Source: a virus | Virus genome (UHGV): UHGV-0064883 | DNA: 64,000 bases | Reading direction: 5' to 3' (one strand) | Shown: one piece after another, positions 1 through 64,000 of the stretch | How the letters are laid out: each line of letters begins with the position of its first letter | How positions within the stretch are numbered: position 1 is the stretch's first letter | Made by a program: the position numbers and the translations under genes | The notes under the pieces: model-generated | Told to the model about the DNA's origin: nothing | Database searches by the model: none | What the model saw: the letters and a program-made list of their open reading frames with translations, nothing else

Positions 1-515
1 TCCCTGGCCCAAATCGGCGGGAAGACAGCCGTGGACGACCCTCACCACTACTCCCCCGGAACGATCGAATACGGAAAAGTAGTATTAAACCTCGCCTGCC
101 TGACAGCCGTCCTTCTGGAAACGTGGGAAGCCCAGCGTTCATTGAGCGGAGGGGAAAAATCCAAAGACCGGAAACCGGACGACGCGGAATCCGCAGCAGG
201 CCCATTCGGAGCTTGACCCGTACCCCCCCCGCATACAATACCGCATAGCCTACACCTCGACATGATATATGCTTTCGGCGCAGGACAACGAAAGCCTCCG
301 GTGGAGGCTGATTCAGATGAATGTAATCGTCGTCTGGTTTTACCTCCTGCGGCTCCGGGATTCCGGAATCTGGAACAAACACCTGCAGCAGAAGCTGGAC
401 GACACGGAACTCGTCTTTTTAATCATCAAATGGTACATGTGGTACATGCCCGTTCTGTTCCCCGCCTGATTGCGGGTGGCGAGATGAGATAAAATGATGG
501 GCCGCGCGGAAAAAA

Positions 516-551
516 CGTGTAAAACGTGTAAAACATGTAAAATATGTGCAG
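516..551. repeat. Four tandem 9-bp units (CGTGTAAAA x2, CATGTAAAA, TATGTGCAG) inside the duplicated unit; second copy at 2185-2220
   Basis: Read directly from the sequence. An adjacent GGTACATGT/GGTACATGC pair lies at 440-458. Confidence 0.8.
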
Positions 552-655
552 TGCATGTATGCAGGGGGGACATATCGCGCGCAGGCGCGGATGCGTAAAG
601 GCATGCGGCCCTACCCCCCCCTATGAAAGTAAATAAATAAAGAAAAAAATCGGAA

Positions 656-1411
656 ATGCACGCCTATTTGCTCTACACACCGGGGGAAATGCTGGAAGGC
701 GAAGACGAACTTACCGCACTGGGCTACCATGTCCATCCTTTTTTGGGCAATAATGATACGTCCGGCCTCCGGAACAAAGTCAAACACATTCCCAGCCTGG
801 GGCATTCCGCGTCCTATTTATCAGACGGACTGGGCTACAACTGGTGCGGCCACGTCCATGCGCTCCGCGCCAACTTTGCAACCATGCTGGAAACTTACAT
901 GGATGCGGACGACCTTACTATATATGGAGAGTCGGACTGCGTGCCCGCGCCTTATCCCCCTGTGTCCGCCGACGATATTTCCTGTGTTTGTCAAGAAGCG
1001 GTTTCCCGGCATCCTGAAATCGGCATCATCCGTCTGTACCGCCGCGCCACACTATTTAACGAGCCTACCTGGTGGAACCATGCGCCCCTTGAGATTGTCC
1101 CGCTGAAAAAGGCGGCCAGAATCTCCAACATTCCTTTTACGAAATATTACTGTCAAACCCACGCCCTGATTATCCGCAGGCACGTCCGCCAAACGGTCAT
1201 CGACGCCATGCGGGATTATTATTTGCCCATTGACGTGCTCCTATCTTATTTGTCCCAGATTGGGACCGTGCCCGTGTGGCACACCAGCATCAACCTAATG
1301 CTTCAACGCCCCCACAGCACGGGAAAGAGGCTGGCGGACTGGCAGCGCAAACATTCTGTTCCGGCAGCGGACTATTGGCGCGACAGGCCCGGACTGACTG
1401 GAAAAAGGTAG
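656..1411 (+). CDS. Hypothetical protein (251 aa), possibly a divergent GT25-like glycosyltransferase; repeat copy A
   Basis: ATG-initiated ORF. GYNWCGHVHALRANFA...DADDLTIYGESD loosely resembles the G-AWGC-SH-AL...(I/L)EDD core of the two GT25 paralogues at 37411 and 38486. The resemblance is weak. Confidence 0.55.
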   Translation: MHAYLLYTPGEMLEGEDELTALGYHVHPFLGNNDTSGLRNKVKHIPSLGHSASYLSDGLGYNWCGHVHALRANFATMLETYMDADDLTIYGESDCVPAPYPPVSADDISCVCQEAVSRHPEIGIIRLYRRATLFNEPTWWNHAPLEIVPLKKAARISNIPFTKYYCQTHALIIRRHVRQTVIDAMRDYYLPIDVLLSYLSQIGTVPVWHTSINLMLQRPHSTGKRLADWQRKHSVPAADYWRDRPGLTGKR

Positions 1412-1420
1412 GTGCACAAA

Positions 1421-1437
1421 TTTGCAATCATTGCAAA
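1421..1437. promoter_or_regulatory. 17-bp palindrome TTTGCAATCATTGCAAA (copy in repeat A)
   Basis: Perfect inverted repeat 10 nt after the stop at 1411. Confidence 0.8.
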
Positions 1438-2324
1438 TTTTCCTTTTCCCCTCTTTTTTACTCTTCCCGCCTGTCCCGATTGCCGGAATCCCCCAGTAGT
1501 GAGTTCCGCGCCTGCTGGGTTTTCAAAAATTCTTTCCAGTAGTGCTCATACGGCCTGTTCGGCTGCGACCGGATAATTTCTCTGCAAATCCGCGCATTTT
1601 TCAGCAGGCTTTCCATGCCGGAAATCATTGCGGTGTCTGGATGCTCTTCTGTCATATCTGCGGGAGATTTCCCTGGCCCAAATCGGCGGGAAGACAGCCG
1701 TGGACGACCCTCACCACTACTCCCCCGGAACGATCGAATACGGAAAAGTAGTATTAAACCTCGCCTGCCTGACAGCCGTCCTTCTGGAAACGTGGGAAGC
1801 CCAGCGTTCATTGAGCGGAGGGGAAAAATCCAAAGACCGGAAACCGGACGACGCGGAATCCGCAGCAGGCCCATTCGGAGCTTGACCCGTACCCCCCCCG
1901 CATACAATACCGCATAGCCTACACCTCGACATGATATATGCTTTCGGCGCAGGACAACGAAAGCCTCCGGTGGAGGCTGATTCAGATGAATGTAATCGTC
2001 GTCTGGTTTTACCTCCTGCGGCTCCGGGATTCCGGAATCTGGAACAAACACCTGCAGCAGAAGCTGGACGACACGGAACTCGTCTTTTTAATCATCAAAT
2101 GGTACATGTGGTACATGCCCGTTCTGTTCCCCGCCTGATTGCGGGTGGCGAGATGAGATAAAATGATGGGCCGCGCGGAAAAAACGTGTAAAACGTGTAA
2201 AACATGTAAAATATGTGCAGTGCATGTATGCAGGGGGGACATATCGCGCGCAGGCGCGGATGCGTAAAGGCATGCGGCCCTACCCCCCCCTATGAAAGTA
2301 AATAAATAAAGAAAAAAATCGGAA

Positions 2325-3080
2325 ATGCACGCCTATTTGCTCTACACACCGGGGGAAATGCTGGAAGGCGAAGACGAACTTACCGCACTGGGCTACCATG
2401 TCCATCCTTTTTTGGGCAATAATGATACGTCCGGCCTCCGGAACAAAGTCAAACACATTCCCAGCCTGGGGCATTCCGCGTCCTATTTATCAGACGGACT
2501 GGGCTACAACTGGTGCGGCCACGTCCATGCGCTCCGCGCCAACTTTGCAACCATGCTGGAAACTTACATGGATGCGGACGACCTTACTATATATGGAGAG
2601 TCGGACTGCGTGCCCGCGCCTTATCCCCCTGTGTCCGCCGACGATATTTCCTGTGTTTGTCAAGAAGCGGTTTCCCGGCATCCTGAAATCGGCATCATCC
2701 GTCTGTACCGCCGCGCCACACTATTTAACGAGCCTACCTGGTGGAACCATGCGCCCCTTGAGATTGTCCCGCTGAAAAAGGCGGCCAGAATCTCCAACAT
2801 TCCTTTTACGAAATATTACTGTCAAACCCACGCCCTGATTATCCGCAGGCACGTCCGCCAAACGGTCATCGACGCCATGCGGGATTATTATTTGCCCATT
2901 GACGTGCTCCTATCTTATTTGTCCCAGATTGGGACCGTGCCCGTGTGGCACACCAGCATCAACCTAATGCTTCAACGCCCCCACAGCACGGGAAAGAGGC
3001 TGGCGGACTGGCAGCGCAAACATTCTGTTCCGGCAGCGGACTATTGGCGCGACAGGCCCGGACTGACTGGAAAAAGGTAG
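2325..3080 (+). CDS. Identical second copy of the 251-aa protein; repeat copy B
   Basis: Identical translation to 656..1411. Confidence 0.55.
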   Translation: MHAYLLYTPGEMLEGEDELTALGYHVHPFLGNNDTSGLRNKVKHIPSLGHSASYLSDGLGYNWCGHVHALRANFATMLETYMDADDLTIYGESDCVPAPYPPVSADDISCVCQEAVSRHPEIGIIRLYRRATLFNEPTWWNHAPLEIVPLKKAARISNIPFTKYYCQTHALIIRRHVRQTVIDAMRDYYLPIDVLLSYLSQIGTVPVWHTSINLMLQRPHSTGKRLADWQRKHSVPAADYWRDRPGLTGKR

Positions 3081-3089
3081 GTGCACAAA

Positions 3090-3106
3090 TTTGCAATCAT
3101 TGCAAA
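3090..3106. promoter_or_regulatory. 17-bp palindrome TTTGCAATCATTGCAAA (copy in repeat B)
   Basis: Identical to 1421-1437. Confidence 0.8.
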
Positions 3107-3126
3107 TTTTCCTTTTCCCCTCTTTT

Positions 3127-3324
3127 TTACTCTTCCCGCCTGTCCCGATTGCCGGAATCCCCCAGTAGTGAGTTCCGCGCCTGCTGGGTTTTCAAAAATT
3201 CTTTCCAGTAGTGCTCATACGGCCTGTTCGGCTGCGACCGGATAATTTCTCTGCAAATCCGCGCATTTTTCAGCAGGCTTTCCATGCCGGAAATCATTGC
3301 GGTGTCTGGATGCTCTTCTGTCAT
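3127..3324 (-). CDS. Small hypothetical protein (65 aa) from an ATG at 3324; same sequence in copy A at 1458..1655
   Basis: Coding-like codon usage, MTEEHPDTAMISGMESLLKNARICREIIRSQPNRPYEHYWKEFLK... It is convergent with the 251-aa gene across the palindrome at 3090. Confidence 0.3.
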   Translation of the reverse strand: MTEEHPDTAMISGMESLLKNARICREIIRSQPNRPYEHYWKEFLKTQQARNSLLGDSGNRDRREE

Positions 3325-3380
3325 ATCTGCGGGAGATTTTAATAAAAAAAGTTCATTTAAGAAAGATTTTTTCTCACTTT

Positions 3381-3416
3381 TTTCTTGCAATTCTAATCAT
3401 TGAATGATAAATTGAC
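3381..3416 (+). promoter_or_regulatory. Promoter-like box TTCTTGCAAT-N20-TAAATTGA
   Basis: Matches the TTG/N19-20/TAnnTT consensus seen about 10 times in the window. Followed by the leader AAAACCGAATTAGAAAGACCAAAACAATG, which is identical to the leader at 53686-53715. Confidence 0.55.
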
Positions 3417-3485
3417 TTTGTTGACGGGAGGTAAGGGACCAACCGAAAGCACAAAACAAAAAACCGAATTAGAAAGACCAAAACA

Positions 3486-3743
3486 ATGAACGCTGATAAA
3501 ACCTACAATGTAAGAGAAATCTTCACCACGAATTACTACGAAATCGTTGTCGCCGGAGAAGCGGTGAAGAATTATGATGAAGAAGGAAGAACTTACAACT
3601 TTTATTGCCCGGTGTGGGAAGCCCACGGCACGAGACATGGATTTGTCAGCGGCAATGTCTCCGAAGAGGATAAAGATTTTGATGATGTAAGAATCATCCT
3701 CGAAAAAGCGGAAGAATACAACTTGGTTGTAGGTTGGGACTAA
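3486..3743 (+). CDS. Small hypothetical protein (85 aa)
   Basis: ATG ORF behind the conserved promoter/leader cassette. Confidence 0.6.
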   Translation: MNADKTYNVREIFTTNYYEIVVAGEAVKNYDEEGRTYNFYCPVWEAHGTRHGFVSGNVSEEDKDFDDVRIILEKAEEYNLVVGWD

Positions 3744-3797
3744 AACAGCAAACGCCATTACGCTGAATAAATCAAAAACTGGAAAGGACAAAAGACA

Positions 3798-4121
3798 ATG
3801 AGCGCAGACAAAATCATCATCACGGAAGACGGCGAAGAAATCAATCTGACTACTCTTGAACGCGAGTTCGGCAGCTATCAGTTTGAGGGCAAGACCTACT
3901 ATGCCACGCGTCAAATGGAGTTTACCAACCGCGAGTTCCTGGGATGTTTCGAGGAAGCGGAAGAAGGAGAAGAATACGTCTCCGAATATTCCGCCCCCGG
4001 ATATGACGAAAACGGAAACCCCGTGGAAATCTTCATGATGTTCACGGAAATAAAAGGCGAAGAGGTGGACCCGGAAAACCTTAACCGGTTCCAGGACGCC
4101 GACCGCGTTGAAGTCCGCTAA
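3798..4121 (+). CDS. Small acidic hypothetical protein (107 aa)
   Basis: ORF with a GGAAAGGA purine-rich stretch upstream. Confidence 0.55.
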   Translation: MSADKIIITEDGEEINLTTLEREFGSYQFEGKTYYATRQMEFTNREFLGCFEEAEEGEEYVSEYSAPGYDENGNPVEIFMMFTEIKGEEVDPENLNRFQDADRVEVR

Positions 4122-4150
4122 TTATTTTACACCACAAAAACTACTCCGAT

Positions 4151-4726
4151 ATGAACATTCTCATTTCCGTCGAAACCTTTGAATCCATCGCCGCTTCCGT
4201 TCTGGAAGCCATACGCCCCATTACGGAATGGAGCTACCAGGGAACGCCCCAGTATTACGCTGATGACATTTCCTTTTTCGCCTATGATTCCAGATTGGAC
4301 GATGCCGAGCTTTCCACCGAGGCGGATTCCCTCGCCATCTACTTTGACACGGCGGGCGTAAAGGAATCTGTTGTTGACCGGATTTACAGCGCCATTGTTG
4401 ATGAGTTTTCCCGCCGTGGAATCCGTCTGACCCGTTCCGGGGATATCGACGGCGGCAGTCAGGGACTGTTGTACGATGTCAGCCTCATGGCCGCCCGGAA
4501 AGTGCCGAAAACGGTCGGGGAGTTCGTCAGCTGGGTGCAGGCGGATTATCGCCTTCCCGATAAGCCCGCCGCCGTGAAAAAGGCGGCCGAACTGATGAAA
4601 GTAAAAGAAATAACCGTATGGGAATGGATGAAAGGAGCGCGGCAGGTATCTCCCTCCATGCTCCTGCTTATGGAATTTATCGCTTCGATATATGCCCCGG
4701 CGGAGCGTCCCGGTATTTCCGACTGA
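4151..4726 (+). CDS. Hypothetical protein (191 aa)
   Basis: ORF followed by the hairpin terminator at 4751. Confidence 0.55.
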   Translation: MNILISVETFESIAASVLEAIRPITEWSYQGTPQYYADDISFFAYDSRLDDAELSTEADSLAIYFDTAGVKESVVDRIYSAIVDEFSRRGIRLTRSGDIDGGSQGLLYDVSLMAARKVPKTVGEFVSWVQADYRLPDKPAAVKKAAELMKVKEITVWEWMKGARQVSPSMLLLMEFIASIYAPAERPGISD

Positions 4727-4750
4727 AACGGAAATAATTCAGCCGCCCCC

Positions 4751-4795
4751 GATATGAGGGCGGCTGATTAAAGCCTTTTTGCTTATCTGGATGCC
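4751..4795. terminator. Possible bidirectional intrinsic terminator between convergent genes
   Basis: Stem CAGCCGCCC/GGGCGGCTG with a 9-nt loop, then ..GCCTTTTTGC. Confidence 0.5.
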
Positions 4796-5007
4796 GCCGC
4801 CGCACCGATGCCCATCAGGACGACGGCAATAAAGTAGATAAGGGCAATGCCGATGTTGATGATAAATATTGCCATTATCATGTTGGATATTTTACTGCAC
4901 ACCCGTATCAGCTGGTCAAGTCTGCTGACAAGAAGATAGGTGTCCTGCGGTTGTAGTCTGATGTTAGGTTCCATGTTGTCTATGGGTGGGGGTTGTCTGT
5001 CCGGCAA
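4783..5007 (-). CDS. Possible small membrane protein (up to 74 aa; start uncertain)
   Basis: Minus-strand ORF with a hydrophobic segment IMAIFIINIGIALIYFIAVVLMGIGAAAA. Confidence 0.25.
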   Translation of the reverse strand: MPDRQPPPIDNMEPNIRLQPQDTYLLVSRLDQLIRVCSKISNMIMAIFIINIGIALIYFIAVVLMGIGAAAASR

Positions 5008-5132
5008 ACGGTTCGCCGGGGTAGCTCTATGTGCTGGCCGGCTGCGTTATTTGTCAACCATATTCCACATTTCTTCCCCCGTATCGGCATGTTTTTTCTT
5101 TCTTTTCCGCCCGGAAGCCCTATGTTGGCGGC

Positions 5133-5540
5133 ATGATTAGTCTTCTCGGCATTTTTGATGCTCCGCCGGATTGGAGCAAGGGCACTATTTACTGCATTGG
5201 GCAAAAATCCGATAGTTGGAGCAAGCCCGATTCCTACCGCCTTTCCGACATCCCGGAACAGCACCGGGAAGCGCTCGCGTCCATTGTCAAAGGATTCACC
5301 ATGTTGAGCGACGAGTGGTACTGCACGCAGTTCTGGGCTGCATTCTCCTACCGCATGGAGACAGTGGAATCGGAATCCGGGGAACAGGAATCAACGCGCG
5401 TTCCCGGCATTGCCATCCGCATGGAGTGCCGGCATAAGGACACAGGGGCCTTGAGATTGCTGACCCCTAAAGACAATCCGGCCCTGTGGCTCACCGACAG
5501 CGCGTCAATGGCGTTGTACTCGGCTCTGTGCGACGATTGA
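5133..5540 (+). CDS. Hypothetical protein (135 aa from first ATG; the ORF opens with GTG at 5031)
   Basis: ORF track entry 5031..5540; first in-frame ATG at 5133. Confidence 0.45.
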   Translation: MISLLGIFDAPPDWSKGTIYCIGQKSDSWSKPDSYRLSDIPEQHREALASIVKGFTMLSDEWYCTQFWAAFSYRMETVESESGEQESTRVPGIAIRMECRHKDTGALRLLTPKDNPALWLTDSASMALYSALCDD

Positions 5541-5557
5541 TTACGTCTTTCTGCGAA

Positions 5558-5574
5558 TTTGCAATCATTGCAAA
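5558..5574. promoter_or_regulatory. 17-bp palindrome TTTGCAATCATTGCAAA followed by a T7 run
   Basis: 18 nt after the stop at 5540 and upstream of the sulfation operon. Confidence 0.8.
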
Positions 5575-5624
5575 TTTTTTTCGCACTCTCATGAGTGCGT
5601 GGATTGAAACTGCAACACCAGCCT

Positions 5625-6290
5625 ATGAGCGTTTTTACCTATCCGGTCGAGGGCCTTCGCCGCGTGCTGATTCCGCAGAAATGCGGCTGGACGCTAGCCT
5701 GGGATTCCCTCCCCCGCTGGAACGGTCGGGTGGTGATTGACTCCAATGACTACCCCGCGAAAAATCTGGACTGCATGTTTGTCAGGGAGCCGGTGGCCCG
5801 GTTCATGTCCGCTTTCCGGAACAAGATAGAGTTCGGGCCGCAGTCCTACCCCAAAAACGCCAACGGTCAGTTCAACGTCTGGTCCGGCATCCAATGGGTT
5901 GCCTGTGTGTGCGGCATCCCCCCGGACCTGGTGCAGAAGCAGGTTACTGTGTCCCTGATGCTGGACGTGTTGGAGGACATCATCAAAAAAAAACCGAGGG
6001 CGGCGCAATACAACCACGCCGTACTTGACCTGCACTGGTCCCCGCAGGTCTATCATGTGGCCCCCGGCCATATTCCGGAACTGCTCATTGACCCCCGGAA
6101 CGATTTTTCCGTCCTGGACAGATTAAAAATTGACTACTCTACGCACAATCACAATAATACCAGCCGTTATGGAGGCTACCAGCCTACACCGGAAGAGGTC
6201 GCACGCATCAAGGCCCTGTATGCCGAGGATGTAGCACTTTACGCCAGATACCAGCATGATTACGCCCTTCGCCAGTTACCCGCCCAGTGA
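5625..6290 (+). CDS. Sulfotransferase, PF03567-like (Sulfotransfer_2 family)
   Basis: IPQKCGWT matches the 5'-PSB PAPS-binding motif (P-K-x-G-x-T). MFVREPVARFMSAFRNK matches the 3'-PB motif (V-R-d-P-x-x-R-x-x-S-a-Y/F-r-n-K). Start taken at the first ATG, 5625; the ORF opens at GTG 5595. Confidence 0.7.
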   Translation: MSVFTYPVEGLRRVLIPQKCGWTLAWDSLPRWNGRVVIDSNDYPAKNLDCMFVREPVARFMSAFRNKIEFGPQSYPKNANGQFNVWSGIQWVACVCGIPPDLVQKQVTVSLMLDVLEDIIKKKPRAAQYNHAVLDLHWSPQVYHVAPGHIPELLIDPRNDFSVLDRLKIDYSTHNHNNTSRYGGYQPTPEEVARIKALYAEDVALYARYQHDYALRQLPAQ

Positions 6291-7107
6291 CGCCCCGGAG
6301 TTCATCAAATACTCCCACCACCTGATTGACCTCGCCTTGAGAAAAGCCCGGCGTCCGGCCATCCTCTGTTCCTACGGCAAGGATTCCGGCGTTGTCCTGC
6401 ATTTGCTCTCCCAGCACGTCGATTTATCCCGCATCGACGTTATTTACATTGATTCCACTTTTGAATTCCCGGCGTTTTACAAGCACATTGCCGGGATGAA
6501 AGCCTTTTTCGGCATCCGGCACGGCGGCCCTCATGACGTGCACTGCCAGAATAACCAGGCCATCCGTTCCGGCATGTCCTACGACAACACCCCGGTGCTC
6601 AAGTTGACGCAGACCCTGAAAACCGACGTATTGGTGCAGGTGCTGAAAGAGCGAAATATTGACTTTCTGTTCACCGGCATCCGGCGCGACGAAGAGGGTT
6701 CCCGTGCCAAGGAACGCTATTTCTCCTACCGGGAAGCCGACGGCACGTTTGACCCGGTAAGCAACCGCCCCGGATTCTATCCGCTGGACGGGCTGGATGT
6801 GCAGTCCCCCGGTTCCGGGCATTACCGCGTCAATATCCTTCTGGGCTGGTCGGAGCGGGACGTGTGGGAATACACGGAAAAGCACCTGCTTCCCGTCTGC
6901 CCGCTGTACCTTGCCAAAGACGGAAAGCGCTACCGCTCCCTTGGAGACGAGCCGGTGACTACTCCGGTGGATTCCGACGCTGACAGCATCGACAAAATCA
7001 TCAAGGAGCTGTACCATACCAGCGTGCCGGAACGGGCATGCCGGAAATCACAGGACAATTCCGCGCCGTACGCAATGGAGATGCTGCGGCGCAAGGGATT
7101 CTGCTAA
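6256..7107 (+). CDS. cysD: Sulfate adenylyltransferase subunit 2 (CysD; PAPS-reductase/PP-loop family)
   Basis: LCSYGKDSGVVLHLL (PP-loop SxGxDS), FTGIRRDEEGSRAKERYFSYRE, LGWSERDVWEYTEKHLLPVCPLY and RSLGDEPVTTPV align closely with the bacterial CysD blocks [49 protein letters not shown]...VPLY and RTLGCWPLTGAV. Confidence 0.85.
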   Translation: MITPFASYPPSDAPEFIKYSHHLIDLALRKARRPAILCSYGKDSGVVLHLLSQHVDLSRIDVIYIDSTFEFPAFYKHIAGMKAFFGIRHGGPHDVHCQNNQAIRSGMSYDNTPVLKLTQTLKTDVLVQVLKERNIDFLFTGIRRDEEGSRAKERYFSYREADGTFDPVSNRPGFYPLDGLDVQSPGSGHYRVNILLGWSERDVWEYTEKHLLPVCPLYLAKDGKRYRSLGDEPVTTPVDSDADSIDKIIKELYHTSVPERACRKSQDNSAPYAMEMLRRKGFC

Positions 7108-7137
7108 CAGTTCCATTTTTTCCTTTCCGCTCTTGCC

Positions 7138-7860
7138 ATGATACCGGATGACCCGTTCACCCAGCCGGAAAAAAAACCTGAAAAGCCGGGAGGCATCACG
7201 CAAATCTGGATAGGCGGAGAAGATAATATACCGCAGGAAATGCGGGAATGGATGTCCGGGGTGCGGGCCTACTGCAACCAGTTCAACCTTCCGTACCGCT
7301 GTTTGAACGGGAGGCAATGCAAGGCTCTGCTGGATGAGTTCGGCATCCCGTTCAATCCTACCGGGGGCATCATGAGCCTGACCGACATGGCGCGGGTGTG
7401 TGCCCTGAAAAAATGGGGCGGCTGGTATCTGGACACAGACGTAAAAATCCAGCGTCCGGCAGCCTTCCATGATTACTCGGTTTCTGTCTGCGAACAGGAG
7501 CCTTCTACTGTTTTTTACAATGCCATCACCTACGGCTGGATGTACAATCACGGAGTGCTTTATGCCTCCGGGGACGATTCCTGCCTGTTCCTGGATGCCA
7601 TGCTGGACGCGTGCCGGGAGACGTACAAGACAGTCCATGCTTCCGATTCCGGGTGGGGGCTGGAAAGCACCGTTCAGAATATGGTGCATCATGACCGCCA
7701 ATGGGTAGGCTGGCATCAAGGACTGCCAAAGGGCGTTTGCGATTGCGGCAATCCGTCCAGCATGATTAACCATGTGCTTTATGGGACCTGGTACAATAGC
7801 GCACACATGACTCCCGGCATCAAGGACGCGGAAACTTATTCAAAGGTTTCCGATTTGTAG
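7138..7860 (+). CDS. Glycosyltransferase, GT32-like (Och1/TcdA-type DXD sugar transferase)
   Basis: WIGGE...LTDMARVCALKKWGGWYLDTDV matches the GT32 signature (sD..R...L.k.GG.Y.D.D). Confidence 0.7.
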   Translation: MIPDDPFTQPEKKPEKPGGITQIWIGGEDNIPQEMREWMSGVRAYCNQFNLPYRCLNGRQCKALLDEFGIPFNPTGGIMSLTDMARVCALKKWGGWYLDTDVKIQRPAAFHDYSVSVCEQEPSTVFYNAITYGWMYNHGVLYASGDDSCLFLDAMLDACRETYKTVHASDSGWGLESTVQNMVHHDRQWVGWHQGLPKGVCDCGNPSSMINHVLYGTWYNSAHMTPGIKDAETYSKVSDL

Positions 7861-7909
7861 TCCGGAATAATTTTTGCAAAAAAGAAAAAACAATGGTAAT
7901 ACGTAGCGC

Positions 7910-8761
7910 ATGCCACGTGAAAAAATCATCATTGCCGTGTGCGGAATCCCTGACACGGGAAAAAGCACTTTTATCGCCAACGCCGCGAAACACCTGAACG
8001 GAATGGAGGTCCAGCCGGATGCCCTGTGCGTAGAGCAGCAGACCGGGAAAACCATTGCAACCTCATTCATCACCACCTGGGGCGAAGAGTGGCAGCGGGA
8101 CGGAAAAACCTGCGATTTGGTCTTTGTGGACTGCCCCGGCCATGTGCAGTTCCTTCCGGAGATTGTCGCGGGCTTGTCTGCGGCCCATGCCTACATTGTC
8201 ATCCATGACGCTTCCCGCATTGAGGCGAGCCAGGCATATGCCCGGATGCTGGAAGATGTCGCAGGCGTGCTTGGCGTGCCTCGGCTCGCCACCCTCTACA
8301 GCCATTGCGACAGCACCGGGGAATACTGCTACAACGTGGGTGTTGACAACCGGCTTCCGGGAATTGCCGAAAGGGTTATCCGGCGTGCCCTGGCGGGCGG
8401 CAAAGATAAGCTGGTTCATCCCACGGCATCCTGGCTTGGCTACATCCGGCAGGAGCCGTTCGATACGCCTGATGCCCGGCACAGGGTGTCCGTCATCTGG
8501 CTTCCCTGCGCTTCCCGGCTCACTCCGGTTTCCCTTCTCCGGGCAGAGCTTCCCGACCGAACGGTCGAACTCGGAGAGGCTGGCTCCGTTCTAGACCCCA
8601 TCCCCAGGGAAAGCGACTTCCAGACCGCCCCATTGATACGGCACATTTACCTGCAATTCCCTGTCCGGTATCTGGACCCCGTGCGCTTCCTGATTTGCGA
8701 CTCGGAGCTGGGAACGGTCGGAGTCGGAACAGTAACCCCGTGGGAAACCCAAATGTTATGA
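7910..8761 (+). CDS. CysN/EF-Tu-like GTPase (283 aa; truncated, divergent putative sulfate adenylyltransferase subunit 1)
   Basis: G1 CGIPDTGKST and G3 DCPGHVQF (DxPGH) match translation-factor/CysN GTPases. No canonical NKxD motif. Adjacent to cysD. Its stop overlaps the next start (ATGA). Confidence 0.55.
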   Translation: MPREKIIIAVCGIPDTGKSTFIANAAKHLNGMEVQPDALCVEQQTGKTIATSFITTWGEEWQRDGKTCDLVFVDCPGHVQFLPEIVAGLSAAHAYIVIHDASRIEASQAYARMLEDVAGVLGVPRLATLYSHCDSTGEYCYNVGVDNRLPGIAERVIRRALAGGKDKLVHPTASWLGYIRQEPFDTPDARHRVSVIWLPCASRLTPVSLLRAELPDRTVELGEAGSVLDPIPRESDFQTAPLIRHIYLQFPVRYLDPVRFLICDSELGTVGVGTVTPWETQML

Positions 8762-8979
8762 GCAACGTAGCTATCCCATACCAGCCCCACGACTGCCCCG
8801 TCTGCGGAAAGAACCTCTGCTACAGCGCCGGAAAGGACGGCTGCTATTATTCCTGCCCGGAATGCAGGTATTCCGTCCAGTCCGGTGCGACCCTGCAAGA
8901 AGCACAAAGGCATCTTTTCATCTTTGCGGCGGCAGTCCTCAAAAACCAGAACACGCAACACGACACCATCACCCAATGA
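8758..8979 (+). CDS. Small zinc-ribbon protein (73 aa)
   Basis: CPVCGKNLCYSAGKDGCYYSCPECRY contains two CxxC pairs. ATGA overlap with the upstream gene and with cysC downstream. Confidence 0.5.
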   Translation: MSNVAIPYQPHDCPVCGKNLCYSAGKDGCYYSCPECRYSVQSGATLQEAQRHLFIFAAAVLKNQNTQHDTITQ

Positions 8980-9479
8980 TTATTCTTCTCACCGGCGAAA
9001 GCGGCGTCGGAAAAACGTCTGTGGCAAAAACCCTGATGAACCGGCATCCGGGCATCCTTCTCGACGGCGACGACATGCGGGACGGATTGAACAGCGACCT
9101 TGGGTTTTCCGACCAGGACATCATGGAGAACATGCGCCGGGCGGCGCACATAGCCGTACTGCTGCATGACCAGCTTCCGGAAGACCGGCGCACGGTTTAC
9201 ATCACCTGCATTGCCCCGCTGCTGGCCGGAAGGAATCTGGTGCATGAGCTGTGCGGTTCCCGGTTGTGGGAGATTCGCATCCAGTATGATTACCGGGCTT
9301 CCGACGACGTAAAAGGGTTGTACAAGGCGGGAACCCCCATGCGGGCCTACGAAGAGTACCCCAGCGAAACGTTGCTGCTCCCCCGCCGGATAAACCGCGT
9401 GTACCGGTACTACAACGATACCGTGTGCGCTCTGGCCGCCAAAATAGAAAAGCTGTGGCCTGCGGACAAAACCGCTTGA
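8976..9479 (+). CDS. cysC: Adenylylsulfate (APS) kinase CysC
   Basis: ILLTGESGVGKTSVAKTL (P-loop), LLDGDDMRDGLNSDLGFSDQDIMENMRRAAHIA and KGLYKAGTPMRAYEEYP match the APS-kinase motifs TGLSGSGKST, LDGDNvRhGLnkDLgFsdeDR.ENiRR and KGLYkkAr.g....FTGi. Confidence 0.9.
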   Translation: MIILLTGESGVGKTSVAKTLMNRHPGILLDGDDMRDGLNSDLGFSDQDIMENMRRAAHIAVLLHDQLPEDRRTVYITCIAPLLAGRNLVHELCGSRLWEIRIQYDYRASDDVKGLYKAGTPMRAYEEYPSETLLLPRRINRVYRYYNDTVCALAAKIEKLWPADKTA

Positions 9480-9547
9480 CAAAGGCGTATCCGTCCCTGT
9501 ACATTACCCCTGTTTTGGAGCATTCCTGACAGGATGTTTCTAGGTTT

Positions 9548-9588
9548 CTCCCTTCCCTTGGCGCTCTAAGGGGAGGGAGTTTTTTTTG
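9548..9588 (+). terminator. Rho-independent terminator closing the sulfation operon
   Basis: Stem CTCCCTTCCC...GGGGAGGGAG followed by T8. Confidence 0.85.
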
Positions 9589-9615
9589 CGCTGATGTCCG
9601 TATCTTCCGCCCCAA

Positions 9616-9632
9616 TTTGCAATGATTGCAAA
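9616..9632. promoter_or_regulatory. 17-bp palindrome, centre-G variant TTTGCAATGATTGCAAA, followed by T7
   Basis: Read directly from the sequence. Confidence 0.8.
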
Positions 9633-9654
9633 TTTTTTTCGGCAATCCTGAATT

Positions 9655-9724
9655 TTTATCTTGCAATTTTTAAAAAGAAAGGTATGATGAAGGCATCAAA
9701 GGGAGGAAAAAGCGAATCTCCCTT
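9655..9724 (+). promoter_or_regulatory. Promoter-like box ATCTTGCAAT-N19-TATGATGA plus leader hairpin CATCAAAGGGAG-GAAAAAGCGAAT-CTCCCT
   Basis: Same cassette architecture as at 51501, 53611, 62631 and 63491. Confidence 0.55.
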
Positions 9725-9757
9725 TTAAAGAAAAAACTGAAACATACCTGCACTACA

Positions 9758-9928
9758 ATGGAAAAAAGCAATAAAAAGTATCGAGTAAAAAACGTTGCGG
9801 ATTCTTACGCCATTATGGACGCGTCCCAAAAGGTACTGGTCGTATTTTCCTCTGCCGCTCTGGGCAAGGATAAAGCCAAGGTTCTGGCGAAATCATACTG
9901 CGACATGCTGAACACTCTCCTGGATTAG
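9758..9928 (+). CDS. Small hypothetical protein (56 aa; below the ORF-track size cutoff)
   Basis: ATG ORF MEKSNKKYRVKNVADSYAIMDASQKVLVVFSSAALGKDKAKVLAKSYCDMLNTLLD directly behind the conserved promoter/leader cassette. Confidence 0.45.
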   Translation: MEKSNKKYRVKNVADSYAIMDASQKVLVVFSSAALGKDKAKVLAKSYCDMLNTLLD

Positions 9929-9981
9929 TAACGTGATTGCCTGCGGGGGCGCAGTAATAGGCGCCTCCGCTCTTCTCCACT

Positions 9982-9990
9982 CCCCCCCCC
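9982..9990. repeat. C9 homopolymer 7 nt upstream of the ATG at 9997
   Basis: tccccccccctaaaaaatg. Confidence 0.9.
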
Positions 9991-9996
9991 TAAAAA

Positions 9997-10638
9997 ATGA
10001 AACGTAAGCTTGGTCCGGTAGCGTTCATACTGGAAACGACACGCGCCTATCAACGGATAAGAAATACCATTTCCAGCCTATGTCTTGAGGGTACGCCCGT
10101 TTACCATAAGCGCAGTAAAAAAGGCTATTGCGTCCTTGCGGGTATTCCGCGGATAGGAGGAACATTCGACTTGCACCTGTACCGGTATGACACCGAGAAA
10201 AAAGGGGAAGAAGTTAAAAGTCTCTACAATATAACCCCGGAGCAATTTGACCTCTACGGCTACCAGTACGTGGAATTGACCTCTGCAAAATCTCCAACAA
10301 TAAGTTTTTCCAAGCTGCCTGTCCCCGGAAGGGAAGTGGACCCGGAAGGAAGGAGTAGATTTGCCTGCACCCGGCTTAAAGAATGGTCCAACCCGTGGTC
10401 AGAGTTCAAATGCTACCCCCAGGAAATCTGCTGGATGTATCTGGACGAGAGCAAAGACCCGGACGATGATACGGAGGTAAGTGTAGGCTATCCGTGGAAC
10501 GCTACTTCCAGGCATCCTCGCTACCCGTTCCAGAGGATGAAATGGTCCACTTTTGTCATACAGTACCGTATATTTTATGAATTTCACGGCCTCATAGACG
10601 GCCCGCATCCAACCTGTGAATACCCTGTAAACGAATGA
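9997..10638 (+). CDS. Hypothetical protein (213 aa)
   Basis: ORF. ATGA overlap with the next gene. Confidence 0.55.
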   Translation: MKRKLGPVAFILETTRAYQRIRNTISSLCLEGTPVYHKRSKKGYCVLAGIPRIGGTFDLHLYRYDTEKKGEEVKSLYNITPEQFDLYGYQYVELTSAKSPTISFSKLPVPGREVDPEGRSRFACTRLKEWSNPWSEFKCYPQEICWMYLDESKDPDDDTEVSVGYPWNATSRHPRYPFQRMKWSTFVIQYRIFYEFHGLIDGPHPTCEYPVNE

Positions 10639-11780
10639 AGACAACCACTGCAACGAAAGACTGCCTGACAATGGCAGCCAATAAACTGACGCAATCCACC
10701 ACTCCGACACTATCAGCTAAAGAGGCGAAAGCGCTGGCTAAGGCGGGAGTCGTCCCGGAATTAAAATGGGGCGGCGATTCGTTCATGTATTTCCCCGGCA
10801 TCGATATTGACCCGGTAAACCTCCTGATGCCGCTGACCGCCGTGAACCCGGTGACGGCTCCCGGAGTGGAACCCAGGTACTGGCTGATGGGTGTGACAGT
10901 ACACGGAGGCTACGCTATGGCCACCGACGCTTCCTCTGCCGCCGCCATTTTCACCGGGACCGACATTGCGGAGGGGATATACTACAATTCCGAACGGTCG
11001 CGCTACCTTGACGCCTGCCCTCTGAGCACCCATTCCACTGGCGAAAGCGGCGTTCAAATCCATACCATGCTGAAAACGCACCTGGATAACTCCGCAAGAG
11101 CTAAAAAAATCGTACACCGGCTTTCCATGCGGCATCTGGCCCAAATGAAACAGCTGGCAACCTACAGCTACCGGGAGGAATCGGAACCGGAAAAAGTGAA
11201 GTTCCCCCTTGTGAGCATCCTCGACAGATATTACGATTCCCGGAGGCTGGCCACCATAGCCGACATTATTGCGTACAGCATTCCCGCCCACTGCCTTAAT
11301 TCCGGAAAGTACCGCATTTTCATGACCGCCGCCGATTCCACGGCCAACATTCCGCTGACATTCAAAGTGTGGGACGACACCCCGGAAGGAAAGCCCAAGC
11401 TCTTGTGTGTGGCGGCCGTCATGCCGCTGCTGGAATCCGGCAGGAAAAAAGGGGCGGCAGACCATATCGCATGGACGTTCCGGGAAAACCCGGAAGACAC
11501 GGCAAATGCCGTGGACCTGCCGGAACGGGGCATGGGAACGCCTGTTGCGTACCCGGTCCCGAATGGAAACGGCGCAATCTGCGTACAGATTCCGGAAGGG
11601 GCCTTCCTACATGCGGCTCCGGGCCAGTCCTGCACAATGGTGTACATGACCAGACCGCAGGCGCAGCTTGCCCTTGCTGCCCTGTCTGCCGCCTTGCAGG
11701 ATAAGCCCGCCATTGTCAACGGGAAGGAAAACGGGGACAATCCGGCCCCGCCAGCCCGCACACGGGTATCCCGCCGATAA
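10635..11780 (+). CDS. Hypothetical protein (381 aa)
   Basis: ORF. No recognisable motifs and no Walker box. Confidence 0.55.
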   Translation: MKTTTATKDCLTMAANKLTQSTTPTLSAKEAKALAKAGVVPELKWGGDSFMYFPGIDIDPVNLLMPLTAVNPVTAPGVEPRYWLMGVTVHGGYAMATDASSAAAIFTGTDIAEGIYYNSERSRYLDACPLSTHSTGESGVQIHTMLKTHLDNSARAKKIVHRLSMRHLAQMKQLATYSYREESEPEKVKFPLVSILDRYYDSRRLATIADIIAYSIPAHCLNSGKYRIFMTAADSTANIPLTFKVWDDTPEGKPKLLCVAAVMPLLESGRKKGAADHIAWTFRENPEDTANAVDLPERGMGTPVAYPVPNGNGAICVQIPEGAFLHAAPGQSCTMVYMTRPQAQLALAALSAALQDKPAIVNGKENGDNPAPPARTRVSRR

Positions 11781-11814
11781 TTGACTGTACCCGGATAAAA
11801 AAACCTTTTTGAAA

Positions 11815-11831
11815 TTTGCAATCATTGCAAA
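11815..11831. promoter_or_regulatory. 17-bp palindrome TTTGCAATCATTGCAAA
   Basis: 35 nt after the stop at 11780. Confidence 0.8.
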
Positions 11832-11873
11832 TTTCGGAACCAACAACACCAACCATAGCAACTCAATATTAAC

Positions 11874-12269
11874 ATGATTACAAAAGACACCTGCCGAACG
11901 CTGGAAAGCCTGCTGGAAGCATTGCCTTCCTCCAAGGACCGCCGCCGGGCCAATGTGTGGTATCAATCCGCCCTGTCCGCCGCAGCCACCATCCACCGGG
12001 AATGCCCCTATCTGGCTGTGCAGATAGCCATCGAGGATAAAAGGCCCGTGTGCCACATCAATGTGCTTAGCCTGAAACCCATGAACGAAGGATTGGCCAG
12101 AGACACCAAAACCGTAACGGAAACGGTCGGCTATCTGCAGATTGACCTGACTTGCCGCTTCCAGGTGACGGACCGGGGGCTGGATGATGACGAAGACCCG
12201 GAAGACCAGTACAACCAGGCCGAAGAACTGCTTGATTTTACCACCGACATCATTAACACGTATGCCTAA
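11874..12269 (+). CDS. Hypothetical protein (131 aa)
   Basis: ORF. Confidence 0.5.
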   Translation: MITKDTCRTLESLLEALPSSKDRRRANVWYQSALSAAATIHRECPYLAVQIAIEDKRPVCHINVLSLKPMNEGLARDTKTVTETVGYLQIDLTCRFQVTDRGLDDDEDPEDQYNQAEELLDFTTDIINTYA

Positions 12270-12828
12270 AAATCACTATAAACCGGGTACAGCGGTACTA
12301 GTCCGGGGAATTGTCGTAGGAGAATATAACCCTGATGATGGTAATGCTTCCGTTTCCGTAAGGCTTAATACCCATATGGATTATGGGCGTAATATACTGT
12401 TTTCCCCGGATAAGCTGGAAAAGGTTAAACCTGCTTCCACCAGGAGATTCCGGAAAGGGGACAAGGTACGCCTTATTTACAGAGGCCGAAAGGCCCCGGA
12501 AGGGTTGCGGTATGATAAAATCTACACTGTGACGGAGAATGAAACCGCATATGGCCTGTGCCGCCTTACTGATGGCGTTGCAAATTATTCCTGCCTGGAA
12601 TTAGTTGAAGCAGCTGAAGAATCCTACGACATTCCTTTCCATGAGGCGGTGCGCCTGATGGGCGAAGGAAAAATACTGGAACGGATACGCAATGGTAGTA
12701 CTCTTCAATACCGGCTGGTTGACGGGAATCCCCAATTTTCAAATGCCGACGTAGATGGAACCCCAGAATGGAGGTCCATAATATTTTGGGGAGACGACAT
12801 CAACGCCAAATGGAAAATTGTCGAATAA
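12262..12828 (+). CDS. Hypothetical protein (188 aa from the ATG at 12262)
   Basis: ORF. Its start overlaps the previous stop. Confidence 0.5.
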   Translation: MPKNHYKPGTAVLVRGIVVGEYNPDDGNASVSVRLNTHMDYGRNILFSPDKLEKVKPASTRRFRKGDKVRLIYRGRKAPEGLRYDKIYTVTENETAYGLCRLTDGVANYSCLELVEAAEESYDIPFHEAVRLMGEGKILERIRNGSTLQYRLVDGNPQFSNADVDGTPEWRSIIFWGDDINAKWKIVE

Positions 12829-12839
12829 CCCTGAATACA

Positions 12840-13190
12840 ATGGATAAAGAAAATTGCAAACTGGAAACAAAGATGCCTGCCGCTAATTCAGCCCCGGAAC
12901 GCCCCACACGGTATTTGCGCCCTATCGGGGACAAAGTGCTTGTCCGGCTGAAAGAGCGTGAATCCCGCATAGGCTCTATCATTATCCCCGATTCCGCCCA
13001 AAAGGAAAATTGCTGGGGGGAAATCGTGGCTCTGGGGACTGCCGTTGACGCGGATATCTGCCACCTGGACCTGCACGACGTTGTCTATATCAGCCCCGCG
13101 CAGGGCACTTATCTTGTTTCCGGACAAAAGGACTTGATTCTTATCGAAGCCGGGCGCATTATGGCCAAGCTGCTTCCTGACGAGGATTAA
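12840..13190 (+). CDS. groES: Co-chaperonin GroES/Hsp10 homologue (phage-encoded)
   Basis: LRPIGDKVLVRLKERESRIGSIIIPDSAQKENCWGEIVALGTAV...DVVYISPAQGTYLVSGQKDLILIEAGRIMAKL follows the GroES pattern LrPLgDRVLVk..e.e.ktaGGI.lPdsAkEKp..GeVvAvG... Confidence 0.8.
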   Translation: MDKENCKLETKMPAANSAPERPTRYLRPIGDKVLVRLKERESRIGSIIIPDSAQKENCWGEIVALGTAVDADICHLDLHDVVYISPAQGTYLVSGQKDLILIEAGRIMAKLLPDED

Positions 13191-13218
13191 AAAGCGGGTC
13201 TTAAGAAGAACAACAATA

Positions 13219-13266
13219 GGCCGTCCGTGGTTAAGTCTGTTTGACTAGTCACGGGCGGTCTTTTAT
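13219..13266 (+). terminator. Possible terminator hairpin after groES
   Basis: CCGTCCGTG..20-nt loop..CACGGGCGG (one mismatch), then TCTTTT. Confidence 0.35.
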
Positions 13267-13294
13267 ATTGGAGGCCGCATATAACCTCCGCAAC

Positions 13295-14311
13295 ATGACC
13301 AATACCGCCAGCGCCCCCAAGATTGCCGCCCTGATGTCGTCCTACAAGCGCCCGAACGACCTTGTGAAACAGATTCTGGCCCTGCTCCACCAGACCTACG
13401 ACTGCCATATTTTCGTTGCCGTGAAGGGCCTGTCCGAACGGGACATAGACACCTGCATCCGCCCGCTTTTCGCCAAAGAGATTGAGGCCGGAAAGCTCCA
13501 TCTGGCGTACTACTCTAATAAAAGCCAGTTCAACAACATTCTTGACTGCTACCGGGGCTTTGACATCGAGCAGTTTGACTTGTACTGCAAAATTGACGAC
13601 GACGACATCTATTTTCCGACTTACCTTGAGGACGTAGCCAAGGCCGCCGTCAGCACCAGAAAGACGAACGGGGACTACTGCGGTTCCTGGTTTTCCGGGG
13701 GCCAGTGCCTGATTGCCCAAAAGTCGAACCAGAACGGAGTATTCTTTGACCGGGTTCCGGCAAACAATTTCAACATGTTTGGAAATACCCTCTGCATGTC
13801 GCGGGAGGATATGCGGCAACTTTACGCTATTGAGGCTGACCCGTCCCTGCTCACCCCGGAACGCTACCCGTTCATGAATTCGTGGCATGTGGTGCTGGCC
13901 GGATTTGTCGAAGATGCGCTGATTTACCGCATCATCCAGGCTAACGGGGGCGTCAACCGCTATGACGTGCTGGCGGCAGGCAATCCGGATTCCTCCGTGC
14001 GTCCGCAGCTCATCACTACCGGCTACGGTTCGAGCGTCACCAGAGGCGGCCTGTACCAAAACGAGTTCTATCAGAAAAACGCCCGCCTCGGACAATTGGA
14101 ACAGGAATGGACCGTGTGCCTGTATCATCCGGACTGGGGCGGCAGGAACTACAGGACATTCCGCCTGTTCAACGGCAGGGCCACCGATTTGCACAACATT
14201 GACCATGCCGGTTATAAGGAATTTGACGGCAATACGCTGGTGCTCAAATGGGACAAATGGGGCACGGAAACTTTCGTCAAAAACTCCGAAGGCGTTTACT
14301 GTTTGAAATAG
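13295..14311 (+). CDS. Putative GT-A fold (GT2-like) glycosyltransferase (338 aa)
   Basis: N-terminal SSYKRPNDL...QTYD resembles the GT2 (P)TYNR...Q(T/S) motif. A DDDD (DXD-like) run follows about 90 aa later. Weak assignment. Confidence 0.45.
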   Translation: MTNTASAPKIAALMSSYKRPNDLVKQILALLHQTYDCHIFVAVKGLSERDIDTCIRPLFAKEIEAGKLHLAYYSNKSQFNNILDCYRGFDIEQFDLYCKIDDDDIYFPTYLEDVAKAAVSTRKTNGDYCGSWFSGGQCLIAQKSNQNGVFFDRVPANNFNMFGNTLCMSREDMRQLYAIEADPSLLTPERYPFMNSWHVVLAGFVEDALIYRIIQANGGVNRYDVLAAGNPDSSVRPQLITTGYGSSVTRGGLYQNEFYQKNARLGQLEQEWTVCLYHPDWGGRNYRTFRLFNGRATDLHNIDHAGYKEFDGNTLVLKWDKWGTETFVKNSEGVYCLK

Positions 14312-14392
14312 AATGGAGACGCAAACCATTGTTTTTCTTGTCCGGCCTGTCTCCGGCAGTATAGTCAAGCGTAAGAACAGCTTTATTTTTTC

Positions 14393-15781
14393 ATGAGATT
14401 TCTTCCCTCTCTTTTTAGGCGGAAAGGCCACGAACAGCGATTGTCCGTAGCATGGAACAGTCTGGATTCCCGCCAACGGTCGGTCCTCATGGAACTCGCG
14501 TCCTATCTCGGCAACGGCATTGACGGGGACCGGACAAACCTCCGGTATATTGACCTGGTGAACCATGTCCGGGTTGACCCTCTGGACAGCTATGAAAAGT
14601 ACATCAAAACAGGGACCGGCCAGGTATGGGCGACGTTTGTAGCCTGCAATCTGGTGGCTAATGTTTTGGTGTCAACTACGTTCCAGGTTGTCAAATCCGG
14701 CTCCGATACGCCCCTTGACAGCACACGCCACCCGCTGGCAAAGCTAATCGCGCAGCCGAATGAGTGGGACTCGTGGGAGGACTTAATCTATCAGTGGGTG
14801 TTCCACATCAAACTGACCGGCAACGCGTACTGGTTAAAAAACCAGGTCAACGGATACGGGCAGCCCCTGGAACTGATTCCCCTGCTTCCGCAGTACGTCA
14901 AAATCATTCCTGACCAGACTTCCAGAATCAAGGAATACCAATACCAGGTCAATGGCCTGTGCATTACATACGCCCCGGAAGAAATTATCCATTTCCGGAG
15001 GCCCCACCCCAATTCCTTCATCCTTGGTCTGGGAGATATTGAGCCGTCAAAGTCATTGTATGAATCCTTTATTACCGGGGACGAGCTTCAAAAGCGGGTG
15101 TACTCCAATGGGGCCGTCATCAGCGGCGTATTGAGCAATGATTCCGATTTGCTCTCACAGGAGGAATTTGACCATGCCGTGGAGAGCTTCCGCTCCAAAT
15201 ACGAGGGGAAGAAAAACGCGGGAAAAACGGCGTTCCTTTCCGGCAAATGGAACTATACCCGGCTCGGAATGACCAACAGCGAGCTTCAAAGCCTTGAGCG
15301 GGACAAAACCAGCGTTGAGCAGATATTCATCAATCACGGGGTTCCCCTTTCCGTTGCGGGCATCAAGGACGCGGCCAACTACGCCACATCCAAGCAGGAC
15401 GCTATCGCGTTCCGGAAACAGGCATGCCTTCCGCTGGCCGATATTCTTGTAGGCAAATTGAACTCGGAAAAAGGGCTGACACCCGCCTACCGGGATAAAA
15501 CCCTGAAAATCGACTATAACATGTCTGGCCTCGTGGACATTGAGCAGATGGTGAAGGAAAACCAGCCGTTGCTGGAATCCGGGGCGCTTACTCCGAACGA
15601 ACTCCGGGAAAAGTGCGGCCTGTCCAGAGTTGACGACCCTTATCTTGACCAGTATTTCATCAAGTCGAATCTGGTTCCTATGGAGCTGTCCGGGATGGGC
15701 ATGGGAGAGTCGCTGGAAGAAAGCGCCCGAACGGTCGTGACCGGATTCGCCAAATCCCGTTGCGGCGGCCACCCGCATTGA
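14393..15781 (+). CDS. Portal protein (HK97/SPP1-like; assigned by position and overall composition)
   Basis: 462-aa ORF immediately upstream of the head-morphogenesis gene. Size and position are typical of portal proteins. No motif was computed. Confidence 0.55.
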   Translation: MRFLPSLFRRKGHEQRLSVAWNSLDSRQRSVLMELASYLGNGIDGDRTNLRYIDLVNHVRVDPLDSYEKYIKTGTGQVWATFVACNLVANVLVSTTFQVVKSGSDTPLDSTRHPLAKLIAQPNEWDSWEDLIYQWVFHIKLTGNAYWLKNQVNGYGQPLELIPLLPQYVKIIPDQTSRIKEYQYQVNGLCITYAPEEIIHFRRPHPNSFILGLGDIEPSKSLYESFITGDELQKRVYSNGAVISGVLSNDSDLLSQEEFDHAVESFRSKYEGKKNAGKTAFLSGKWNYTRLGMTNSELQSLERDKTSVEQIFINHGVPLSVAGIKDAANYATSKQDAIAFRKQACLPLADILVGKLNSEKGLTPAYRDKTLKIDYNMSGLVDIEQMVKENQPLLESGALTPNELREKCGLSRVDDPYLDQYFIKSNLVPMELSGMGMGESLEESARTVVTGFAKSRCGGHPH

Positions 15782-15798
15782 ACGCGCGTCGTGAACTT

Positions 15799-16443
15799 AT
15801 GGATTGGGAAACGACAATAAAAACCCTGCGGATGGCCGTGGACTGCATTGGCCCCACCATCACCGCCCTTGGGGCCATTGCCCTTTTTTTCAAACGGGTG
15901 CGGAAATACCTTTATCTGGTATTCGTCCACAAGCCGGAAACGGATAAAAAACTTTACGCTAAAGTGGATGAAATCCTGAACCGGATAGGAAAGATTGAAT
16001 CCGAACTCCGCCTCAATGACGACTCTACCGTCAAAGATGCCGTTGCCCGGCTAGAAGCCTACAGGCGTTATTCCGCGACCAACTCCATGTCCCTAATTTT
16101 CGAGCTGGATAAAACCGGAAATATTGTGCTGGTCACGGACGCTTTATGCCAGCTGGTGGAAACGGTCAGGGCCGAAGACCTGAAAGGGCAGAACTGGCGG
16201 CAATTTGTTTACATTGAAGATGAACCCAGAGTGACGGCCAACCTGTGCACCGCCGTGAAAACAGGCTCGTCCACCCGGACGAAAGTCCGTATCATCAACA
16301 GCAACAACATATCCAGAGGCGACTGGTATGTCCGGCTTAATGCCGTTACCCGGCCTGACAATTCCGTCATCATGTATATCGGGCTTTTGTACCCGGCTGA
16401 CGAACTGGCCACCAGCATCTACACGGAAAACAACTGGAAATAG
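15799..16443 (+). CDS. Hypothetical protein with an N-terminal TM segment (214 aa)
   Basis: IGPTITALGAIALFF is hydrophobic. ORF. Confidence 0.45.
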   Translation: MDWETTIKTLRMAVDCIGPTITALGAIALFFKRVRKYLYLVFVHKPETDKKLYAKVDEILNRIGKIESELRLNDDSTVKDAVARLEAYRRYSATNSMSLIFELDKTGNIVLVTDALCQLVETVRAEDLKGQNWRQFVYIEDEPRVTANLCTAVKTGSSTRTKVRIINSNNISRGDWYVRLNAVTRPDNSVIMYIGLLYPADELATSIYTENNWK

Positions 16444-16466
16444 CGTTTTTTCCGTGGTATTGAAAA

Positions 16467-16483
16467 TTTGCAATCATTGCAAA
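16467..16483. promoter_or_regulatory. 17-bp palindrome TTTGCAATCATTGCAAA
   Basis: Between the stop at 16443 and the start at 16494. Confidence 0.8.
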
Positions 16484-16493
16484 AATACCCGCC

Positions 16494-18734
16494 ATGCCGC
16501 CCATACGCACCGCAACGTTCAGAAAAGCTTCCCCGGCCCTGCTTTTTAAATCCTACCGGCAATCCAAGGTTCCGGAAGGCGGCTGGACGCAGGAAAGCTT
16601 TTACACGGAAAACGGCGTTCGGCTGGTGCAGGACTGGGTGAAAATGAACCGCTCTGCGACGACAAAAAACGCGAGAATGCTTGCCCGGACGCTGAAAGCC
16701 CTGATTGAAAAAATACTCTACGAGATTGCCGACCGCATGGAAGGCATTGCGGAGTTGTCCGAAAAGAAGCGCCCGCACACGTACCAGCGAAAAACTACCG
16801 TGTTGTCCGGAGTATGGAGCAATATCATCAATGAGGTCCTGCACGATTTTTCCGGTGACGTGCAAGAGGCCGTTCAGCCCTACATGCAAAGCACGGCTGA
16901 TGACGTTGTGGACAAGGGGCGGCAACTGCTTGGGTCAACTGTGAACAGGACGGACACCACAACAATCAACAATTCCGTGCGTCAGGCCGCCAGGGAGATA
17001 ACCAGCGTGCCGAACACCATCCGGGACCGGATTAACCGCATCATCCAGCGTGAGTATGACAAGGGGTCCTCGGTGTTCGACACGATTGCCGCCGTGCGCC
17101 GACAAACCCCCTCATTGGCCGCTGGCCGCATTGCCACAATCGTCCGTACCGAACTTGGACGGGCTGCGGACATTGCCAACATCCAGGCGGCTATGGAAGG
17201 GACCTGCACGCACATGTCGGTTATCGGGTGCGAAACCATTGAACGCACCTACACCTACCGTGGCTTGCCGACATGCAACATTCAAAACGTTCCCATCAAC
17301 GAATGCATGAACGTCCGGTTCCATCCGAACCATACCGGGTGCTGGGTTCCTTCGGCATTCAGACAGTCGGACGGTTCAATCCCGGAACTGGACCCCCGCA
17401 GCAATTCCGGCCACGGGACTTTTGAGGAACAGCGGGAAAACCCGGAAGGGAACAGCGCCCCGTTCCTGAATCCAAGACCGGCCCCCGGCCCGGAAATGGA
17501 AAACCCGGTAACATTGGCCCCCACGCCGGAACCGCCTCCGGCCCCTATAGACATTCTTCCCCAGGGGTCATTGTCGCCAGTGCTGCCGACCACTCCGGAA
17601 AACTGCGGGGCGCCGGTTATCGGAAGACCGCTTCCGTCTGGGAAGCCGCCTAAAAATGTGCTTGATTTTGACATGCTTCCGGCGACCTACCAGGACACGG
17701 AAGAAGTGCGCAATGCCGTCAAGGTGATTCGCAATCACGCCAGTTCCGCGACAAGGTTTAACGCGAATGATGAGGACATTTACAACTTTTTCCGAACGGT
17801 CGGAGTTCTCCCGGATGCTATGGAATCCCTCTTGTTGCAGGACATCCCCATCAATCTGGCGGACACCACCGAACTGGTCATCCGCGCAGGGCGAACCTTT
17901 GACTGCATTGGAAGCGTAGGCGGAAAGCAGTCATTTTTGTACCGGCGCACCATATGCGTGGATGAACAGGGCAAATTGTACATCCACCACAACAGCTTTG
18001 AATTGTGGGCGCAATATCAGGGGAACGGGTACGCGAGAAAATTGCTGCAAAACCAGATTAACTTTTACGACGCTATCGGGGCCGAATATATCACACTGGC
18101 GGCCAACATTGACGTTGGAGCCTACGCGTGGGCCAGATACGGATTTTACCTGACTGACAGCGGCGCGGAAATGCTGACAAGGCAGCTGAAACGGAACTGG
18201 AACAGGATAATCACCAAAGACCTTGCCCCGGCCAACCCGTCAGACCGGGAAGCGTTCGATGCGTCGGTAGTCCGGCTGGAACGGATTGTAAACAAAGACC
18301 CGATGGACTCCAAGGACCTTTGGGCCATTGCGTCCGAACAGGTCAAAGTGCGTACCCCCGGAGGCCAGGAACGGAAACTGGGCTATCATGTGCTGACCGG
18401 AACCTTCTACGATGCCCAGCTGGATTTGAACAATCCGGAACAGTACGCGCGGCTGGTGTCGTACATCAGCCACAATCCTACGATTACCAAGGGGCGGGAG
18501 CTGTACTCCCTTGTTGACGGGCATCAGCAGGATGCCATGCTTCATGCGGAGTTCCTTTCCAGCGTATGGGGGAATTTCCGTGCCGACTTTGCCGGAGTGG
18601 AACAGGCCATACGTTCCGGATGCCCGGAAGATGAGGCGTTGTGGCTTTATGCGTCCCCGGAATCCGTGGCGCTCATGGCCCCGCAACTGCCGCAGGAATT
18701 GTACACCCGCTATCTGGCCCTTCTAAACCGATGA
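16494..18734 (+). CDS. Head morphogenesis protein (Mu F / SPP1 gp7 family) with a roughly 400-aa C-terminal extension
   Basis: RIATIVRTELGRAADIANIQAAMEGTCTHMSVIGCETIERTYTYRGLPTCNIQNVPINECMNVRFHPNHTGCWVP is the classic Phage_Mu_F signature. The C-terminal part contains QYQGNGYARKLL...AEYITLAA, which resembles GNAT motif A. Confidence 0.75.
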   Translation: MPPIRTATFRKASPALLFKSYRQSKVPEGGWTQESFYTENGVRLVQDWVKMNRSATTKNARMLARTLKALIEKILYEIADRMEGIAELSEKKRPHTYQRKTTVLSGVWSNIINEVLHDFSGDVQEAVQPYMQSTADDVVDKGRQLLGSTVNRTDTTTINNSVRQAAREITSVPNTIRDRINRIIQREYDKGSSVFDTIAAVRRQTPSLAAGRIATIVRTELGRAADIANIQAAMEGTCTHMSVIGCETIERTYTYRGLPTCNIQNVPINECMNVRFHPNHTGCWVPSAFRQSDGSIPELDPRSNSGHGTFEEQRENPEGNSAPFLNPRPAPGPEMENPVTLAPTPEPPPAPIDILPQGSLSPVLPTTPENCGAPVIGRPLPSGKPPKNVLDFDMLPATYQDTEEVRNAVKVIRNHASSATRFNANDEDIYNFFRTVGVLPDAMESLLLQDIPINLADTTELVIRAGRTFDCIGSVGGKQSFLYRRTICVDEQGKLYIHHNSFELWAQYQGNGYARKLLQNQINFYDAIGAEYITLAANIDVGAYAWARYGFYLTDSGAEMLTRQLKRNWNRIITKDLAPANPSDREAFDASVVRLERIVNKDPMDSKDLWAIASEQVKVRTPGGQERKLGYHVLTGTFYDAQLDLNNPEQYARLVSYISHNPTITKGRELYSLVDGHQQDAMLHAEFLSSVWGNFRADFAGVEQAIRSGCPEDEALWLYASPESVALMAPQLPQELYTRYLALLNR

Positions 18735-19448
18735 ACTTTGTCTGGCTCAACAACCAATTCGGCAACCAGATATGGCAGATTGCCGTGGCAACGTTTTTTT
18801 TTTGGAAGAGGGAACTTTGCCGCGATAACCTCCTATGCCGTGCCGCTGAAAGGAATTGGCTTCCATGCATTTCTGCATGTGCCTTGTTTTCCGTTCAACC
18901 GGGAGACAAGCGCCTTAGCGCCGCAAACGGTTTACGTCAAAAGAGGAACGCCCCTGCCTCCCGGCACGAACTCTATCATTGACGGGCAGTTGCAGGACGT
19001 AGCCTGGCTGCGCGGATTGAATATCCAGCAACTATTGACGTTTGATGGCATCGATAACGATTTTCGCATTGTCCATGTCCGGGGCGGCGATTTTTTTACC
19101 AGCAAGCCGCACAGGCCCTACGTCAAGAACCGGGACTGGTATCTTAAAGCCATTGACGCTGTGCCCGATATGCGGAAGCACCTGGATAAAACAATATTGC
19201 TTACGAACGACAAAAAATACGCGGGGAAAATCCTTCCCGAATTTCCCATACTGGACGTGCCGCCTTTGACTGCGTTCCGGTTGATGATGGGCTGCCGCTC
19301 TTTGGTCATATCCGCATCAACCTTTAGCTGGTGGGCAGGGTATCTTAACCCTTCGGCACAGATTGCCTGCCCTTCCCGGTGGTGCGGCGCCGGGGAAGAT
19401 TCGGAAAAATACTACGGGCACAATCGCCTGATGTTCATACCCGATTAG
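18731..19448 (+). pseudogene. GT11 alpha-1,2-fucosyltransferase-like gene interrupted by a +1 frameshift inside a T10 tract (18794-18803); possibly phase-variable
   Basis: N-terminal frame gives MNFVWLNNQFGNQIWQIAVATFFF (GT11 motif I, GGLGNQMFQYAfA). C-terminal frame 18738..19448 gives IVHVRGGDFF (HxRRGDY) and ISASTFSWWAGYL (motif III, STFSWWAAYL). Deleting one T would restore a roughly 239-aa ORF. The start overlaps the upstream stop (ATGA). Confidence 0.7.
18794..18803. repeat. T10 homopolymer that splits the GT11 reading frame
   Basis: acg tttttttttt gg. Frame 2 runs upstream and frame 0 downstream. Confidence 0.9.
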
Positions 19449-19464
19449 CCGAAAGCCCGGCAAA

Positions 19465-19481
19465 TTTGCAATGATTGCAAA
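19465..19481. promoter_or_regulatory. 17-bp palindrome, centre-G variant TTTGCAATGATTGCAAA
   Basis: 17 nt after the stop at 19448. Confidence 0.8.
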
Positions 19482-19660
19482 TTCGTTTGTATGGACTGAA
19501 AATGATTATATAGACTTGTTCCTTGCTTCCGTCTTTTGGCGTTTGCCCTATGGTCAGATAGTTCCCTCCCGCGAGGGCCGGGAACCCTGAAAACTTCCTG
19601 TGGTTTTCAGGAGCATCACCATCAAGCAGGACAAAAACCAAATAGAAAGACAGCACAAAA

Positions 19661-20578
19661 ATGTACGGCACTAGCCCTATGTTTACCATGCCCGTGTCCT
19701 CCGTTGACTCCGGGCGCAGCAATGATAACTACGGAAACTGGAACAATCCGTTTGTGTACCTCGTCTGGATGTGGGCGTTCTCCATGTTCGGCGGCAATGG
19801 CCTGTGGGGCAACAGGAACGGAGTGGGAACCGTAGAAACCCAAGCGATTACCGCGTCTCAGGTCGATGACATCAGGGCGCAGGTAGCCGCTATCCGTCAA
19901 GGGATTGAATGCGGCGACGCAAACATCATGCGGGCCGTTGACCAGCTCGCCGATACCGCACGCGCCAACCAGATTAAAATTGACGGGGGCTTCACTGCCG
20001 TCAACCAAAACCTGTGTTCCGGCTTCGGCTCCGTCAACTCCAACATCTGCGACGCTAAGACGGCTGTTCTTGGCGCCCTTTGCAACATCGAGCACAACCT
20101 CGCCATGCAGGGATGCCAGTTCGCTAACCAAATGCAGCAGTGCTGCTGCGAACTCAAGACCGCTATCGGCGATGTCGAATGCAGCATAGAAAAAGGCCTC
20201 CTGAATCAGACGATTCAGCTCAACCAGGGGCTGTACGGCGTCAACCAGAACATTCAGCAGACTGGCACGCAAATTGCCAATGGCATTTCCAACCTCGGAT
20301 TTACCATTCAGCAGCAGTTCTGCAACACGAACAGCCTGATTGAAGCGAACACGAGAGCCGTGCAGGCGGAAGGCGCCATGACCCGTCAGCTGCTGGTTGA
20401 CCAGGTGAAGGATGCCGAAATCTCCCGGCTTCGCGGCATCGTCGCAGAAAACAGCCAGCAAAGGCAGACTACGGAACTGTTTGCCGCCCAGCAGGCCCAG
20501 ACGGCTACTCTGCTGCCCCTGTTGCAGCAGATTATCAACAACACGACGAAGACCACCAGCTCCACGGCGACTGCCTAA
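19661..20578 (+). CDS. Hypothetical Q/N-rich, Cys-containing protein (305 aa), possibly structural
   Basis: ORF preceded by the A-rich leader CAAAAACCAAATAGAAAGACAGCACAAAAATG, which resembles the conserved leader. Confidence 0.55.
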   Translation: MYGTSPMFTMPVSSVDSGRSNDNYGNWNNPFVYLVWMWAFSMFGGNGLWGNRNGVGTVETQAITASQVDDIRAQVAAIRQGIECGDANIMRAVDQLADTARANQIKIDGGFTAVNQNLCSGFGSVNSNICDAKTAVLGALCNIEHNLAMQGCQFANQMQQCCCELKTAIGDVECSIEKGLLNQTIQLNQGLYGVNQNIQQTGTQIANGISNLGFTIQQQFCNTNSLIEANTRAVQAEGAMTRQLLVDQVKDAEISRLRGIVAENSQQRQTTELFAAQQAQTATLLPLLQQIINNTTKTTSSTATA

Positions 20579-20591
20579 TCGTCAATTCAGG

Positions 20592-20624
20592 CTTCCCGCC
20601 TTTTACCGGGCGGGGGCCTTTTTG
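20592..20624 (+). terminator. Intrinsic terminator-like hairpin
   Basis: CCCGCC-TTTTACC-GGCGGG then CCTTTTTG. Confidence 0.5.
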
Positions 20625-20679
20625 AATCCTGGGGCGTTACCGCCCCTAAACATCAAGCCAGAAAGGAGAATTGACGATA

Positions 20680-21321
20680 ATGTTCGGAAATATGATGCCC
20701 GGAATGCCGGGCGCAAATCCCGCCGCAGGAGGTATGGGAATGCCTCCCATGTTTCCAGGCATGCCGGGCATGGGTTCCGCCATGCCTACTCAGGCGGAGG
20801 TGCAGGCTCATATTGAGCGGCATATCCAAGAAACGATGGTCCGAATGCTCGAAGAACCGACTCCGGAAGTGGAAACCGCCATACTAAAGGCGTGCAAGAA
20901 ACTTCTCCGCAAGCACGGCTTCCTGGAATCGGACGCGATACGCAGCAAGCACCACCGAGAGGAAGCAGATAAGGAGGAACACATCCATGACCCGTTTTCT
21001 GCGGACAACGAAGAGGCGGAAGACGAACACCGCTGCCATGCCTGGGATAAAAACCCTATGGGGCGGCTGTTCCTGCTCGTCGATGAACTACAGGAGCTGG
21101 CCTACAAGGGCCACGGTCCGCAGGTCATCGAAAAACGCTTCCGGGAAGCATGCTCGGACGACGTGTGCGACGAAGAACTTAAAGTGATGGGCCGTCTGGT
21201 CATGGCTGACGGGTTCAGAAAGCATGCGTCGGCGCTCGGAATGACCAAGGAAGCCTTCAAAAAGCATCTTGCGTCCATTGCCGACAAAATCAAACGCGAA
21301 AGCATGGACGACGAAGACTGA
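20680..21321 (+). CDS. Hypothetical G/M/P-rich acidic protein (213 aa), possibly a scaffolding protein
   Basis: AAGGAG upstream. Position between the head-morphogenesis and protease genes. Confidence 0.5.
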   Translation: MFGNMMPGMPGANPAAGGMGMPPMFPGMPGMGSAMPTQAEVQAHIERHIQETMVRMLEEPTPEVETAILKACKKLLRKHGFLESDAIRSKHHREEADKEEHIHDPFSADNEEAEDEHRCHAWDKNPMGRLFLLVDELQELAYKGHGPQVIEKRFREACSDDVCDEELKVMGRLVMADGFRKHASALGMTKEAFKKHLASIADKIKRESMDDED

Positions 21322-21425
21322 CGGCTTTTTATATTGGTTATTGCGAGGTTGCGGGCTTGATTGGCTGGATGCCGTCAGGCCCGCAATTTTATTGACTTAA
21401 CCCCGCGTTGTGCTATCCCGAAACC

Positions 21426-21869
21426 ATGTCTGTTACTACTATTTGCAGTACGACGGCAGCCGCCGTAATTGGCGCTCTGGCCATTTCATCCTGTTCCCAG
21501 GTGTGGGATGTGACAGCCCAGCGGCAGGCGAAAGAGGCCGTCATTTCTATCACCGTATCGTCCAGGGTGCGGAATGACCCGAATCCCCCGCAGCGGGAAG
21601 TTGCGTACAAGACCGTGGCGGCGGTGTTGAGTGAATGCATTGATTCCGGGAACACCGATTCCGCTACGCTGAAATCCGGCATTTACTCTGCTCTGGATAA
21701 AGTGTTTTCCGCTAAACTGGCCGATAAAATCACCGGGGAAATCATGGATATGATTATCGACCTGGCAGGTTCCGCTAAGGACCCGGACAAGCTGCTTGCT
21801 GCAGAAAAGCTGGTGCTGGACAGCATCAAAGCCGGGCTTGACATGTCGGAAACGGTCGTAGTACAGTAA
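21426..21869 (+). CDS. Predicted lipoprotein (147 aa)
   Basis: MSVTTICSTTAAAVIGALAISSC has a signal peptide and a lipobox-like ISSC. Confidence 0.45.
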   Translation: MSVTTICSTTAAAVIGALAISSCSQVWDVTAQRQAKEAVISITVSSRVRNDPNPPQREVAYKTVAAVLSECIDSGNTDSATLKSGIYSALDKVFSAKLADKITGEIMDMIIDLAGSAKDPDKLLAAEKLVLDSIKAGLDMSETVVVQ

Positions 21870-21925
21870 GGGCCGTCCTGACAGACGCACAGGATAAAGC
21901 CCAGTTGAAATCATGAGAGAGATGG

Positions 21926-21976
21926 CAGCCTGTCGGGGGAGTGGCGTGTAAAATCCTCCGACAGGTTGCTTTTTTC
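21926..21976 (+). terminator. Intrinsic terminator
   Basis: CAGCCTGTCGG...CCGACAGGTTG stem, one mismatch, followed by T6. Confidence 0.6.
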
Positions 21977-22014
21977 TTGTTGACCTTCATATCACCGCCT
22001 CGCAATATTCCGGT

Positions 22015-22830
22015 ATGCCGTTTGTTCGTGTTGTGAAAAAAGTTCCGGCCCGCCTGGCGCCCATAGTAAAAAAAACGGTTGACCCGCTAACCGGAAAAGT
22101 CGTCTTCTGGAAAACCCCGGAAGGCAAAACGTTGGCGGGAAAAGTAGCCTCGGTTCACGGCGGCACGGCTTCGGTGCAACTGGCCGCCCCCTGCGGGAAA
22201 AAAGAGCTTATGCTCTCGGATGCTACCGTCACCCTTCCTGCGGACCTTCTGGGAACGGTTGACCTTCCCGTGCATTCCGGTACTGCCAAGGCATGGGAGC
22301 AGTCATCGTTTTTCAAAAAGTTCGTCGCCATCACGGAAAAGGACGAGGGCACGGAACGGGTTAAAGACTACCTTAACGTCACCATTGAGGGCTACGGCTC
22401 CACGTTTGAAAACTTTACCAAAGCCGACCGCGCCGGGGATAAGATTCTTCCTTCCGCGTTCGATGAGACGCTGGACGATTTCCGGCGCAATCCGGTGATG
22501 CTCCGGGACCACTGGATGGACACCGACCACACGATAGGCAAGTGGACCTCTGTGGAGACAGATGCCAAGGGCCTCCGTATGGTAGGGCAGCTTTCCAACG
22601 CTGACGACGTGCGGGATGTCCGGTTTAAGATTGCCGAGGGCATATTGACTACCCTGTCCATTGGCGGCCTCTTTCTTTATCAGGACGACAGTTCCACCAT
22701 CGAAAAGATTTACCTGTATGAAACATCCGTGGTTGTCGTGCCATGCAATCCGGACGCGACCTTTGCCGTGCGCTCGCTGGACATTGACACAGTTACCAAG
22801 GCATTTGATTTCAGGAGATTTTTTTCATAA
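22015..22830 (+). CDS. Prohead serine protease (HK97 gp4 / S78 family)
   Basis: GYGSTFENFTKADRAGDKILPSAFDETL...LRDHWMDTDHTIGKW...KIAEGILTTLSIGG fits the HK97 prohead protease pattern G.AsvF...D..gD.i.pGAF..tL...H......iG. Confidence 0.75.
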   Translation: MPFVRVVKKVPARLAPIVKKTVDPLTGKVVFWKTPEGKTLAGKVASVHGGTASVQLAAPCGKKELMLSDATVTLPADLLGTVDLPVHSGTAKAWEQSSFFKKFVAITEKDEGTERVKDYLNVTIEGYGSTFENFTKADRAGDKILPSAFDETLDDFRRNPVMLRDHWMDTDHTIGKWTSVETDAKGLRMVGQLSNADDVRDVRFKIAEGILTTLSIGGLFLYQDDSSTIEKIYLYETSVVVVPCNPDATFAVRSLDIDTVTKAFDFRRFFS

Positions 22831-23048
22831 TCAGCTTTCTTGCTCCGGATTGTCAGCCGGAATGTGAGGATAAACAAGGGAAACGCAAAGGACCGGAACG
22901 CCGGGAGGCGCCCCGCAATCCTTTGAGCATTTTCCGCTTCGTACATAGGAATATTGACGGGATGTACCCGCTTCCTGCTCCGCTCTGCCGGTCCGGGAGG
23001 CGGGTTTTCCTTTACTGGGATTGCCCGCGCCGATACTATGGCGGGGCA

Positions 23049-23498
23049 ATGATTGATAGAACTCAAGCTAGAAAAGACCCACAGGCATTCATACGTGCCA
23101 TTGATTCCATGCATGATGCCCTGGAAACCGCCACCAGAAGTTTGCGCCGTGGGGCGCAGGTGTTCCGGTTTTCCGACTCCAAGGGAAACTACCCCCGCAT
23201 TGATGACCTCTCCGCCGCCGAACGGTCGGAGTTCCAGAAGAAACTTGCTGCCGTGTCGGATGCCTTGCAGGATTTATACGCCTTTTTCGGATTTCCGGAA
23301 GACGTGCCTCCGGTGAAAACCGTCCTGCACCATATTCTGGATAGCACGCCGGATGCTGTTGCCGTCCCAAAAGTAATGGAGCCTGCACCCTGTGCCAAAC
23401 CGCCAACGCAAGCGCAGAAATCATGCCCGCTGGCAATCGCTACGCAGGCCGAGCAGGACAAACAGCGTATGGAAATTATCAAAGTAGAGGTGGACTAA
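23049..23498 (+). CDS. Hypothetical protein (149 aa)
   Basis: ORF from the first ATG; the upstream extension starts at 22923. Confidence 0.45.
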   Translation: MIDRTQARKDPQAFIRAIDSMHDALETATRSLRRGAQVFRFSDSKGNYPRIDDLSAAERSEFQKKLAAVSDALQDLYAFFGFPEDVPPVKTVLHHILDSTPDAVAVPKVMEPAPCAKPPTQAQKSCPLAIATQAEQDKQRMEIIKVEVD

Positions 23499-23501
23499 AA
23501 A

Positions 23502-23518
23502 TTTGCAATCATTGCAAA
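23502..23518. promoter_or_regulatory. 17-bp palindrome TTTGCAATCATTGCAAA upstream of the capsid gene
   Basis: 4 nt after the stop at 23498. Confidence 0.8.
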
Positions 23519-23676
23519 TTTTATTGACGGCCTACTGCCCCTTTGTTAGTCAAACGTTAAGCACATGCGTATTTTTTACATGCAGCGCGTCCAGAAATCC
23601 GCGAAAGTACGGCGGCTGTCTGTGAGGAATGATTGCAGCATTTTCGCTTAACAGTCTAACCGCTACAAAAAAAACA

Positions 23677-25335
23677 ATGTTGACCGAAGAACAGAAAAAG
23701 CGCCTTGCCGCTCTCCATATTAAGGATGCCGCAGCCCTCACCGAACAGGAACAGAAGGAACTTGCCGCGCTGACCACTATGGCCGAAGTGGACGGGTTGT
23801 CCATTGACGACGCCTTTATGGCACAGTATGGCCCTACCGAAGACCGCCCCCTGACCGGCGACGAGCTGAAAAAGCACATTTCCGACGCCGTAACCGAGGG
23901 CCTGAAACACTACTCCGGGAATATGGACGTGTCCAAGCTGGCCGAGGAAATCACGAAAAGCCTGAACATTCCGGACACCGGGAAGGGGATTGCCCCCGAA
24001 GACCTGAAATCCGCGGTGGCTTCCGCCCTCAGCGCAGAAGCTATCATTGAGAGCTTGCAAAGCAAGCTGCCCACCGTACCGGGCGAGGACCAAATCAAGA
24101 AACTAGTGGAAGAAGTTGTGAACGCTAACCTGCGCAACCAGTCCAAGAACTTTTACCCCGTTGATGAAGACATCAACGTGCCGCTTTCCGGCCACAAGGG
24201 CAACCTGTCCGTGGCAGAATACCAGCTTCTGAACATCTGCAAGATGACCGGCAAGGTTATCGACGCGAAAAACGTTCCCACGGACATCAATGACGGCATC
24301 CCCGAATCCGTCCGGAAGTCCGCTGAACAGGCCGGGGCCAAGTTCGTTCAGTCGCTGAGGATGGGCCGGAAGGATGTGTTCACCACCGGCGACGGGCACA
24401 TCTTCCCGTCTGACCTGTCCAGCACTCTGCTTTACAGGCTGTATCTTGAGTCCCAGTTGGCCGCCGCACTGATTTCCCAGGAAATCCCGATGCCGACCGA
24501 CCCGTACACGCTGCCTATTGCCACTACCCGCATCAAGTACCGCAAAGGTTCCGAAGCCCCGGCTACTACGACTGCGGATAAAATCGGTCTGTCCGACGTT
24601 ACGCTGAAAACGGCGAAACTTATCGGCATCACCGATTTCTCCTATGAAGCGGCCGAAGATTCCATCATTCCGGTGCTTCCCATGCTCATGGATGACCTGG
24701 CCAAAGGTGCGGTGGAATCCCTGGAAAACGCCATCATCAATGGCGACACGGCGACAACCCACCAGGACAAGGACACCACGGCAGCCGACGATGCCGCCAA
24801 GCTGTTTGACGGCCTCCGCAAGTTCGCCTTGGCGCAAGCTTCCTGCAAGGTTGACATGGCAACCGGCGGCATCTCCGCCGCGTCCATTCTCAAAATGAAA
24901 GCCTCTATGGGCAAATACGGCCTGCGCCCCTCCGACCTGCTTCTGGTCGTGTCCGCCTCCGGCTACAACACCATGCTTGGGCTGGATGAGACGCTGACCG
25001 TGGACAAGGCGGGGCCGGGGGTCGCAAGAATCCTTACTGGCGTTGTGCCGTCCATCTACAACATCCCGATTATTGTGTCGGAAGCCATCAAGGCCACCAA
25101 CACCTCCGGCGTTGTGGATGCCACGGACACCAACAACATCAAGGATTCCCTGCTTCTGCTCTACAAGCCGTCGCTGATTCTCGGTTCCCGACGAGGTTTC
25201 ACCGTGGAATCCGAAGTGGACAAGAAGCGCCAGGTCAACAGCCTGATTGCTTCCTTCCGCAGGGACTTCAAGCTTAAGGAGCCGCTTTCCAGTGCGCCTA
25301 CGGTCATTCTCGGCTACGGTGCGCCCATCCTGTAA
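23677..25335 (+). CDS. Major capsid protein, HK97 fold, with an N-terminal coiled-coil (delta-like) region
   Basis: 552-aa ORF with an N-terminal MLTEEQKKRLAALHIKDAAALTEQEQKELAAL coiled coil. The C-terminal region has the alternating hydrophobic/G-rich blocks typical of Phage_capsid proteins (LKMKASMGKYGLRPSDLLLVVSASGYNTML...IVSEAI...LLLLYKPSLILGSRRGFTVE). A strong terminator follows. Confidence 0.8.
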   Translation: MLTEEQKKRLAALHIKDAAALTEQEQKELAALTTMAEVDGLSIDDAFMAQYGPTEDRPLTGDELKKHISDAVTEGLKHYSGNMDVSKLAEEITKSLNIPDTGKGIAPEDLKSAVASALSAEAIIESLQSKLPTVPGEDQIKKLVEEVVNANLRNQSKNFYPVDEDINVPLSGHKGNLSVAEYQLLNICKMTGKVIDAKNVPTDINDGIPESVRKSAEQAGAKFVQSLRMGRKDVFTTGDGHIFPSDLSSTLLYRLYLESQLAAALISQEIPMPTDPYTLPIATTRIKYRKGSEAPATTTADKIGLSDVTLKTAKLIGITDFSYEAAEDSIIPVLPMLMDDLAKGAVESLENAIINGDTATTHQDKDTTAADDAAKLFDGLRKFALAQASCKVDMATGGISAASILKMKASMGKYGLRPSDLLLVVSASGYNTMLGLDETLTVDKAGPGVARILTGVVPSIYNIPIIVSEAIKATNTSGVVDATDTNNIKDSLLLLYKPSLILGSRRGFTVESEVDKKRQVNSLIASFRRDFKLKEPLSSAPTVILGYGAPIL

Positions 25336-25384
25336 ATCTGTGTGACCCCATAGATTACTTGTAATTTGTATTTTAGCCGGGAGG

Positions 25385-25425
25385 CATACATTGTATGCTT
25401 TCCGGCTTTTTCTTTGATTTTCAAT
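25385..25425 (+). terminator. Nested-hairpin intrinsic terminator after the capsid gene
   Basis: AGCCGGGA-(GCATAC-ATT-GTATGC)-TTTCCGGCT followed by TTTTTCTTT. Confidence 0.7.
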
Positions 25426-25446
25426 TTTTTCCATCTCACCCACCGC

Positions 25447-25782
25447 ATGAATTCACAGCAAATCAAGTTTTGGGCGCAACAGCACCCGGCGCTGGTCTGC
25501 GCCAATTTCATTGCCGACGCTTACGGCCTCGGCGCGGAAGAACTCAACCTGCTGACGGAAAAGCTTGACCGGAAAAGCCAGCTCGGAAAGCCGAAAAAAG
25601 TGCTAATCCGGACATTGCAGCTTTTGAAATACCCGTCAATGGACGTAGCCCAGGCTTTTGACACCACGCCTAAGTACATCACTTTGATATGGGGCAAGGT
25701 GCGGAAAGACCCGGAACTGGAACTGGTGGCGAACCGCATTTACCAGAAAACGATGCAAACGATTAACCGTGTGAAACCGTAA
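25447..25782 (+). CDS. Hypothetical protein (111 aa)
   Basis: ORF from an internal ATG. Confidence 0.45.
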   Translation: MNSQQIKFWAQQHPALVCANFIADAYGLGAEELNLLTEKLDRKSQLGKPKKVLIRTLQLLKYPSMDVAQAFDTTPKYITLIWGKVRKDPELELVANRIYQKTMQTINRVKP

Positions 25783-25837
25783 TTGCCGGAAAAAGGTTTA
25801 TCTTGTATTTTGGCTATTTTTTTTTACCGTTGCAGTC

Positions 25838-26419
25838 ATGAGAAATGCTACCTACCTAGGCCCCACAAAAAATATCGGCCGGTTTGGAATCTTACGAAAA
25901 AAGGACGTCGTATCCTTGTACGAGTACGAAATCGAATCCATTGCCGGAACTAAGATTTTCCAGGTATCTGAATTGAGTTTTGGCGATTCCGTCCCTGAAA
26001 ACGTCCAGCCGCTGGGAACCCCCGCTTACGACCTCCGCACCGTCCCCTGGAACCACCCCCATTTGTTTAAGTGGCTGAAACGCCGTGGACACCAGACGTT
26101 GAAAAACATTGCCTGCGCCATAGAAAGCCTGGGCATCCAGTTGACTTTGGATAGCCGGAAATCGGCCCTGTCCATAGCTGATGCTGTTTATGCGGCTGCC
26201 AAATATTTCAACTGGACGGCATTGACTGTTTCCGCCGTGAAAAGCCTGCCGTCCACCGTGGACCGGGCAACGCCTGAAACTCCGCAAACGGTCGAACCGG
26301 AAACAGAGCCGGAACCGGAAATGCAGGAAGAAGAGGAAAATGAAGAAAGCGGCGAAGCGGAAAAATCCTCCGCAATGTTCGGAGGGCAGGACGCGCAAAC
26401 AAGACACAGAAGCCGGTGA
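25838..26419 (+). CDS. Hypothetical protein with an acidic C-terminus (193 aa)
   Basis: ORF. T9 run at 25817-25825 just upstream. Confidence 0.5.
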   Translation: MRNATYLGPTKNIGRFGILRKKDVVSLYEYEIESIAGTKIFQVSELSFGDSVPENVQPLGTPAYDLRTVPWNHPHLFKWLKRRGHQTLKNIACAIESLGIQLTLDSRKSALSIADAVYAAAKYFNWTALTVSAVKSLPSTVDRATPETPQTVEPETEPEPEMQEEEENEESGEAEKSSAMFGGQDAQTRHRSR

Positions 26420-26423
26420 AGCA

Positions 26424-26615
26424 ATGACAGGAAATACCCATGATTTGAATGTCGCCAGTTTCCGCAGGCTTGCTTTGGACAGCGGCCATTCCGGTTCGGC
26501 TCTGGATACGATGGTAAAATCTTACGCCGCCGCGTCGTCTTCCGCCAAGCGTTGCATGGTGCAGGCGCTGATTCATATCCGCTCGCAGAAAAACAAGGCC
26601 CCGCAAACCAAATAA
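26424..26615 (+). CDS. Small hypothetical protein (63 aa)
   Basis: ATG 4 nt after the upstream stop. Confidence 0.4.
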   Translation: MTGNTHDLNVASFRRLALDSGHSGSALDTMVKSYAAASSSAKRCMVQALIHIRSQKNKAPQTK

Positions 26616-26627
26616 TCTGTTTCAGTC

Positions 26628-27209
26628 ATGATCACTCCATTGCCTTATTGCACGCTCAGCGAAGTGCAGGCGGAAATTCGTAACTACGATGCCAACATCA
26701 ACGATAAGCTGATTTCAGCCATTGAGCGGGCTACGGCATACATCGACGAGTACTGCCGGAAAACCTATCAGCCTGTTGACCGGGTGTCGGTCCCTTTCCG
26801 CGTGCCGTCCCCCTGTGTTGCCGGAAAATCCATACTGCTTCCGTTCCCGGTCCGGGAACTGTTGAGCATTGAGGACGGGGACCAGCACGGAGAAGCCCTC
26901 ACCCCGCAAACGGTCGAATGGTACTCCGGTTCCACCCGCATTATTGCCCCAAGAAACCTTGTCAACCCGGTCAACATCTATGGCACGTTCGGCGGGGAAT
27001 CCTCCAACAACGCGCAGGAGCCTCCCTTGGATTTGCCCGCCGGAATACGGCGTGCCGCCGTGTTGATTGCCGCCGCCTTTTCCGGAGAGTACAACCGCGA
27101 GCGCATTGACATCAATGGCGAGCGGCAAAACGTCCTCGAAACCTGGATTCCTAAAGAGGCCAAGGAGCTTCTGAACCGCTACGCCAGGACCCCCGCATCA
27201 TATATTTGA
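26628..27209 (+). CDS. Head-tail connector (gp6/gp15-like DNA-packaging/head-completion protein)
   Basis: N-terminal CTLSEVQAEIRNYDANINDKLISAIERATAYIDEYCRKTY resembles the Phage_connect_1 consensus (L.evK.hLRid.ddeD.li..li.aA...ie.yt.r). Confidence 0.55.
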   Translation: MITPLPYCTLSEVQAEIRNYDANINDKLISAIERATAYIDEYCRKTYQPVDRVSVPFRVPSPCVAGKSILLPFPVRELLSIEDGDQHGEALTPQTVEWYSGSTRIIAPRNLVNPVNIYGTFGGESSNNAQEPPLDLPAGIRRAAVLIAAAFSGEYNRERIDINGERQNVLETWIPKEAKELLNRYARTPASYI

Positions 27210-27214
27210 CGTTC

Positions 27215-27841
27215 ATGGGCTGGATGCGCTGTAGATATGCTTCGGGCAATTTCAGCCGGGCGCTTTCCCGCATGGAAAAAGCCCTGTCGCCCCAGCGGCT
27301 GGACAAGGAGGTTGCCAAGAAGTGCGCGGATATTGTCAAGGCAAGGCTGGTGCGTCGCACCCCGAAACGCTGGACGGGCCAGCTTCGCCGCAACTGGCGC
27401 ACGGTGCAGTGGTCCACCGGAATATGGGTGGTGGAAAACCCGTCCCCGGTTATGTCGTATCTGGAACATGGCACCAGGCCGCATGGCGCTCGCGGATTCC
27501 GGCACACCAGCACCGGGAAGCGCGTCAGAAAAAAATTGTTCATACCCCTGAACCGTCAAACCGCTATGGCCTATTCAGCCCAGGGCGGCACATTGGAATC
27601 AAAGCGCGAACTGTTCCGGAACGGTCGATTTATCACGACAACCAGAAGAAACCGCCGGGGAATCAGACAACAGCGCACCACGCAAAAGAAACTCATATAC
27701 GGAAAAGACTATATACTGGCAAAACGGGTGAAGGGCATCCGGGCAAAGCATATTGTGGAAGGCATGCGGCCATTTGCCCGGAAGCTTCTCCGGATTGAAA
27801 TGCGCCGGTATCTCCGGAAGGCGGTTTTGGGCCGCATGTAA
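27215..27841 (+). CDS. HK97 gp10-like head-tail joining protein
   Basis: RTPKRWTGQLRRNWRTVQ....YLEHGTRPHGARGF resembles the gp10-family motif (r.tP..tG.Lr.s.........Ya..vE.G). Confidence 0.45.
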   Translation: MGWMRCRYASGNFSRALSRMEKALSPQRLDKEVAKKCADIVKARLVRRTPKRWTGQLRRNWRTVQWSTGIWVVENPSPVMSYLEHGTRPHGARGFRHTSTGKRVRKKLFIPLNRQTAMAYSAQGGTLESKRELFRNGRFITTTRRNRRGIRQQRTTQKKLIYGKDYILAKRVKGIRAKHIVEGMRPFARKLLRIEMRRYLRKAVLGRM

Positions 27842-27892
27842 ACCCGTCTTTTTTTTGTTTTGCCACGAACCGTTGCAGGCTATTTTAACCTT

Positions 27893-28492
27893 ATGAGCAC
27901 TCAACCCATTGATACGTCAAAACTGCCTATGGCCCTGGCGCCGCTTTACGTTTTGCTGAACCGTCTGACCGGGCACACGGATAAGGGGCGCATGCTTTAC
28001 GGCCTGCGCCTGGAACTCTTCCCGGCAATGGCCAGGGTGCAGGGAAGAAAAGATTACCCGGTGCTTCGGATGCTGGTTCCAGCCCTTGGTTGCAGGCCCT
28101 CCGACGCGGGTTCCGGGTACCGGGCGGCAAAAAACCGGGACACGGAAGAATCTTCCTGCCTTACCCCGATGGACAGCCTGCTCACCGTGACATTCCAGTT
28201 GGAGACCTCCGCTGATTCCGGCTGGTTCGGCCCGGAAGTCCCCAGGGGCCGCGACCGTTGCGCGCTGGGGCATCTCGACTGGCAATGCTTGATTATGGAC
28301 GCAATGGAGACGGACTGGACCCGTGGAGACAATTTCATCGACATGCGTCTTTGCAAGACATTGCAATCACCGTTTTCCATTGAGCTGACCGACGACCCAA
28401 GCCCCAACGAATCCAGTATTGCGTCATTGATTGTCGTCAACATGTCCCAGTCGTTCCTTCCGCGCGGTTCCCGGTATAGTACGCTTGTATAG
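27893..28492 (+). CDS. Hypothetical protein (199 aa), possible tail component
   Basis: ORF in the head-tail region. Confidence 0.4.
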   Translation: MSTQPIDTSKLPMALAPLYVLLNRLTGHTDKGRMLYGLRLELFPAMARVQGRKDYPVLRMLVPALGCRPSDAGSGYRAAKNRDTEESSCLTPMDSLLTVTFQLETSADSGWFGPEVPRGRDRCALGHLDWQCLIMDAMETDWTRGDNFIDMRLCKTLQSPFSIELTDDPSPNESSIASLIVVNMSQSFLPRGSRYSTLV

Positions 28493-28567
28493 CTTTATTT
28501 TTATTGACCCGCTATACAGCACCTAGCAAACTCTCACACAAACGGAGGAACCTTTTTTCACATTGCT

Positions 28568-28939
28568 ATGGCCGAAAGCAAATACAAACAATTTGGAGAC
28601 GAGCTTACTTGGGGCGTACCCAAAGACGAAATGAGCTTGGTAACGCAGACTGTTACGTTTACGCAAAAATCCGACAAAAAGGAAGTGCGGGACCATGAAG
28701 GGGAAATCCGCACTGTTACTTATTACAACCAATCCGCGGATGTCACCATCGAAGGCTATGGCGACGCTTCCGCAAGCGTTGCTACCCGCATGACGATGCA
28801 AAACACGTTCCAGTCCGCCATGTCCGGGGCCTTGCTTATTGACCAGTGCCAGGTGTCCCTGTCAAATGAGGACCACATCAAGTCATCCATCACGGCAGTG
28901 CTCTATCCGAACATTGCCGCATCGGGTTCAGAATTGTAA
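28568..28939 (+). CDS. Hypothetical protein (123 aa), possible tail tube protein
   Basis: ORF followed by a GCGCCCTT...AAGGGCGC hairpin. Position upstream of the chaperone-like genes and the tape measure protein. Confidence 0.35.
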   Translation: MAESKYKQFGDELTWGVPKDEMSLVTQTVTFTQKSDKKEVRDHEGEIRTVTYYNQSADVTIEGYGDASASVATRMTMQNTFQSAMSGALLIDQCQVSLSNEDHIKSSITAVLYPNIAASGSEL

Positions 28940-29007
28940 GCGAATTTTCACGCTTTGAAAATTGACGCGCCCTTGCTGTTTTTTTACAGTAAGGGCGCAT
29001 TGCCGTT

Positions 29008-29514
29008 ATGACCGATACCCCGAACTCGTCCCCTCCCGCCGCGTTTGCTTTTGAGCAGGCGCAATTAGATGCCATGCGCCTTAATGGCCAGCACTTCGTC
29101 TACACAAAAGATACGGAAATCGCCGCCATGCTGGCGATATGCGGATATCGGCTGAAAAGCCCGAAAAACGATTATGTCATGGAGACCAAGGCGGGTAAAA
29201 AAGTGTATGCCTGGACATTTTATGATGACGTTATCGACATCAATCTTCCCCCCCCGTATAAAACGGCGTCGCTGAAAGCCGTTATGCAGCTTATTGCCAA
29301 GCACGGGGAAGCAGGGTTTGCTTCCGAATTTCCCGACTGCATGCTTTCCCCGCTGCTCCTGCTGCGGACCACCCGGAACAAGTTCCAGCAAAAGCTTGAT
29401 GCCTGTGACCACACTTACGTTGTCTTCCTTGCCGGGGCTACGGGCAGATACTGCTACCCCAAAAATTCCCCCAGGGCAAAGCTCTTCCGGGAAAAAGGCA
29501 TCCCGCAATTATAA
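29008..29514 (+). CDS. Hypothetical protein (168 aa), possible tail assembly chaperone; carries an in-frame C8 tract at 29248-29255 encoding PPP
   Basis: ORF. Position upstream of the tape measure protein. Confidence 0.45.
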   Translation: MTDTPNSSPPAAFAFEQAQLDAMRLNGQHFVYTKDTEIAAMLAICGYRLKSPKNDYVMETKAGKKVYAWTFYDDVIDINLPPPYKTASLKAVMQLIAKHGEAGFASEFPDCMLSPLLLLRTTRNKFQQKLDACDHTYVVFLAGATGRYCYPKNSPRAKLFREKGIPQL

Positions 29515-29533
29515 CTTTGATTCTTCCCGCGAA

Positions 29534-29550
29534 TTTGCAATCATTGCAAA
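29534..29550. promoter_or_regulatory. 17-bp palindrome TTTGCAATCATTGCAAA
   Basis: 20 nt after the stop at 29514. Confidence 0.8.
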
Positions 29551-29576
29551 TCGTCCATCCAACCGCACAATCTACT

Positions 29577-30152
29577 ATGGCCGCACAATCATCATCTGAT
29601 ATTGCTTCACTTGCCGCGCAGCTGGCGGCAGCCCCGCTTCCGGGAGACGGAGGAAAAGCCTCCGCCATTTCCGAACCTTCCCGCATGCTTCCGCAGGAAA
29701 AATATGACCATGACCTGTCGGAATTGTTTCTCACGGAGGGCACGACGGATATCGCCGGATATAAAGTCGCTTCTCCTACCCTGGCTTCATTTATGCTGCT
29801 GGAATTGCTCGGAAACAGTTTCGTCATGGTTGAAAATCTTGGCCAGATTCCGGCAAACCTGTTCACGTTCACTACCGTTCAGGCATTGGCCGTCCTGCGT
29901 TTCAAGGACACCTACAAACTGGTGAAAATGATTGCCGAAGACCGGGACGCTTTTGACCGTCTGGTGCTGCGCATGGCCGAAGAGCTTCCGGCATCAACCC
30001 CCGTACTGGACATAGCCGTTGCTATCGTTGAATTGATGAACAACGGAAAACGGTCGAGCGCCAAGGAATCCCCCAACCCGAAAAAGCGTCAGGCCCCGGC
30101 AAAAGGAAAAAAAGCGTCAAGCCGCCGTGGTGGTTTATCACAGCCAGCATAG
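29577..30152 (+). CDS. Hypothetical acidic protein (191 aa), possible tail assembly chaperone
   Basis: Start at the first ATG of ORF 29517..30152. Lies immediately upstream of the tape measure protein. Confidence 0.45.
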   Translation: MAAQSSSDIASLAAQLAAAPLPGDGGKASAISEPSRMLPQEKYDHDLSELFLTEGTTDIAGYKVASPTLASFMLLELLGNSFVMVENLGQIPANLFTFTTVQALAVLRFKDTYKLVKMIAEDRDAFDRLVLRMAEELPASTPVLDIAVAIVELMNNGKRSSAKESPNPKKRQAPAKGKKASSRRGGLSQPA

Positions 30153-30345
30153 CGGCGAAACAGAGCGGAACAACGTTCCACTATTGCCTTTACCGGATGC
30201 CCGCTATGGAGGCGTTTGCCCATGAGCATGTATGGATGCTGATGCAGGGCATTGAGTGTTATCTTCCATTTTACGAGTCTTCATAAATCCATACACACAC
30301 ATTCTGGGTTGATTTACATCAACCCTTTTTTATCCTTTATCGTAT

Positions 30346-33300
30346 ATGGCCCAGGCGAATCAACAGGCGGAGCGTATTATTTTTGACGCGGAAATTTCTT
30401 CCGCGCAGTCAAACCTGGCAAAACTGCGCACGGAATTAAATCTGATAGTGGCGGCGGCGGCAAAGACCAATGCCGCCCTTTCACGGATTAACCTGTCTGG
30501 GATGTTTGGCGGGGCCGGGGCGTCAGGAAAAGGGCTTTCCGGAATGGCGGGCGGCGTAAACGCGTCAAAGACATTTGCCGCAGCGCAGAATGCCGCCACC
30601 ATGTCAACAAACAGGCTGACCACAGCTATGCGGGCCGGGGTAGGCACGGCTGGAGCCTACAGCAGGGCATTGGCCGGGGCCGCCGCATCAGCCGGGCTAT
30701 TGTCCGGAAGCCGTATCGGCCAGACAATCAATACGGCGAGAGCGCCTATGCGCGGGGCCAAAGCGGAATCTGACGGGCTGCGTTCCAGCTTTTCCGGCGT
30801 AGGGCTTGCGGCTACAGGGGCCGCCGTGGCGGTGCTGGGCTTTGCTACCAAGCTCACGGGCATCATCCGGGAATCTTCGGAAGCCGCATCCAACATGCAG
30901 CAGCTGAATACTGTTTTTGGTGTATTGCTGCAAAGCCAGTCCAAAGGCTCTGCACTTCTCGAAGAGGTCACGCAGTTTGCCGCTGCCACGCCTATGAAGG
31001 TTCCGGAATTGGCCAATGCTACGCGAGTTTTGCTGGCCTACGGCGAAAGCTCCACGACTGTCATGAGCACTCTCCGGAGGCTGGGCGATATTGCGGCCGG
31101 TACGGGACAGCGCATTGATGAAATCGCCACCCTTATCGGTAAGGCGCGGCAGGCTGGCCGCCTGTACGGTGACGACCTGAACCGCCTGAATGACCGCGGC
31201 ATTCCTCTTACTGCTACATTGGCGAAAAATTTCGGCATCACCAGCATGGAAGTCCGAAAGCTGGTGGAGCAGGGGCGGGTAGGGTTTTCCGCGCTGGAAG
31301 ACGCTATTAACGAAGTAACCAACGAGGGCGGCCTTTTTTACGGCATGCTGGAAAAGCAGTCCAAAAACTATGGCGGCGTGATGTCCACGTTGGAAGATAA
31401 TATTACTCTGGCGAAAAAAGCATTTGGCGCACCTATCAATAACGCCCTGACGCCTATCCTGCAGGATGCCATTGAAATGCTCAAGGAAATGAAGCCCCAG
31501 TTTACCGAGCTGGGTGAGGCAATGGCCCCAGTAGTCGCCAGTTTGGTCACGGCGTTCAAAGACCTTGTCGTCTGGATTGGCGAAAACGGGAAGCAGGTTT
31601 TGGACCTTGTGCAGACCTACGGCCCCCTTGTGGCTAAGGCTCTGGCATTGGCGGCAGCAGTCAAAGCCGCCCAAATGGTGTTTGGCGCTCTTGGCGCCAT
31701 TATCCGGGGGATTACCGGAACCTTAAGCGGGTTTACGTCAATAATCACCACAGCCGCTTCGGCGGTGATAAACCTGGGTTCCACCCTTGACCGTCTTGCG
31801 GCTAAATATGCAACTGCCGGAGTGGCGGCCAGGACCGCAGGGGCACAAATAGCCGCCTCTTCCGCAATGATGGGGGCTGCTTCCGCAGGTGCTGCCGCCG
31901 CAGGGGCTGGCAGAGCTGGTGGAGTTGTCGGGGCCGGAATTGCCGCCGCAGGAGCCGCTGCACCAGCCATAGGGTCGGCGATACGCGGTCTTTCCACCGG
32001 CTCAAAAGTGTGGTCAGTGGTAAAGGGTGTAGGAGGCAAGCTGGGAGGAATACTTGGCCCTCTTACCGCACTGCATGTTTTAGGTAAAGTTTCTGATGGC
32101 CTGTTTTCCGGCGACGCTCCATTGTCCTGGGGAGCCAAGCTTAATTATGGGATAGCCGGCGCTCTTGGCCTGGCAAGCTTCATCCCCAAAATCGGATGGA
32201 TTACCGGCCCCCTGGGCGAGTGGTTTGCGTCAATGGGCGACGACATCAAGGAGGCGGACACGGCGAAATACATGCAGGGCCAGTATTCACAGGCGCTTAA
32301 ATCCGCCCCCGGCAAGGGCCTTAAAAACGTTTACCGGAAACAGCTGCTCAATTTGTTCCAGTCGGAAGAATCCGGGACGCGGGGCGACCGGACGGTTTCC
32401 TCCGTGCAGGAAGAACTGCGGCAGGAAATCTCAAGGCAGACTGCAATACTTGATAAACAACTCCGCGATAACACGGCTATTTCCGACGGGCAAAAAGCTT
32501 TGCTCAAGCGCCGCCTTGAATACCTCCGGAGCATTGACGACGCCACCATATCGCGGTGGACGGAACAGCTGCTTGACGAGACGAAGAACGCGGCTGGACG
32601 GGCCAAGTATGATGCGGTCATCGCCGCCGAGCAGGAAGCCGCCAGACGGGCGAATGAGGAACGGAGAGCCGCCGAACGTTATGGTCAGGTCAAGGACAAC
32701 CGCGTTAAATTACAGGAAGCGGAAATCAGGTACGCGTCCGGAATAGACCAGCAGATGTTCTGGTGGCGCAGGCGGCGGACGGCATTGCAGGAAGCGCAGC
32801 CTGACGTTCAAGCGCTGCTGACCGGCCCGGACACCGGAGCTTACATGACGGAAAAGCTTGGAGCCGATTTCCGCATCCGGGGGACCGAAGACATTAAAAA
32901 AGTGCTGGATGCGGCAGGGGAATCCGAAGACACGGTAATTTTTGCCAGCGAAAATGTGCTGAACCTCCAAAAAGCCTACGAGAAAATTCTCGACTACGAA
33001 AAAGAAGAGAAAAAACTCCGGGATTCCAAGCAGGAATACGACAGGCAGGAGGAAGAGCGGACGCGAAGCCTCAACGTGCTTAAACAGAAACTCTATCTTG
33101 ACCAGGCTTACGCCGCAGGGCTTATCAACGCGGAACAGCGAACACAGTATGAAGACCAGCTCAAGGCTATTGACGCGGCAAAATCTTTCATGGATGCCGG
33201 CATGGACCGGGAGGAAGCCATGCAGATGGGCGTGGCTTCGGTGGAAGCCGAACGGAGGGCGGCGGGGCAGGCCGCCATTGACAACGCGGCGGAAACCTAT

Positions 33301-33534
33301 AAATCCGCCGCTACGGGAACCCTTGCACGACAGGGCTGGGTGGATGTTATTTCACTGGGCTGGCGCAAGGATTCCGCCGGGGCGTATCTGGACCCGAACC
33401 GTTATGACGAACAGACCACCGGCCCCTATCAGGACGAGGACACGGATTTGTTGAAAAAAATCAACGATACGCTGGAAGCCATTCAGGCGAATACCAACCC
33501 CGACCTGAAAAAGTCCTCGGTTGTGTGGGGATAA
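30346..33534 (+). CDS. Tail tape measure protein (1062 aa)
   Basis: Length, an Ala/Gly-rich coiled-coil/TM-like central region, and the conserved TMP block GITSMEVRKLVEQGRVGFSALEDAINEVTNEGGLFYGMLEKQSKNYGGVMSTLED. Confidence 0.85.
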   Translation: MAQANQQAERIIFDAEISSAQSNLAKLRTELNLIVAAAAKTNAALSRINLSGMFGGAGASGKGLSGMAGGVNASKTFAAAQNAATMSTNRLTTAMRAGVGTAGAYSRALAGAAASAGLLSGSRIGQTINTARAPMRGAKAESDGLRSSFSGVGLAATGAAVAVLGFATKLTGIIRESSEAASNMQQLNTVFGVLLQSQSKGSALLEEVTQFAAATPMKVPELANATRVLLAYGESSTTVMSTLRRLGDIAAGTGQRIDEIATLIGKARQAGRLYGDDLNRLNDRGIPLTATLAKNFGITSMEVRKLVEQGRVGFSALEDAINEVTNEGGLFYGMLEKQSKNYGGVMSTLEDNITLAKKAFGAPINNALTPILQDAIEMLKEMKPQFTELGEAMAPVVASLVTAFKDLVVWIGENGKQVLDLVQTYGPLVAKALALAAAVKAAQMVFGALGAIIRGITGTLSGFTSIITTAASAVINLGSTLDRLAAKYATAGVAARTAGAQIAASSAMMGAASAGAAAAGAGRAGGVVGAGIAAAGAAAPAIGSAIRGLSTGSKVWSVVKGVGGKLGGILGPLTALHVLGKVSDGLFSGDAPLSWGAKLNYGIAGALGLASFIPKIGWITGPLGEWFASMGDDIKEADTAKYMQGQYSQALKSAPGKGLKNVYRKQLLNLFQSEESGTRGDRTVSSVQEELRQEISRQTAILDKQLRDNTAISDGQKALLKRRLEYLRSIDDATISRWTEQLLDETKNAAGRAKYDAVIAAEQEAARRANEERRAAERYGQVKDNRVKLQEAEIRYASGIDQQMFWWRRRRTALQEAQPDVQALLTGPDTGAYMTEKLGADFRIRGTEDIKKVLDAAGESEDTVIFASENVLNLQKAYEKILDYEKEEKKLRDSKQEYDRQEEERTRSLNVLKQKLYLDQAYAAGLINAEQRTQYEDQLKAIDAAKSFMDAGMDREEAMQMGVASVEAERRAAGQAAIDNAAETYKSAATGTLARQGWVDVISLGWRKDSAGAYLDPNRYDEQTTGPYQDEDTDLLKKINDTLEAIQANTNPDLKKSSVVWG

Positions 33535-33548
33535 TGTGATATTAGAAA

Positions 33549-33565
33549 TTTGCAATCATTGCAAA
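33549..33565. promoter_or_regulatory. 17-bp palindrome TTTGCAATCATTGCAAA
   Basis: 15 nt after the TMP stop. Confidence 0.8.
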
Positions 33566-33574
33566 TCAGGAATT

Positions 33575-34375
33575 ATGGCTATTTCACACAACGGACCGCG
33601 GGAACCCATTGAACAGCCCGGAACGATGACCGTCGAACGAGTGTCGGAAGACGGCGTAGTCCGGTTTGAAAAATCAGCAACCAGAGTGTTTGAGGTTCCG
33701 AAGGATATGGCGGCGGCCTTCATGCTGACCCCCCCGGCAACCCCCATGCCGGGAACAATCTTTTTGGAATCAAGGTGTGAAGAAGAAAATGCGGAGTGGT
33801 CCAAGGTGACATTCACCTACGGCGAAGACCCGGACGATTCATCCGGAAGCGGCGGAGACGATTCCGTGCGCCGAACGGTCAACGTCACTACCTCTTTAGT
33901 AGATATCCCTATCCAATGTTCGCCAAAGTACATTGACATTTCCGGGGATTCCCCAAAATCGAAAATTCCTGATGACGATTTAAAACTTCTAGCCTATGCC
34001 ATGTCCGGGCAGTTCAAAGACCCCCGGAACAACACCTATATTAAGGACAGCCTTACGTCGGACATGGCTCGTGAGATTTTCGACTACCTGACGCTCGGAA
34101 TCACCCACTTTGCCTATCCGCAGACCGTGATACGCATCTCTTACCCAAAGTCCAAAGTAGGTTCCGGCCAGCAATTCGGCGTTCCCACTAAAACACCCGG
34201 AAAAAAGGGAGATGCCATTCCAGTAAAACTTCCGGAAGACAGCAAAATTGATTTCACATTGATTTCCCGGTCTATCAACTACGACGGGAAATACCACACG
34301 ACAGACGAGGAATACCAGTCATCGTCCCCGTTGGGCTGGAAAAATGACCGGAAATTCTGGGGGGAAGGAGAATAA
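33575..34375 (+). CDS. Tail protein (266 aa; hypothetical, distal-tail position)
   Basis: ORF between the tape measure protein and the tail fibre. Confidence 0.5.
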   Translation: MAISHNGPREPIEQPGTMTVERVSEDGVVRFEKSATRVFEVPKDMAAAFMLTPPATPMPGTIFLESRCEEENAEWSKVTFTYGEDPDDSSGSGGDDSVRRTVNVTTSLVDIPIQCSPKYIDISGDSPKSKIPDDDLKLLAYAMSGQFKDPRNNTYIKDSLTSDMAREIFDYLTLGITHFAYPQTVIRISYPKSKVGSGQQFGVPTKTPGKKGDAIPVKLPEDSKIDFTLISRSINYDGKYHTTDEEYQSSSPLGWKNDRKFWGEGE

Positions 34376-34389
34376 ACCTGTAAAATATT

Positions 34390-36870
34390 ATGGCATTACG
34401 GCGAGTACGAAGAGGGGAACCCCTGCGTATTGGACAGATTAACCAGTACGCCGAACTTCTTGGGCAGATGGCCGGGGGCGGAAAACTTTTCCGGGCTAAC
34501 AGGACCGGCTACCAGATGGACCGGGACCTGAACCCCCTGTTCCCGTTTGAGTTGATGGCCCTGGATGCCCAGTCAAGCACCGGGGAAGCTACAAAAGGCG
34601 TGCCGCTGGCGAAATCCAAGGATTTAATTGCGTTTCTCCACCCCGGTTCCGTCACGTTTATCGGACTGGACGGCGCAGCCTCACAGGTGTTCCCGGTCAT
34701 CAAAGACCCGAAATACGCCCCTACGGATTCCCCCGGCGGAGGAAACGAGGATGGAGCCGCCGTCAATACCTGGCCCCGCCCCGGTATTCAAATTGAGCTT
34801 GATACGGTATATGGCATTCATCTGTTCGCTAAATTGGAGCGAGTGACGATGCAGATAGGCCGTGACCGGATAATTCAGGTGTCGGTCAAGAAATGGTGTC
34901 GTGACCGCACCCCGTTCATCGGCACGGAGGACGAAATGGACAGCTCCGCTTCGGACGATGAAGATATTATCCGGACGTTCATTCCATTGTTCCGGCCCAT
35001 TGAAGACAGCGCAATCGAAGGAAATGTTTATGTGGAAAACCTGCATGAAAGCGATTTAATTCTTCCGGACATTCCGCTTGAAGGCGGGTCATCATCTTCC
35101 TCAGCGTCCTCTTCATCCAGCAGCTCCAGTAGTTCGAGCGGCGGAGTATCATTCAGCAGTTCAAGCAGCTCATCATCATCAAAATCAGAGGGTTCGGAAT
35201 CCGCATCTTTTTCCTCGTCTTCGTCGTCGGCAGGCCCCTACATTGACCCTACATTGATTTCCGTGCCGGCGCGGGAACCCAATTCGGAATTCGGCGGCAT
35301 CTACCGCACCCTGAAAGGCTTTAATTTTCCGCCCAGCGATGACAAGCCGGGCATGGCCTACATCATCATTTTCAGCCCTGTCGAATCTTGCGATTGGGTA
35401 AACTTTTCCACAGCCGGATTGGTGGTAACCAAGACGGACAAACAATGGGAAGGCTATGTTGCCATTGACGACAACGGGAACTGGGATTGCAACGTCATCA
35501 TTGACGAATTCACCGACCCGGAACATACCGGTGTCCACCGCTACAAAGATTTCAAAGTCGGCTACCGGGCTAAAAAGCAGAACATAGCCGTAGATATTCT
35601 CATTGTTGACCAGGCGCCCCCGGAAGCGTCCTCTTCCTCGTCTTCGTCGTCTGTGAGTTCATCTTCGGAAGAAAAGTATTATTTCCGGTTTGTCCCTAAT
35701 AAAATTACGGTGGACAGCCAATTTCAGAAAGTACAGGGCTATATCCGCACCGACTCCCCCTACGGGTGGAAAATCCCGGAGGACTTTCCGGCGCAGTTCC
35801 CTTCCGGGAAATGGGTATCTATTTCCCCGCTGACCGGGAAAGACCACGATAATTTTGAGGTTACGTTCCAGAAAAACGAGGAAGGGACCACCCGCGACAA
35901 TCTGGTAACAGGGTACGCATTGACCTCGCACGGCACATTGATGCTGGAAGCAACCGACACCCTGAATGTCACCCAGACCCCGGAAGCCTCTTTATCCAGC
36001 AGTTCCAGTAGTTCGAGCAGTTCCTCTTCATCTTCCTCGTCTTCCTCATCTTCCTCTTCCGGCTCGTCAAGCTCGTCCCAGGCGGACTGGTTTGAAGTGT
36101 TCCCCACTTCTATGGCTTTTAGCGCGGACGGCAAGCCAAAAGATTCTAACAAGGTAAGGCTTCGCGGAACGGTCGGATGGCGGGCTGATACGCAAAAAGA
36201 CTGGTGTTCCATGTCCCCGTCATCAGGCCCAGCGCCAGGGGACGCGGGAACGGAAGCCGTGATAACCTGCCAGCCGAACAAGGAGGTAAACGGAAGAAGC
36301 ACACTGGTTGAAATTAGCGTCACCCTGAATGGGTCCCCGCAATATTACTACGTCAATGTTATCCAGGAAGGCAATCCTCCTGTTCCTTCGTCGGAAAGCG
36401 AATCTTCCTCATCCTCGGAAGCCTCTTCGGGGGCCAGTTCGGCTTCATCAAGCAAAACCGCCATTTTGCCGGTGCGCGGAAAGTTCCTCGGCATGATGTG
36501 CATGGAGTCCCCGGAAACCTGGTTTATCGACTTTGCCACTATCCACCTCCCGCTTGGGCTGATGTTGGTTGACCAGACGTTCATTGATGTTACCGAGCCG
36601 GGTTCCATAGCGGTTGTGTCCGCCATAGATGACCGGGGCCGCCCCGCAAGAGCATGGCTGCGGCTGGAAGGCGGGGAAAAGAAATATCTGACCCTGTATG
36701 CCCGTCCGCAGGGGTTGGGCCGGATATTCAGGCCGGACCGCATTACCGTCCAACTGATAGGGAGGCGCCTCGGACACCGGAGCAGGTTCCCGGAATTTTC
36801 AGAAGCGCAGTTCCGGGCGAACGAAGCGTTCTACGCCCAGGCGCACAGGGAGAAAACCCCGAAAGATTAA
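34390..36870 (+). CDS. Tail fibre / receptor-binding protein with BACON-like domains and four poly-serine linkers
   Basis: Ser tracts are encoded at about 35097-35235, 35626-35665, 35992-36085 and 36395-36455. KDWCSMSPSSGPAPGDAGTEAVITCQPNKEVNGRSTLVEISVTLNGSPQYYYVNVIQEG and GKWVSISPLTGKDHDNFEVTF resemble BACON (DWlsvsp.sG.g....vtv.a..N.....R.a.itv......vtvtQ.g). Confidence 0.6.
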   Translation: MALRRVRRGEPLRIGQINQYAELLGQMAGGGKLFRANRTGYQMDRDLNPLFPFELMALDAQSSTGEATKGVPLAKSKDLIAFLHPGSVTFIGLDGAASQVFPVIKDPKYAPTDSPGGGNEDGAAVNTWPRPGIQIELDTVYGIHLFAKLERVTMQIGRDRIIQVSVKKWCRDRTPFIGTEDEMDSSASDDEDIIRTFIPLFRPIEDSAIEGNVYVENLHESDLILPDIPLEGGSSSSSASSSSSSSSSSSGGVSFSSSSSSSSSKSEGSESASFSSSSSSAGPYIDPTLISVPAREPNSEFGGIYRTLKGFNFPPSDDKPGMAYIIIFSPVESCDWVNFSTAGLVVTKTDKQWEGYVAIDDNGNWDCNVIIDEFTDPEHTGVHRYKDFKVGYRAKKQNIAVDILIVDQAPPEASSSSSSSSVSSSSEEKYYFRFVPNKITVDSQFQKVQGYIRTDSPYGWKIPEDFPAQFPSGKWVSISPLTGKDHDNFEVTFQKNEEGTTRDNLVTGYALTSHGTLMLEATDTLNVTQTPEASLSSSSSSSSSSSSSSSSSSSSSSGSSSSSQADWFEVFPTSMAFSADGKPKDSNKVRLRGTVGWRADTQKDWCSMSPSSGPAPGDAGTEAVITCQPNKEVNGRSTLVEISVTLNGSPQYYYVNVIQEGNPPVPSSESESSSSSEASSGASSASSSKTAILPVRGKFLGMMCMESPETWFIDFATIHLPLGLMLVDQTFIDVTEPGSIAVVSAIDDRGRPARAWLRLEGGEKKYLTLYARPQGLGRIFRPDRITVQLIGRRLGHRSRFPEFSEAQFRANEAFYAQAHREKTPKD

Positions 36871-36898
36871 CCTTCCCTGCCTTCCGGGGGCCTCCGGC

Positions 36899-37267
36899 CT
36901 ATGCCCATATAACATTCCCCAGCCGGGAAATATCCACCGCCTTTTTCCCGGCGCGCATAGCCGCCCTCAGTTCCCCGTAGTTCCTGCGGATTTCGTGCGT
37001 TACTGGGTAATCCCGGAACACGTTGATATAATTCAGCCACCGTTCCTTTTGCGTGTACACCGCCGAATCTTTTATTATGTAGATTGTTGCGCTTTCATCA
37101 ATTTTCCTGTCCGGGAGGCACGTGCAGCAATACCACTGATACCACTCATGAATGAGGTACACTGTATTAAAGCCGCGCAGGGTCATGACAGCCGTATCAG
37201 CGATATATTTGGGGGCCAGATTAAAAAGCTGCTCTTTGGTCAGTTCAATTTTCTTTGGTGCTTTCAT
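36899..37267 (-). CDS. Hypothetical protein (122 aa), one of only two credible minus-strand genes
   Basis: ATG ORF. The minus strand carries a TTTTTATCTTGCAAT promoter-like box (plus coordinates 37306-37320), and it shares the palindrome at 37341. Confidence 0.5.
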   Translation of the reverse strand: MKAPKKIELTKEQLFNLAPKYIADTAVMTLRGFNTVYLIHEWYQWYCCTCLPDRKIDESATIYIIKDSAVYTQKERWLNYINVFRDYPVTHEIRRNYGELRAAMRAGKKAVDISRLGNVIWA

Positions 37268-37305
37268 TGTATCTTGATGCCTTCATCATAGCTATCTTTT
37301 TAAAA

Positions 37306-37320
37306 ATTGCAAGATAAAAA
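37306..37320 (-). promoter_or_regulatory. Minus-strand copy of the TTTTTATCTTGCAAT promoter-like box
   Basis: Plus strand reads ATTGCAAGATAAAAA. Confidence 0.5.
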
Positions 37321-37340
37321 TACACATTCCGCGAGAAAAA

Positions 37341-37357
37341 TTTGCAATCATTGCAAA
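37341..37357. promoter_or_regulatory. 17-bp palindrome TTTGCAATCATTGCAAA between divergent genes
   Basis: Read directly from the sequence. Confidence 0.8.
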
Positions 37358-37410
37358 TTTCAGAAATCAATGTTGCCCATGAAAATTCAGGCGGCTATAG
37401 TGTCAAAGAC

Positions 37411-38463
37411 ATGATAACCTTAAACCATCTCGGAATATCCCACGCGGTCATCATTGCCCTGCCGGAACGTGCCGAACATGTTTCCCGGCTGAAAAACTCC
37501 ATGATTGACGGAGGCATCGACCCGGAAAGCGGCGTTACCATACTCCCCGCCTGGAACGGTCGTGAGCTGCACCCCCCGAAAAGCTGGAAGGGGACCCGTG
37601 GCGCATGGGGCTGCGTACAGTCCCACATCCGGGCCTTGCGGCTCGCAGTCAAAAACAATTGGGAATCAGTGCTCATTTTGGAGGACGACGCCATATTTTG
37701 CCGCAATGCCGCCGTCAGACTGCAAACGTTGTTTGCCGCTCTGCCGAAAGACTGGCGGTTGCTCTACCTCGGAGGCTACCACCAGAACTGGCCGAAAGAA
37801 GTCCACGCGGATTACATTCTGGCTTCCGGCATGACGGCCACCCATGCCTACATCGTCAAACGGGAATCCGTGCCCTGGCTTATCAAGCACATCGCCTATT
37901 ATCCCGACTATGAACAACAGCAATGGGGTGTTGACCAGCAAATCCGGAACGCCGTCTATCGGGGCGACATCCTCCAATACGCCCCGCGCTGGAATATTGT
38001 GGGGCAACAGCGTCAGGAGTACAGCACCATTGCCCATTCTAGAGCCGGAAACCGGGAACGCTGGTGGGAACATTCGCAAAACGACCAGTTCCGCCTGCTT
38101 CCGCTTGTACTTCTCCAAGAGCCGTTAACCGTGGAAGACGTTGACGGGCTTGAGGAACTGGTGGACATCGCCCCGGAAAAAAGCGTTGAATCCCTCCTGG
38201 AAAAAACGGAAGACATGGCCGGCGCCATCATTGAAGCACTTTCCTACAGCGCACGGGGGGCGTTCAGCCACCGGCGCGTTCCCGCCCTGTATTACAGCGA
38301 CCGGAAAGCTGCGGACAGATGCGCCCGCCTGTGGTCTGCGGAATGCCTGTTTGCCGAAGCCGGTGATTCCGACCAAACCAGGGAACTACTCGTTACCACC
38401 CTGCGCCGCATTGTCGATTATGCGGAAAACCCGGATATGAACCCGGACATGGGCGAAAACTAA
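37411..38463 (+). CDS. Glycosyltransferase family 25 (LPS-type) paralogue 1
   Basis: HAVIIALPERAEHVSRL...GAWGCVQSHIRALRLAV...VLILEDDAIFCRNA...LLYLGGYHQN. Start at the ATG at 37411; the ORF track opens with TTG at 37342, inside the palindrome. Confidence 0.7.
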   Translation: MITLNHLGISHAVIIALPERAEHVSRLKNSMIDGGIDPESGVTILPAWNGRELHPPKSWKGTRGAWGCVQSHIRALRLAVKNNWESVLILEDDAIFCRNAAVRLQTLFAALPKDWRLLYLGGYHQNWPKEVHADYILASGMTATHAYIVKRESVPWLIKHIAYYPDYEQQQWGVDQQIRNAVYRGDILQYAPRWNIVGQQRQEYSTIAHSRAGNRERWWEHSQNDQFRLLPLVLLQEPLTVEDVDGLEELVDIAPEKSVESLLEKTEDMAGAIIEALSYSARGAFSHRRVPALYYSDRKAADRCARLWSAECLFAEAGDSDQTRELLVTTLRRIVDYAENPDMNPDMGEN

Positions 38464-38485
38464 TTCTTTTTCCACGCACATTACT

Positions 38486-39526
38486 ATGGATTATTTATTT
38501 CCGCATTATTTTGACCGTATTGTCGTCATCAATCTCGCCAAAAACCCCGAACGGTTCACCCGCATTGCCGACGAGCTGAAACATAAGTGCCTGGCCGGGC
38601 CGGATGATATTGTCAGGCATGAAGCCGTGCATGGGGATTCCATGCCGCACCCGGCATGGTACAGGGCCGGAAACGGAGCATGGGGGTGCTTATCCAGCCA
38701 CATTGAGGTGCTGGAAGATGCCTGGAATACCGGAAGCGAGCATACTCTGATTATTGAGGATGACACCGTATTCGCCGACGACCTTTTGACGCGGTTCCCG
38801 GAAATCATGAAAGAAGTTCCGAAGGAATACGGGCAGCTGTATCTTGGAGGCCAGCACCAGCAGGCCCCGGAAGCCCTGTCTGACACGTTGTGGCGCGGCA
38901 CGTCCATCAACCGGACGCACTGCTACGCCGTCACCCGGAAATTCATTCCGGAAATCCTCGCCCACATCATGGACTGGGACACCCACATCAAGGCTGCGGG
39001 AAACCCGCTCCATATCGACCACACGCTGGAAATCGGACACCAGCGCCGGTACTGGCCCGTGTTCTGCCCCCGGTTCTGGTTCGCCGGGCAGGGAGAAAAC
39101 CAATCCGACATCAACGGCAGGCCGCAGCGGGAAATGTGGTGGGAATATTCCGTGAAACAACAACACCTGGAACTTCCCCTGCTTGTGTTGCGGACCGTTG
39201 ACATGCCAAAACATATTAAAGACCTTGTGTTTGCCGGTTGGCCGACAGATTTGGACGCCCGTGGCGTGAACAAAAAAATTGAGGATGCCAAAAAAGACAA
39301 GGCCACCCTGCTTCGGGAAATAAGCTGGCTGGCTTATGTGGGATTCCAACACCACAGCCTTCCGGCGGTGTATCTTCCGGAGCCGGAACCTACCAGCGAG
39401 CTGCAACGCCTGTGGTCCGGGGAAGTCGTTGACACGGCCCGCATGGATGACGCGGACATTCACCGGATGCACCGCATTCTGGAATTCGCCAGCAACCCGG
39501 AGATGCTAAAGTATAGGTTCCGATAG
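38486..39526 (+). CDS. Glycosyltransferase family 25 paralogue 2
   Basis: RIVVINLAKNPERF...GAWGCLSSHIEVLEDA...TLIIEDDTVFADD...LYLGGQHQQ. The C-terminal 130 aa are paralogous to gene 37411. Confidence 0.7.
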   Translation: MDYLFPHYFDRIVVINLAKNPERFTRIADELKHKCLAGPDDIVRHEAVHGDSMPHPAWYRAGNGAWGCLSSHIEVLEDAWNTGSEHTLIIEDDTVFADDLLTRFPEIMKEVPKEYGQLYLGGQHQQAPEALSDTLWRGTSINRTHCYAVTRKFIPEILAHIMDWDTHIKAAGNPLHIDHTLEIGHQRRYWPVFCPRFWFAGQGENQSDINGRPQREMWWEYSVKQQHLELPLLVLRTVDMPKHIKDLVFAGWPTDLDARGVNKKIEDAKKDKATLLREISWLAYVGFQHHSLPAVYLPEPEPTSELQRLWSGEVVDTARMDDADIHRMHRILEFASNPEMLKYRFR

Positions 39527-39563
39527 GTTGACGGCTTTTCCGGGCGCAAGTATCATGGCAGGC

Positions 39564-40172
39564 ATGAAACGGTTACGTTTGATGCCTGTCTTTTTTGTGA
39601 TTGCCGGGTGCGCCCAGCAAAACCCGCAGCCGTCCATTACTACGCCCGTACCGGAGCCGGTTGTGGAAAAAACAGTCGTCCGGCCTGTAGCGTCGTCAAC
39701 GGTCGAATGCGCGGCTACTGTCCAGGAAGCGGCCAACGCCGTGCAGAACAGTATTGCGGCTATTGTCTCCACTCTGCAGCAGGCGGAGGCCGCCACACAG
39801 GAACCGCAAACCCCCGGATGGGCTGACATGTTGTCCGAGCTGGCAAAGCAGGCCGGAAACGCGGATAAGCAAACCGCCGTGCTGATAGACCGTTCCGACC
39901 GCCTGACCAAACAGGTGACCGCTTTATCCGGAACGTGCGAACAACTGGCGGAAGAACGGGACGCGGCAATCAAAACCGCGCAGGAATCCAGAGACGCAGC
40001 CTCGGCAATCAAGGCGGAAGCCGCAGAGGTAAAAGCTGATGCACAGGCCCGCCTGTCCTCCATGTCGGACGAGCGTTCCTGGTGGCGGAAATGCGCCCTT
40101 TACACCTGGGCAGGCATTGCGGTTTTTTGTTTGGCGTGGCTCGGAATCCGGCTGGCAAGGGCCGCCAGATAG
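39564..40172 (+). CDS. Spanin-like lipoprotein with coiled-coil and a C-terminal TM segment (unimolecular-spanin architecture)
   Basis: MKRLRLMPVFFVIAGC (signal plus lipobox IAGC), an A/E/Q-rich coiled-coil middle, and a C-terminal ALYTWAGIAVFCLAWLGIRLA. Confidence 0.45.
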   Translation: MKRLRLMPVFFVIAGCAQQNPQPSITTPVPEPVVEKTVVRPVASSTVECAATVQEAANAVQNSIAAIVSTLQQAEAATQEPQTPGWADMLSELAKQAGNADKQTAVLIDRSDRLTKQVTALSGTCEQLAEERDAAIKTAQESRDAASAIKAEAAEVKADAQARLSSMSDERSWWRKCALYTWAGIAVFCLAWLGIRLARAAR

Positions 40173-40189
40173 CGGGAAAATATTCTCAA

Positions 40190-40206
40190 TTTGCAATCAT
40201 TGCAAA
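40190..40206. promoter_or_regulatory. 17-bp palindrome TTTGCAATCATTGCAAA at the edge of the AT-rich region
   Basis: Read directly from the sequence. Confidence 0.8.
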
Positions 40207-40720
40207 CCGGAAAAACCGGTGATTCAAGGCCGTAATTCTACGGTCTTTTTTATTTGTCAATATTGTTTTTTACGTTTTTATAACTTATTGAGCATCATTT
40301 GGTTGCAAATAGTATGCACCAAGAAATTTCTAGTTTAGTTATTTGTCATTGAGTATTAGATACTTACAAATAATTTGCACTTTTATAAGTTCAGGGCATT
40401 TGCAGGCGTTTGAGTATCAATAAGTTATAAATGCACTAAATCCGGAAAAACGCGCTGAATCCGCAATGGGTGCAAATATAACCAGCTGATTATCATATCA
40501 TTGTGCATAACTTGCACTTGCGCGGAAGTGCATTTATTTTACAAACTACTGAAAATGAACAGGTTATAAAGACAACCAGAAGGGAAAAACGTCAATTTTT
40601 GTTTTTATAAGTCATTGAACTATATGAAATTATAAAAAATTTGCACTTTGGGAGTGCATTAATATATATATATATATAATGTTCGTTCCTCACATTAATA
40701 TATATCTATATTCTCCGTCC
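40207..40720. repeat. ORF-free AT-rich region with repeated TTATAA, (A)ATTTGCAC and TTGCAAAT elements and a (TA)8 run at about 40662-40680
   Basis: GC content is visibly far below the flanks. No ORF of 60 aa or more. Repeats counted by eye. Confidence 0.7.
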
Positions 40721-40721
40721 T

Positions 40722-40805
40722 TACCCTAAAGGGTAAGTACGGGGCCTGGGCTGTTCCGCCCAGGCACTCTGGGACAGGGTTGGAAGAGTAGCCCAGAGTG
40801 TGAAA
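40722..40805 (+). other. Three consecutive GC-rich hairpins (CTTACCCT-AAA-GGGTAAG; GCCTGGGC-TGTTCC-GCCCAGGC; CACTCTGGG-18 nt-CCCAGAGTG)
   Basis: Inverted repeats read directly. No tRNA cloverleaf or T-loop motif. Confidence 0.6.
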
Positions 40806-40848
40806 TTTCCACTACTGTTCCGGCCAGTTTCATGATACGGTTCCGGGG

Positions 40849-41199
40849 ATGAAAAACCTTCCGCAAATCGTCAAGGACAGTTGGCGCGATATTATCGCTT
40901 TTTTGCTCATTGGCATTTTTCTCTCCATTGGCGTGGAATACCTGATTCGCCTCTCGGTCATCATGGACGTTACCGGGGCAGCTTCCTTCATCGCCTTGCT
41001 GCAGGGCTTCACCAAGTTTGCCGGGGCCAATCTCTGCGCATGGCTGCTGGGAGCCAATGTGGCCTTCCCGTACATTTCCCGTTGGGCCAGATTCGACTTC
41101 AATGCGACCTGGCGCACGATGGAGGGGTTCCGGAAAGTCCAATGCTTCCTCGCGGTTGCCATCGGGGAATTGCTCATGGCCGCCATCTGCTTTGCCTGA
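40849..41199 (+). CDS. Holin-like membrane protein (116 aa, about 3 TM segments)
   Basis: Hydrophobic segments IIAFLLIGIFLSIGV, AASFIALLQGF and LAVAIGELLMAAICFA. Immediately upstream of the endolysin. Confidence 0.45.
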   Translation: MKNLPQIVKDSWRDIIAFLLIGIFLSIGVEYLIRLSVIMDVTGAASFIALLQGFTKFAGANLCAWLLGANVAFPYISRWARFDFNATWRTMEGFRKVQCFLAVAIGELLMAAICFA

Positions 41200-41207
41200 T
41201 ACGCCCC

Positions 41208-41900
41208 ATGAACGGTCGGAGTTTAATCGGTTTGGCCCTTGCGGCCCTGTCCGCGTTTTTCGCCTGCGGGGATATGCCGGCTTCCGGTCTGGTCCTAAGT
41301 GACCGGGCCGTAGATATGATTATCCGGTACGAGACCGGAGGGAAGGCGTACTACGTGAAAAAGCTCGTGCGGCCCACATGGCCCGGAGGGGACAGCGGGG
41401 TAACAATCGGCATCGGCTACGACCTGGGCTACTATTCGGTGGCGCAGATTCGTGCCGACTGGGCATCGCTTCCGGAAAAAGACCTCCGGTTGCTTTGCAC
41501 CGTGGCCGGGTTGAAGCGTCAGACGGCCCGCGCATCTGTGAGCCGGGTGCGGTCTGTCACCGTTCCGTGGGAGCTGGCGTTGGACGTGTACCGGAAAAAG
41601 ACGATTCCCGCCTATGCGTCCACGACTAAAACCGCGTTTCAGGGGCTGGCCTTAACTCATCCCCATGTGCAGGGTGCTATGGTGTCTTTGGTGTATAACC
41701 GGGGTGCTTCCATGTCGGGGGCCAGCCGGAAGGAGATGCGGGACTGCCGGGATGACATCAAGTCCGGGCAGGTGCGGCGGGTTCCTGCCCATATCCGGAG
41801 CATGAAACGGCTGTGGATTGGGAAGGGCCTGAACGGGCTGTTAATCCGGCGAGAAGAGGAAGCCTGTCTGGTTGAACTGGGGCTGAAAGAAAAAAATTGA
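41208..41900 (+). CDS. Endolysin, phage lysozyme (GH24-like) with an N-terminal signal/SAR-like segment
   Basis: MNGRSLIGLALAALSAFFACG, then IIRYETGGKAYY...GDSGVTIGIGYDLG (lysozyme E...D...TIGxG(H/Y)) and VSLVYNRGAS. Confidence 0.65.
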   Translation: MNGRSLIGLALAALSAFFACGDMPASGLVLSDRAVDMIIRYETGGKAYYVKKLVRPTWPGGDSGVTIGIGYDLGYYSVAQIRADWASLPEKDLRLLCTVAGLKRQTARASVSRVRSVTVPWELALDVYRKKTIPAYASTTKTAFQGLALTHPHVQGAMVSLVYNRGASMSGASRKEMRDCRDDIKSGQVRRVPAHIRSMKRLWIGKGLNGLLIRREEEACLVELGLKEKN

Positions 41901-41904
41901 TAAA

Positions 41905-41940
41905 ATGTCTTGCAATTTTTTTGTGTTGTGGGTATAGTTC
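41905..41940 (+). promoter_or_regulatory. Promoter-like box TGTCTTGCAAT-N20-TATAGTTC
   Basis: Consensus match. Overlaps the endolysin stop. Confidence 0.45.
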
Positions 41941-41944
41941 TCTC

Positions 41945-42154
41945 ATGCCTTACGATAAACATACGTTAGAACTTACTCTGGAAGAGCTTACGACGTTTGC
42001 CTCGAAGAATCCGAACTCTGATGCCGGATTCGTTGAAGCGTTGAATGTGGTTCGTGATTTTCAGCGTCAGGGAAAACCTGTGGTTATTCTCTGGCCCAGC
42101 CGGAAGCCGGTAGAGGTCCATGAGAGGGTCGAAAGGCGCCAAGAAGCGGAATAA
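41945..42154 (+). CDS. Small hypothetical protein (69 aa)
   Basis: ATG ORF downstream of the promoter-like box. Confidence 0.4.
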   Translation: MPYDKHTLELTLEELTTFASKNPNSDAGFVEALNVVRDFQRQGKPVVILWPSRKPVEVHERVERRQEAE

Positions 42155-42161
42155 TCGAAAA

Positions 42162-42178
42162 TTTGCAATCATTGCAAA
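42162..42178. promoter_or_regulatory. 17-bp palindrome TTTGCAATCATTGCAAA
   Basis: 8 nt after the stop at 42154. Confidence 0.8.
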
Positions 42179-42212
42179 TTTTCATAATCCATAGCTATCG
42201 AGGGATAACATC

Positions 42213-43886
42213 ATGACATCACAAGAAAAATACATTCAAAAATTGGACGACATGTTCGCCAGCGCGGTGAGTGTCGTATTTACGCCAAGCCGTGAACCGC
42301 GCAGAACTGTAGAGGCTGTCAAGGCAATGGGGGCGCGGGACAATGTGCCGGTGTTCGTCTGGAACGATGTGTACGGCTGGAAAGTCTTTACCGGACAGGA
42401 CCGCACCGTAGGAGTCCCGGTTGACGCGGATTCCCCGGTAGGCAATTTTTATCAGGCGTTGCGCCGCATCCTGGGATTTAAAATCGGGGAAAACACCAGT
42501 AACGCGTCTTCCCGATTTGATTATGAAAAAGGCGCGGCGTATATCGTCATGGAGGGCACTAGCCCGCATCTTGGTTTGCTTCCAATGACGACAACTCTTC
42601 TCAAGGATTACGCCTATTCCTTCCCGGAAACGCTCATGAGCCTTGTGTTGATTACGTCGGAATCCTACACCATTCCGGAAGAGCTGGCCCACGACATTCT
42701 GGTTGTGGATTTTGACCTGCCGACAAAAACCGACTTGCGCCACGCATGGGAAAGCACTGTAGCCAATCAGTACGAGTCCAAGAACCTTCCGATTCCCGAA
42801 ACCTATATTCCGGGGGACAGCGTGGATGCGCTGGTCAACGCGGCATCCGGCATGACGATTCTGGAAGCGGAAACTGCGTATTCGAGGGCTTTCACCCTTA
42901 ATGACCGCCTGTTCCCGGACATTCCCGTTGAAAATCTTCTCGCGCAGGTTCACCGCTCGAAGGAAGACATTGTGAAAAAGTCGCAGACGCTGGAAATGGT
43001 TAACCCCATTCCGGTTGATTCCATCGGCGGCCTGGAACTGCTGAAAGACTGGTTTATCACGCGGTCGGTATGTTTCAGCGAAGAGGCCCGCAAGGCGAAA
43101 GTTGATGCGCCTAAAGGCGTAGCCCTTATCGGGCCGCCAGGAACGGGTAAGTCGGTATGCTCCAAGGCGGTGGCATCCATTCTCAATCTTCCCCTCGTGC
43201 GGGTGGATTTGGGGCGGCTGTTCGGGTCTCTCGTCGGCCAGACGGAAGCCCGCACCCGGACCATGTTGAAGGAATTGGAAGCTATGGCCCCCTGCATTGT
43301 CTGGGTGGACGAAGTTGACAAGGCGGGCTTGTCTTCCGGGGCTAATGGAGATTCCGGCGTATCTTCCCGCCTGCTGGGTTCTCTGCTGACCCACATGTCG
43401 GAAAATGAGTCTGGCTTGTTCTGGATTTTCACCGCCAACCGGACGGAAAACCTTCCGTCGGAATTCTTGCGGAAGGGGCGGCTGGATGAAGTATTTTCCG
43501 TTCTGCCTCCGACTTGGGCCGAACGCCGCCAGATTTTCGACATCCACTTGAGCAAGCGCGGAATCAATATTGATGATATTGTTGACTTTGACCAGGTGCT
43601 GACGGAAAGCCGGGGATTCGTGTCTGCGGAAATTGAAGCCGCGTGCAAGGAGGCGAAAGTACTTTCTTTTTATCGCAATGTTCCGGTTACGAGCAGCCTT
43701 TTGCGGTCCACCCTTAAAGGCATCATTCCAATTTCGGAAGCGTACAAAGACCAGTTTGACGCTATGACCGAGTGGGCGCAGAATAACGCGAGGCCGTCTT
43801 CCGAGCAAGAGGTTGACGTTGATGCTTCCAGCCCGCTTCCGTCCAGCATTCCGGAATCGTTGCGTGCCCGCCGCCGCAGGCATTGA
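42213..43886 (+). CDS. AAA+ ATPase (557 aa)
   Basis: Walker A GPPGTGKS, Walker B VWVDEVDKA, sensor/arginine-finger region FTANRTENLPSEFLRKGRLDE. Confidence 0.7.
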   Translation: MTSQEKYIQKLDDMFASAVSVVFTPSREPRRTVEAVKAMGARDNVPVFVWNDVYGWKVFTGQDRTVGVPVDADSPVGNFYQALRRILGFKIGENTSNASSRFDYEKGAAYIVMEGTSPHLGLLPMTTTLLKDYAYSFPETLMSLVLITSESYTIPEELAHDILVVDFDLPTKTDLRHAWESTVANQYESKNLPIPETYIPGDSVDALVNAASGMTILEAETAYSRAFTLNDRLFPDIPVENLLAQVHRSKEDIVKKSQTLEMVNPIPVDSIGGLELLKDWFITRSVCFSEEARKAKVDAPKGVALIGPPGTGKSVCSKAVASILNLPLVRVDLGRLFGSLVGQTEARTRTMLKELEAMAPCIVWVDEVDKAGLSSGANGDSGVSSRLLGSLLTHMSENESGLFWIFTANRTENLPSEFLRKGRLDEVFSVLPPTWAERRQIFDIHLSKRGINIDDIVDFDQVLTESRGFVSAEIEAACKEAKVLSFYRNVPVTSSLLRSTLKGIIPISEAYKDQFDAMTEWAQNNARPSSEQEVDVDASSPLPSSIPESLRARRRRH

Positions 43887-43925
43887 TTAGCGTGGTGATT
43901 TTTTATCTCGCATTTTTTCAATATT

Positions 43926-43960
43926 TGTCTTGCAATTCTTAAATTAAAAGGGTATATTAT
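43926..43960 (+). promoter_or_regulatory. Promoter-like box TGTCTTGCAAT-N20-TATATTAT ending 5 nt before the ATG at 43965
   Basis: Consensus match. Implies a leaderless or near-leaderless transcript. Confidence 0.45.
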
Positions 43961-43964
43961 TGAC

Positions 43965-44606
43965 ATGAGCAATGATTTAAGCACTCTTGATACCGTCACC
44001 GGGGAAATGCAGACGCTGGTGAATGGGTATGTTAAAGTGATTTTATTCAAGGTTCAGCTTCCGGGGCCGGGAACTCTGTATAAGGAAGATGGCATTTTCC
44101 GCAACAACGTTCCGGGCGTGAACCGCATCGGGTTCCCTGGGTCTATCGCCTCCCTGCAAAATGGGAGGCCGGAAGTGTGCGGAACGGTTTTTTCCGGGAA
44201 GTACAGCCTGACCCCAGGTTCCTTCCTTAAAATTTTTGTCAAGGCGCATCGGCGCAGGTCATTCCCGGAATCGGCCAGCCTGTTCATCAGGATGCGCCCT
44301 TCGGCCGCCTTGCGGCGTATCACTGTTTCCTGCCCGGAAGACCCTAAAGCCACCATTTCCGAGTTCAGCATTACCGGACGCTTCGACCTGGTAAAACCCA
44401 TTGAGGCCATTGCCGCCGGGTGTAGAATCCCTGAGCAGTTCAAGCTTGGGTACGCTCCCACAGTGGTAAACCGTTTGATGCGGTTTAGCGTCCTGTCTCC
44501 GGAAACAGCCACCCGGACCGTAGTCCGCACGGCTTCCGGGGAAGAAAAAGAAGTCATTGTCGCCAAGAGGCGGCGGCGTTTGGGCGGGGTACGTTCCCAC
44601 TCCTGA
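43965..44606 (+). CDS. Hypothetical protein (213 aa)
   Basis: ORF. Confidence 0.5.
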   Translation: MSNDLSTLDTVTGEMQTLVNGYVKVILFKVQLPGPGTLYKEDGIFRNNVPGVNRIGFPGSIASLQNGRPEVCGTVFSGKYSLTPGSFLKIFVKAHRRRSFPESASLFIRMRPSAALRRITVSCPEDPKATISEFSITGRFDLVKPIEAIAAGCRIPEQFKLGYAPTVVNRLMRFSVLSPETATRTVVRTASGEEKEVIVAKRRRRLGGVRSHS

Positions 44607-44641
44607 AAAATCTCTCATTATTAACAACAAAAAAATAAACC

Positions 44642-45127
44642 ATGAGCCATACAACTAAAGTCAAATCCGTAGTCATCCGGGATGTCCGGGCTATCCGTGC
44701 CGCTGTGCAGGAACTCCAACGTGCGGGGCGAAAAATCGCCTTGAAGGAAAATGCCGTTCCCCGTATGTATTACAAAGACCAGTTCCAAAATAGCACTAAG
44801 CGTCAGACGGCGGAATACGTCATTGAGTGTCAGGGGATGTCCAACATTACCGGAAAACCGTGTGATGTGGGCCTTGTCAAGCAGGATGATGGAACGTTTG
44901 TGCCGTATCTTGATACGTGGGGAAACTACGTCAAAGAGCATTGCGGAAACCCGAAACTTACTGCCAAAGATGGCCTTACGGAGTCGGATATTGCCATTGC
45001 GGCTTTCTCCCAGGCGTATTCCAAGCACGCGGCCATTTTCGCGGCAACTGACCAGGGCTACACCGTGCAGGACTGCTACCTTGATTCCGCGGGCAATGTG
45101 CAGTTGACCGTAGCCACCGGATTCTAA
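44642..45127 (+). CDS. Hypothetical protein (161 aa), DUF1257-like
   Basis: ORF. Paired with a DUF2997-like small gene downstream; the two families commonly co-occur. Confidence 0.4.
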   Translation: MSHTTKVKSVVIRDVRAIRAAVQELQRAGRKIALKENAVPRMYYKDQFQNSTKRQTAEYVIECQGMSNITGKPCDVGLVKQDDGTFVPYLDTWGNYVKEHCGNPKLTAKDGLTESDIAIAAFSQAYSKHAAIFAATDQGYTVQDCYLDSAGNVQLTVATGF

Positions 45128-45135
45128 GCCTGAAA

Positions 45136-45152
45136 TTTGCAACGATTACAAA
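45136..45152. promoter_or_regulatory. Degenerate palindrome copy TTTGCAACGATTACAAA
   Basis: Two mismatches from the consensus. Confidence 0.5.
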
Positions 45153-45162
45153 AATCAACAAC

Positions 45163-45366
45163 ATGGAAACAATTCACATTACGATTGACCCGGCAGGCCG
45201 CCCGACTCTGAAAGGGGAAGGATTCACCGGCACAAAATGCAACGACCGCATGAAAGCTATCGAGGATAAGCTTGGAGCCGGAAAAGGAGCCACGCGGACC
45301 GACCACCCGGAAATGTACGCGCCGGAAGACACGACCAGCACGGAGCAGTCTATCCACATGTGGTAA
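45163..45366 (+). CDS. Small protein (67 aa), DUF2997-like
   Basis: METIHITIDPAGRPTLKGEGFTGTKCNDRMKAIEDKLG resembles M..I.I..DG.v.i.v.G..G..C...t..le..LG. Confidence 0.45.
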   Translation: METIHITIDPAGRPTLKGEGFTGTKCNDRMKAIEDKLGAGKGATRTDHPEMYAPEDTTSTEQSIHMW

Positions 45367-45388
45367 AAAATCAGCCCCTCTTATTATT

Positions 45389-45709
45389 ATGAGCCAGCAA
45401 ATTACTATCTATCCGGACGGCGGCATGGAATCGCTCAGGGTATCTTCCGGGAACGGGCTTGACCTGCGGATGTTCGGAACCGTGGAAGCCCGGCGTGTGT
45501 CTGACATTGTTTTTGACGATGCGGCGCAGAAGTGGAAAATTGACATACTTGGGCAGGGCCTGCTGACCTTTTCCGAGTGGGCCAACGTGGCGAAGAAGCC
45601 TTTACCATGCTTTGCGCGTCTGGCGGCGGACGGCGTGATTTTACTGGCGGAATATGAACAGGCGGTTGATGTCGAAGTGCAGTACTTTAACGCCCGGAGA
45701 ATCAAATGA
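45389..45709 (+). CDS. Hypothetical protein (106 aa)
   Basis: ORF from an internal ATG. Confidence 0.45.
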   Translation: MSQQITIYPDGGMESLRVSSGNGLDLRMFGTVEARRVSDIVFDDAAQKWKIDILGQGLLTFSEWANVAKKPLPCFARLAADGVILLAEYEQAVDVEVQYFNARRIK

Positions 45710-45716
45710 CCGAAAA

Positions 45717-45749
45717 AATCCCCCTGCCAGCAATAATCGCCGGCAGGGG
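45717..45749 (+). other. Strong 13-bp-stem hairpin TCCCCCTGCCAGC-AATAATC-GCCGGCAGGGGGA, not followed by a T-run
   Basis: Inverted repeat with one mismatch. Confidence 0.6.
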
Positions 45750-45793
45750 GATTGCAAGTTACTCTGAAAACACTATATCGTGCGCCGTGAATT

Positions 45794-46702
45794 GTGCCAA
45801 AATCTCATGTACAGTCAAGCGAAAATCAGGATTTTCACAAAATCTGGTGCTGGTTGTACCGAACGGTCCGCCCCGCAGTGGAAGCCGAATCCGCTACATT
45901 GTTTCCCGTGCTGGAATTCGTGTTCGACCGGACGCTAGCCTGCGGAAAAACCTGGGAAGTCATCAGGCTTTTTCAATTTTCGGAAAATCTGACGTTGCAC
46001 CGGAACACCATTTCCCGGAATATCAAGCGGCTGGTTGCTCTGGGGGTTATTTTTACCCGGAACCCGAAACATGGCCGAGCAATATATGCTATCAATCTAA
46101 ACTGGACTGACACCGATATGATGAAAATTCCAAAGCGGGGCCGGACGGAAGCCCCTGTCATTCCTCTTTCCGAAATAGGCCGCATGGCGGCGGAAAAAGC
46201 GGCGGAAGCCAAAAAGAAAAAGCAGCGCAAACTGTCGTTTGATGCGGTTTCCAGCTTATGGGCTTCCACCGTTGTGGACCTGCTGGGAAGGGAGGCGTTT
46301 ATTGCGCCGACGAAAACAAATTACATGGCGCTGTTTTCTTACGCCAAACGGTTTACCTCCGAGGGTAAAACCTTCTCCGATTTTAAGGATTTTTTAACTT
46401 GGGCGATTGGACGCTGGCAACTCATCATGCGAGATACCTTCCGCTGGACAAAAAACACCGCTCCGAAAGTGCCGTCCATTGGCTGGCTGGTAAAATTTTC
46501 TGCTCAATTTGAAGAAGCCTATCTGCTTTATCTTAACCCGGTCGCAGGAAAAAACCTTTCCGGCAATCCAGCCGTTAAACCGAAGAGCGCCCGACCCCGA
46601 ACGGTCGAACCGAAAATGCCAAAACCTAAACCCCAGCCCCCGAAGCTTTTGAGGCCGTCAGGCGGTGGCGCCGGAATTGAAGAGCTTCCCGAATGGCGAT
46701 AA
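45794..46702 (+). CDS. Putative replication initiation protein (winged-helix); start uncertain (GTG at 45794)
   Basis: TWEVIRLFQFSENLTLHRNTISRNIKRLVALGVIF looks like a wHTH. Basic P/K-rich C-terminus. Lies upstream of dnaB. Confidence 0.35.
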   Translation: MPKSHVQSSENQDFHKIWCWLYRTVRPAVEAESATLFPVLEFVFDRTLACGKTWEVIRLFQFSENLTLHRNTISRNIKRLVALGVIFTRNPKHGRAIYAINLNWTDTDMMKIPKRGRTEAPVIPLSEIGRMAAEKAAEAKKKKQRKLSFDAVSSLWASTVVDLLGREAFIAPTKTNYMALFSYAKRFTSEGKTFSDFKDFLTWAIGRWQLIMRDTFRWTKNTAPKVPSIGWLVKFSAQFEEAYLLYLNPVAGKNLSGNPAVKPKSARPRTVEPKMPKPKPQPPKLLRPSGGGAGIEELPEWR

Positions 46703-46744
46703 CCGTAACCCTAACCCTTTATCTCTCTTTTACTTTTTTCCGAC

Positions 46745-47308
46745 ATGAACAATGCGATTTCCTGTGATGAAGTGGCTGCCGCGTTGCAGCGCAACGGCAT
46801 TCCGAGAATGTTCACCCGCCCCGGATATTCCGGGCTTTCCGACATTAAAGGCCGGCAGGCCGTTAATACGCGGATGCTGCTGGTTGACCGGGTGGCGGAT
46901 TGTTCCCCCGCCGCCCCGTTGGTGCTAGAATTGTCCGGAGACGGAAAAACCTCAATAGAGGTATTTTATGGGGCAATCCGGGTGTTGGTCCTCCGATATA
47001 GGTTTTCGGTGCTGGTGACTCACCTGGCAGACCTGTTGCCCCGGATTGATTCCTGTTTCGATTTTTTGAAGACTACCCAGCACCATGTGCTTGCTCTGTC
47101 CTCAATGGTGGAGGATGACCGGACGGCGGGCTACCTTTCCCGGCAGGAGCTGTACCGGTGTGAGCGTTTTGTCCAGGAGTGGCTAATGGCCGGAAAGCAT
47201 CTTGTTTTTACCGGGGCAAGGCCGCTGAAAGATTCGGAGATGTTCAGCCGGGGCTTTATCAATTTTTTGACCAGCCAGGATAATTACATTTTTGTTCCGG
47301 AGGATTGA
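46745..47308 (+). CDS. Hypothetical protein (187 aa), possible helicase-loading factor by position
   Basis: ORF between the initiator-like gene and dnaB. Confidence 0.4.
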   Translation: MNNAISCDEVAAALQRNGIPRMFTRPGYSGLSDIKGRQAVNTRMLLVDRVADCSPAAPLVLELSGDGKTSIEVFYGAIRVLVLRYRFSVLVTHLADLLPRIDSCFDFLKTTQHHVLALSSMVEDDRTAGYLSRQELYRCERFVQEWLMAGKHLVFTGARPLKDSEMFSRGFINFLTSQDNYIFVPED

Positions 47309-47311
47309 CGT

Positions 47312-48583
47312 ATGGCCGTAGGCATTGATTTTTTGCGCGCCGTCTGCGCCGAACAGAACGTGTCCCTGCTCCACCAGGTGGATGCTACCTACTTTCTCGA
47401 TGACGAGCGCCCTTTTTACCAGTTTGTCCGCAACCACTACGACAACTACCACTCATTGCCGGATGCGAGGGCGCAGGCCATAGGGAGGTTTACCTTTAGC
47501 ACGCCGTTGGTTAATAATGGGCAATACTGGTTTGCCACCCTCGTCAACCGGACGAGGTATAACGCTGTGCGGCGGTATTACTCTCAATTTCAGACGGCGA
47601 TAAAGACTTACGATTGGGAGCAGCTTTTAGGCATCACTTCGGCCATACAATCGTCGGTGATGGCCGTTGGAGCAAGTCAGGGATATACCAACATGCACCA
47701 GCAGGCCCAGGCGGTGTGGGAGGATTACCAGATTGCCAGACGGTCGTCCGACATGCGGGGAATACCTACTCCGTGGGCGACGCTGAATCAGGCAACCGGA
47801 GGCTGGGCAGGCGGCGATTTGGTGGTAATTGCCGGAAGGCCCGGTATGGGTAAATCCTGGTCGCTTCTCAAATGCATGGAGGCGGCTTTCACTGCCGGGA
47901 AAAAATGCGGGTTTGTCTCAATGGAAATGTCTCCGATTCAAATCGCCCGTCGCTGGATAGGGCTTCGCGCCGGCATCAATCCTAACTTGATTCGGCAGGG
48001 GACCATGACCACATATTCCGAGCGCAGGATGCGGGATTTAATCGCCCGGATGGCGGACGAGGAAGCCCTTCATATTTTGTCCGGGGACATGTCAAAAACA
48101 ACCGATAAAGTTGTGGGGATGATAGACCAGCTTCACCCGGACCTCATGTTTGTTGATGCGGTGTACTTGCTTTCCCCTTCCGGAATGCGGCTTGGGTATG
48201 TAAAAAGGTGGGAGGCATTGACGGAAGTTATCCGGGAATTGAAACAGTGCGCTATTAAAAACGGGATTCCGATTGTGATTACCGTCCAGCTCAACCGCAA
48301 CGTGAAAACAAACTCACGCCGGGAACTGGATTCCGGGGATATTTCCGGCTCTGATTCTATCCCTCAAGATGCGTCCATTTTGCTTGGCCAACGACATGGG
48401 CCGGGGCCTTTCGGCTACCGCTACCGCTACTACGATTTTATGAAAAACCGTGACGGCGAAACCCCTGATTTCATGACGAATTTTGTTTTCGACCCGCCTA
48501 ATTTTGATGAGGTTCCCATACCGGATGATGACGCTTCCGGGGAACCGGTAGAACCTGATGCTTCCACCGGATATACTTATTGA
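47312..48583 (+). CDS. dnaB: Replicative DNA helicase, DnaB family
   Basis: GDLVVIAGRPGMGKS (Walker A), SMEMS (H2 SxEMS), and a VITVQLNR-type arginine-finger region. Confidence 0.85.
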   Translation: MAVGIDFLRAVCAEQNVSLLHQVDATYFLDDERPFYQFVRNHYDNYHSLPDARAQAIGRFTFSTPLVNNGQYWFATLVNRTRYNAVRRYYSQFQTAIKTYDWEQLLGITSAIQSSVMAVGASQGYTNMHQQAQAVWEDYQIARRSSDMRGIPTPWATLNQATGGWAGGDLVVIAGRPGMGKSWSLLKCMEAAFTAGKKCGFVSMEMSPIQIARRWIGLRAGINPNLIRQGTMTTYSERRMRDLIARMADEEALHILSGDMSKTTDKVVGMIDQLHPDLMFVDAVYLLSPSGMRLGYVKRWEALTEVIRELKQCAIKNGIPIVITVQLNRNVKTNSRRELDSGDISGSDSIPQDASILLGQRHGPGPFGYRYRYYDFMKNRDGETPDFMTNFVFDPPNFDEVPIPDDDASGEPVEPDASTGYTY

Positions 48584-48611
48584 TTTCAACCCTCCATTTT
48601 ACGTTCCCACG

Positions 48612-51440
48612 ATGAAAAAAACCAATACCGCTAATTTAAACCTGCTGCTTCAAAATGACCGTAAAACGGTCAAGCCCCCGATTCTGGTAGTGTGCGAGCC
48701 TCCCGGAGAGCAGACTTTTTCGCAGGGCGGCGTTATGTCCCAATTTCACTTGAGCCGGTTTAATCGGATGTGCAATAATTGCGGCATTCCGCTTTCCATG
48801 CTGGAATTCATCACCCCATGCCCCCCGGTCCCGGAAGCCATTACCAAGCGGGAAAAAAAGGTGCTTGAATATTTGAGTCAGTATCGGAATGAATTCATTA
48901 CGGCTTTAAACCGGCTGCTTCCCGGAAAGCGTCTTGTGGTGTTTTTGGGCAAAAACGCGCTGAGGCAGTTCGCCGGGAAAAACGTTTCAATTAAGGAACT
49001 GCGCGGCTCGTTTGAGCGCATTGACCCTAAGCTGATGGCCGTTCCGGCATCCCTGCGTACCATAGCTATTTACGGCCCCGGACATTTTACCCGGTCACCG
49101 GAGGTGCTTCCGGTAGTGGAGGCGGACATGCGGCAGATTGGCAACCTTATTAAAAATAACTGGGATTATTCCTGCTTTCGCTCGTCTATCGAGAGCGGGG
49201 AGTACACCTGGTGTCGGGATTTATCGCCCCTGCTGGAAAACCCTCCGAAGTTTATCGGGCTTGACACGGAAACGCGGGGCCTGGATTACGCTATGGGGCG
49301 CAAAGCCATTTTGACTGTGCAGATAACTGTCAAGGATGGAAAAAGCCTTGTCATTCCATTGGACCCGGATTTTTACAATGACCGGGCGTTGCGTGATGAA
49401 ACGGTCGATTATGGGGAGGATTTAACCGCTGATGAGGTGTCCGGAATTATTGAACAACTGAAACAGCTACTATCCAATCCGGGCATCAAGGTTTTCGGAC
49501 ACAATCTCAAGTTCGACTTGCACCACCTGAAAAACTACGGGATAGAGGTCGCAAACTGGTTCGCAGATACAATGCAACTTTCTTACGTTGTCGATGACAA
49601 CATGCAGGAGCGAAACCTTGATGAATGTACCCGCCGCTGGGTTAAGCCGATGGCCGGATATGCTGATGAGTTTAACAAAAAGGTGGATAAAAGCCACATG
49701 GAGACCGTGCACCACCGGGAGTTTCTACGCTACGCCGGCGGCGATACTGATGCCGTGTTCCGACTTTACCGGGAGCTGGTTATCTTGGCGAAGCAGGACC
49801 GGCGAAACTGGAATTGCTTTTTGCGGGTGCAAATGCCCGCTTTGCGGGCGTTTTTGAAGATGGAGCACGTCGGCATGAATGTGGACCAGCAGTCATTGCG
49901 GTCTCTGGGTGATGAGCTGGACGTGATGGACGCCGAATTGGAGCAGGAACTTTCCGAAACGGTCAAGCGCGACATACCGGAGGCGGTGAAAGAATTGTTC
50001 GCGGAGGGGAAGCCGCTTGACTTTAATTCGTCTAAGTGCGTATCGCACTTGCTGTTCAGCCGTTCCGGGTATGGTCTCGCCCCAAAAGTGTTTACCCAGG
50101 GCAGTACCAAAGATGCGCCGGTTCCGTCCGTGTCTATAAAAACGCATCTTCCTTTCTTTTCCGATTCCTGCCCGTTTGTGGCCCGATATATCAAGTACAA
50201 GCAGCTTCAAATGCTTCGGAACACTTACGTCGGCAAACCGCGCCAGAGCAAAGAAACGCCTATCCTCCGTCTGAAAAATGGGAGCTATCCTGCGGTGTAC
50301 AAAAAAGCCCTTGAAGAGATGGACGCTCAAATCATGGCTAAAGTCCCCGCATTTACCAGGACAAGGGACGCAGGCGGGGAATGTCCCCCGAACGGTCGAA
50401 CCGTACTGGCCCAGGCAACAATACCCAAAGGAGTTGTGACGCTATACCGGGGCGGGCAGGCCACAATCACCACCGAGCAGCCCCCGTCCGGATTCTGGCA
50501 AAACATTTGCGCTGACGGGTCAATCCACGCCACCTTCCGGCTGGACAAGACCGTCACCGGACGCTCGTCCTGCCAAAACCCGAATTTGCAGAACATTCCC
50601 AAGCGGGGCCGGTTGGCGAAAATGTTCCGCCGGGTATTCACCGCCAGGCCGGGGAAAGTTATCATTGAATGCGACCTTTCCCAGGCTGAGCTGCGTATCG
50701 CGGCCTGGATGGCCAATGAGCGGCATATGATTGAGCTTTATCGGAATGGTGTGGACATCCACGCGGCTACAGCCGCCAAGGCGGCACAAATGACGTTGGA
50801 GCAGTTTCAGGCCCTTCCGCATGACCAGTACAAAAAACTCCGGCAAAACGGGAAGCCCGTCAATTTTGGATTTTTGTACGGAATGGGGTGGGATAAATTC
50901 ATGCGGTTCGCCCGGACGGACTACGGCGTGACGTTCACGCCGGAAGAGGCGCAGAATATGCGGAAACACTTTTTTGAGGCGTATCCGGCGTTGCAGGTGT
51001 GGCATAAAAACATGCGGGCATTCGTCCGCAAACATGGGTATGTGCGTGCCCTCCACGGAAGCTTGCGGCGTCTTCCGGGGATTTACTCAACCGATGAGGC
51101 GGTCGTCGCTGAATGTGAGCGGCAGGCCATTAACTCCCCGGTTCAAAAATTCGCGTCGGACATAGGGCTGATGGCCTTAGCTGAATTTTCCAAGCACGAT
51201 ACCCCGGATTATTACGGGATTTCTTTTATTCACGACGCAAACTACATTGAGGTCAACGCCGAGGCGGCGTATGAGGTCACTGGGTGGCTGAAATGGCAAA
51301 TGCAAAATATTCCGTTTTATGACTGGTTTGGCTTAGAACCTCCGCTTCCTATTATCGCCGATGCCGCAGTCGGTCCAAGTTTAGACAAGACGGAAGAGCA
51401 GGAAAATCAGGAAGTTATTGTGCCGCCGTGGGCAAAATAG
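48612..51440 (+). CDS. Family A DNA polymerase with 3'-5' exonuclease and an N-terminal UDG-family-4-like domain
   Basis: ILVVCEPPGEQT (UDG motif GEAPG..E-like). Exo I IGLDTETRGL, Exo II FGHNLKFDLHHL, Exo III YAGGDTDAVFRLY. Pol motif A IIECDLSQAELRIAAW, motif B KLRQNGKPVNFGFLYGMG, motif C FIHDANYIEV. Confidence 0.9.
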   Translation: MKKTNTANLNLLLQNDRKTVKPPILVVCEPPGEQTFSQGGVMSQFHLSRFNRMCNNCGIPLSMLEFITPCPPVPEAITKREKKVLEYLSQYRNEFITALNRLLPGKRLVVFLGKNALRQFAGKNVSIKELRGSFERIDPKLMAVPASLRTIAIYGPGHFTRSPEVLPVVEADMRQIGNLIKNNWDYSCFRSSIESGEYTWCRDLSPLLENPPKFIGLDTETRGLDYAMGRKAILTVQITVKDGKSLVIPLDPDFYNDRALRDETVDYGEDLTADEVSGIIEQLKQLLSNPGIKVFGHNLKFDLHHLKNYGIEVANWFADTMQLSYVVDDNMQERNLDECTRRWVKPMAGYADEFNKKVDKSHMETVHHREFLRYAGGDTDAVFRLYRELVILAKQDRRNWNCFLRVQMPALRAFLKMEHVGMNVDQQSLRSLGDELDVMDAELEQELSETVKRDIPEAVKELFAEGKPLDFNSSKCVSHLLFSRSGYGLAPKVFTQGSTKDAPVPSVSIKTHLPFFSDSCPFVARYIKYKQLQMLRNTYVGKPRQSKETPILRLKNGSYPAVYKKALEEMDAQIMAKVPAFTRTRDAGGECPPNGRTVLAQATIPKGVVTLYRGGQATITTEQPPSGFWQNICADGSIHATFRLDKTVTGRSSCQNPNLQNIPKRGRLAKMFRRVFTARPGKVIIECDLSQAELRIAAWMANERHMIELYRNGVDIHAATAAKAAQMTLEQFQALPHDQYKKLRQNGKPVNFGFLYGMGWDKFMRFARTDYGVTFTPEEAQNMRKHFFEAYPALQVWHKNMRAFVRKHGYVRALHGSLRRLPGIYSTDEAVVAECERQAINSPVQKFASDIGLMALAEFSKHDTPDYYGISFIHDANYIEVNAEAAYEVTGWLKWQMQNIPFYDWFGLEPPLPIIADAAVGPSLDKTEEQENQEVIVPPWAK

Positions 51441-51461
51441 CTGGTATTCTCTTCCTGTGAA

Positions 51462-51478
51462 TTTGCAATGATTGCAAA
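51462..51478. promoter_or_regulatory. 17-bp palindrome, centre-G variant, followed by T7
   Basis: 22 nt after the polymerase stop. Confidence 0.8.
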
Positions 51479-51500
51479 TTTTTTTCGTGAATTGAATACT

Positions 51501-51560
51501 TTTATCTTGCAATTTTCATTTTTTAGTGTTATAACAAACCCATCAAAGGGCGAAAGCCCT
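51501..51560 (+). promoter_or_regulatory. Promoter-like box TTTATCTTGCAAT-N20-TATAACAA plus leader hairpin CATCAAAGGGC-GAAA-GCCCT
   Basis: Cassette consensus. Confidence 0.55.
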
Positions 51561-51583
51561 GAATCAATAAAAACATCACCAAT

Positions 51584-52852
51584 ATGAGCAAGACCGAAAT
51601 TGATATTACCAAGCCGCTTAATCTGGCTGACCGCCAAGAACTCCGTTTTATCGGATATGCCACGCAGAATAACGACCCGAAGCTGTCTCCGGGGGATGTC
51701 ATCTATTTTCTGAAACAGGCGCGGGACGATAAAAACATCCCTGTTTATGACGTTGCCACTACCAAAAAGGGCAAGGTAGCCGTGGAAAGTCTTTACGCTG
51801 ACGAATTTGAAGTTGTGGATGCGGATTCCGCGCCGGAAGTCGCCCCGGTTGCGGCCCCTGCCAAAAAGAAAAAGACGGAACTCAAGAAGGTGGAGGAACC
51901 CGGCGAAGAGCAGCCCGCCCCCAAGGCTAAGAAGGCCAAAGCCGTCAAAGCGGAAGCTGCCCCTGCCAAGAAGACCAAGAAGGAAAAAGTGAAGGCCGAA
52001 GCCCCCGTGGAAGTGCAGGAGCCGCAGGAAGTCCAGGAACCTGCAGCTGAGGTTGAATCCGTTCCCGCCGTCCAGCCCGAAGCCGTCAAGGAGGTTGAAG
52101 ACATCAAGCCCGCCTCCACTCCGGAATTGGGAATGGATGCCGTAACCCTTAACTTGATTCAGGAACACGGCGGGAATGCCTGTGCCGCCGCCCTTGCCAT
52201 TGCCAAGGATTCTGAGGCTAAGCGATTCCTTCTTGGCGGCGTGCTGCTGTACATTCAAAAAACAAAAGTTTATGAAGAAGAAAAGGATTCTGCCGGAGTT
52301 CCACGCTTCACCGGGCAAAAGGGCTTTGCCATGTTTTGCGAGCAATACATCGGGCTTTCCTACTCTTCCGCAAAATTGTACCAGCGCATCTATGCTAATT
52401 TTACCAGCATGGGCCTCGGTGTTGAGGATTTTCGGAGAGTGGGTACGGCTAAGGCCCGTGAAATTGTGCAAATGATTGAGCTGGATTTTTCCAAGGCTGA
52501 TGTCGAAGAGGCTATTCATATCGGCGAAACGAAAACGCACGAAGAACTGCACTCCCATGTGAGCTCGAAAATGCAGGATGCTGAAATTGAGGGGCATGGA
52601 CTGCGTGATAAAGTCAAATGCACGCTCTACAAATTCGAGGTGTTTGCCGACCAGGAAGACATCATCAACGCCGCCATCCGGCTGGCAATGGACAACGGGG
52701 ACATCAAGGACACCGATCAGAACGCCCTTGGACGCGCGTTTGTTTCCATTTGCTCCGACTATTTGCAGGCATATAGCAAAGTGGCGCAGCCGACGGTGGA
52801 CGAAACTGAAGAATTTCAGGAATCTGTAGCCCAGGAATCCGTCAATGCCTGA
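51584..52852 (+). CDS. Hypothetical protein with a histone-H1-like K/A/P/E-rich central linker (422 aa)
   Basis: PAKKKKTELKKVEEPGEEQPAPKAKKAKAVKAEAAPAKKTKKEKVKAEAP low-complexity region. Confidence 0.5.
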   Translation: MSKTEIDITKPLNLADRQELRFIGYATQNNDPKLSPGDVIYFLKQARDDKNIPVYDVATTKKGKVAVESLYADEFEVVDADSAPEVAPVAAPAKKKKTELKKVEEPGEEQPAPKAKKAKAVKAEAAPAKKTKKEKVKAEAPVEVQEPQEVQEPAAEVESVPAVQPEAVKEVEDIKPASTPELGMDAVTLNLIQEHGGNACAAALAIAKDSEAKRFLLGGVLLYIQKTKVYEEEKDSAGVPRFTGQKGFAMFCEQYIGLSYSSAKLYQRIYANFTSMGLGVEDFRRVGTAKAREIVQMIELDFSKADVEEAIHIGETKTHEELHSHVSSKMQDAEIEGHGLRDKVKCTLYKFEVFADQEDIINAAIRLAMDNGDIKDTDQNALGRAFVSICSDYLQAYSKVAQPTVDETEEFQESVAQESVNA

Positions 52853-53561
52853 CATTTCCAGATTTCGGTCTGAACTGGCTCGTTTCTTTTCGGAGGACGG
52901 GCCAGGCTCCCAGCCTACCTTCCCTGATGCCTGCGAGGGCGACTTGTGCCTATGGACGGACGGGTCAGCTCTTGGAGACGCAAGGCAACTGGGAACTGGC
53001 GGAGGTTCCGCTTTTGCAGTGACAATAGTAGCCGGAGGCGTGGAGCATTATGTAGCCTCCTACGCGGAGCGCCTGGAGCCACAATCGGATTCCGATTGCG
53101 GGGTGACGGTAAACTACGCGGAAATCAAGGCTATCCATAACGGGCTTTCCTACCTCCAAAAATTGGACGGGGCCGAGGACAAGACCATCCATGTGTTTTC
53201 CGATTCCGCTTACGCCGTTTCCGTCCTGTCCAAATGGGTCCATCGCTGGGAACGGTCGGAGCGTACTTTGGAATCCGTAGCAAAATCCGGCTGGTTGTGC
53301 GCCGACGGGTGGCCTGTGGCTAACGCCCGGCTGATAAAAGATACGCACCGGCTGAGAGTGGAATTTTTCCGGGTTGTGTATCATAAGATCGCCGGGCATT
53401 CTGGGTACTTTTTTAACGAGCATGCCGACCATCTGGCATCCATCGCCAGAAACGGTCAGCTTTCTGACGCGCTGGTTGCGGATTATAATTGGCAGGGCCA
53501 GCGAATAAAATCGGTGCGCTTTGATTACGCAACCGGAAAAGTGGTGCTGGAAGAGTATTAG
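52845..53561 (+). CDS. rnhA: Ribonuclease HI
   Basis: LWTDGSALGD...GGGSAFAV, VNYAEIKAIHNGL, HVFSDSAYAVSVLSKWVHRW, HKIAGHSGYFFNEHADHLA (RNase H D-E-D-D signature GH.G...NE.AD.LA). Confidence 0.8.
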   Translation: MPDISRFRSELARFFSEDGPGSQPTFPDACEGDLCLWTDGSALGDARQLGTGGGSAFAVTIVAGGVEHYVASYAERLEPQSDSDCGVTVNYAEIKAIHNGLSYLQKLDGAEDKTIHVFSDSAYAVSVLSKWVHRWERSERTLESVAKSGWLCADGWPVANARLIKDTHRLRVEFFRVVYHKIAGHSGYFFNEHADHLASIARNGQLSDALVADYNWQGQRIKSVRFDYATGKVVLEEY

Positions 53562-53570
53562 CGTTTTCAA

Positions 53571-53587
53571 TTTGCAACGATTGCAAA
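53571..53587. promoter_or_regulatory. 17-bp palindrome, centre-CG variant TTTGCAACGATTGCAAA, followed by T7
   Basis: Read directly from the sequence. Confidence 0.75.
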
Positions 53588-53610
53588 TTTTTTTCTCAAA
53601 AAGATTCTTT

Positions 53611-53671
53611 TTTCTCTTGCAATTCATCAAAAATAATGCTAACTTATATTCATCAAAGGGAGGGAATCCCT
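53611..53671 (+). promoter_or_regulatory. Promoter-like box TTTCTCTTGCAAT-N20-TAACTTAT plus leader hairpin CATCAAAGGGAGGGAATCCCT
   Basis: Cassette consensus. The leader 53686-53715 is identical to 3459-3488. Confidence 0.55.
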
Positions 53672-53712
53672 AAGAGAAAAAACCTAAAAACCGAATTAGA
53701 AAGACCAAAACA

Positions 53713-54042
53713 ATGATTATCTCCATGAACCCTTACGATAACTGGAAGATTGAAGTTAGCGAATTTTCCCATCTCAATCTGGGCATCGAAGGTGATTCCA
53801 CAACGCTTGAAGATGAATCCGATGTTGCCTGGCTTCAAAATAAAATAGAATCCCGGCTGGAAACGTTGGGAGACCAGATTGACGCGAACCCCGGAGATAA
53901 AACTCTGGAAGGCGACATGGAAGAGTTGGAAGAAGCGCTGGAAGACCTTGCTGCCGCCCGCGAAGAGCAGGAAGCCTACGAAATTAGGGAAGCCGAAGAA
54001 TTTCTTCAGGAACGATATGAAGAATGCTGCTACGCTTATTGA
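53713..54042 (+). CDS. Small acidic hypothetical protein (109 aa)
   Basis: ATG ORF behind the cassette. Confidence 0.55.
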   Translation: MIISMNPYDNWKIEVSEFSHLNLGIEGDSTTLEDESDVAWLQNKIESRLETLGDQIDANPGDKTLEGDMEELEEALEDLAAAREEQEAYEIREAEEFLQERYEECCYAY

Positions 54043-54080
54043 TTAAATCTTATTTAACTCATTAAAAAACCTACTAAAAA

Positions 54081-54530
54081 ATGAAAAAGAACACATACGT
54101 AAGAACACGCCGTCAGGAGCCGCTGAATTCCGAAGTGAAGCAGCCGACCTCCAAGGAACTGGAAGACATCGCTACGCTGGCCCGACAGTTTTATCAGCAG
54201 AACAAGATTAAAAATGCTGCTTCGACCAAGGAGCGTTCCATACGGTCCCGGCTGCTTTCCCTGTGCGTGGAAGCCGGGGTGAAGTCCCAGGAAGTGGACT
54301 GCATCACCGAAGATGGAACCAAGCTCGTGCTGTCTGTCACTGTGGCCCCAGGGCAGAAAAGCGTTATTGACCTGGACACGCTGAAACGGCTCATTCCTGC
54401 AGAACTGTACGAAAAATGCCTGTCCGCCACCCAGTCGAAAGTGGAGGAAGTGGCCGGAAAGAGCATTGCACTGGCCGCGAGGCGCGTAGTGTCCACGGAA
54501 ATGAACGTGTCCGTGTCCACGAAAAAGTAA
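54081..54530 (+). CDS. Hypothetical protein (149 aa)
   Basis: ORF. Confidence 0.5.
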   Translation: MKKNTYVRTRRQEPLNSEVKQPTSKELEDIATLARQFYQQNKIKNAASTKERSIRSRLLSLCVEAGVKSQEVDCITEDGTKLVLSVTVAPGQKSVIDLDTLKRLIPAELYEKCLSATQSKVEEVAGKSIALAARRVVSTEMNVSVSTKK

Positions 54531-54550
54531 CTTTGGTTGGGCAAAAGGGC

Positions 54551-55570
54551 ATGAAGGAATCAAGCATTCGGGAAATCCTGGCCGAACTGGGCATAGATGC
54601 GGCCCATCTGTCTCCCACCGGCTGGCTAATCTGTTCATGCCCTTTTGCCCAGGCCACGCATCAATACGGGACTGACCGCAGGCCGTCTTTCGGCGTCAAG
54701 GTGGATTTGGAATCCCCCTCAGCGTATAAATGTTTCACATGCCACGAGCACGGACTGTTCACCGGGCTTCCCATCCGGCTGGGCACGCTGCTGGGCGACC
54801 CCGGCATGTATAAGCAGGTCCGCAATCGGGCCGTGTTTCTGGAATCCGCCACCCTCCCTGACTTTGATGAGGGAGTGGCCGCCCAAACGGTCGAATCTTT
54901 GAGAGTGCTTGACGTGGCAATGCTTGATATTTATCCGTCGCCAATGGATTCGGAGGCCCCACGGAAATACCTGCTTGAGCGCGGCGTTTCAGAGCATGCC
55001 GCCCTCGTCATGGATTTACGGTTTGACTCAAAAGAAAACCGAATTCTTTTCCCGCTGTTTTCCAGAGACCGGGAACTGCTTGGATTTTCGGGCCGGTCTA
55101 TCCTGTCCCCGCTTCCGGACGACACGCCAAAGATAAAGACCTACGCCGGAGTGAAAACCGACCGCTGCCTGCTGGGTATTCATCTGATTCCGCATCAGCC
55201 GGACGGCAAACCCATATTTGTTGTTGAGGGCCTGTTTGCGTACGCGCATTTAATCTCCATTGGCGCCCGCAGATTCTGCCACCCGGTGGCCACCCTCGGA
55301 TGCCACCTTTCATTTCCGCAGCGGGATATGCTGGCAATGCTGGGGCGGCCTGTGTTTCTTTGCTACGACGGTGACGTTGCGGGCACAATAGGATTGTTCG
55401 GAAAATGGAACCGGCAGGCTAAAAAGTTTATGGGTGACGGGGCGGTGGACAGATTGAAAGACCATGTGCCCACGTTTGTCTGCAAGTACCCGGTGGGGCG
55501 TTCCGACCCTGATGATTTGAGGTTGTCGGACGTAACGCAGATGCTCGACAAGTGGAACACGGGCTATTGA
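54551..55570 (+). CDS. DNA primase (zinc-binding region plus TOPRIM domain)
   Basis: CSCPFAQATH...CFTCHEH is a Cys/His cluster. IFVVEGLFAYAHLIS is the TOPRIM E-G motif. FLCYDGDVAGT is the DxD motif. Start at the ATG at 54551; the ORF track extends upstream to 54416. Confidence 0.7.
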   Translation: MKESSIREILAELGIDAAHLSPTGWLICSCPFAQATHQYGTDRRPSFGVKVDLESPSAYKCFTCHEHGLFTGLPIRLGTLLGDPGMYKQVRNRAVFLESATLPDFDEGVAAQTVESLRVLDVAMLDIYPSPMDSEAPRKYLLERGVSEHAALVMDLRFDSKENRILFPLFSRDRELLGFSGRSILSPLPDDTPKIKTYAGVKTDRCLLGIHLIPHQPDGKPIFVVEGLFAYAHLISIGARRFCHPVATLGCHLSFPQRDMLAMLGRPVFLCYDGDVAGTIGLFGKWNRQAKKFMGDGAVDRLKDHVPTFVCKYPVGRSDPDDLRLSDVTQMLDKWNTGY

Positions 55571-55630
55571 TAGCCACTTCTAGCCTTTTTCTTTTATAGG
55601 ACGTTATAACTTTTAATTTTTTTACTCTTT

Positions 55631-55665
55631 TTTCTTGCAATAAAAAAATATCATGCTTAATATTT
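55631..55665 (+). promoter_or_regulatory. Promoter-like box TTTCTTGCAAT-N20-TAATATTT
   Basis: Consensus match. Confidence 0.45.
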
Positions 55666-55731
55666 CATTGTTCCCATCATGGAACATCAGTAAAAAAACA
55701 ATACTCCCATTGGAGACATTAAAAAAATAAT

Positions 55732-56757
55732 ATGAATACAAACCAACCATCACAGAGCGCAAGGCGCGGTAAATCCGCATTGGAGCAGGCCGCAAAAAGT
55801 CAGCAGCAGCAATTCAGCCGGCAGCGCATGCCGTTCAGGTTTTTCCTCCCCAAAGGCGGCGAGGCTAAAATCGTCATTCTTGATTATGCTTTTGCCACCG
55901 ACGACGGAACCGGAAACGGGCTTGTCATCAAGGAGCATAATTTGAAAAAGCCTGACGGGACGTTCGGGGATTTTCAGCCCTGCACTTCGGAGCGCGGGCA
56001 TTGTGATATTTGCGAAACCTATAAGAAAGAATTCGCCCCGTATTACGCCGTAGTCATGTCCATTATTGACTGGCGGCCGTACACCAACAAAAACGGGGAG
56101 ACCGTCCAAGGCTCCAAAAAGTTGCTGGTCATTAAAATGTGGCAGCGCGACAAGTGGTACGAGCTTCAAGAAGTCGCGTTCGCGCAGAACGGCAAGCGCG
56201 GCATGCGGGGCATGACCCTCCGGATGAAACGGAGTATGGACGCGAAGAGCAGCAGCATTGGCGAGCCTGTGGCGTTTACTTCCCCCGCATCAATGGCCGG
56301 GCGCATGTGCGGATTCATGTCGGAGGAAGCTATGTTGATACGATTTGGCGGGCAGGATATTGTTGGACGCGACGGCAAGGTCTATCAGAAGGCCGGAGAC
56401 GGCATCAAGCCGTTCAACTACGACGAGCTTTTCCCGGAACCGGAACCCATCAATGAATTTTCCAACTCCAATTCCCGGTCTTCCGGTGATGCGGATTTTG
56501 GTGACGATGAAGACTTCGGTCAGGATTTGCAGGACGGTAACAGCGCGTCCGGAGATTTCGACCCGGAAGATTTCCGCCCCTCGGCAGACCAGGACGGCGG
56601 GGAAGATTACCTTAACGCCGACGCGGATTTTGCCGGTGATGAAGATTTTGAGCAGGAGCCTCCCGCCCGCACCAGAGGACGCCGCGTGCCTGACCCGGAA
56701 GAACCGGGGCAGCCGGGCCAAAGCCAGGATGATTTTGATGATGACATTCCCATGTAG
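55732..56757 (+). CDS. Putative single-stranded DNA-binding protein with an acidic C-terminal tail ending DDDIPM
   Basis: The C-terminus DFDDDIPM mimics the bacterial SSB tail DDDIPF. A long D/E/G-rich acidic region precedes it. Position inside the replication module. Confidence 0.5.
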   Translation: MNTNQPSQSARRGKSALEQAAKSQQQQFSRQRMPFRFFLPKGGEAKIVILDYAFATDDGTGNGLVIKEHNLKKPDGTFGDFQPCTSERGHCDICETYKKEFAPYYAVVMSIIDWRPYTNKNGETVQGSKKLLVIKMWQRDKWYELQEVAFAQNGKRGMRGMTLRMKRSMDAKSSSIGEPVAFTSPASMAGRMCGFMSEEAMLIRFGGQDIVGRDGKVYQKAGDGIKPFNYDELFPEPEPINEFSNSNSRSSGDADFGDDEDFGQDLQDGNSASGDFDPEDFRPSADQDGGEDYLNADADFAGDEDFEQEPPARTRGRRVPDPEEPGQPGQSQDDFDDDIPM

Positions 56758-56784
56758 TTGCAACCATTAACTTACCTGCCGGAA

Positions 56785-58209
56785 ATGGACGCTATTTTAT
56801 CTCAACTTTGCTGGATTCCAAAAATGCGGTTAACGCCGACACAGGAAGCGGAATTGATTTCCGACCTGACTATTTACCCACGGCTTTCCGGGTTTTCGGA
56901 TGATGCAGCTCTGAAAAAGATTCAAACGTTCATTTCCGGCAAAACTTATATCGGCGTGCCGTGCTTTTACGGGCGGCAGTGGTGCGAGAAGCACCGCATT
57001 GCCATTAAGGATGACACGTCTTCCGGGTTTAACATTTCCCGGTACATCCGCAAGTTGCCCGACCCGCATCATCCGTCCGCTTCCCAGGGGCAGGAAGAAT
57101 TCTTTTCTTCCCTTCTGGAAACGGTCAAATCCAACAATACCGTTTTGGCCGAAGCCCCCACTGGAAGCGGAAAAACCGTGACGGCATTGAATGCCATTGG
57201 TCGCCTGGGGCGTTCCGCGCTGATAGTCGTCCCGAACGGTCCATTGATGGAACAATGGAAAAAAGAGGCTATCCGGCATCTTGGATTGACCGAGGATGAA
57301 GTCGGCGTGATTGGCGGGGGTAAATCCGTTTGGAAGGACAAGCCGGTGGTGGTGGCTATCATTCACAATATTTGCATGGCCTCCATGCCGGATGCGTTTT
57401 ACCGGGCGTTTGGTATTACGGTATGGGATGAGGCCCATGTTGTGGGTGCGGAGTGGTTTAGTTTGTCCACGCAGCACCTGCGCTCAAAATACCGGATTGC
57501 CATTACCGCCACCCCAAACCGTTCCGATGGGTGCATGCGAATTGTTACGGACGCATTCGGCCCCGTTGCCGTAAGGCATAGCGGGAACGCGGTTCCGCTG
57601 ATTTATGCCCCGTTGAGTTACAATCTCCCGGCTAAACTGCGGGCCTGGGCTGACCGTGCCCAGGGTAAAGAGATGTCCAGAGTGCTAAAGGCCTTGACCG
57701 CTGACTTGCCGCGTAATATTAAAATCGGGAGGCTGGCGGTTGCCGGATATAAAAAAAACCGTAACATACTGCTGATTTCCGACCGCATTTCCCACTTGGA
57801 GGCCATGCAGGATATTTTAGTTCATCTCGGCATTCCGTCCGAACACATAGGCATGTTTTCCGGGGCGGTAAAGGGCGACAAGGACGCATCCGGGAAAAAA
57901 AAGTTGACCAAAAAACAAAAACTGGATGATGTGGTCAAAAATCCTAAATACCGGGTGATTCTGGCGACCTACGCAATGATGAAACTCGGAATTGATATCC
58001 CCCGGCTCGACATGGGAATTGACATCAGTCCGAAGAGTGAGGCCGTGCAGACTGTGGGGCGCATCAGGAGGCCGTTCCCGAACAAGCCGACCCCAGTCTG
58101 GTTTACGGTTGTCGATTCCAGCCGGAAATTCCAGGCCCTGTACCGCAGCCGGGAACGGGAACTGCTGTCGAAGGGCAGCGTAGAAATAAGACCGATTAAA
58201 ACTTTATGA
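56785..58209 (+). CDS. Superfamily-2 (DEAD/DEAH-box) DNA helicase
   Basis: Motif I AEAPTGSGKTV, II VWDEAHVV, III ITATPNRSDG, V LATYAMMKLGIDIP, VI VQTVGRIRR. Confidence 0.8.
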   Translation: MDAILSQLCWIPKMRLTPTQEAELISDLTIYPRLSGFSDDAALKKIQTFISGKTYIGVPCFYGRQWCEKHRIAIKDDTSSGFNISRYIRKLPDPHHPSASQGQEEFFSSLLETVKSNNTVLAEAPTGSGKTVTALNAIGRLGRSALIVVPNGPLMEQWKKEAIRHLGLTEDEVGVIGGGKSVWKDKPVVVAIIHNICMASMPDAFYRAFGITVWDEAHVVGAEWFSLSTQHLRSKYRIAITATPNRSDGCMRIVTDAFGPVAVRHSGNAVPLIYAPLSYNLPAKLRAWADRAQGKEMSRVLKALTADLPRNIKIGRLAVAGYKKNRNILLISDRISHLEAMQDILVHLGIPSEHIGMFSGAVKGDKDASGKKKLTKKQKLDDVVKNPKYRVILATYAMMKLGIDIPRLDMGIDISPKSEAVQTVGRIRRPFPNKPTPVWFTVVDSSRKFQALYRSRERELLSKGSVEIRPIKTL

Positions 58210-58751
58210 CATTAAGTGACACTAACAAAACTGCTGTTGAGGCCGGAGCCGGGAATGATTCTGCCCGGATTCCTGGCCGCAAAAAAAAATACGAGACAAA
58301 GCGTGAAATGCAGATAGCGAAAAACCGCTACCACAAAACGCTGACCTACAAAGTCAAAAACCGGGCGCGGTATCATGTGGATTCCGACTACCGGGAATCG
58401 GTACGATTGCAAAACCGGAAAGCAAATGAGCGGAAGAAACGCATCATGCTGGCGCAGGCAGTCGTCCGGGGAGGGAAGTACCTGCGTGCGGTGATGAACG
58501 AACCGCCCATTGTCGTTGCTGGGGAAGAGCTGATAACAAGAAAAAGATTTTTGGAGTTAATCAGCCGGTCATATCCAACCCTGGTACGGTGGAGGGCACA
58601 CAGAAAATTTACCGTGGAGGAAGTGCACATTTCCGTGGTCCGGAACGGTCGAGTTGTCCCCCGTCTGGAACAGATAGCCTACCGGAAAAAAGATTTAATC
58701 CAATTCATCGATGCCAACCGCGAGTATGTCGGACTGACGAAAACGAGCTAA
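58206..58751 (+). CDS. Hypothetical basic protein (181 aa)
   Basis: ORF. ATGA overlap with the helicase. Confidence 0.5.
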   Translation: MTLSDTNKTAVEAGAGNDSARIPGRKKKYETKREMQIAKNRYHKTLTYKVKNRARYHVDSDYRESVRLQNRKANERKKRIMLAQAVVRGGKYLRAVMNEPPIVVAGEELITRKRFLELISRSYPTLVRWRAHRKFTVEEVHISVVRNGRVVPRLEQIAYRKKDLIQFIDANREYVGLTKTS

Positions 58752-58762
58752 CTCTTTTCCAA

Positions 58763-58779
58763 TTTGCAACGATTGCAAA
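58763..58779. promoter_or_regulatory. 17-bp palindrome, centre-CG variant, followed by T7
   Basis: 12 nt after the stop at 58751. Confidence 0.75.
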
Positions 58780-58813
58780 TTTTTTTCGCAAAAACCAGAA
58801 ACAGAAATAAACC

Positions 58814-59191
58814 ATGAGTCAAGAAACATCCAATCGTTCCAGAGCGTTGCCCCCGCAGGGAGGTTCCGCTATCGTAGAAACCGCCGTCACGCAGAACCGC
58901 GTTCCGGTAACGGGCGGTGCGCATTCCATGCCGCTGAATCCGTTGTACAATGATAACCGCCCGTCAAATAATCCGGCGTATGTGGCCGTTGGCGCGTCCC
59001 TGACGCTTCCGGGGCGGCAAATGTATTCATCCGTGAAAATTATGGCCACAGTCACCCTTCCGGCTTTTCCGGACGATGAATCCATTCAGGCTGCGGCGCA
59101 GGCCGCCGGAAATATGGCGGAAACGTTTTTATACGAAGAAGCCGACCGTTTTAAAGACTTTCTTCCGGAAGAAGGGAGGGGGCGTTGCTGA
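58814..59191 (+). CDS. Hypothetical protein (125 aa)
   Basis: ORF. Confidence 0.5.
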   Translation: MSQETSNRSRALPPQGGSAIVETAVTQNRVPVTGGAHSMPLNPLYNDNRPSNNPAYVAVGASLTLPGRQMYSSVKIMATVTLPAFPDDESIQAAAQAAGNMAETFLYEEADRFKDFLPEEGRGRC

Positions 59192-60417
59192 TGGCCGGGG
59201 AATCGCCAAAACGGTCGAGGTCGCAAAAAGCATCCGCCCCGGCGGGGCTGGCCGAACTGCGTGCCGACCTCGTGAAAGGCGGGCGCGGGCGGGCTATGGA
59301 CGGCAGCCGCATCGGCGTAGATGACTGGATGATTCCCACGGGAATCTTCCACTTGGATTACGCTTTTTTGGGCGGCATCCAGGAAGGCCAGGTGACGATG
59401 TTCCTGGGGCTTCCGTCCGCGCATAAAACGACTATCGCCCTGAAAACCATTGCCGGGCTGCACCGGAAATACCCGGATAAATGGGCGGTGCTTGTGGATG
59501 CGGAAGACAACTACGACCAGAAATATTCACAGGATTTGGGCATTGATACCGACCGCCTGGAAGTCATCAAACCCTTTGACGGGCCTACCGCCGTTGATGC
59601 GCTGGAAGCCGCATTGCGCGTCCCGGAAGTAGGGCTTGTCGTGCTGGATTCCATCCCTGCCTGTTCCGGAATGCAGGTGCTTACCAAATCGGCGGAGGAT
59701 GCCAGCGTGTCGGAATTGGCGACAATCATGAGCCGGATGGCGAGTAAAATCACTTCGACGCTTGTGACGGAAAAAGAAAAAGGGCATCTGGTGTCCGTTA
59801 TTCTTTTAAATCAGTTCCGGTCTAAAATCGGCGTCATGTTCGGGAATCCGCTGACCAGCCCCGGAGGTTATTTTATCAACCACCTGGCGACGAGAAAAAT
59901 CGTGTTCCGGTCAAAGCCCATCCTCCAAAGCACCAGCCTGGATGAAAAAGCGGAAGGAGTGGCCCAGATTTCTTTCACGGTGGAAAAATCAAAGTTCGGC
60001 GGCCCTGTCCGGGCTGGGGAATTTTTCATGTCGCATCTTCCGCAGGGCTACCCGGTGATGAACCCGTCGGCAACCAAGGAAAGCACCCGCATCTGCGTCA
60101 ACCGCCCCTATTTACAGGGGGAGGTGATTGAAGAGCCGCAGGTAGTCCAGCTGGCCGTGAAATACGGGCTGCTTTCCGGCGCGGGGGCCAACATGTCTTG
60201 TCCGCTTGTCTCCCAGGAAAAGATGTCCAAGACGCAATGGATGCTGTGGCTTAGGGACCACCCGGAAGAATCGGCTGTGCTCAAGGCAAACCTTGTCGCT
60301 CTGTACCGGGCGTACTCCAACCGCCAAACGGTTCCGGTTGACGGGTATCTGCTCGGAGTCGGAAAAGATAAGATTCTGCCGGAGGAAAGCCTCCGGAAGA
60401 TTATCGCCAACATGTGA
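59191..60417 (+). CDS. RecA-family recombinase
   Basis: MIPTGIFHLDYAFLGGIQEG, LVVLDSIPAC, ILLNQFRSKIGVMFGNPLTSPGGYFINHLATRKIVFR match the RecA core (iPTG...LD.alGGG, vvvDSvaaL, fiNQiR.kiGvmfGnPeTTtGGnAlkFYasvRl). The Walker A is a degenerate GLPSAHKTT. Confidence 0.8.
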   Translation: MAGESPKRSRSQKASAPAGLAELRADLVKGGRGRAMDGSRIGVDDWMIPTGIFHLDYAFLGGIQEGQVTMFLGLPSAHKTTIALKTIAGLHRKYPDKWAVLVDAEDNYDQKYSQDLGIDTDRLEVIKPFDGPTAVDALEAALRVPEVGLVVLDSIPACSGMQVLTKSAEDASVSELATIMSRMASKITSTLVTEKEKGHLVSVILLNQFRSKIGVMFGNPLTSPGGYFINHLATRKIVFRSKPILQSTSLDEKAEGVAQISFTVEKSKFGGPVRAGEFFMSHLPQGYPVMNPSATKESTRICVNRPYLQGEVIEEPQVVQLAVKYGLLSGAGANMSCPLVSQEKMSKTQWMLWLRDHPEESAVLKANLVALYRAYSNRQTVPVDGYLLGVGKDKILPEESLRKIIANM

Positions 60418-60420
60418 GGT

Positions 60421-60428
60421 GGGGGGGG
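60421..60428. repeat. G8 homopolymer ending 2 nt before the ATG at 60430
   Basis: gaggtggggggggtatg. Confidence 0.9.
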
Positions 60429-60429
60429 T

Positions 60430-60789
60430 ATGAAACAACCAAAACGTTTAGGGGTTTTGACACAGAGCCGGGCCTATAACCACGCCCCGGTACAGGAGCG
60501 GGAAGCCGCGAAAAGGCTTGGCGGGCGTACCACCCCGGCATCTGGCTCCCTCCTGGAAAAAGGTGATGTGCGCGTTTCCGGCATTCTTCGTTTGGAGTGC
60601 AAGGCCACTTCAAAAAAATCGTTTTCCGTCACCAGGGACATGGTGCGGAAAATCACGGAAGCCGGGGAACTTTCCGGGGAACTGCCCGCCATTGAAATTG
60701 AGTTTCTTCCCCTGGCCGGGCAATTTCACGGGAGGGTTGCCGTTGTCCCGGCATACGTCCTGAATCAACTTGTTACCGGAGAAAAATAA
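60430..60789 (+). CDS. Hjc-like (archaeal-type PD-(D/E)xK) Holliday-junction resolvase
   Basis: QEREAAKRLGGRTTPASGS...GDV...LECKAT fits the Hjc motifs (ERe.....G....r...SG....Di.......iEvKs). Confidence 0.5.
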   Translation: MKQPKRLGVLTQSRAYNHAPVQEREAAKRLGGRTTPASGSLLEKGDVRVSGILRLECKATSKKSFSVTRDMVRKITEAGELSGELPAIEIEFLPLAGQFHGRVAVVPAYVLNQLVTGEK

Positions 60790-60790
60790 C

Positions 60791-61747
60791 ATGGATAAGC
60801 AACAATTACTCCGCCGCCTTGGCTGGGAGCGTTCCCAGCCCCGGATAACTATATCGGAAGCGGCGCATCCGACACAGGGGCCGTCATCATCATTGGGGAG
60901 GGTTGACCTCCTCTCGGCGATTTCCGGAACGGTCGAACTTGAATCGCTGTCCGATATTTTAAACCGGGCCAGCAGGCAGCTTCACGAATCTGAAAGGGTG
61001 CATGCGGACTGCCTGCACGTATCAAGTCTGATAGGCGATTATTTATGCCCCCGCCGGATTTGGCTCGCAAGGCATCACCATCTCACGGCTGTCAGCCGAG
61101 TCAGCCCCGCGATGAAAATTGTGTGGGACATGGGCCGGGCATGCGAAAAAACCGTCCGCGATTTGCTGATTGCCGGAATGGGCCGGTCAAGAGTCCTCGG
61201 AAAGTGGTCATGTGCGTGCGGAAAGACGTCGCACGTCGGGCAGGGTCAGGAAATTCATTGCAACATCTGTGATACCGACTGCGCTATTTATGGCGAAGCC
61301 GATCTGTACTATTCGCCGCTAAAGATTTTCGGGCATTCCGATTTTATTTATCTGGACGAAAACCGGAACGTCAATGTCGTGGAGATTAAATCCATCAATA
61401 AATCCGACTGGCTTGCATTATCAGAGCCGAAGCGTGACCACGTTGCCCAGGTCTCCATGTATTACTTTATGCTACGGGAGTCGATGGGGCAGGAGCGCAT
61501 GTATCCGGGTGCGCAGATTATTTATGTGTGCAAGGATTACATTACGCGGCAAATGCCGTGGAAGTGCTACACCGTCCCGCAGGGAACCTGTGAAGCCGCA
61601 TCCGAAGAGGTTTTACGCACGGCAACCGCAGTCCAGAGCGGATACGCCCCCGCCTGCCCGCCCCGGCTGTTGTGCTGCACGTCGCCGGATTGCCTCACGT
61701 CCCGAAATTGTATTGCATGCGCCGTCTGTTTTATGCACAATGATTAA
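60791..61747 (+). CDS. PD-(D/E)xK nuclease of the Cas4/RecB-like type with a C-terminal Cys cluster
   Basis: HSDFIYLDENRNVNVVEIKS (D...D...EIK) and ACPPRLLCCTSPDCLTSRNCIACAVC. Confidence 0.5.
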   Translation: MDKQQLLRRLGWERSQPRITISEAAHPTQGPSSSLGRVDLLSAISGTVELESLSDILNRASRQLHESERVHADCLHVSSLIGDYLCPRRIWLARHHHLTAVSRVSPAMKIVWDMGRACEKTVRDLLIAGMGRSRVLGKWSCACGKTSHVGQGQEIHCNICDTDCAIYGEADLYYSPLKIFGHSDFIYLDENRNVNVVEIKSINKSDWLALSEPKRDHVAQVSMYYFMLRESMGQERMYPGAQIIYVCKDYITRQMPWKCYTVPQGTCEAASEEVLRTATAVQSGYAPACPPRLLCCTSPDCLTSRNCIACAVCFMHND

Positions 61748-61771
61748 ACATCAAAGATAGATAGACGATTT

Positions 61772-61999
61772 ATGTTTTTGCAACCAATATCCCCCGCCGT
61801 AGTCCGGACTTGCCGGATGTACGGAGTTCCTGAGGCCCTTGCCCCGATATGCCGAAATTTGACGAAGACGGGAATCAAAAAATTAGGAAGAGCGTATAAG
61901 GATTATACCGTCAAATGCGGGGCTGACCCGGCCCACGCTGATGCCAGCAACTGGGGCGGAACCGTCATGCGAATCTTACGTGATTATCGGAAAAAATGA
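61772..61999 (+). CDS. Small hypothetical protein (75 aa)
   Basis: ORF. ATGA overlap with ruvC. Confidence 0.4.
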   Translation: MFLQPISPAVVRTCRMYGVPEALAPICRNLTKTGIKKLGRAYKDYTVKCGADPAHADASNWGGTVMRILRDYRKK

Positions 62000-62565
62000 A
62001 CATCCTCGGCATTGACCCGTCCCTGACTGCCACCGGGCTTTATTTGCGGGAAACCGGGCTTATGGCCGCCCCGGAATCCACGCTGATTGCCCCAAAAAAT
62101 TTGAGGGACATGGAGCGGCTGTGTTTTATCCGCGACTTCCTTCTCGGATTCATCAACAGAGACCGGGCGTTTTTTCCCGAATTGGCGGTCATTGAAGGGT
62201 ACGCAATGGGGGCGAAAACCCATACGCACGACCTCGGAGAAGCCGGAGCCATGCTGAAAACTGCGGTTTACGAGGCGGGAATTGACCTGCTGATAGTCCC
62301 GCCCGCCACGCTGAAAAAGTTCATCACGGGAAGCGGGAACAGCAAAAAACAAGTGATGATGGTGGAAGCGCTTTCTCGGTATCATGTTAAAATCACCGAT
62401 GATAATATTTGTGATGCGTTCTGCCTGACACACTTTGGGGAAGCCTGGTACGCGGCTAATGCTTTTGGCCGTACAGCGGGAGGAATCGGCATCACAAAAA
62501 GCCAGTATGCCTGCCTGTCCGCTGCCCGGCTGGTTCCTGGCCGCAAACGGTCGTCTCGGAGATAA
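61996..62565 (+). CDS. ruvC: RuvC-family Holliday-junction resolvase
   Basis: MNILGIDPSLTATGLYL, LAVIEGYAMG, KKFITGSGNSKKQVMMVEAL, DDNICDAFCLTHFG fit RuvC catalytic motifs (ILGIDPG...TG; E..f; K..vtG.G.A.K.QV; DaaDAlAvA). Confidence 0.85.
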   Translation: MNILGIDPSLTATGLYLRETGLMAAPESTLIAPKNLRDMERLCFIRDFLLGFINRDRAFFPELAVIEGYAMGAKTHTHDLGEAGAMLKTAVYEAGIDLLIVPPATLKKFITGSGNSKKQVMMVEALSRYHVKITDDNICDAFCLTHFGEAWYAANAFGRTAGGIGITKSQYACLSAARLVPGRKRSSRR

Positions 62566-62592
62566 CCGGCTGCCGGTTTTTCCTTTTTTCAA

Positions 62593-62609
62593 TTTGCAAT
62601 CATTGCAAA
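62593..62609. promoter_or_regulatory. 17-bp palindrome TTTGCAATCATTGCAAA followed by T7
   Basis: Read directly from the sequence. Confidence 0.8.
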
Positions 62610-62630
62610 TTTTTTTCGCTGACTGTGTAA

Positions 62631-62694
62631 TTTTATCTTGCAATTTCTAAAAAATAATGCTAAATTGCATTCATCAAAGGGAGGGAAACCTCCC
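62631..62694 (+). promoter_or_regulatory. Promoter-like box TTTTATCTTGCAAT-N20-TAAATTGC plus leader hairpin CATCAAAGGGAGGGAAACCTCCC
   Basis: Cassette consensus. Confidence 0.55.
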
Positions 62695-62730
62695 AAGAAT
62701 AAAAAACCTAAAAACCTGAAAGACAAGATT

Positions 62731-62943
62731 ATGAATAACAAAGAAACATTCTATCTGGTTGAAGTTTACCACCTCGGAACCGCTGTTGGCAGCCTTATTT
62801 CCCTTGACCATGTGCACCGCTGCAAGTCCCTGGAATCTGCGAAAGATTTCGGTTCCATCATGAAAGAAAAAAATGGGTGGTTTGAAGTAACGGAAATCAC
62901 TTCCGAAGGCCGTTCCATTGTGTTTGATTCCCGCAACAACTAA
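62731..62943 (+). CDS. Small hypothetical protein (70 aa)
   Basis: ATG ORF behind the cassette. Confidence 0.5.
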   Translation: MNNKETFYLVEVYHLGTAVGSLISLDHVHRCKSLESAKDFGSIMKEKNGWFEVTEITSEGRSIVFDSRNN

Positions 62944-63187
62944 CCCGTCAAGACAATGAAAGTACAAGCTAAAATTATCACCGAACAGGAGTACAAATGG
63001 TACGGGGGTTGCCCCTCAAGATGCGGAACACGGAATGGGAAAATCGGTATAAAGAAAACGGCATTAAGTTTGAAACCCGCGTGAATATCTAAAATCCTCA
63101 AGCCCCTCTTTGGAGGGGCAAGACCCCTCCACCGCAACCAGAAAAACTTTTCAGCAGTAAAAATTTTCGGTGGTACTAATTAGGTTC

Positions 63188-63233
63188 TGCCCCTTTTCCG
63201 GCCTTTCGTTGCTGGGAAGGGGGCAGTTTTTTT
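63188..63233 (+). terminator. Rho-independent terminator
   Basis: CTGCCCCTTT...AAGGGGGCAG stem plus T7. Confidence 0.7.
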
Positions 63234-63399
63234 GCGTCAATTTGTAGTGGTATTTTTAATTTTAGCGCACAAATAACTATATATTGCGGCTATTTTCGTA
63301 AACGGTTGACTTTAAGAAAAATAAACTCTTGAACCGGTTTGACGGCAAGTTAAGATGCCGGAGGTTAAACACTAGTTTGGCTGTCTTCTATCTTTTCGA

Positions 63400-63440
63400 C
63401 CCCTAATTCGGAGTGATGCCCGGATTAGGGGCCTTTTTTT
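63400..63440 (+). terminator. Rho-independent terminator
   Basis: CCCCTAAT-16 nt-ATTAGGGG plus T7. Confidence 0.75.
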
Positions 63441-63445
63441 CTCCA

Positions 63446-63462
63446 TTTGCAATGATTGCAAA
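63446..63462. promoter_or_regulatory. 17-bp palindrome, centre-G variant, followed by T7
   Basis: Read directly from the sequence. Confidence 0.8.
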
Positions 63463-63490
63463 TTTTTTTCTCAAAAAAGATTCTTTTTTC

Positions 63491-63547
63491 TCTTGCAATT
63501 TCTAAAAAAGAATGATAAATTACATTCATCAAAGGGAGGGAATCCCT
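63491..63547 (+). promoter_or_regulatory. Promoter-like box TCTTGCAAT-N20-TAAATTAC plus leader hairpin CATCAAAGGGAGGGAATCCCT
   Basis: Cassette consensus. Confidence 0.55.
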
Positions 63548-63589
63548 GAGAGAGAAAAACAAAAAACCTAAAAAACCTGTTAGACTAAA

Positions 63590-63859
63590 ATGAATACCGT
63601 AACCGAAACTGAAATCAAGTTAGGCTCCAAGATTAAACCGACCTGGAAGCTTTCCAAAGTGCGTGCAATTGTTGGAAAGGAAACCGAAAAGGCAATCCGC
63701 ATTGACCTCGACTACAGCAGCAGGTCTGAATATCATTGGCTTCCGAAAAGCCTCATTGCGGCTATCGAAGAAAAAGAGGACGGAACATGGGCCGGGGATT
63801 CTTACATTACTCTTCCCACCTGGTTCTGCATCGAAAATGGCTTTGTAACCGAACAATAA
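63590..63859 (+). CDS. Small hypothetical protein (89 aa)
   Basis: ATG ORF behind the cassette. Confidence 0.55.
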   Translation: MNTVTETEIKLGSKIKPTWKLSKVRAIVGKETEKAIRIDLDYSSRSEYHWLPKSLIAAIEEKEDGTWAGDSYITLPTWFCIENGFVTEQ

Positions 63860-63866
63860 AACGCGT

Positions 63867-64000
63867 ATGAAATTCTTTCTGTCTTTCGTTTCCGAAGCAA
63901 TGGGCGTTGCCGTGATTGGGTACATGGCCGTGTGCGCCTACTGGCTTTTGTTCTGTTACCTGGCAACCGACCAGGAATTTAATTCAACCCTTTATCCTCC
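63867..64000 (+). CDS. Membrane protein, 5' partial (runs off the window end)
   Basis: MKFFLSFVSEAMGVAVIGYMAVCAYWLLFCYLA is hydrophobic. No stop before the window end. Confidence 0.4.
   Translation, partial: MKFFLSFVSEAMGVAVIGYMAVCAYWLLFCYLATDQEFNSTLYP

Follow-up and report, generated by a model that had tools for sequence, protein, structure and literature searches.

The spanin-holin junction

The DNA analysed here (the window) is a stretch of 64,000 nucleotides of the virus genome UHGV-0064883; the reconstructed genome of ~83 kb referred to below takes ~20 kb from an IMG/VR contig of 97% identity. In its lysis cassette a gene-free, AT-rich island separates the spanin-like from the holin-like gene:

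39555-40172, + strand: unimolecular-spanin-like gene, last gene of a long late (structural) operon
40173-40848 (676 bases): gene-free AT-rich island between the spanin-like stop (40172) and the holin-like ATG (40849)
40849-41199, + strand: holin-like membrane protein, 116 aa, three hydrophobic segments; first gene downstream of the island
41208-41900, + strand: lysozyme-like endolysin, its N-terminus a hydrophobic signal or anchor
41910-41944, + strand: standard phage promoter TTGCAA-N17-TATAGT, marking where the island-dependent unit ends
45794-46702, + strand: O-type initiator candidate with a winged-helix N-terminus, just upstream of a DnaB-type helicase

The spanin-like protein, called as 205 aa in all assemblies, carries a lipobox (IAGC, residues 16-19) and a C-terminal transmembrane segment (180-198); family searches with it and with the holin-like protein gave no hit, and the exact holin-like protein is listed in 2448 blocks of a public assembly collection. 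The endolysin has weak hits to Phage_lysozyme, Pesticin and PHROG endolysin, and its counterpart by synteny in Rhizobium phage L338C is the peptidoglycan hydrolase. Promoters of the 41910 type recur at 43930 and 45752, and holin and endolysin form the only unit with no other recognisable promoter (standard type TTGCAA-N17-TAnnnT). The genes of the initiator candidate, the DnaB-type helicase, a primase and Pol I lie ~5-15 kb downstream of the island, and those of TerS/TerL at 73-75 kb of the reconstructed genome, ~34 kb from it. Judged by its sequence, the protein encoded at 45794-46702 is probably a lambda-O-type initiator, although the assignment is borderline: its Pfam Phage_rep_O score of 28.7 bits equals the cut-off, PHROG 'replication initiation O-like' is matched at E = 5e-5, and matches to winged-helix proteins in the PDB are weak. 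Ten of its 36 homologues match Phage_rep_O (best 4.6e-9), and none of ten scanned singly rose above the cut-off.

Across the island GC content is 0.29-0.38 in 200-nt windows as against ~0.54 elsewhere, and the lowest-GC 300-nt windows of both the window and the reconstructed genome fall within it. A preliminary description had called this the only long ORF-free stretch with sharply lower GC; the stretch is real, but 'only' slightly overstates the matter, as a second ORF-poor stretch of ~0.5 kb (GC ~0.35) occurs at ~63.1-63.6 kb. None of the listed public assemblies covering the island (~32 loci) calls a gene in it, and its small ORFs were rejected as coding, being at most 35 aa long, polymorphic without third-position bias and never called in public assemblies. 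A blastn search of 39.5-41.9 kb against 50,697 phage records returned no DNA match, and no literature was found on the phage itself or on TGCAAC-type repeats. The palindrome, repeats, (TA)8 run and hairpins that had been described are all found at 40173-40848, above chance, and fall into three parts: an operon-end module, an AT-rich core of ~460 nt and a folded hairpin block. The island is a real composite region ahead of the lysis genes with a putative control function, and its repeated sites, easily melted AT tract and GC hairpins support its standing as functional non-coding DNA.

The operon end and a dispersed palindrome

The operon-end module comprises three adjoining elements:

40190-40206: dyad repeat TTTGCAATCATTGCAAA (TTTGCAA-NNN-TTGCAAA), a 7-bp inverted repeat with a 3-bp spacer
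40207-40219, + strand: small hairpin CCGG-AAAAA-CCGG, immediately 3' of the palindrome
40226-40252, + strand: intrinsic terminator of the late operon from a terminator scan, with a 9-bp stem, 4-nt loop and T6 run

The 35 nt at 40185-40219 are identical in a diverged lineage (L262) whose island differs by 21%, and the fold of 40185-40256 has a z of -5.1. A stem-loop, a U tract and pairing kept in a relative mark 40226-40252 as a rho-independent terminator: in the diverged lineage two stem changes retain pairing (A-U to G-U, G-U to A-U), and the 3' arm and T run are identical.

The palindrome had been taken to serve this locus as an origin or operator element but is a genome-wide post-stop-codon repeat, present in 19 copies in the window (0.5 expected) and 24 in the reconstructed genome, nearly all of them 0-35 nt past stop codons. 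Its spacers are TCA, TGA or CGA, and eight copies precede a promoter -35 box by 28-30 nt. The copy at 40190 is unchanged save for one singleton among 33 distinct sequences and, folded as RNA, reaches only -7.8 kcal/mol. Relatives have their own versions, in which the form is kept and the arm sequences differ, with some copies inside genes. Searches of 185,579 species genomes gave zero matches to the palindrome 22-mer AATTTGCAATSATTGCAAATTT, as fits a phage-specific repeat, and found no host by either the palindrome pattern or the BACON tail protein. Two simple identities were rejected: a sigma-70 promoter, given the lack of a -10 at the correct distance and the position of three copies only 10-11 nt ahead of a start codon, and a plain terminator, given the weak stem, the exact identity of the copies and the in-gene copies of relatives. 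Because the copies are exactly identical and relatives carry them within genes, recognition by a protein is indicated, and the dyad symmetry and the same-form arms of relatives suggest that a dimeric phage protein binds the palindrome.

The AT-rich core

Downstream of the terminator, the core holds repeats of several kinds together with promoter-like boxes:

40253-40713: AT-rich core, GC ~0.3, a candidate origin and/or promoter-operator that contains the repeat units and the conserved 14-mers
40288-40293: -35-like TTGAGC, 16 nt upstream of site 1
40307-40320, + strand: 14-mer site 1, AAATAGTATGCACC; in the diverged lineage AAATAATATGCACT, with changes toward the consensus
40349-40354: -35-like TTGAGT, ahead of site 2
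40368-40381, + strand: 14-mer site 2, AAATAATTTGCACT, identical to the consensus and within an identical 17-nt block (40368-40384)
40513-40540, + strand: inverted repeat TGCACTT-N6-AAGTGCA followed by TTTATTTT, terminator-like
40527-40540, - strand: 14-mer site 7, right arm of the inverted repeat 40513-40540
40614-40713: candidate unwinding element, the 100 bp of lowest duplex stability in the genome, with (TA)8 and two CATTAATATATAT repeats
40615-40620: -35-like TTGAAC, ahead of site 8
40634-40647, + strand: 14-mer site 8, palindromic partner of site 9
40653-40666, - strand: 14-mer site 9, pairing with site 8 as TGCACT-N5-AGTGCA (40634-40666)

Repeat units at 61-nt spacing begin at 40288, 40349 and 40410. 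The repeated TTATAA and the twofold repeat reported earlier were borne out, the former occurring six times in the core against 0.85 expected and the latter, AATTTGCAC, in exactly two copies (40372 and 40638); TGCAC/GTGCA is found nine times in 463 nt where composition predicts 0.37, a 24-fold excess, and four of the nine are lost in the diverged lineage. The half-sites that had been singled out fared worse, since neither TTGCAAAT (40303-40310) nor the other TTTGCA-type site (40397-40405) is conserved in that lineage. The (TA)8 run is present at 40663-40678 but interrupted in the diverged lineage, where it is broken, yet pure A/T. With a nearest-neighbour dG of -106.6 kcal/mol against a mean of -145.2 (sd 8.1) for the 83-kb genome, 40614-40713 provides an AT-rich, readily unwound element adjoining repeats, as in an iteron-type origin.

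Five 14-mers resembling AAATAATTTGCACT, three rightward and two leftward, lie within 360 nt, a cluster of at least three repeated sites such as an iteron-type origin has, and the 14-mer is otherwise found nowhere outside the island. Between the lineages only 3 of their 70 nt differ, as against 24% divergence of the core (p = 1e-5), and the changes run toward the consensus; in the pair of sites 8 and 9 both arms are kept and the spacer alone changes. We infer that these 14-bp sites bind a phage protein. The 14-mer is one to two mismatches from a flank and half-site of the dispersed palindrome, a closeness that hints at a global regulator rather than an initiator and so speaks against an origin.

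The boxes TTGAGC, TTGAGT and TTGAAC each stand 16 nt from a -10-like partner (TAGTAT, TAATTT and AAATTT, respectively), and the rightward 14-mers are similar to TAAATTGCA, the -10/start region of standard promoters in this phage; the -35-like boxes (TTGA(G/A)N) are not conserved in the diverged lineage. A consensus sigma-70 scan, which is not tuned to the TTGCAA/TAAATT promoters of this phage, found no excess of promoter-like sites. The terminator-like inverted repeat at 40513-40540 folds at -9.3 kcal/mol (z = -1.5), and in the diverged lineage its right arm and T-rich tail are identical while its left arm has one change. A DnaA box was rejected: the sole perfect TTATGCACA (40502-40510, - strand) is polymorphic in the main lineage and destroyed in the diverged one.

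The hairpin block ahead of the holin

The last part of the island is predicted to fold into three hairpins:

40714-40743, + strand: GC-rich hairpin 1, 12 predicted pairs (5, a one-base internal mismatch, 7) and a UAAA loop
40744-40765, + strand: GC-rich hairpin 2, 8-bp stem and 6-nt loop
40765-40800, + strand: hairpin 3, 9-bp stem (40765-40773 with 40792-40800)

Three consecutive GC-rich hairpins had been placed from 40722 onwards; they are present but begin slightly further left, at 40714. The fold of 40700-40860 reaches -66 kcal/mol (z = -4.3), with none of 200 shuffles as good. In the diverged lineage hairpin 1 shows a compensatory change from T-A to G-C and a 2-nt deletion that restores the UAAA loop, and the 36-nt block 40744-40779 is identical despite 21% divergence (P(longest run >= 35) = 0.03). 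The right arm of hairpin 3 is mutated there and its conserved left arm takes a new partner; an alternative to this hairpin is a longer, irregular predicted helix (40768-40835) that reaches the holin start region. No U tract follows any of the three hairpins, so the block lacks this mark of a lambda-type late antitermination leader. The leaders of two relatives, L267 and L265, share no sequence with it and show no significant folding.

Variation and relatives

Divergence of the core between the lineages (24%) is near the synonymous rate, with constraint in short blocks. Segregating sites in the main lineage have a density of 0.062, as compared with 0.150 at third codon positions (p = 1e-12), and the length of the island varies by only 1-3 nt among 33 distinct sequences sampled worldwide. 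The only search to yield relatives of use (L265, L266 and L267) was one with the holin in a protein collection; scanning IMG/VR with the endolysin, the AAA ATPase and DnaB, and JGI metagenomes with a holin profile, gave nothing between the same species and very distant phages. L265 (52% holin identity) has at the same junction an unrelated AT-rich island of 354 nt, with a 23-nt tandem repeat and a 29-nt inverted repeat. L267 (80-nt gap) and L266 (28-nt gap), closer and more distant relatives, have no island at the spanin-holin junction, and an origin here would therefore be recent. The island is best explained as a composite module acting in cis, specific to the lineage and inserted between spanin and holin of the lysis cassette.

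Nucleotide skew

A skew inflection, which the preliminary description had named as a check on its origin proposal, is present at the island: detrended cumulative GC skew has its minimum there (39 kb in reconstructed coordinates), and 0 of 5000 block permutations reach the range of the all-site skew. The cumulative maximum lies at 77 kb of 83 kb, roughly antipodal to the island. The raw cumulative curve has two minima, at 29.7 and 38.3 kb in reconstructed coordinates. Four-fold degenerate sites place the best breakpoint at 37.7-40.1 kb (reconstructed), a range that brackets the island, with marginal support from gene-order permutation (117/2000, p = 0.06), and the shifts in G/C and in A/T are both of leading/lagging sense. 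The switch cannot stem from gene orientation, because nearly all genes are on the + strand; an effect of gene class is possible, because the partition coincides with the late and the early/middle gene blocks. The syntenic phages L338C and HJ05, of the same gene order and orientation, have monotonic skew with no V, and the annotated junction of L338C has no such island.

Replication origin, lysis control or neither

The island is the best, albeit unproven, candidate for the replication origin of this phage. From its anatomy, conservation, skew and promoter layout we infer a bidirectional origin overlapping the holin-endolysin promoters, a tentative reading that falls somewhat short of being probable. 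The late operon would end at a copy of the dyad repeat, the small hairpin and the intrinsic terminator; the five 14-bp sites of the core would be initiator sites, with the O-like protein (45794-46702) as their candidate binder, and the abutting TA-rich segment, where 100 bp melt more readily than anywhere else in the genome, would serve as the unwinding element from which theta-type, bidirectional replication of the circularised genome starts. The three rightward sites, resembling the phage's -10/start regions, would fire rightward transcription that both activates the origin and expresses holin and endolysin via a structured leader, the three GC-rich hairpins. An origin is favoured by the skew minimum at the island with its antipodal maximum, absent in L338C and HJ05, by the least stable duplex, the conserved island-specific 14-mers and the replication genes downstream, and by the AT-rich, repeat-bearing island of L265 at the same junction. 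The promoter component draws on the terminator upstream, the -35-like boxes at 16-nt spacing and a holin-endolysin unit without other promoter. The four-fold skew is only marginal, the raw minimum double and the core near the synonymous rate, all of which disfavour an origin, as do the possible gene-class effect on skew, the lack of an island in L267 and L266, the borderline O-like assignment and the ~20 kb of the reconstruction that come from another contig; initiators of the lambda type, moreover, mostly have an origin within the gene that encodes them. A minor alternative does place the origin inside the O-like gene, where only two or three weak ATTTTC-N-AAAATCTG repeats and no tract rich in AT are found; the skew is on the rise 6 kb to the left of it already. 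The earlier proposal of an origin or lysis-control region thus survives as regards the composite region, the skew inflection and the lysis unit that lacks any other recognisable promoter, but not the roles given to the palindrome and the TTGCAAAT half-site.

Control of the lysis genes alone is a serious possibility, if a doubtful one. Here, beyond the late-operon terminator, the rightward 14-mers and their -35-like boxes would form three tandem sigma-70-type promoters for the holin-endolysin unit, with the leftward and palindromic 14-mers as operators, bound by a regulator related to the binder of the dispersed palindrome, and the hairpins would be a leader that times lysis, whether regulatory or stabilising. 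Much of the anatomy suits this: holin-endolysin is the sole unit without a standard promoter (the next being those at 41910, 43930 and 45752), a conserved terminator lies upstream, the 14-mer is like the phage's own -10/start region and near the half-site of the dispersed palindrome, the palindromic 14-mer pair overlaps the predicted start of the third promoter, and the most constrained part, the hairpin block, sits in the would-be 5' UTR. That the diverged lineage improves the -10-like parts while the -35-like boxes decay is typical promoter turnover, although the lack of conservation of those boxes also counts against promoters. Control of lysis leaves unexplained the skew minimum and antipodal maximum, in a setting where relatives of the same layout have no V; two of the five conserved sites face away from any gene, hairpins without U tracts make poor attenuators, and 460 nt of control DNA is unusual for a 1-kb lysis unit that relatives co-transcribe right after the spanin across gaps of only 28-80 nt.

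The remaining readings account for less of the evidence. The core might be a largely dispensable, lineage-specific insertion (a moron or mobile-cassette remnant, or a recombination junction) in which only the terminator and the holin leader matter, since the island is absent from L267 and L266, diverges at about the synonymous rate and splits an otherwise contiguous lysis cassette; the selective conservation of the five 14-mers (p = 1e-5), the reduced segregating-site density (0.062 vs 0.150, p = 1e-12), length changes of at most 1-3 nt across 33 distinct sequences and the island of like composition at the L265 junction make this distinctly unlikely. A structured ncRNA, which the preliminary description had offered as an option, is still less probable. 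It could be an RNA of ~150-220 nt running from the first two promoter-like sites to the terminator-like hairpin and TTTATTTT on the + strand (40513-40540), or a stand-alone three-hairpin element, for which the z of -4.3 and the compensatory change in hairpin 1 would speak. Rfam 15 yielded no known ncRNA family, with nothing relevant at E <= 10 across 39500-41500 and nothing at gathering score in the window, and ARAGORN found no tRNA or tmRNA; folding of 40380-40560 falls short of significance (z = -1.8), the diverged lineage carries a mutation in the left arm of the putative terminator, and the hairpins, lacking a terminator of their own, abut the holin start. Non-coding, AT-rich, repeat-rich DNA often flanks phage termini, but a physical genome end or pac/cos site is scarcely credible here: TerS/TerL are ~34 kb away, public contigs cross the island and start at varied positions elsewhere, and related RcF-cluster phages use P1-type headful packaging (PMC8601537).

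A bolder form of the origin reading, which we regard as unlikely, is a recently acquired, transcription-activated iteron origin whose 14-mers came from the palindrome half-site and are read by the same or a paralogous dimeric gene-end protein. If true, one recognition code, of a form common to a wide group of siphoviruses (L338C-like phages, HJ05 and Cluster O mycobacteriophages), would organise both genome-wide transcription and replication initiation. The phage is very common in the human gut, and its closest cultured relative has at most ~40% protein identity; a defined origin would permit peak-to-trough coverage analysis of its replication directly in gut metagenomes and offer a handle for replicons or 'Per'-type decoys. 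Should the island be a lysis-gene switch instead, it would represent unusual, separately regulated holin-endolysin expression.

Comparison with known systems

The origin of lambda lies inside its O gene and has four 19-bp iterons. As there, the island has dyad-type repeated sites by an AT-rich tract with a GC-containing palindrome beyond it, the gene of a probable O-type winged-helix initiator neighbours that of a DnaB-type helicase, and rightward transcription nearby is plausible. Unlike the lambda origin, the candidate is intergenic and ~5 kb upstream of the O-like gene (itself a borderline assignment), and its sites are 14 bp long, unrelated in sequence and in both orientations, with binding and initiation putative. 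Lactococcal phage origins (c2 ori and the 'Per' fragments of phi50, phi31 and sk1) are AT-rich, non-coding and several hundred bp long, and lie where transcription units meet; they contain repeats, direct as well as inverted, and a promoter from which comes a structured, untranslated RNA tied to origin function. The island is likewise AT-rich and non-coding, lies at a transcription-unit junction and has direct and inverted repeats; neither the phages nor the hosts are related, sequence similarity is absent, and whereas lactococcal function was shown experimentally, the case here is made from skew, duplex stability and conservation. The late control region of lambda (PR'-qut-6S RNA-tR') lies upstream of holin S, and the island resembles it as several hundred nt of non-coding DNA directly upstream of a holin, with putative promoter(s) and a structured leader. 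It differs in that its hairpins lack U tracts and the downstream unit is holin and endolysin only, not structural genes; no Q-like antiterminator was noticed.

The dispersed palindrome has its own parallels. KorB operators of plasmid RK2 (OB, TTTAGCSGCTAAA) are a multi-copy palindrome scattered over the replicon at varied promoter distances. By analogy, the palindrome here is scattered over one replicon that encodes ParB-family proteins, but its sequence and spacing differ, and no link between the ParB-like proteins and the palindrome is evident. Cluster O mycobacteriophages carry a 17-bp dyad repeat, TGTTCGGNNNCCGAACA, in tens of copies per genome, and its architecture is the same: a 7-bp inverted repeat, a 3-bp spacer and invariant arms (PMC4351075). 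Both repeats occur in tens of copies, mostly in short intergenic gaps, and are absent from the host genomes searched; the phages also have in common an AAA ATPase (29% identity), ParB-like proteins, glycosyltransferases encoded inside the structural region and, within the structural operon, a single gene on the reverse strand. Unlike the Cluster O repeat, the palindrome of UHGV-0064883 has TTTGCAA arms and lies almost always 0-35 nt after a stop codon. A dyad repeat noted as a Cluster O oddity thus occurs, altered, across a wide siphovirus family, which makes its function a general question.

Genome context and relatives

The window comes from a siphovirus genome in which nearly all genes lie on the + strand, and its AT-rich, gene-free island falls between a spanin-like gene and a holin-like gene. 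The nearest cultured phages, Rhizobium phage L338C and Aeromonas phage HJ05, share only ~40% identity in the AAA ATPase, and L338C retains the gene order. In human-gut assemblies the phage is extremely common: the exact holin protein occurs in 2448 blocks of the public collection, on contigs reaching ~89 kb. An 83.6-kb IMG/VR contig is 97% identical to the window phage, and the 83,078-bp working genome joins the window to ~20 kb of that contig, with a 1.67-kb start duplication collapsed. TerS/TerL are encoded in the part added to the window, at working-genome coordinates 73-75 kb.

Genome features (window coordinates)
5595-6290: sulfotransferase
6256-7107: PAPS-reductase/CysD-like gene
7138-7860: DXD glycosyltransferase
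7910-8761: GTP_EFTU/CysN-like gene
8862-9479: APS kinase
14393: portal
23629: major capsid
30346: tape measure
34390: BACON-domain tail protein, then two family-25 glycosyltransferases before the spanin-like gene
Directly before the island: unimolecular-spanin-like gene, with lipobox and C-terminal TM segment
40173-40848: island
After the island, in order: holin-like membrane protein, lysozyme-like endolysin, AAA ATPase
After the AAA ATPase: probable lambda-O-type initiator, DnaB-type helicase, Pol I, RNase H, primase, helicase, UvsX-like recombinase, RuvC

The start duplication is tandem (copies 1-1670 and 1670-3340), and its unit, which is single-copy in the IMG/VR relative, carries a gene for 251 aa (656-1411, 2325-3080; family unknown) along with a dyad repeat. 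As several independent assemblies begin near window position 0 or ~4.7 kb upstream, a variable-copy array that breaks assemblies is suggested. The genes at 5595-9479 form a set for sulfate activation and transfer, whose content hints at sulfated-glycan modification of virion, DNA or host surface; several further glycosyltransferases are encoded elsewhere. The AAA ATPase (42213-43886) has 557 aa in the window; otherwise near-identical genomes include some with an 832-aa form, and the version in the relative L265 has 793 aa and an intein-splicing domain. Across the genomes compared (L143, L144, L146 and L265) these size differences look like presence/absence polymorphism of an intein.

A composite island and its conservation

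We conclude that the island is a genuine cis-acting module, composite and specific to its lineage. All the features listed for it in the preliminary description are present. The island has repeated TGCAC/GTGCA sites (nine per 463 nt, 24-fold above composition), repeat units at 61-nt spacing, a (TA)8 run at 40663-40678 and a triple GC-rich hairpin that folds far better than shuffles (z = -4.3). Its supposed standing as the only ORF-free, low-GC stretch holds in part: it is intergenic, has the genome's lowest GC and contains no gene call in ~32 listed public-assembly loci spanning it, but a second ORF-poor stretch lies near 63.1-63.6 kb. This second stretch (63093-63589, ~0.5 kb, GC ~0.35) contains two terminator-like hairpins, a dyad repeat and a promoter module, and shows no skew inflection.

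In 14 main-lineage genomes that differ by no more than 3%, segregating sites number 0.062 per site in the island against 0.150 for third codon positions (p = 1e-12), and 0.022 in the block of three hairpins before the holin-like gene. The diverged lineage (L262/L263) is 90% identical to the window in flanking genes but 78.5% in the island, where most of the AT-rich core (40253-40713) differs by 24%, close to what the flanks show at synonymous sites (9-29%).

Elements conserved in the diverged lineage
40185-40219: palindrome and CCGG-A5-CCGG hairpin, all 35 nt unchanged
40238-40262: terminator 3' arm and T run
40744-40779: hairpin 2 and left arm of hairpin 3, all 36 nt unchanged
40307 (+), 40368 (+), 40527 (-), 40634 (+), 40653 (-): five 14-mers

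For the run at 40744-40779, the probability of a longest run of at least 35 is 0.03 per block. The 14-mers together show three differences in 70 nt between lineages (p = 1e-5), all three toward the consensus AAATAATTTGCACT, and none of the four other TGCAC sites, including the sole perfect DnaA-box-like sequence, is conserved in the diverged lineage. Also lost there are a TTTGCA-type site (40397-40405) and the TTGCAAAT half-site (40303-40310), which had been proposed as a regulator site. Pairing survives changes in the terminator stem; in hairpin 1 a T-A pair has become G-C by a compensatory change and a deletion restores the UAAA loop, and hairpin 3 is remodelled. The 14-mer is absent elsewhere in the genome, and differs at only one or two positions from AAAAAATTTGCAAT, the dispersed palindrome's half-site together with its A-rich flank.

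Possible replication origin or control of lysis

We tentatively rank first a bidirectional origin overlapping rightward promoters that would feed the holin-endolysin unit. Anatomy, conservation and skew are observed; binding by a protein, activity of the promoters and initiation are inferred from them. The skew inflection proposed as a check on an origin was found, with the detrended cumulative minimum at the island (working-genome coordinate 39 kb). Starting at ~77-80 kb, cumulative GC skew declines across the genome start as far as the island and then rises steadily to ~77 kb, its maximum roughly antipodal to the island, and 0 of 5000 block permutations matched this range. Gene orientation does not produce the switch, because the genes lie on one strand, and a simple gene-class explanation is argued against by L338C and HJ05, which share the layout yet have monotonic skews; L338C has no such island at its annotated junction. 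At four-fold degenerate sites the best breakpoint spans 37.7-40.1 kb (working genome), either side of the island, with G/C and A/T shifts both fitting leading and lagging strands; under gene-order permutation it reaches only p = 0.06. The genome's least stable 100-bp duplex is at 40614-40713, and the probable O-type initiator gene lies 5 kb downstream of the island. That gene itself has no convincing iterons or AT tract; two or three dyad-like ATTTTC-N-AAAATCTG repeats in its 5' part (45791-45991) mark a weak alternative origin location, without an adjoining AT-rich tract. At the junction that holds the island, L265 (52% holin identity) carries a different AT-rich, repeat-rich island of 354 nt, and in two other relatives the gap measures just 80 and 28 nt.

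A promoter/operator region for the lysis genes, without origin function, is possible and ranks second. The late operon ends at a conserved terminator (40226-40252), and standard promoters besides eight full modules occur at 41910, 43930 and 45752; only holin and endolysin need supply from the island or read-through. The rightward 14-mers, three in number, look like the -10/start region of standard promoters (TAAWTTGCA), and in the window lineage a TTGA(G/A)N box precedes each of them by 16 nt. L262/L263 show decay of these boxes and improvement of the -10-like parts. The two leftward 14-mers face no gene, and one forms with the third rightward site a palindrome of conserved arms and variable spacer, which carries the signature of a dimer-binding operator and may act as one. 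A largely dispensable insertion seems improbable. A non-coding RNA gene, for which the compensatory change in hairpin 1 might speak, is unlikely, and a genome end or packaging site very unlikely.

A dispersed dyad repeat

The 17-bp palindrome TTTGCAA-NNN-TTGCAAA, first described as an opening element of the island, proved to be genome-wide: the window has 19 copies of TTTGCAATCATTGCAAA, where 0.5 would be expected, and the working genome has 24. The copy at 40190 therefore tells nothing specific of the island; it marks the late-operon end. The arms are invariant, with TCA, TGA or CGA between them. A stop codon lies 0-35 nt before the start of most copies, and the next start codon follows at anything from 10 to >100 nt. 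As RNA the palindrome is a weak hairpin (-7.8 kcal/mol).

Dyad repeats and promoter modules
Dyad repeat, window: 1421, 3090, 5558, 9616, 11815, 16467, 19465, 23502, 29534, 33549, 37341, 40190, 42162, 45136, 51462, 53571, 58763, 62593, 63446
Promoter module, window: 9661, 37312 (- strand), 51507, 53617, 62638, 63493
Promoter module, outside the window (window-equivalent coordinates): 68037, 70971

Eight palindrome copies are each followed, after 28-30 nt, by the -35 box of a promoter module, TTGCAA-N17-TAAATT ... CATCAAAGGGAGGG. Its eight copies are near-identical, from a T-rich upstream part to a conserved leader, CATCAAAGGGAGGGAAnCCCT, with a small hairpin, and resemble the mobile promoter/stem-loop cassettes of T4-type phages. 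The module at 37312 serves the late operon's sole reverse-strand gene (36899-37267; 122 aa, no family), which shares the dyad repeat at 37341 and parallels gp53, the reverse-strand DNA-binding gene in the structural operon of mycobacteriophage Corndog.

The palindrome 22-mer has no match among 185,579 species genomes, and distant relatives carry multi-copy palindromes of their own with the same form: TGCAACNNGTTGCA in L338C (43 copies) and HJ05 (16), and TGAACCCCGGTTCA, TGCCAATTGGCA and TTGCAATCGATTGCAA in several IMG/VR contigs, some copies in relatives being intragenic. This family-wide repeat is a more unusual lead than the island itself, and is probably the site for a dimeric protein. Two ParB-like proteins are encoded outside the window (working genome 75623-76615 and 80288-81112; IMGVR_UViG_3300014804_000005), one matching PHROG 620 (E = 4e-55); by analogy with KorB/OB of RK2 they are candidate binders. 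L338C encodes an IbrB-like ParB-domain protein, and Cluster O mycobacteriophages, which have the AAA ATPase in common with the window phage, a ParB-like protein. Cluster O phages are reported to carry 34 copies of a repeat with the same 7-3-7 architecture, for which binding of a dimeric protein has been proposed (PMC4351075).
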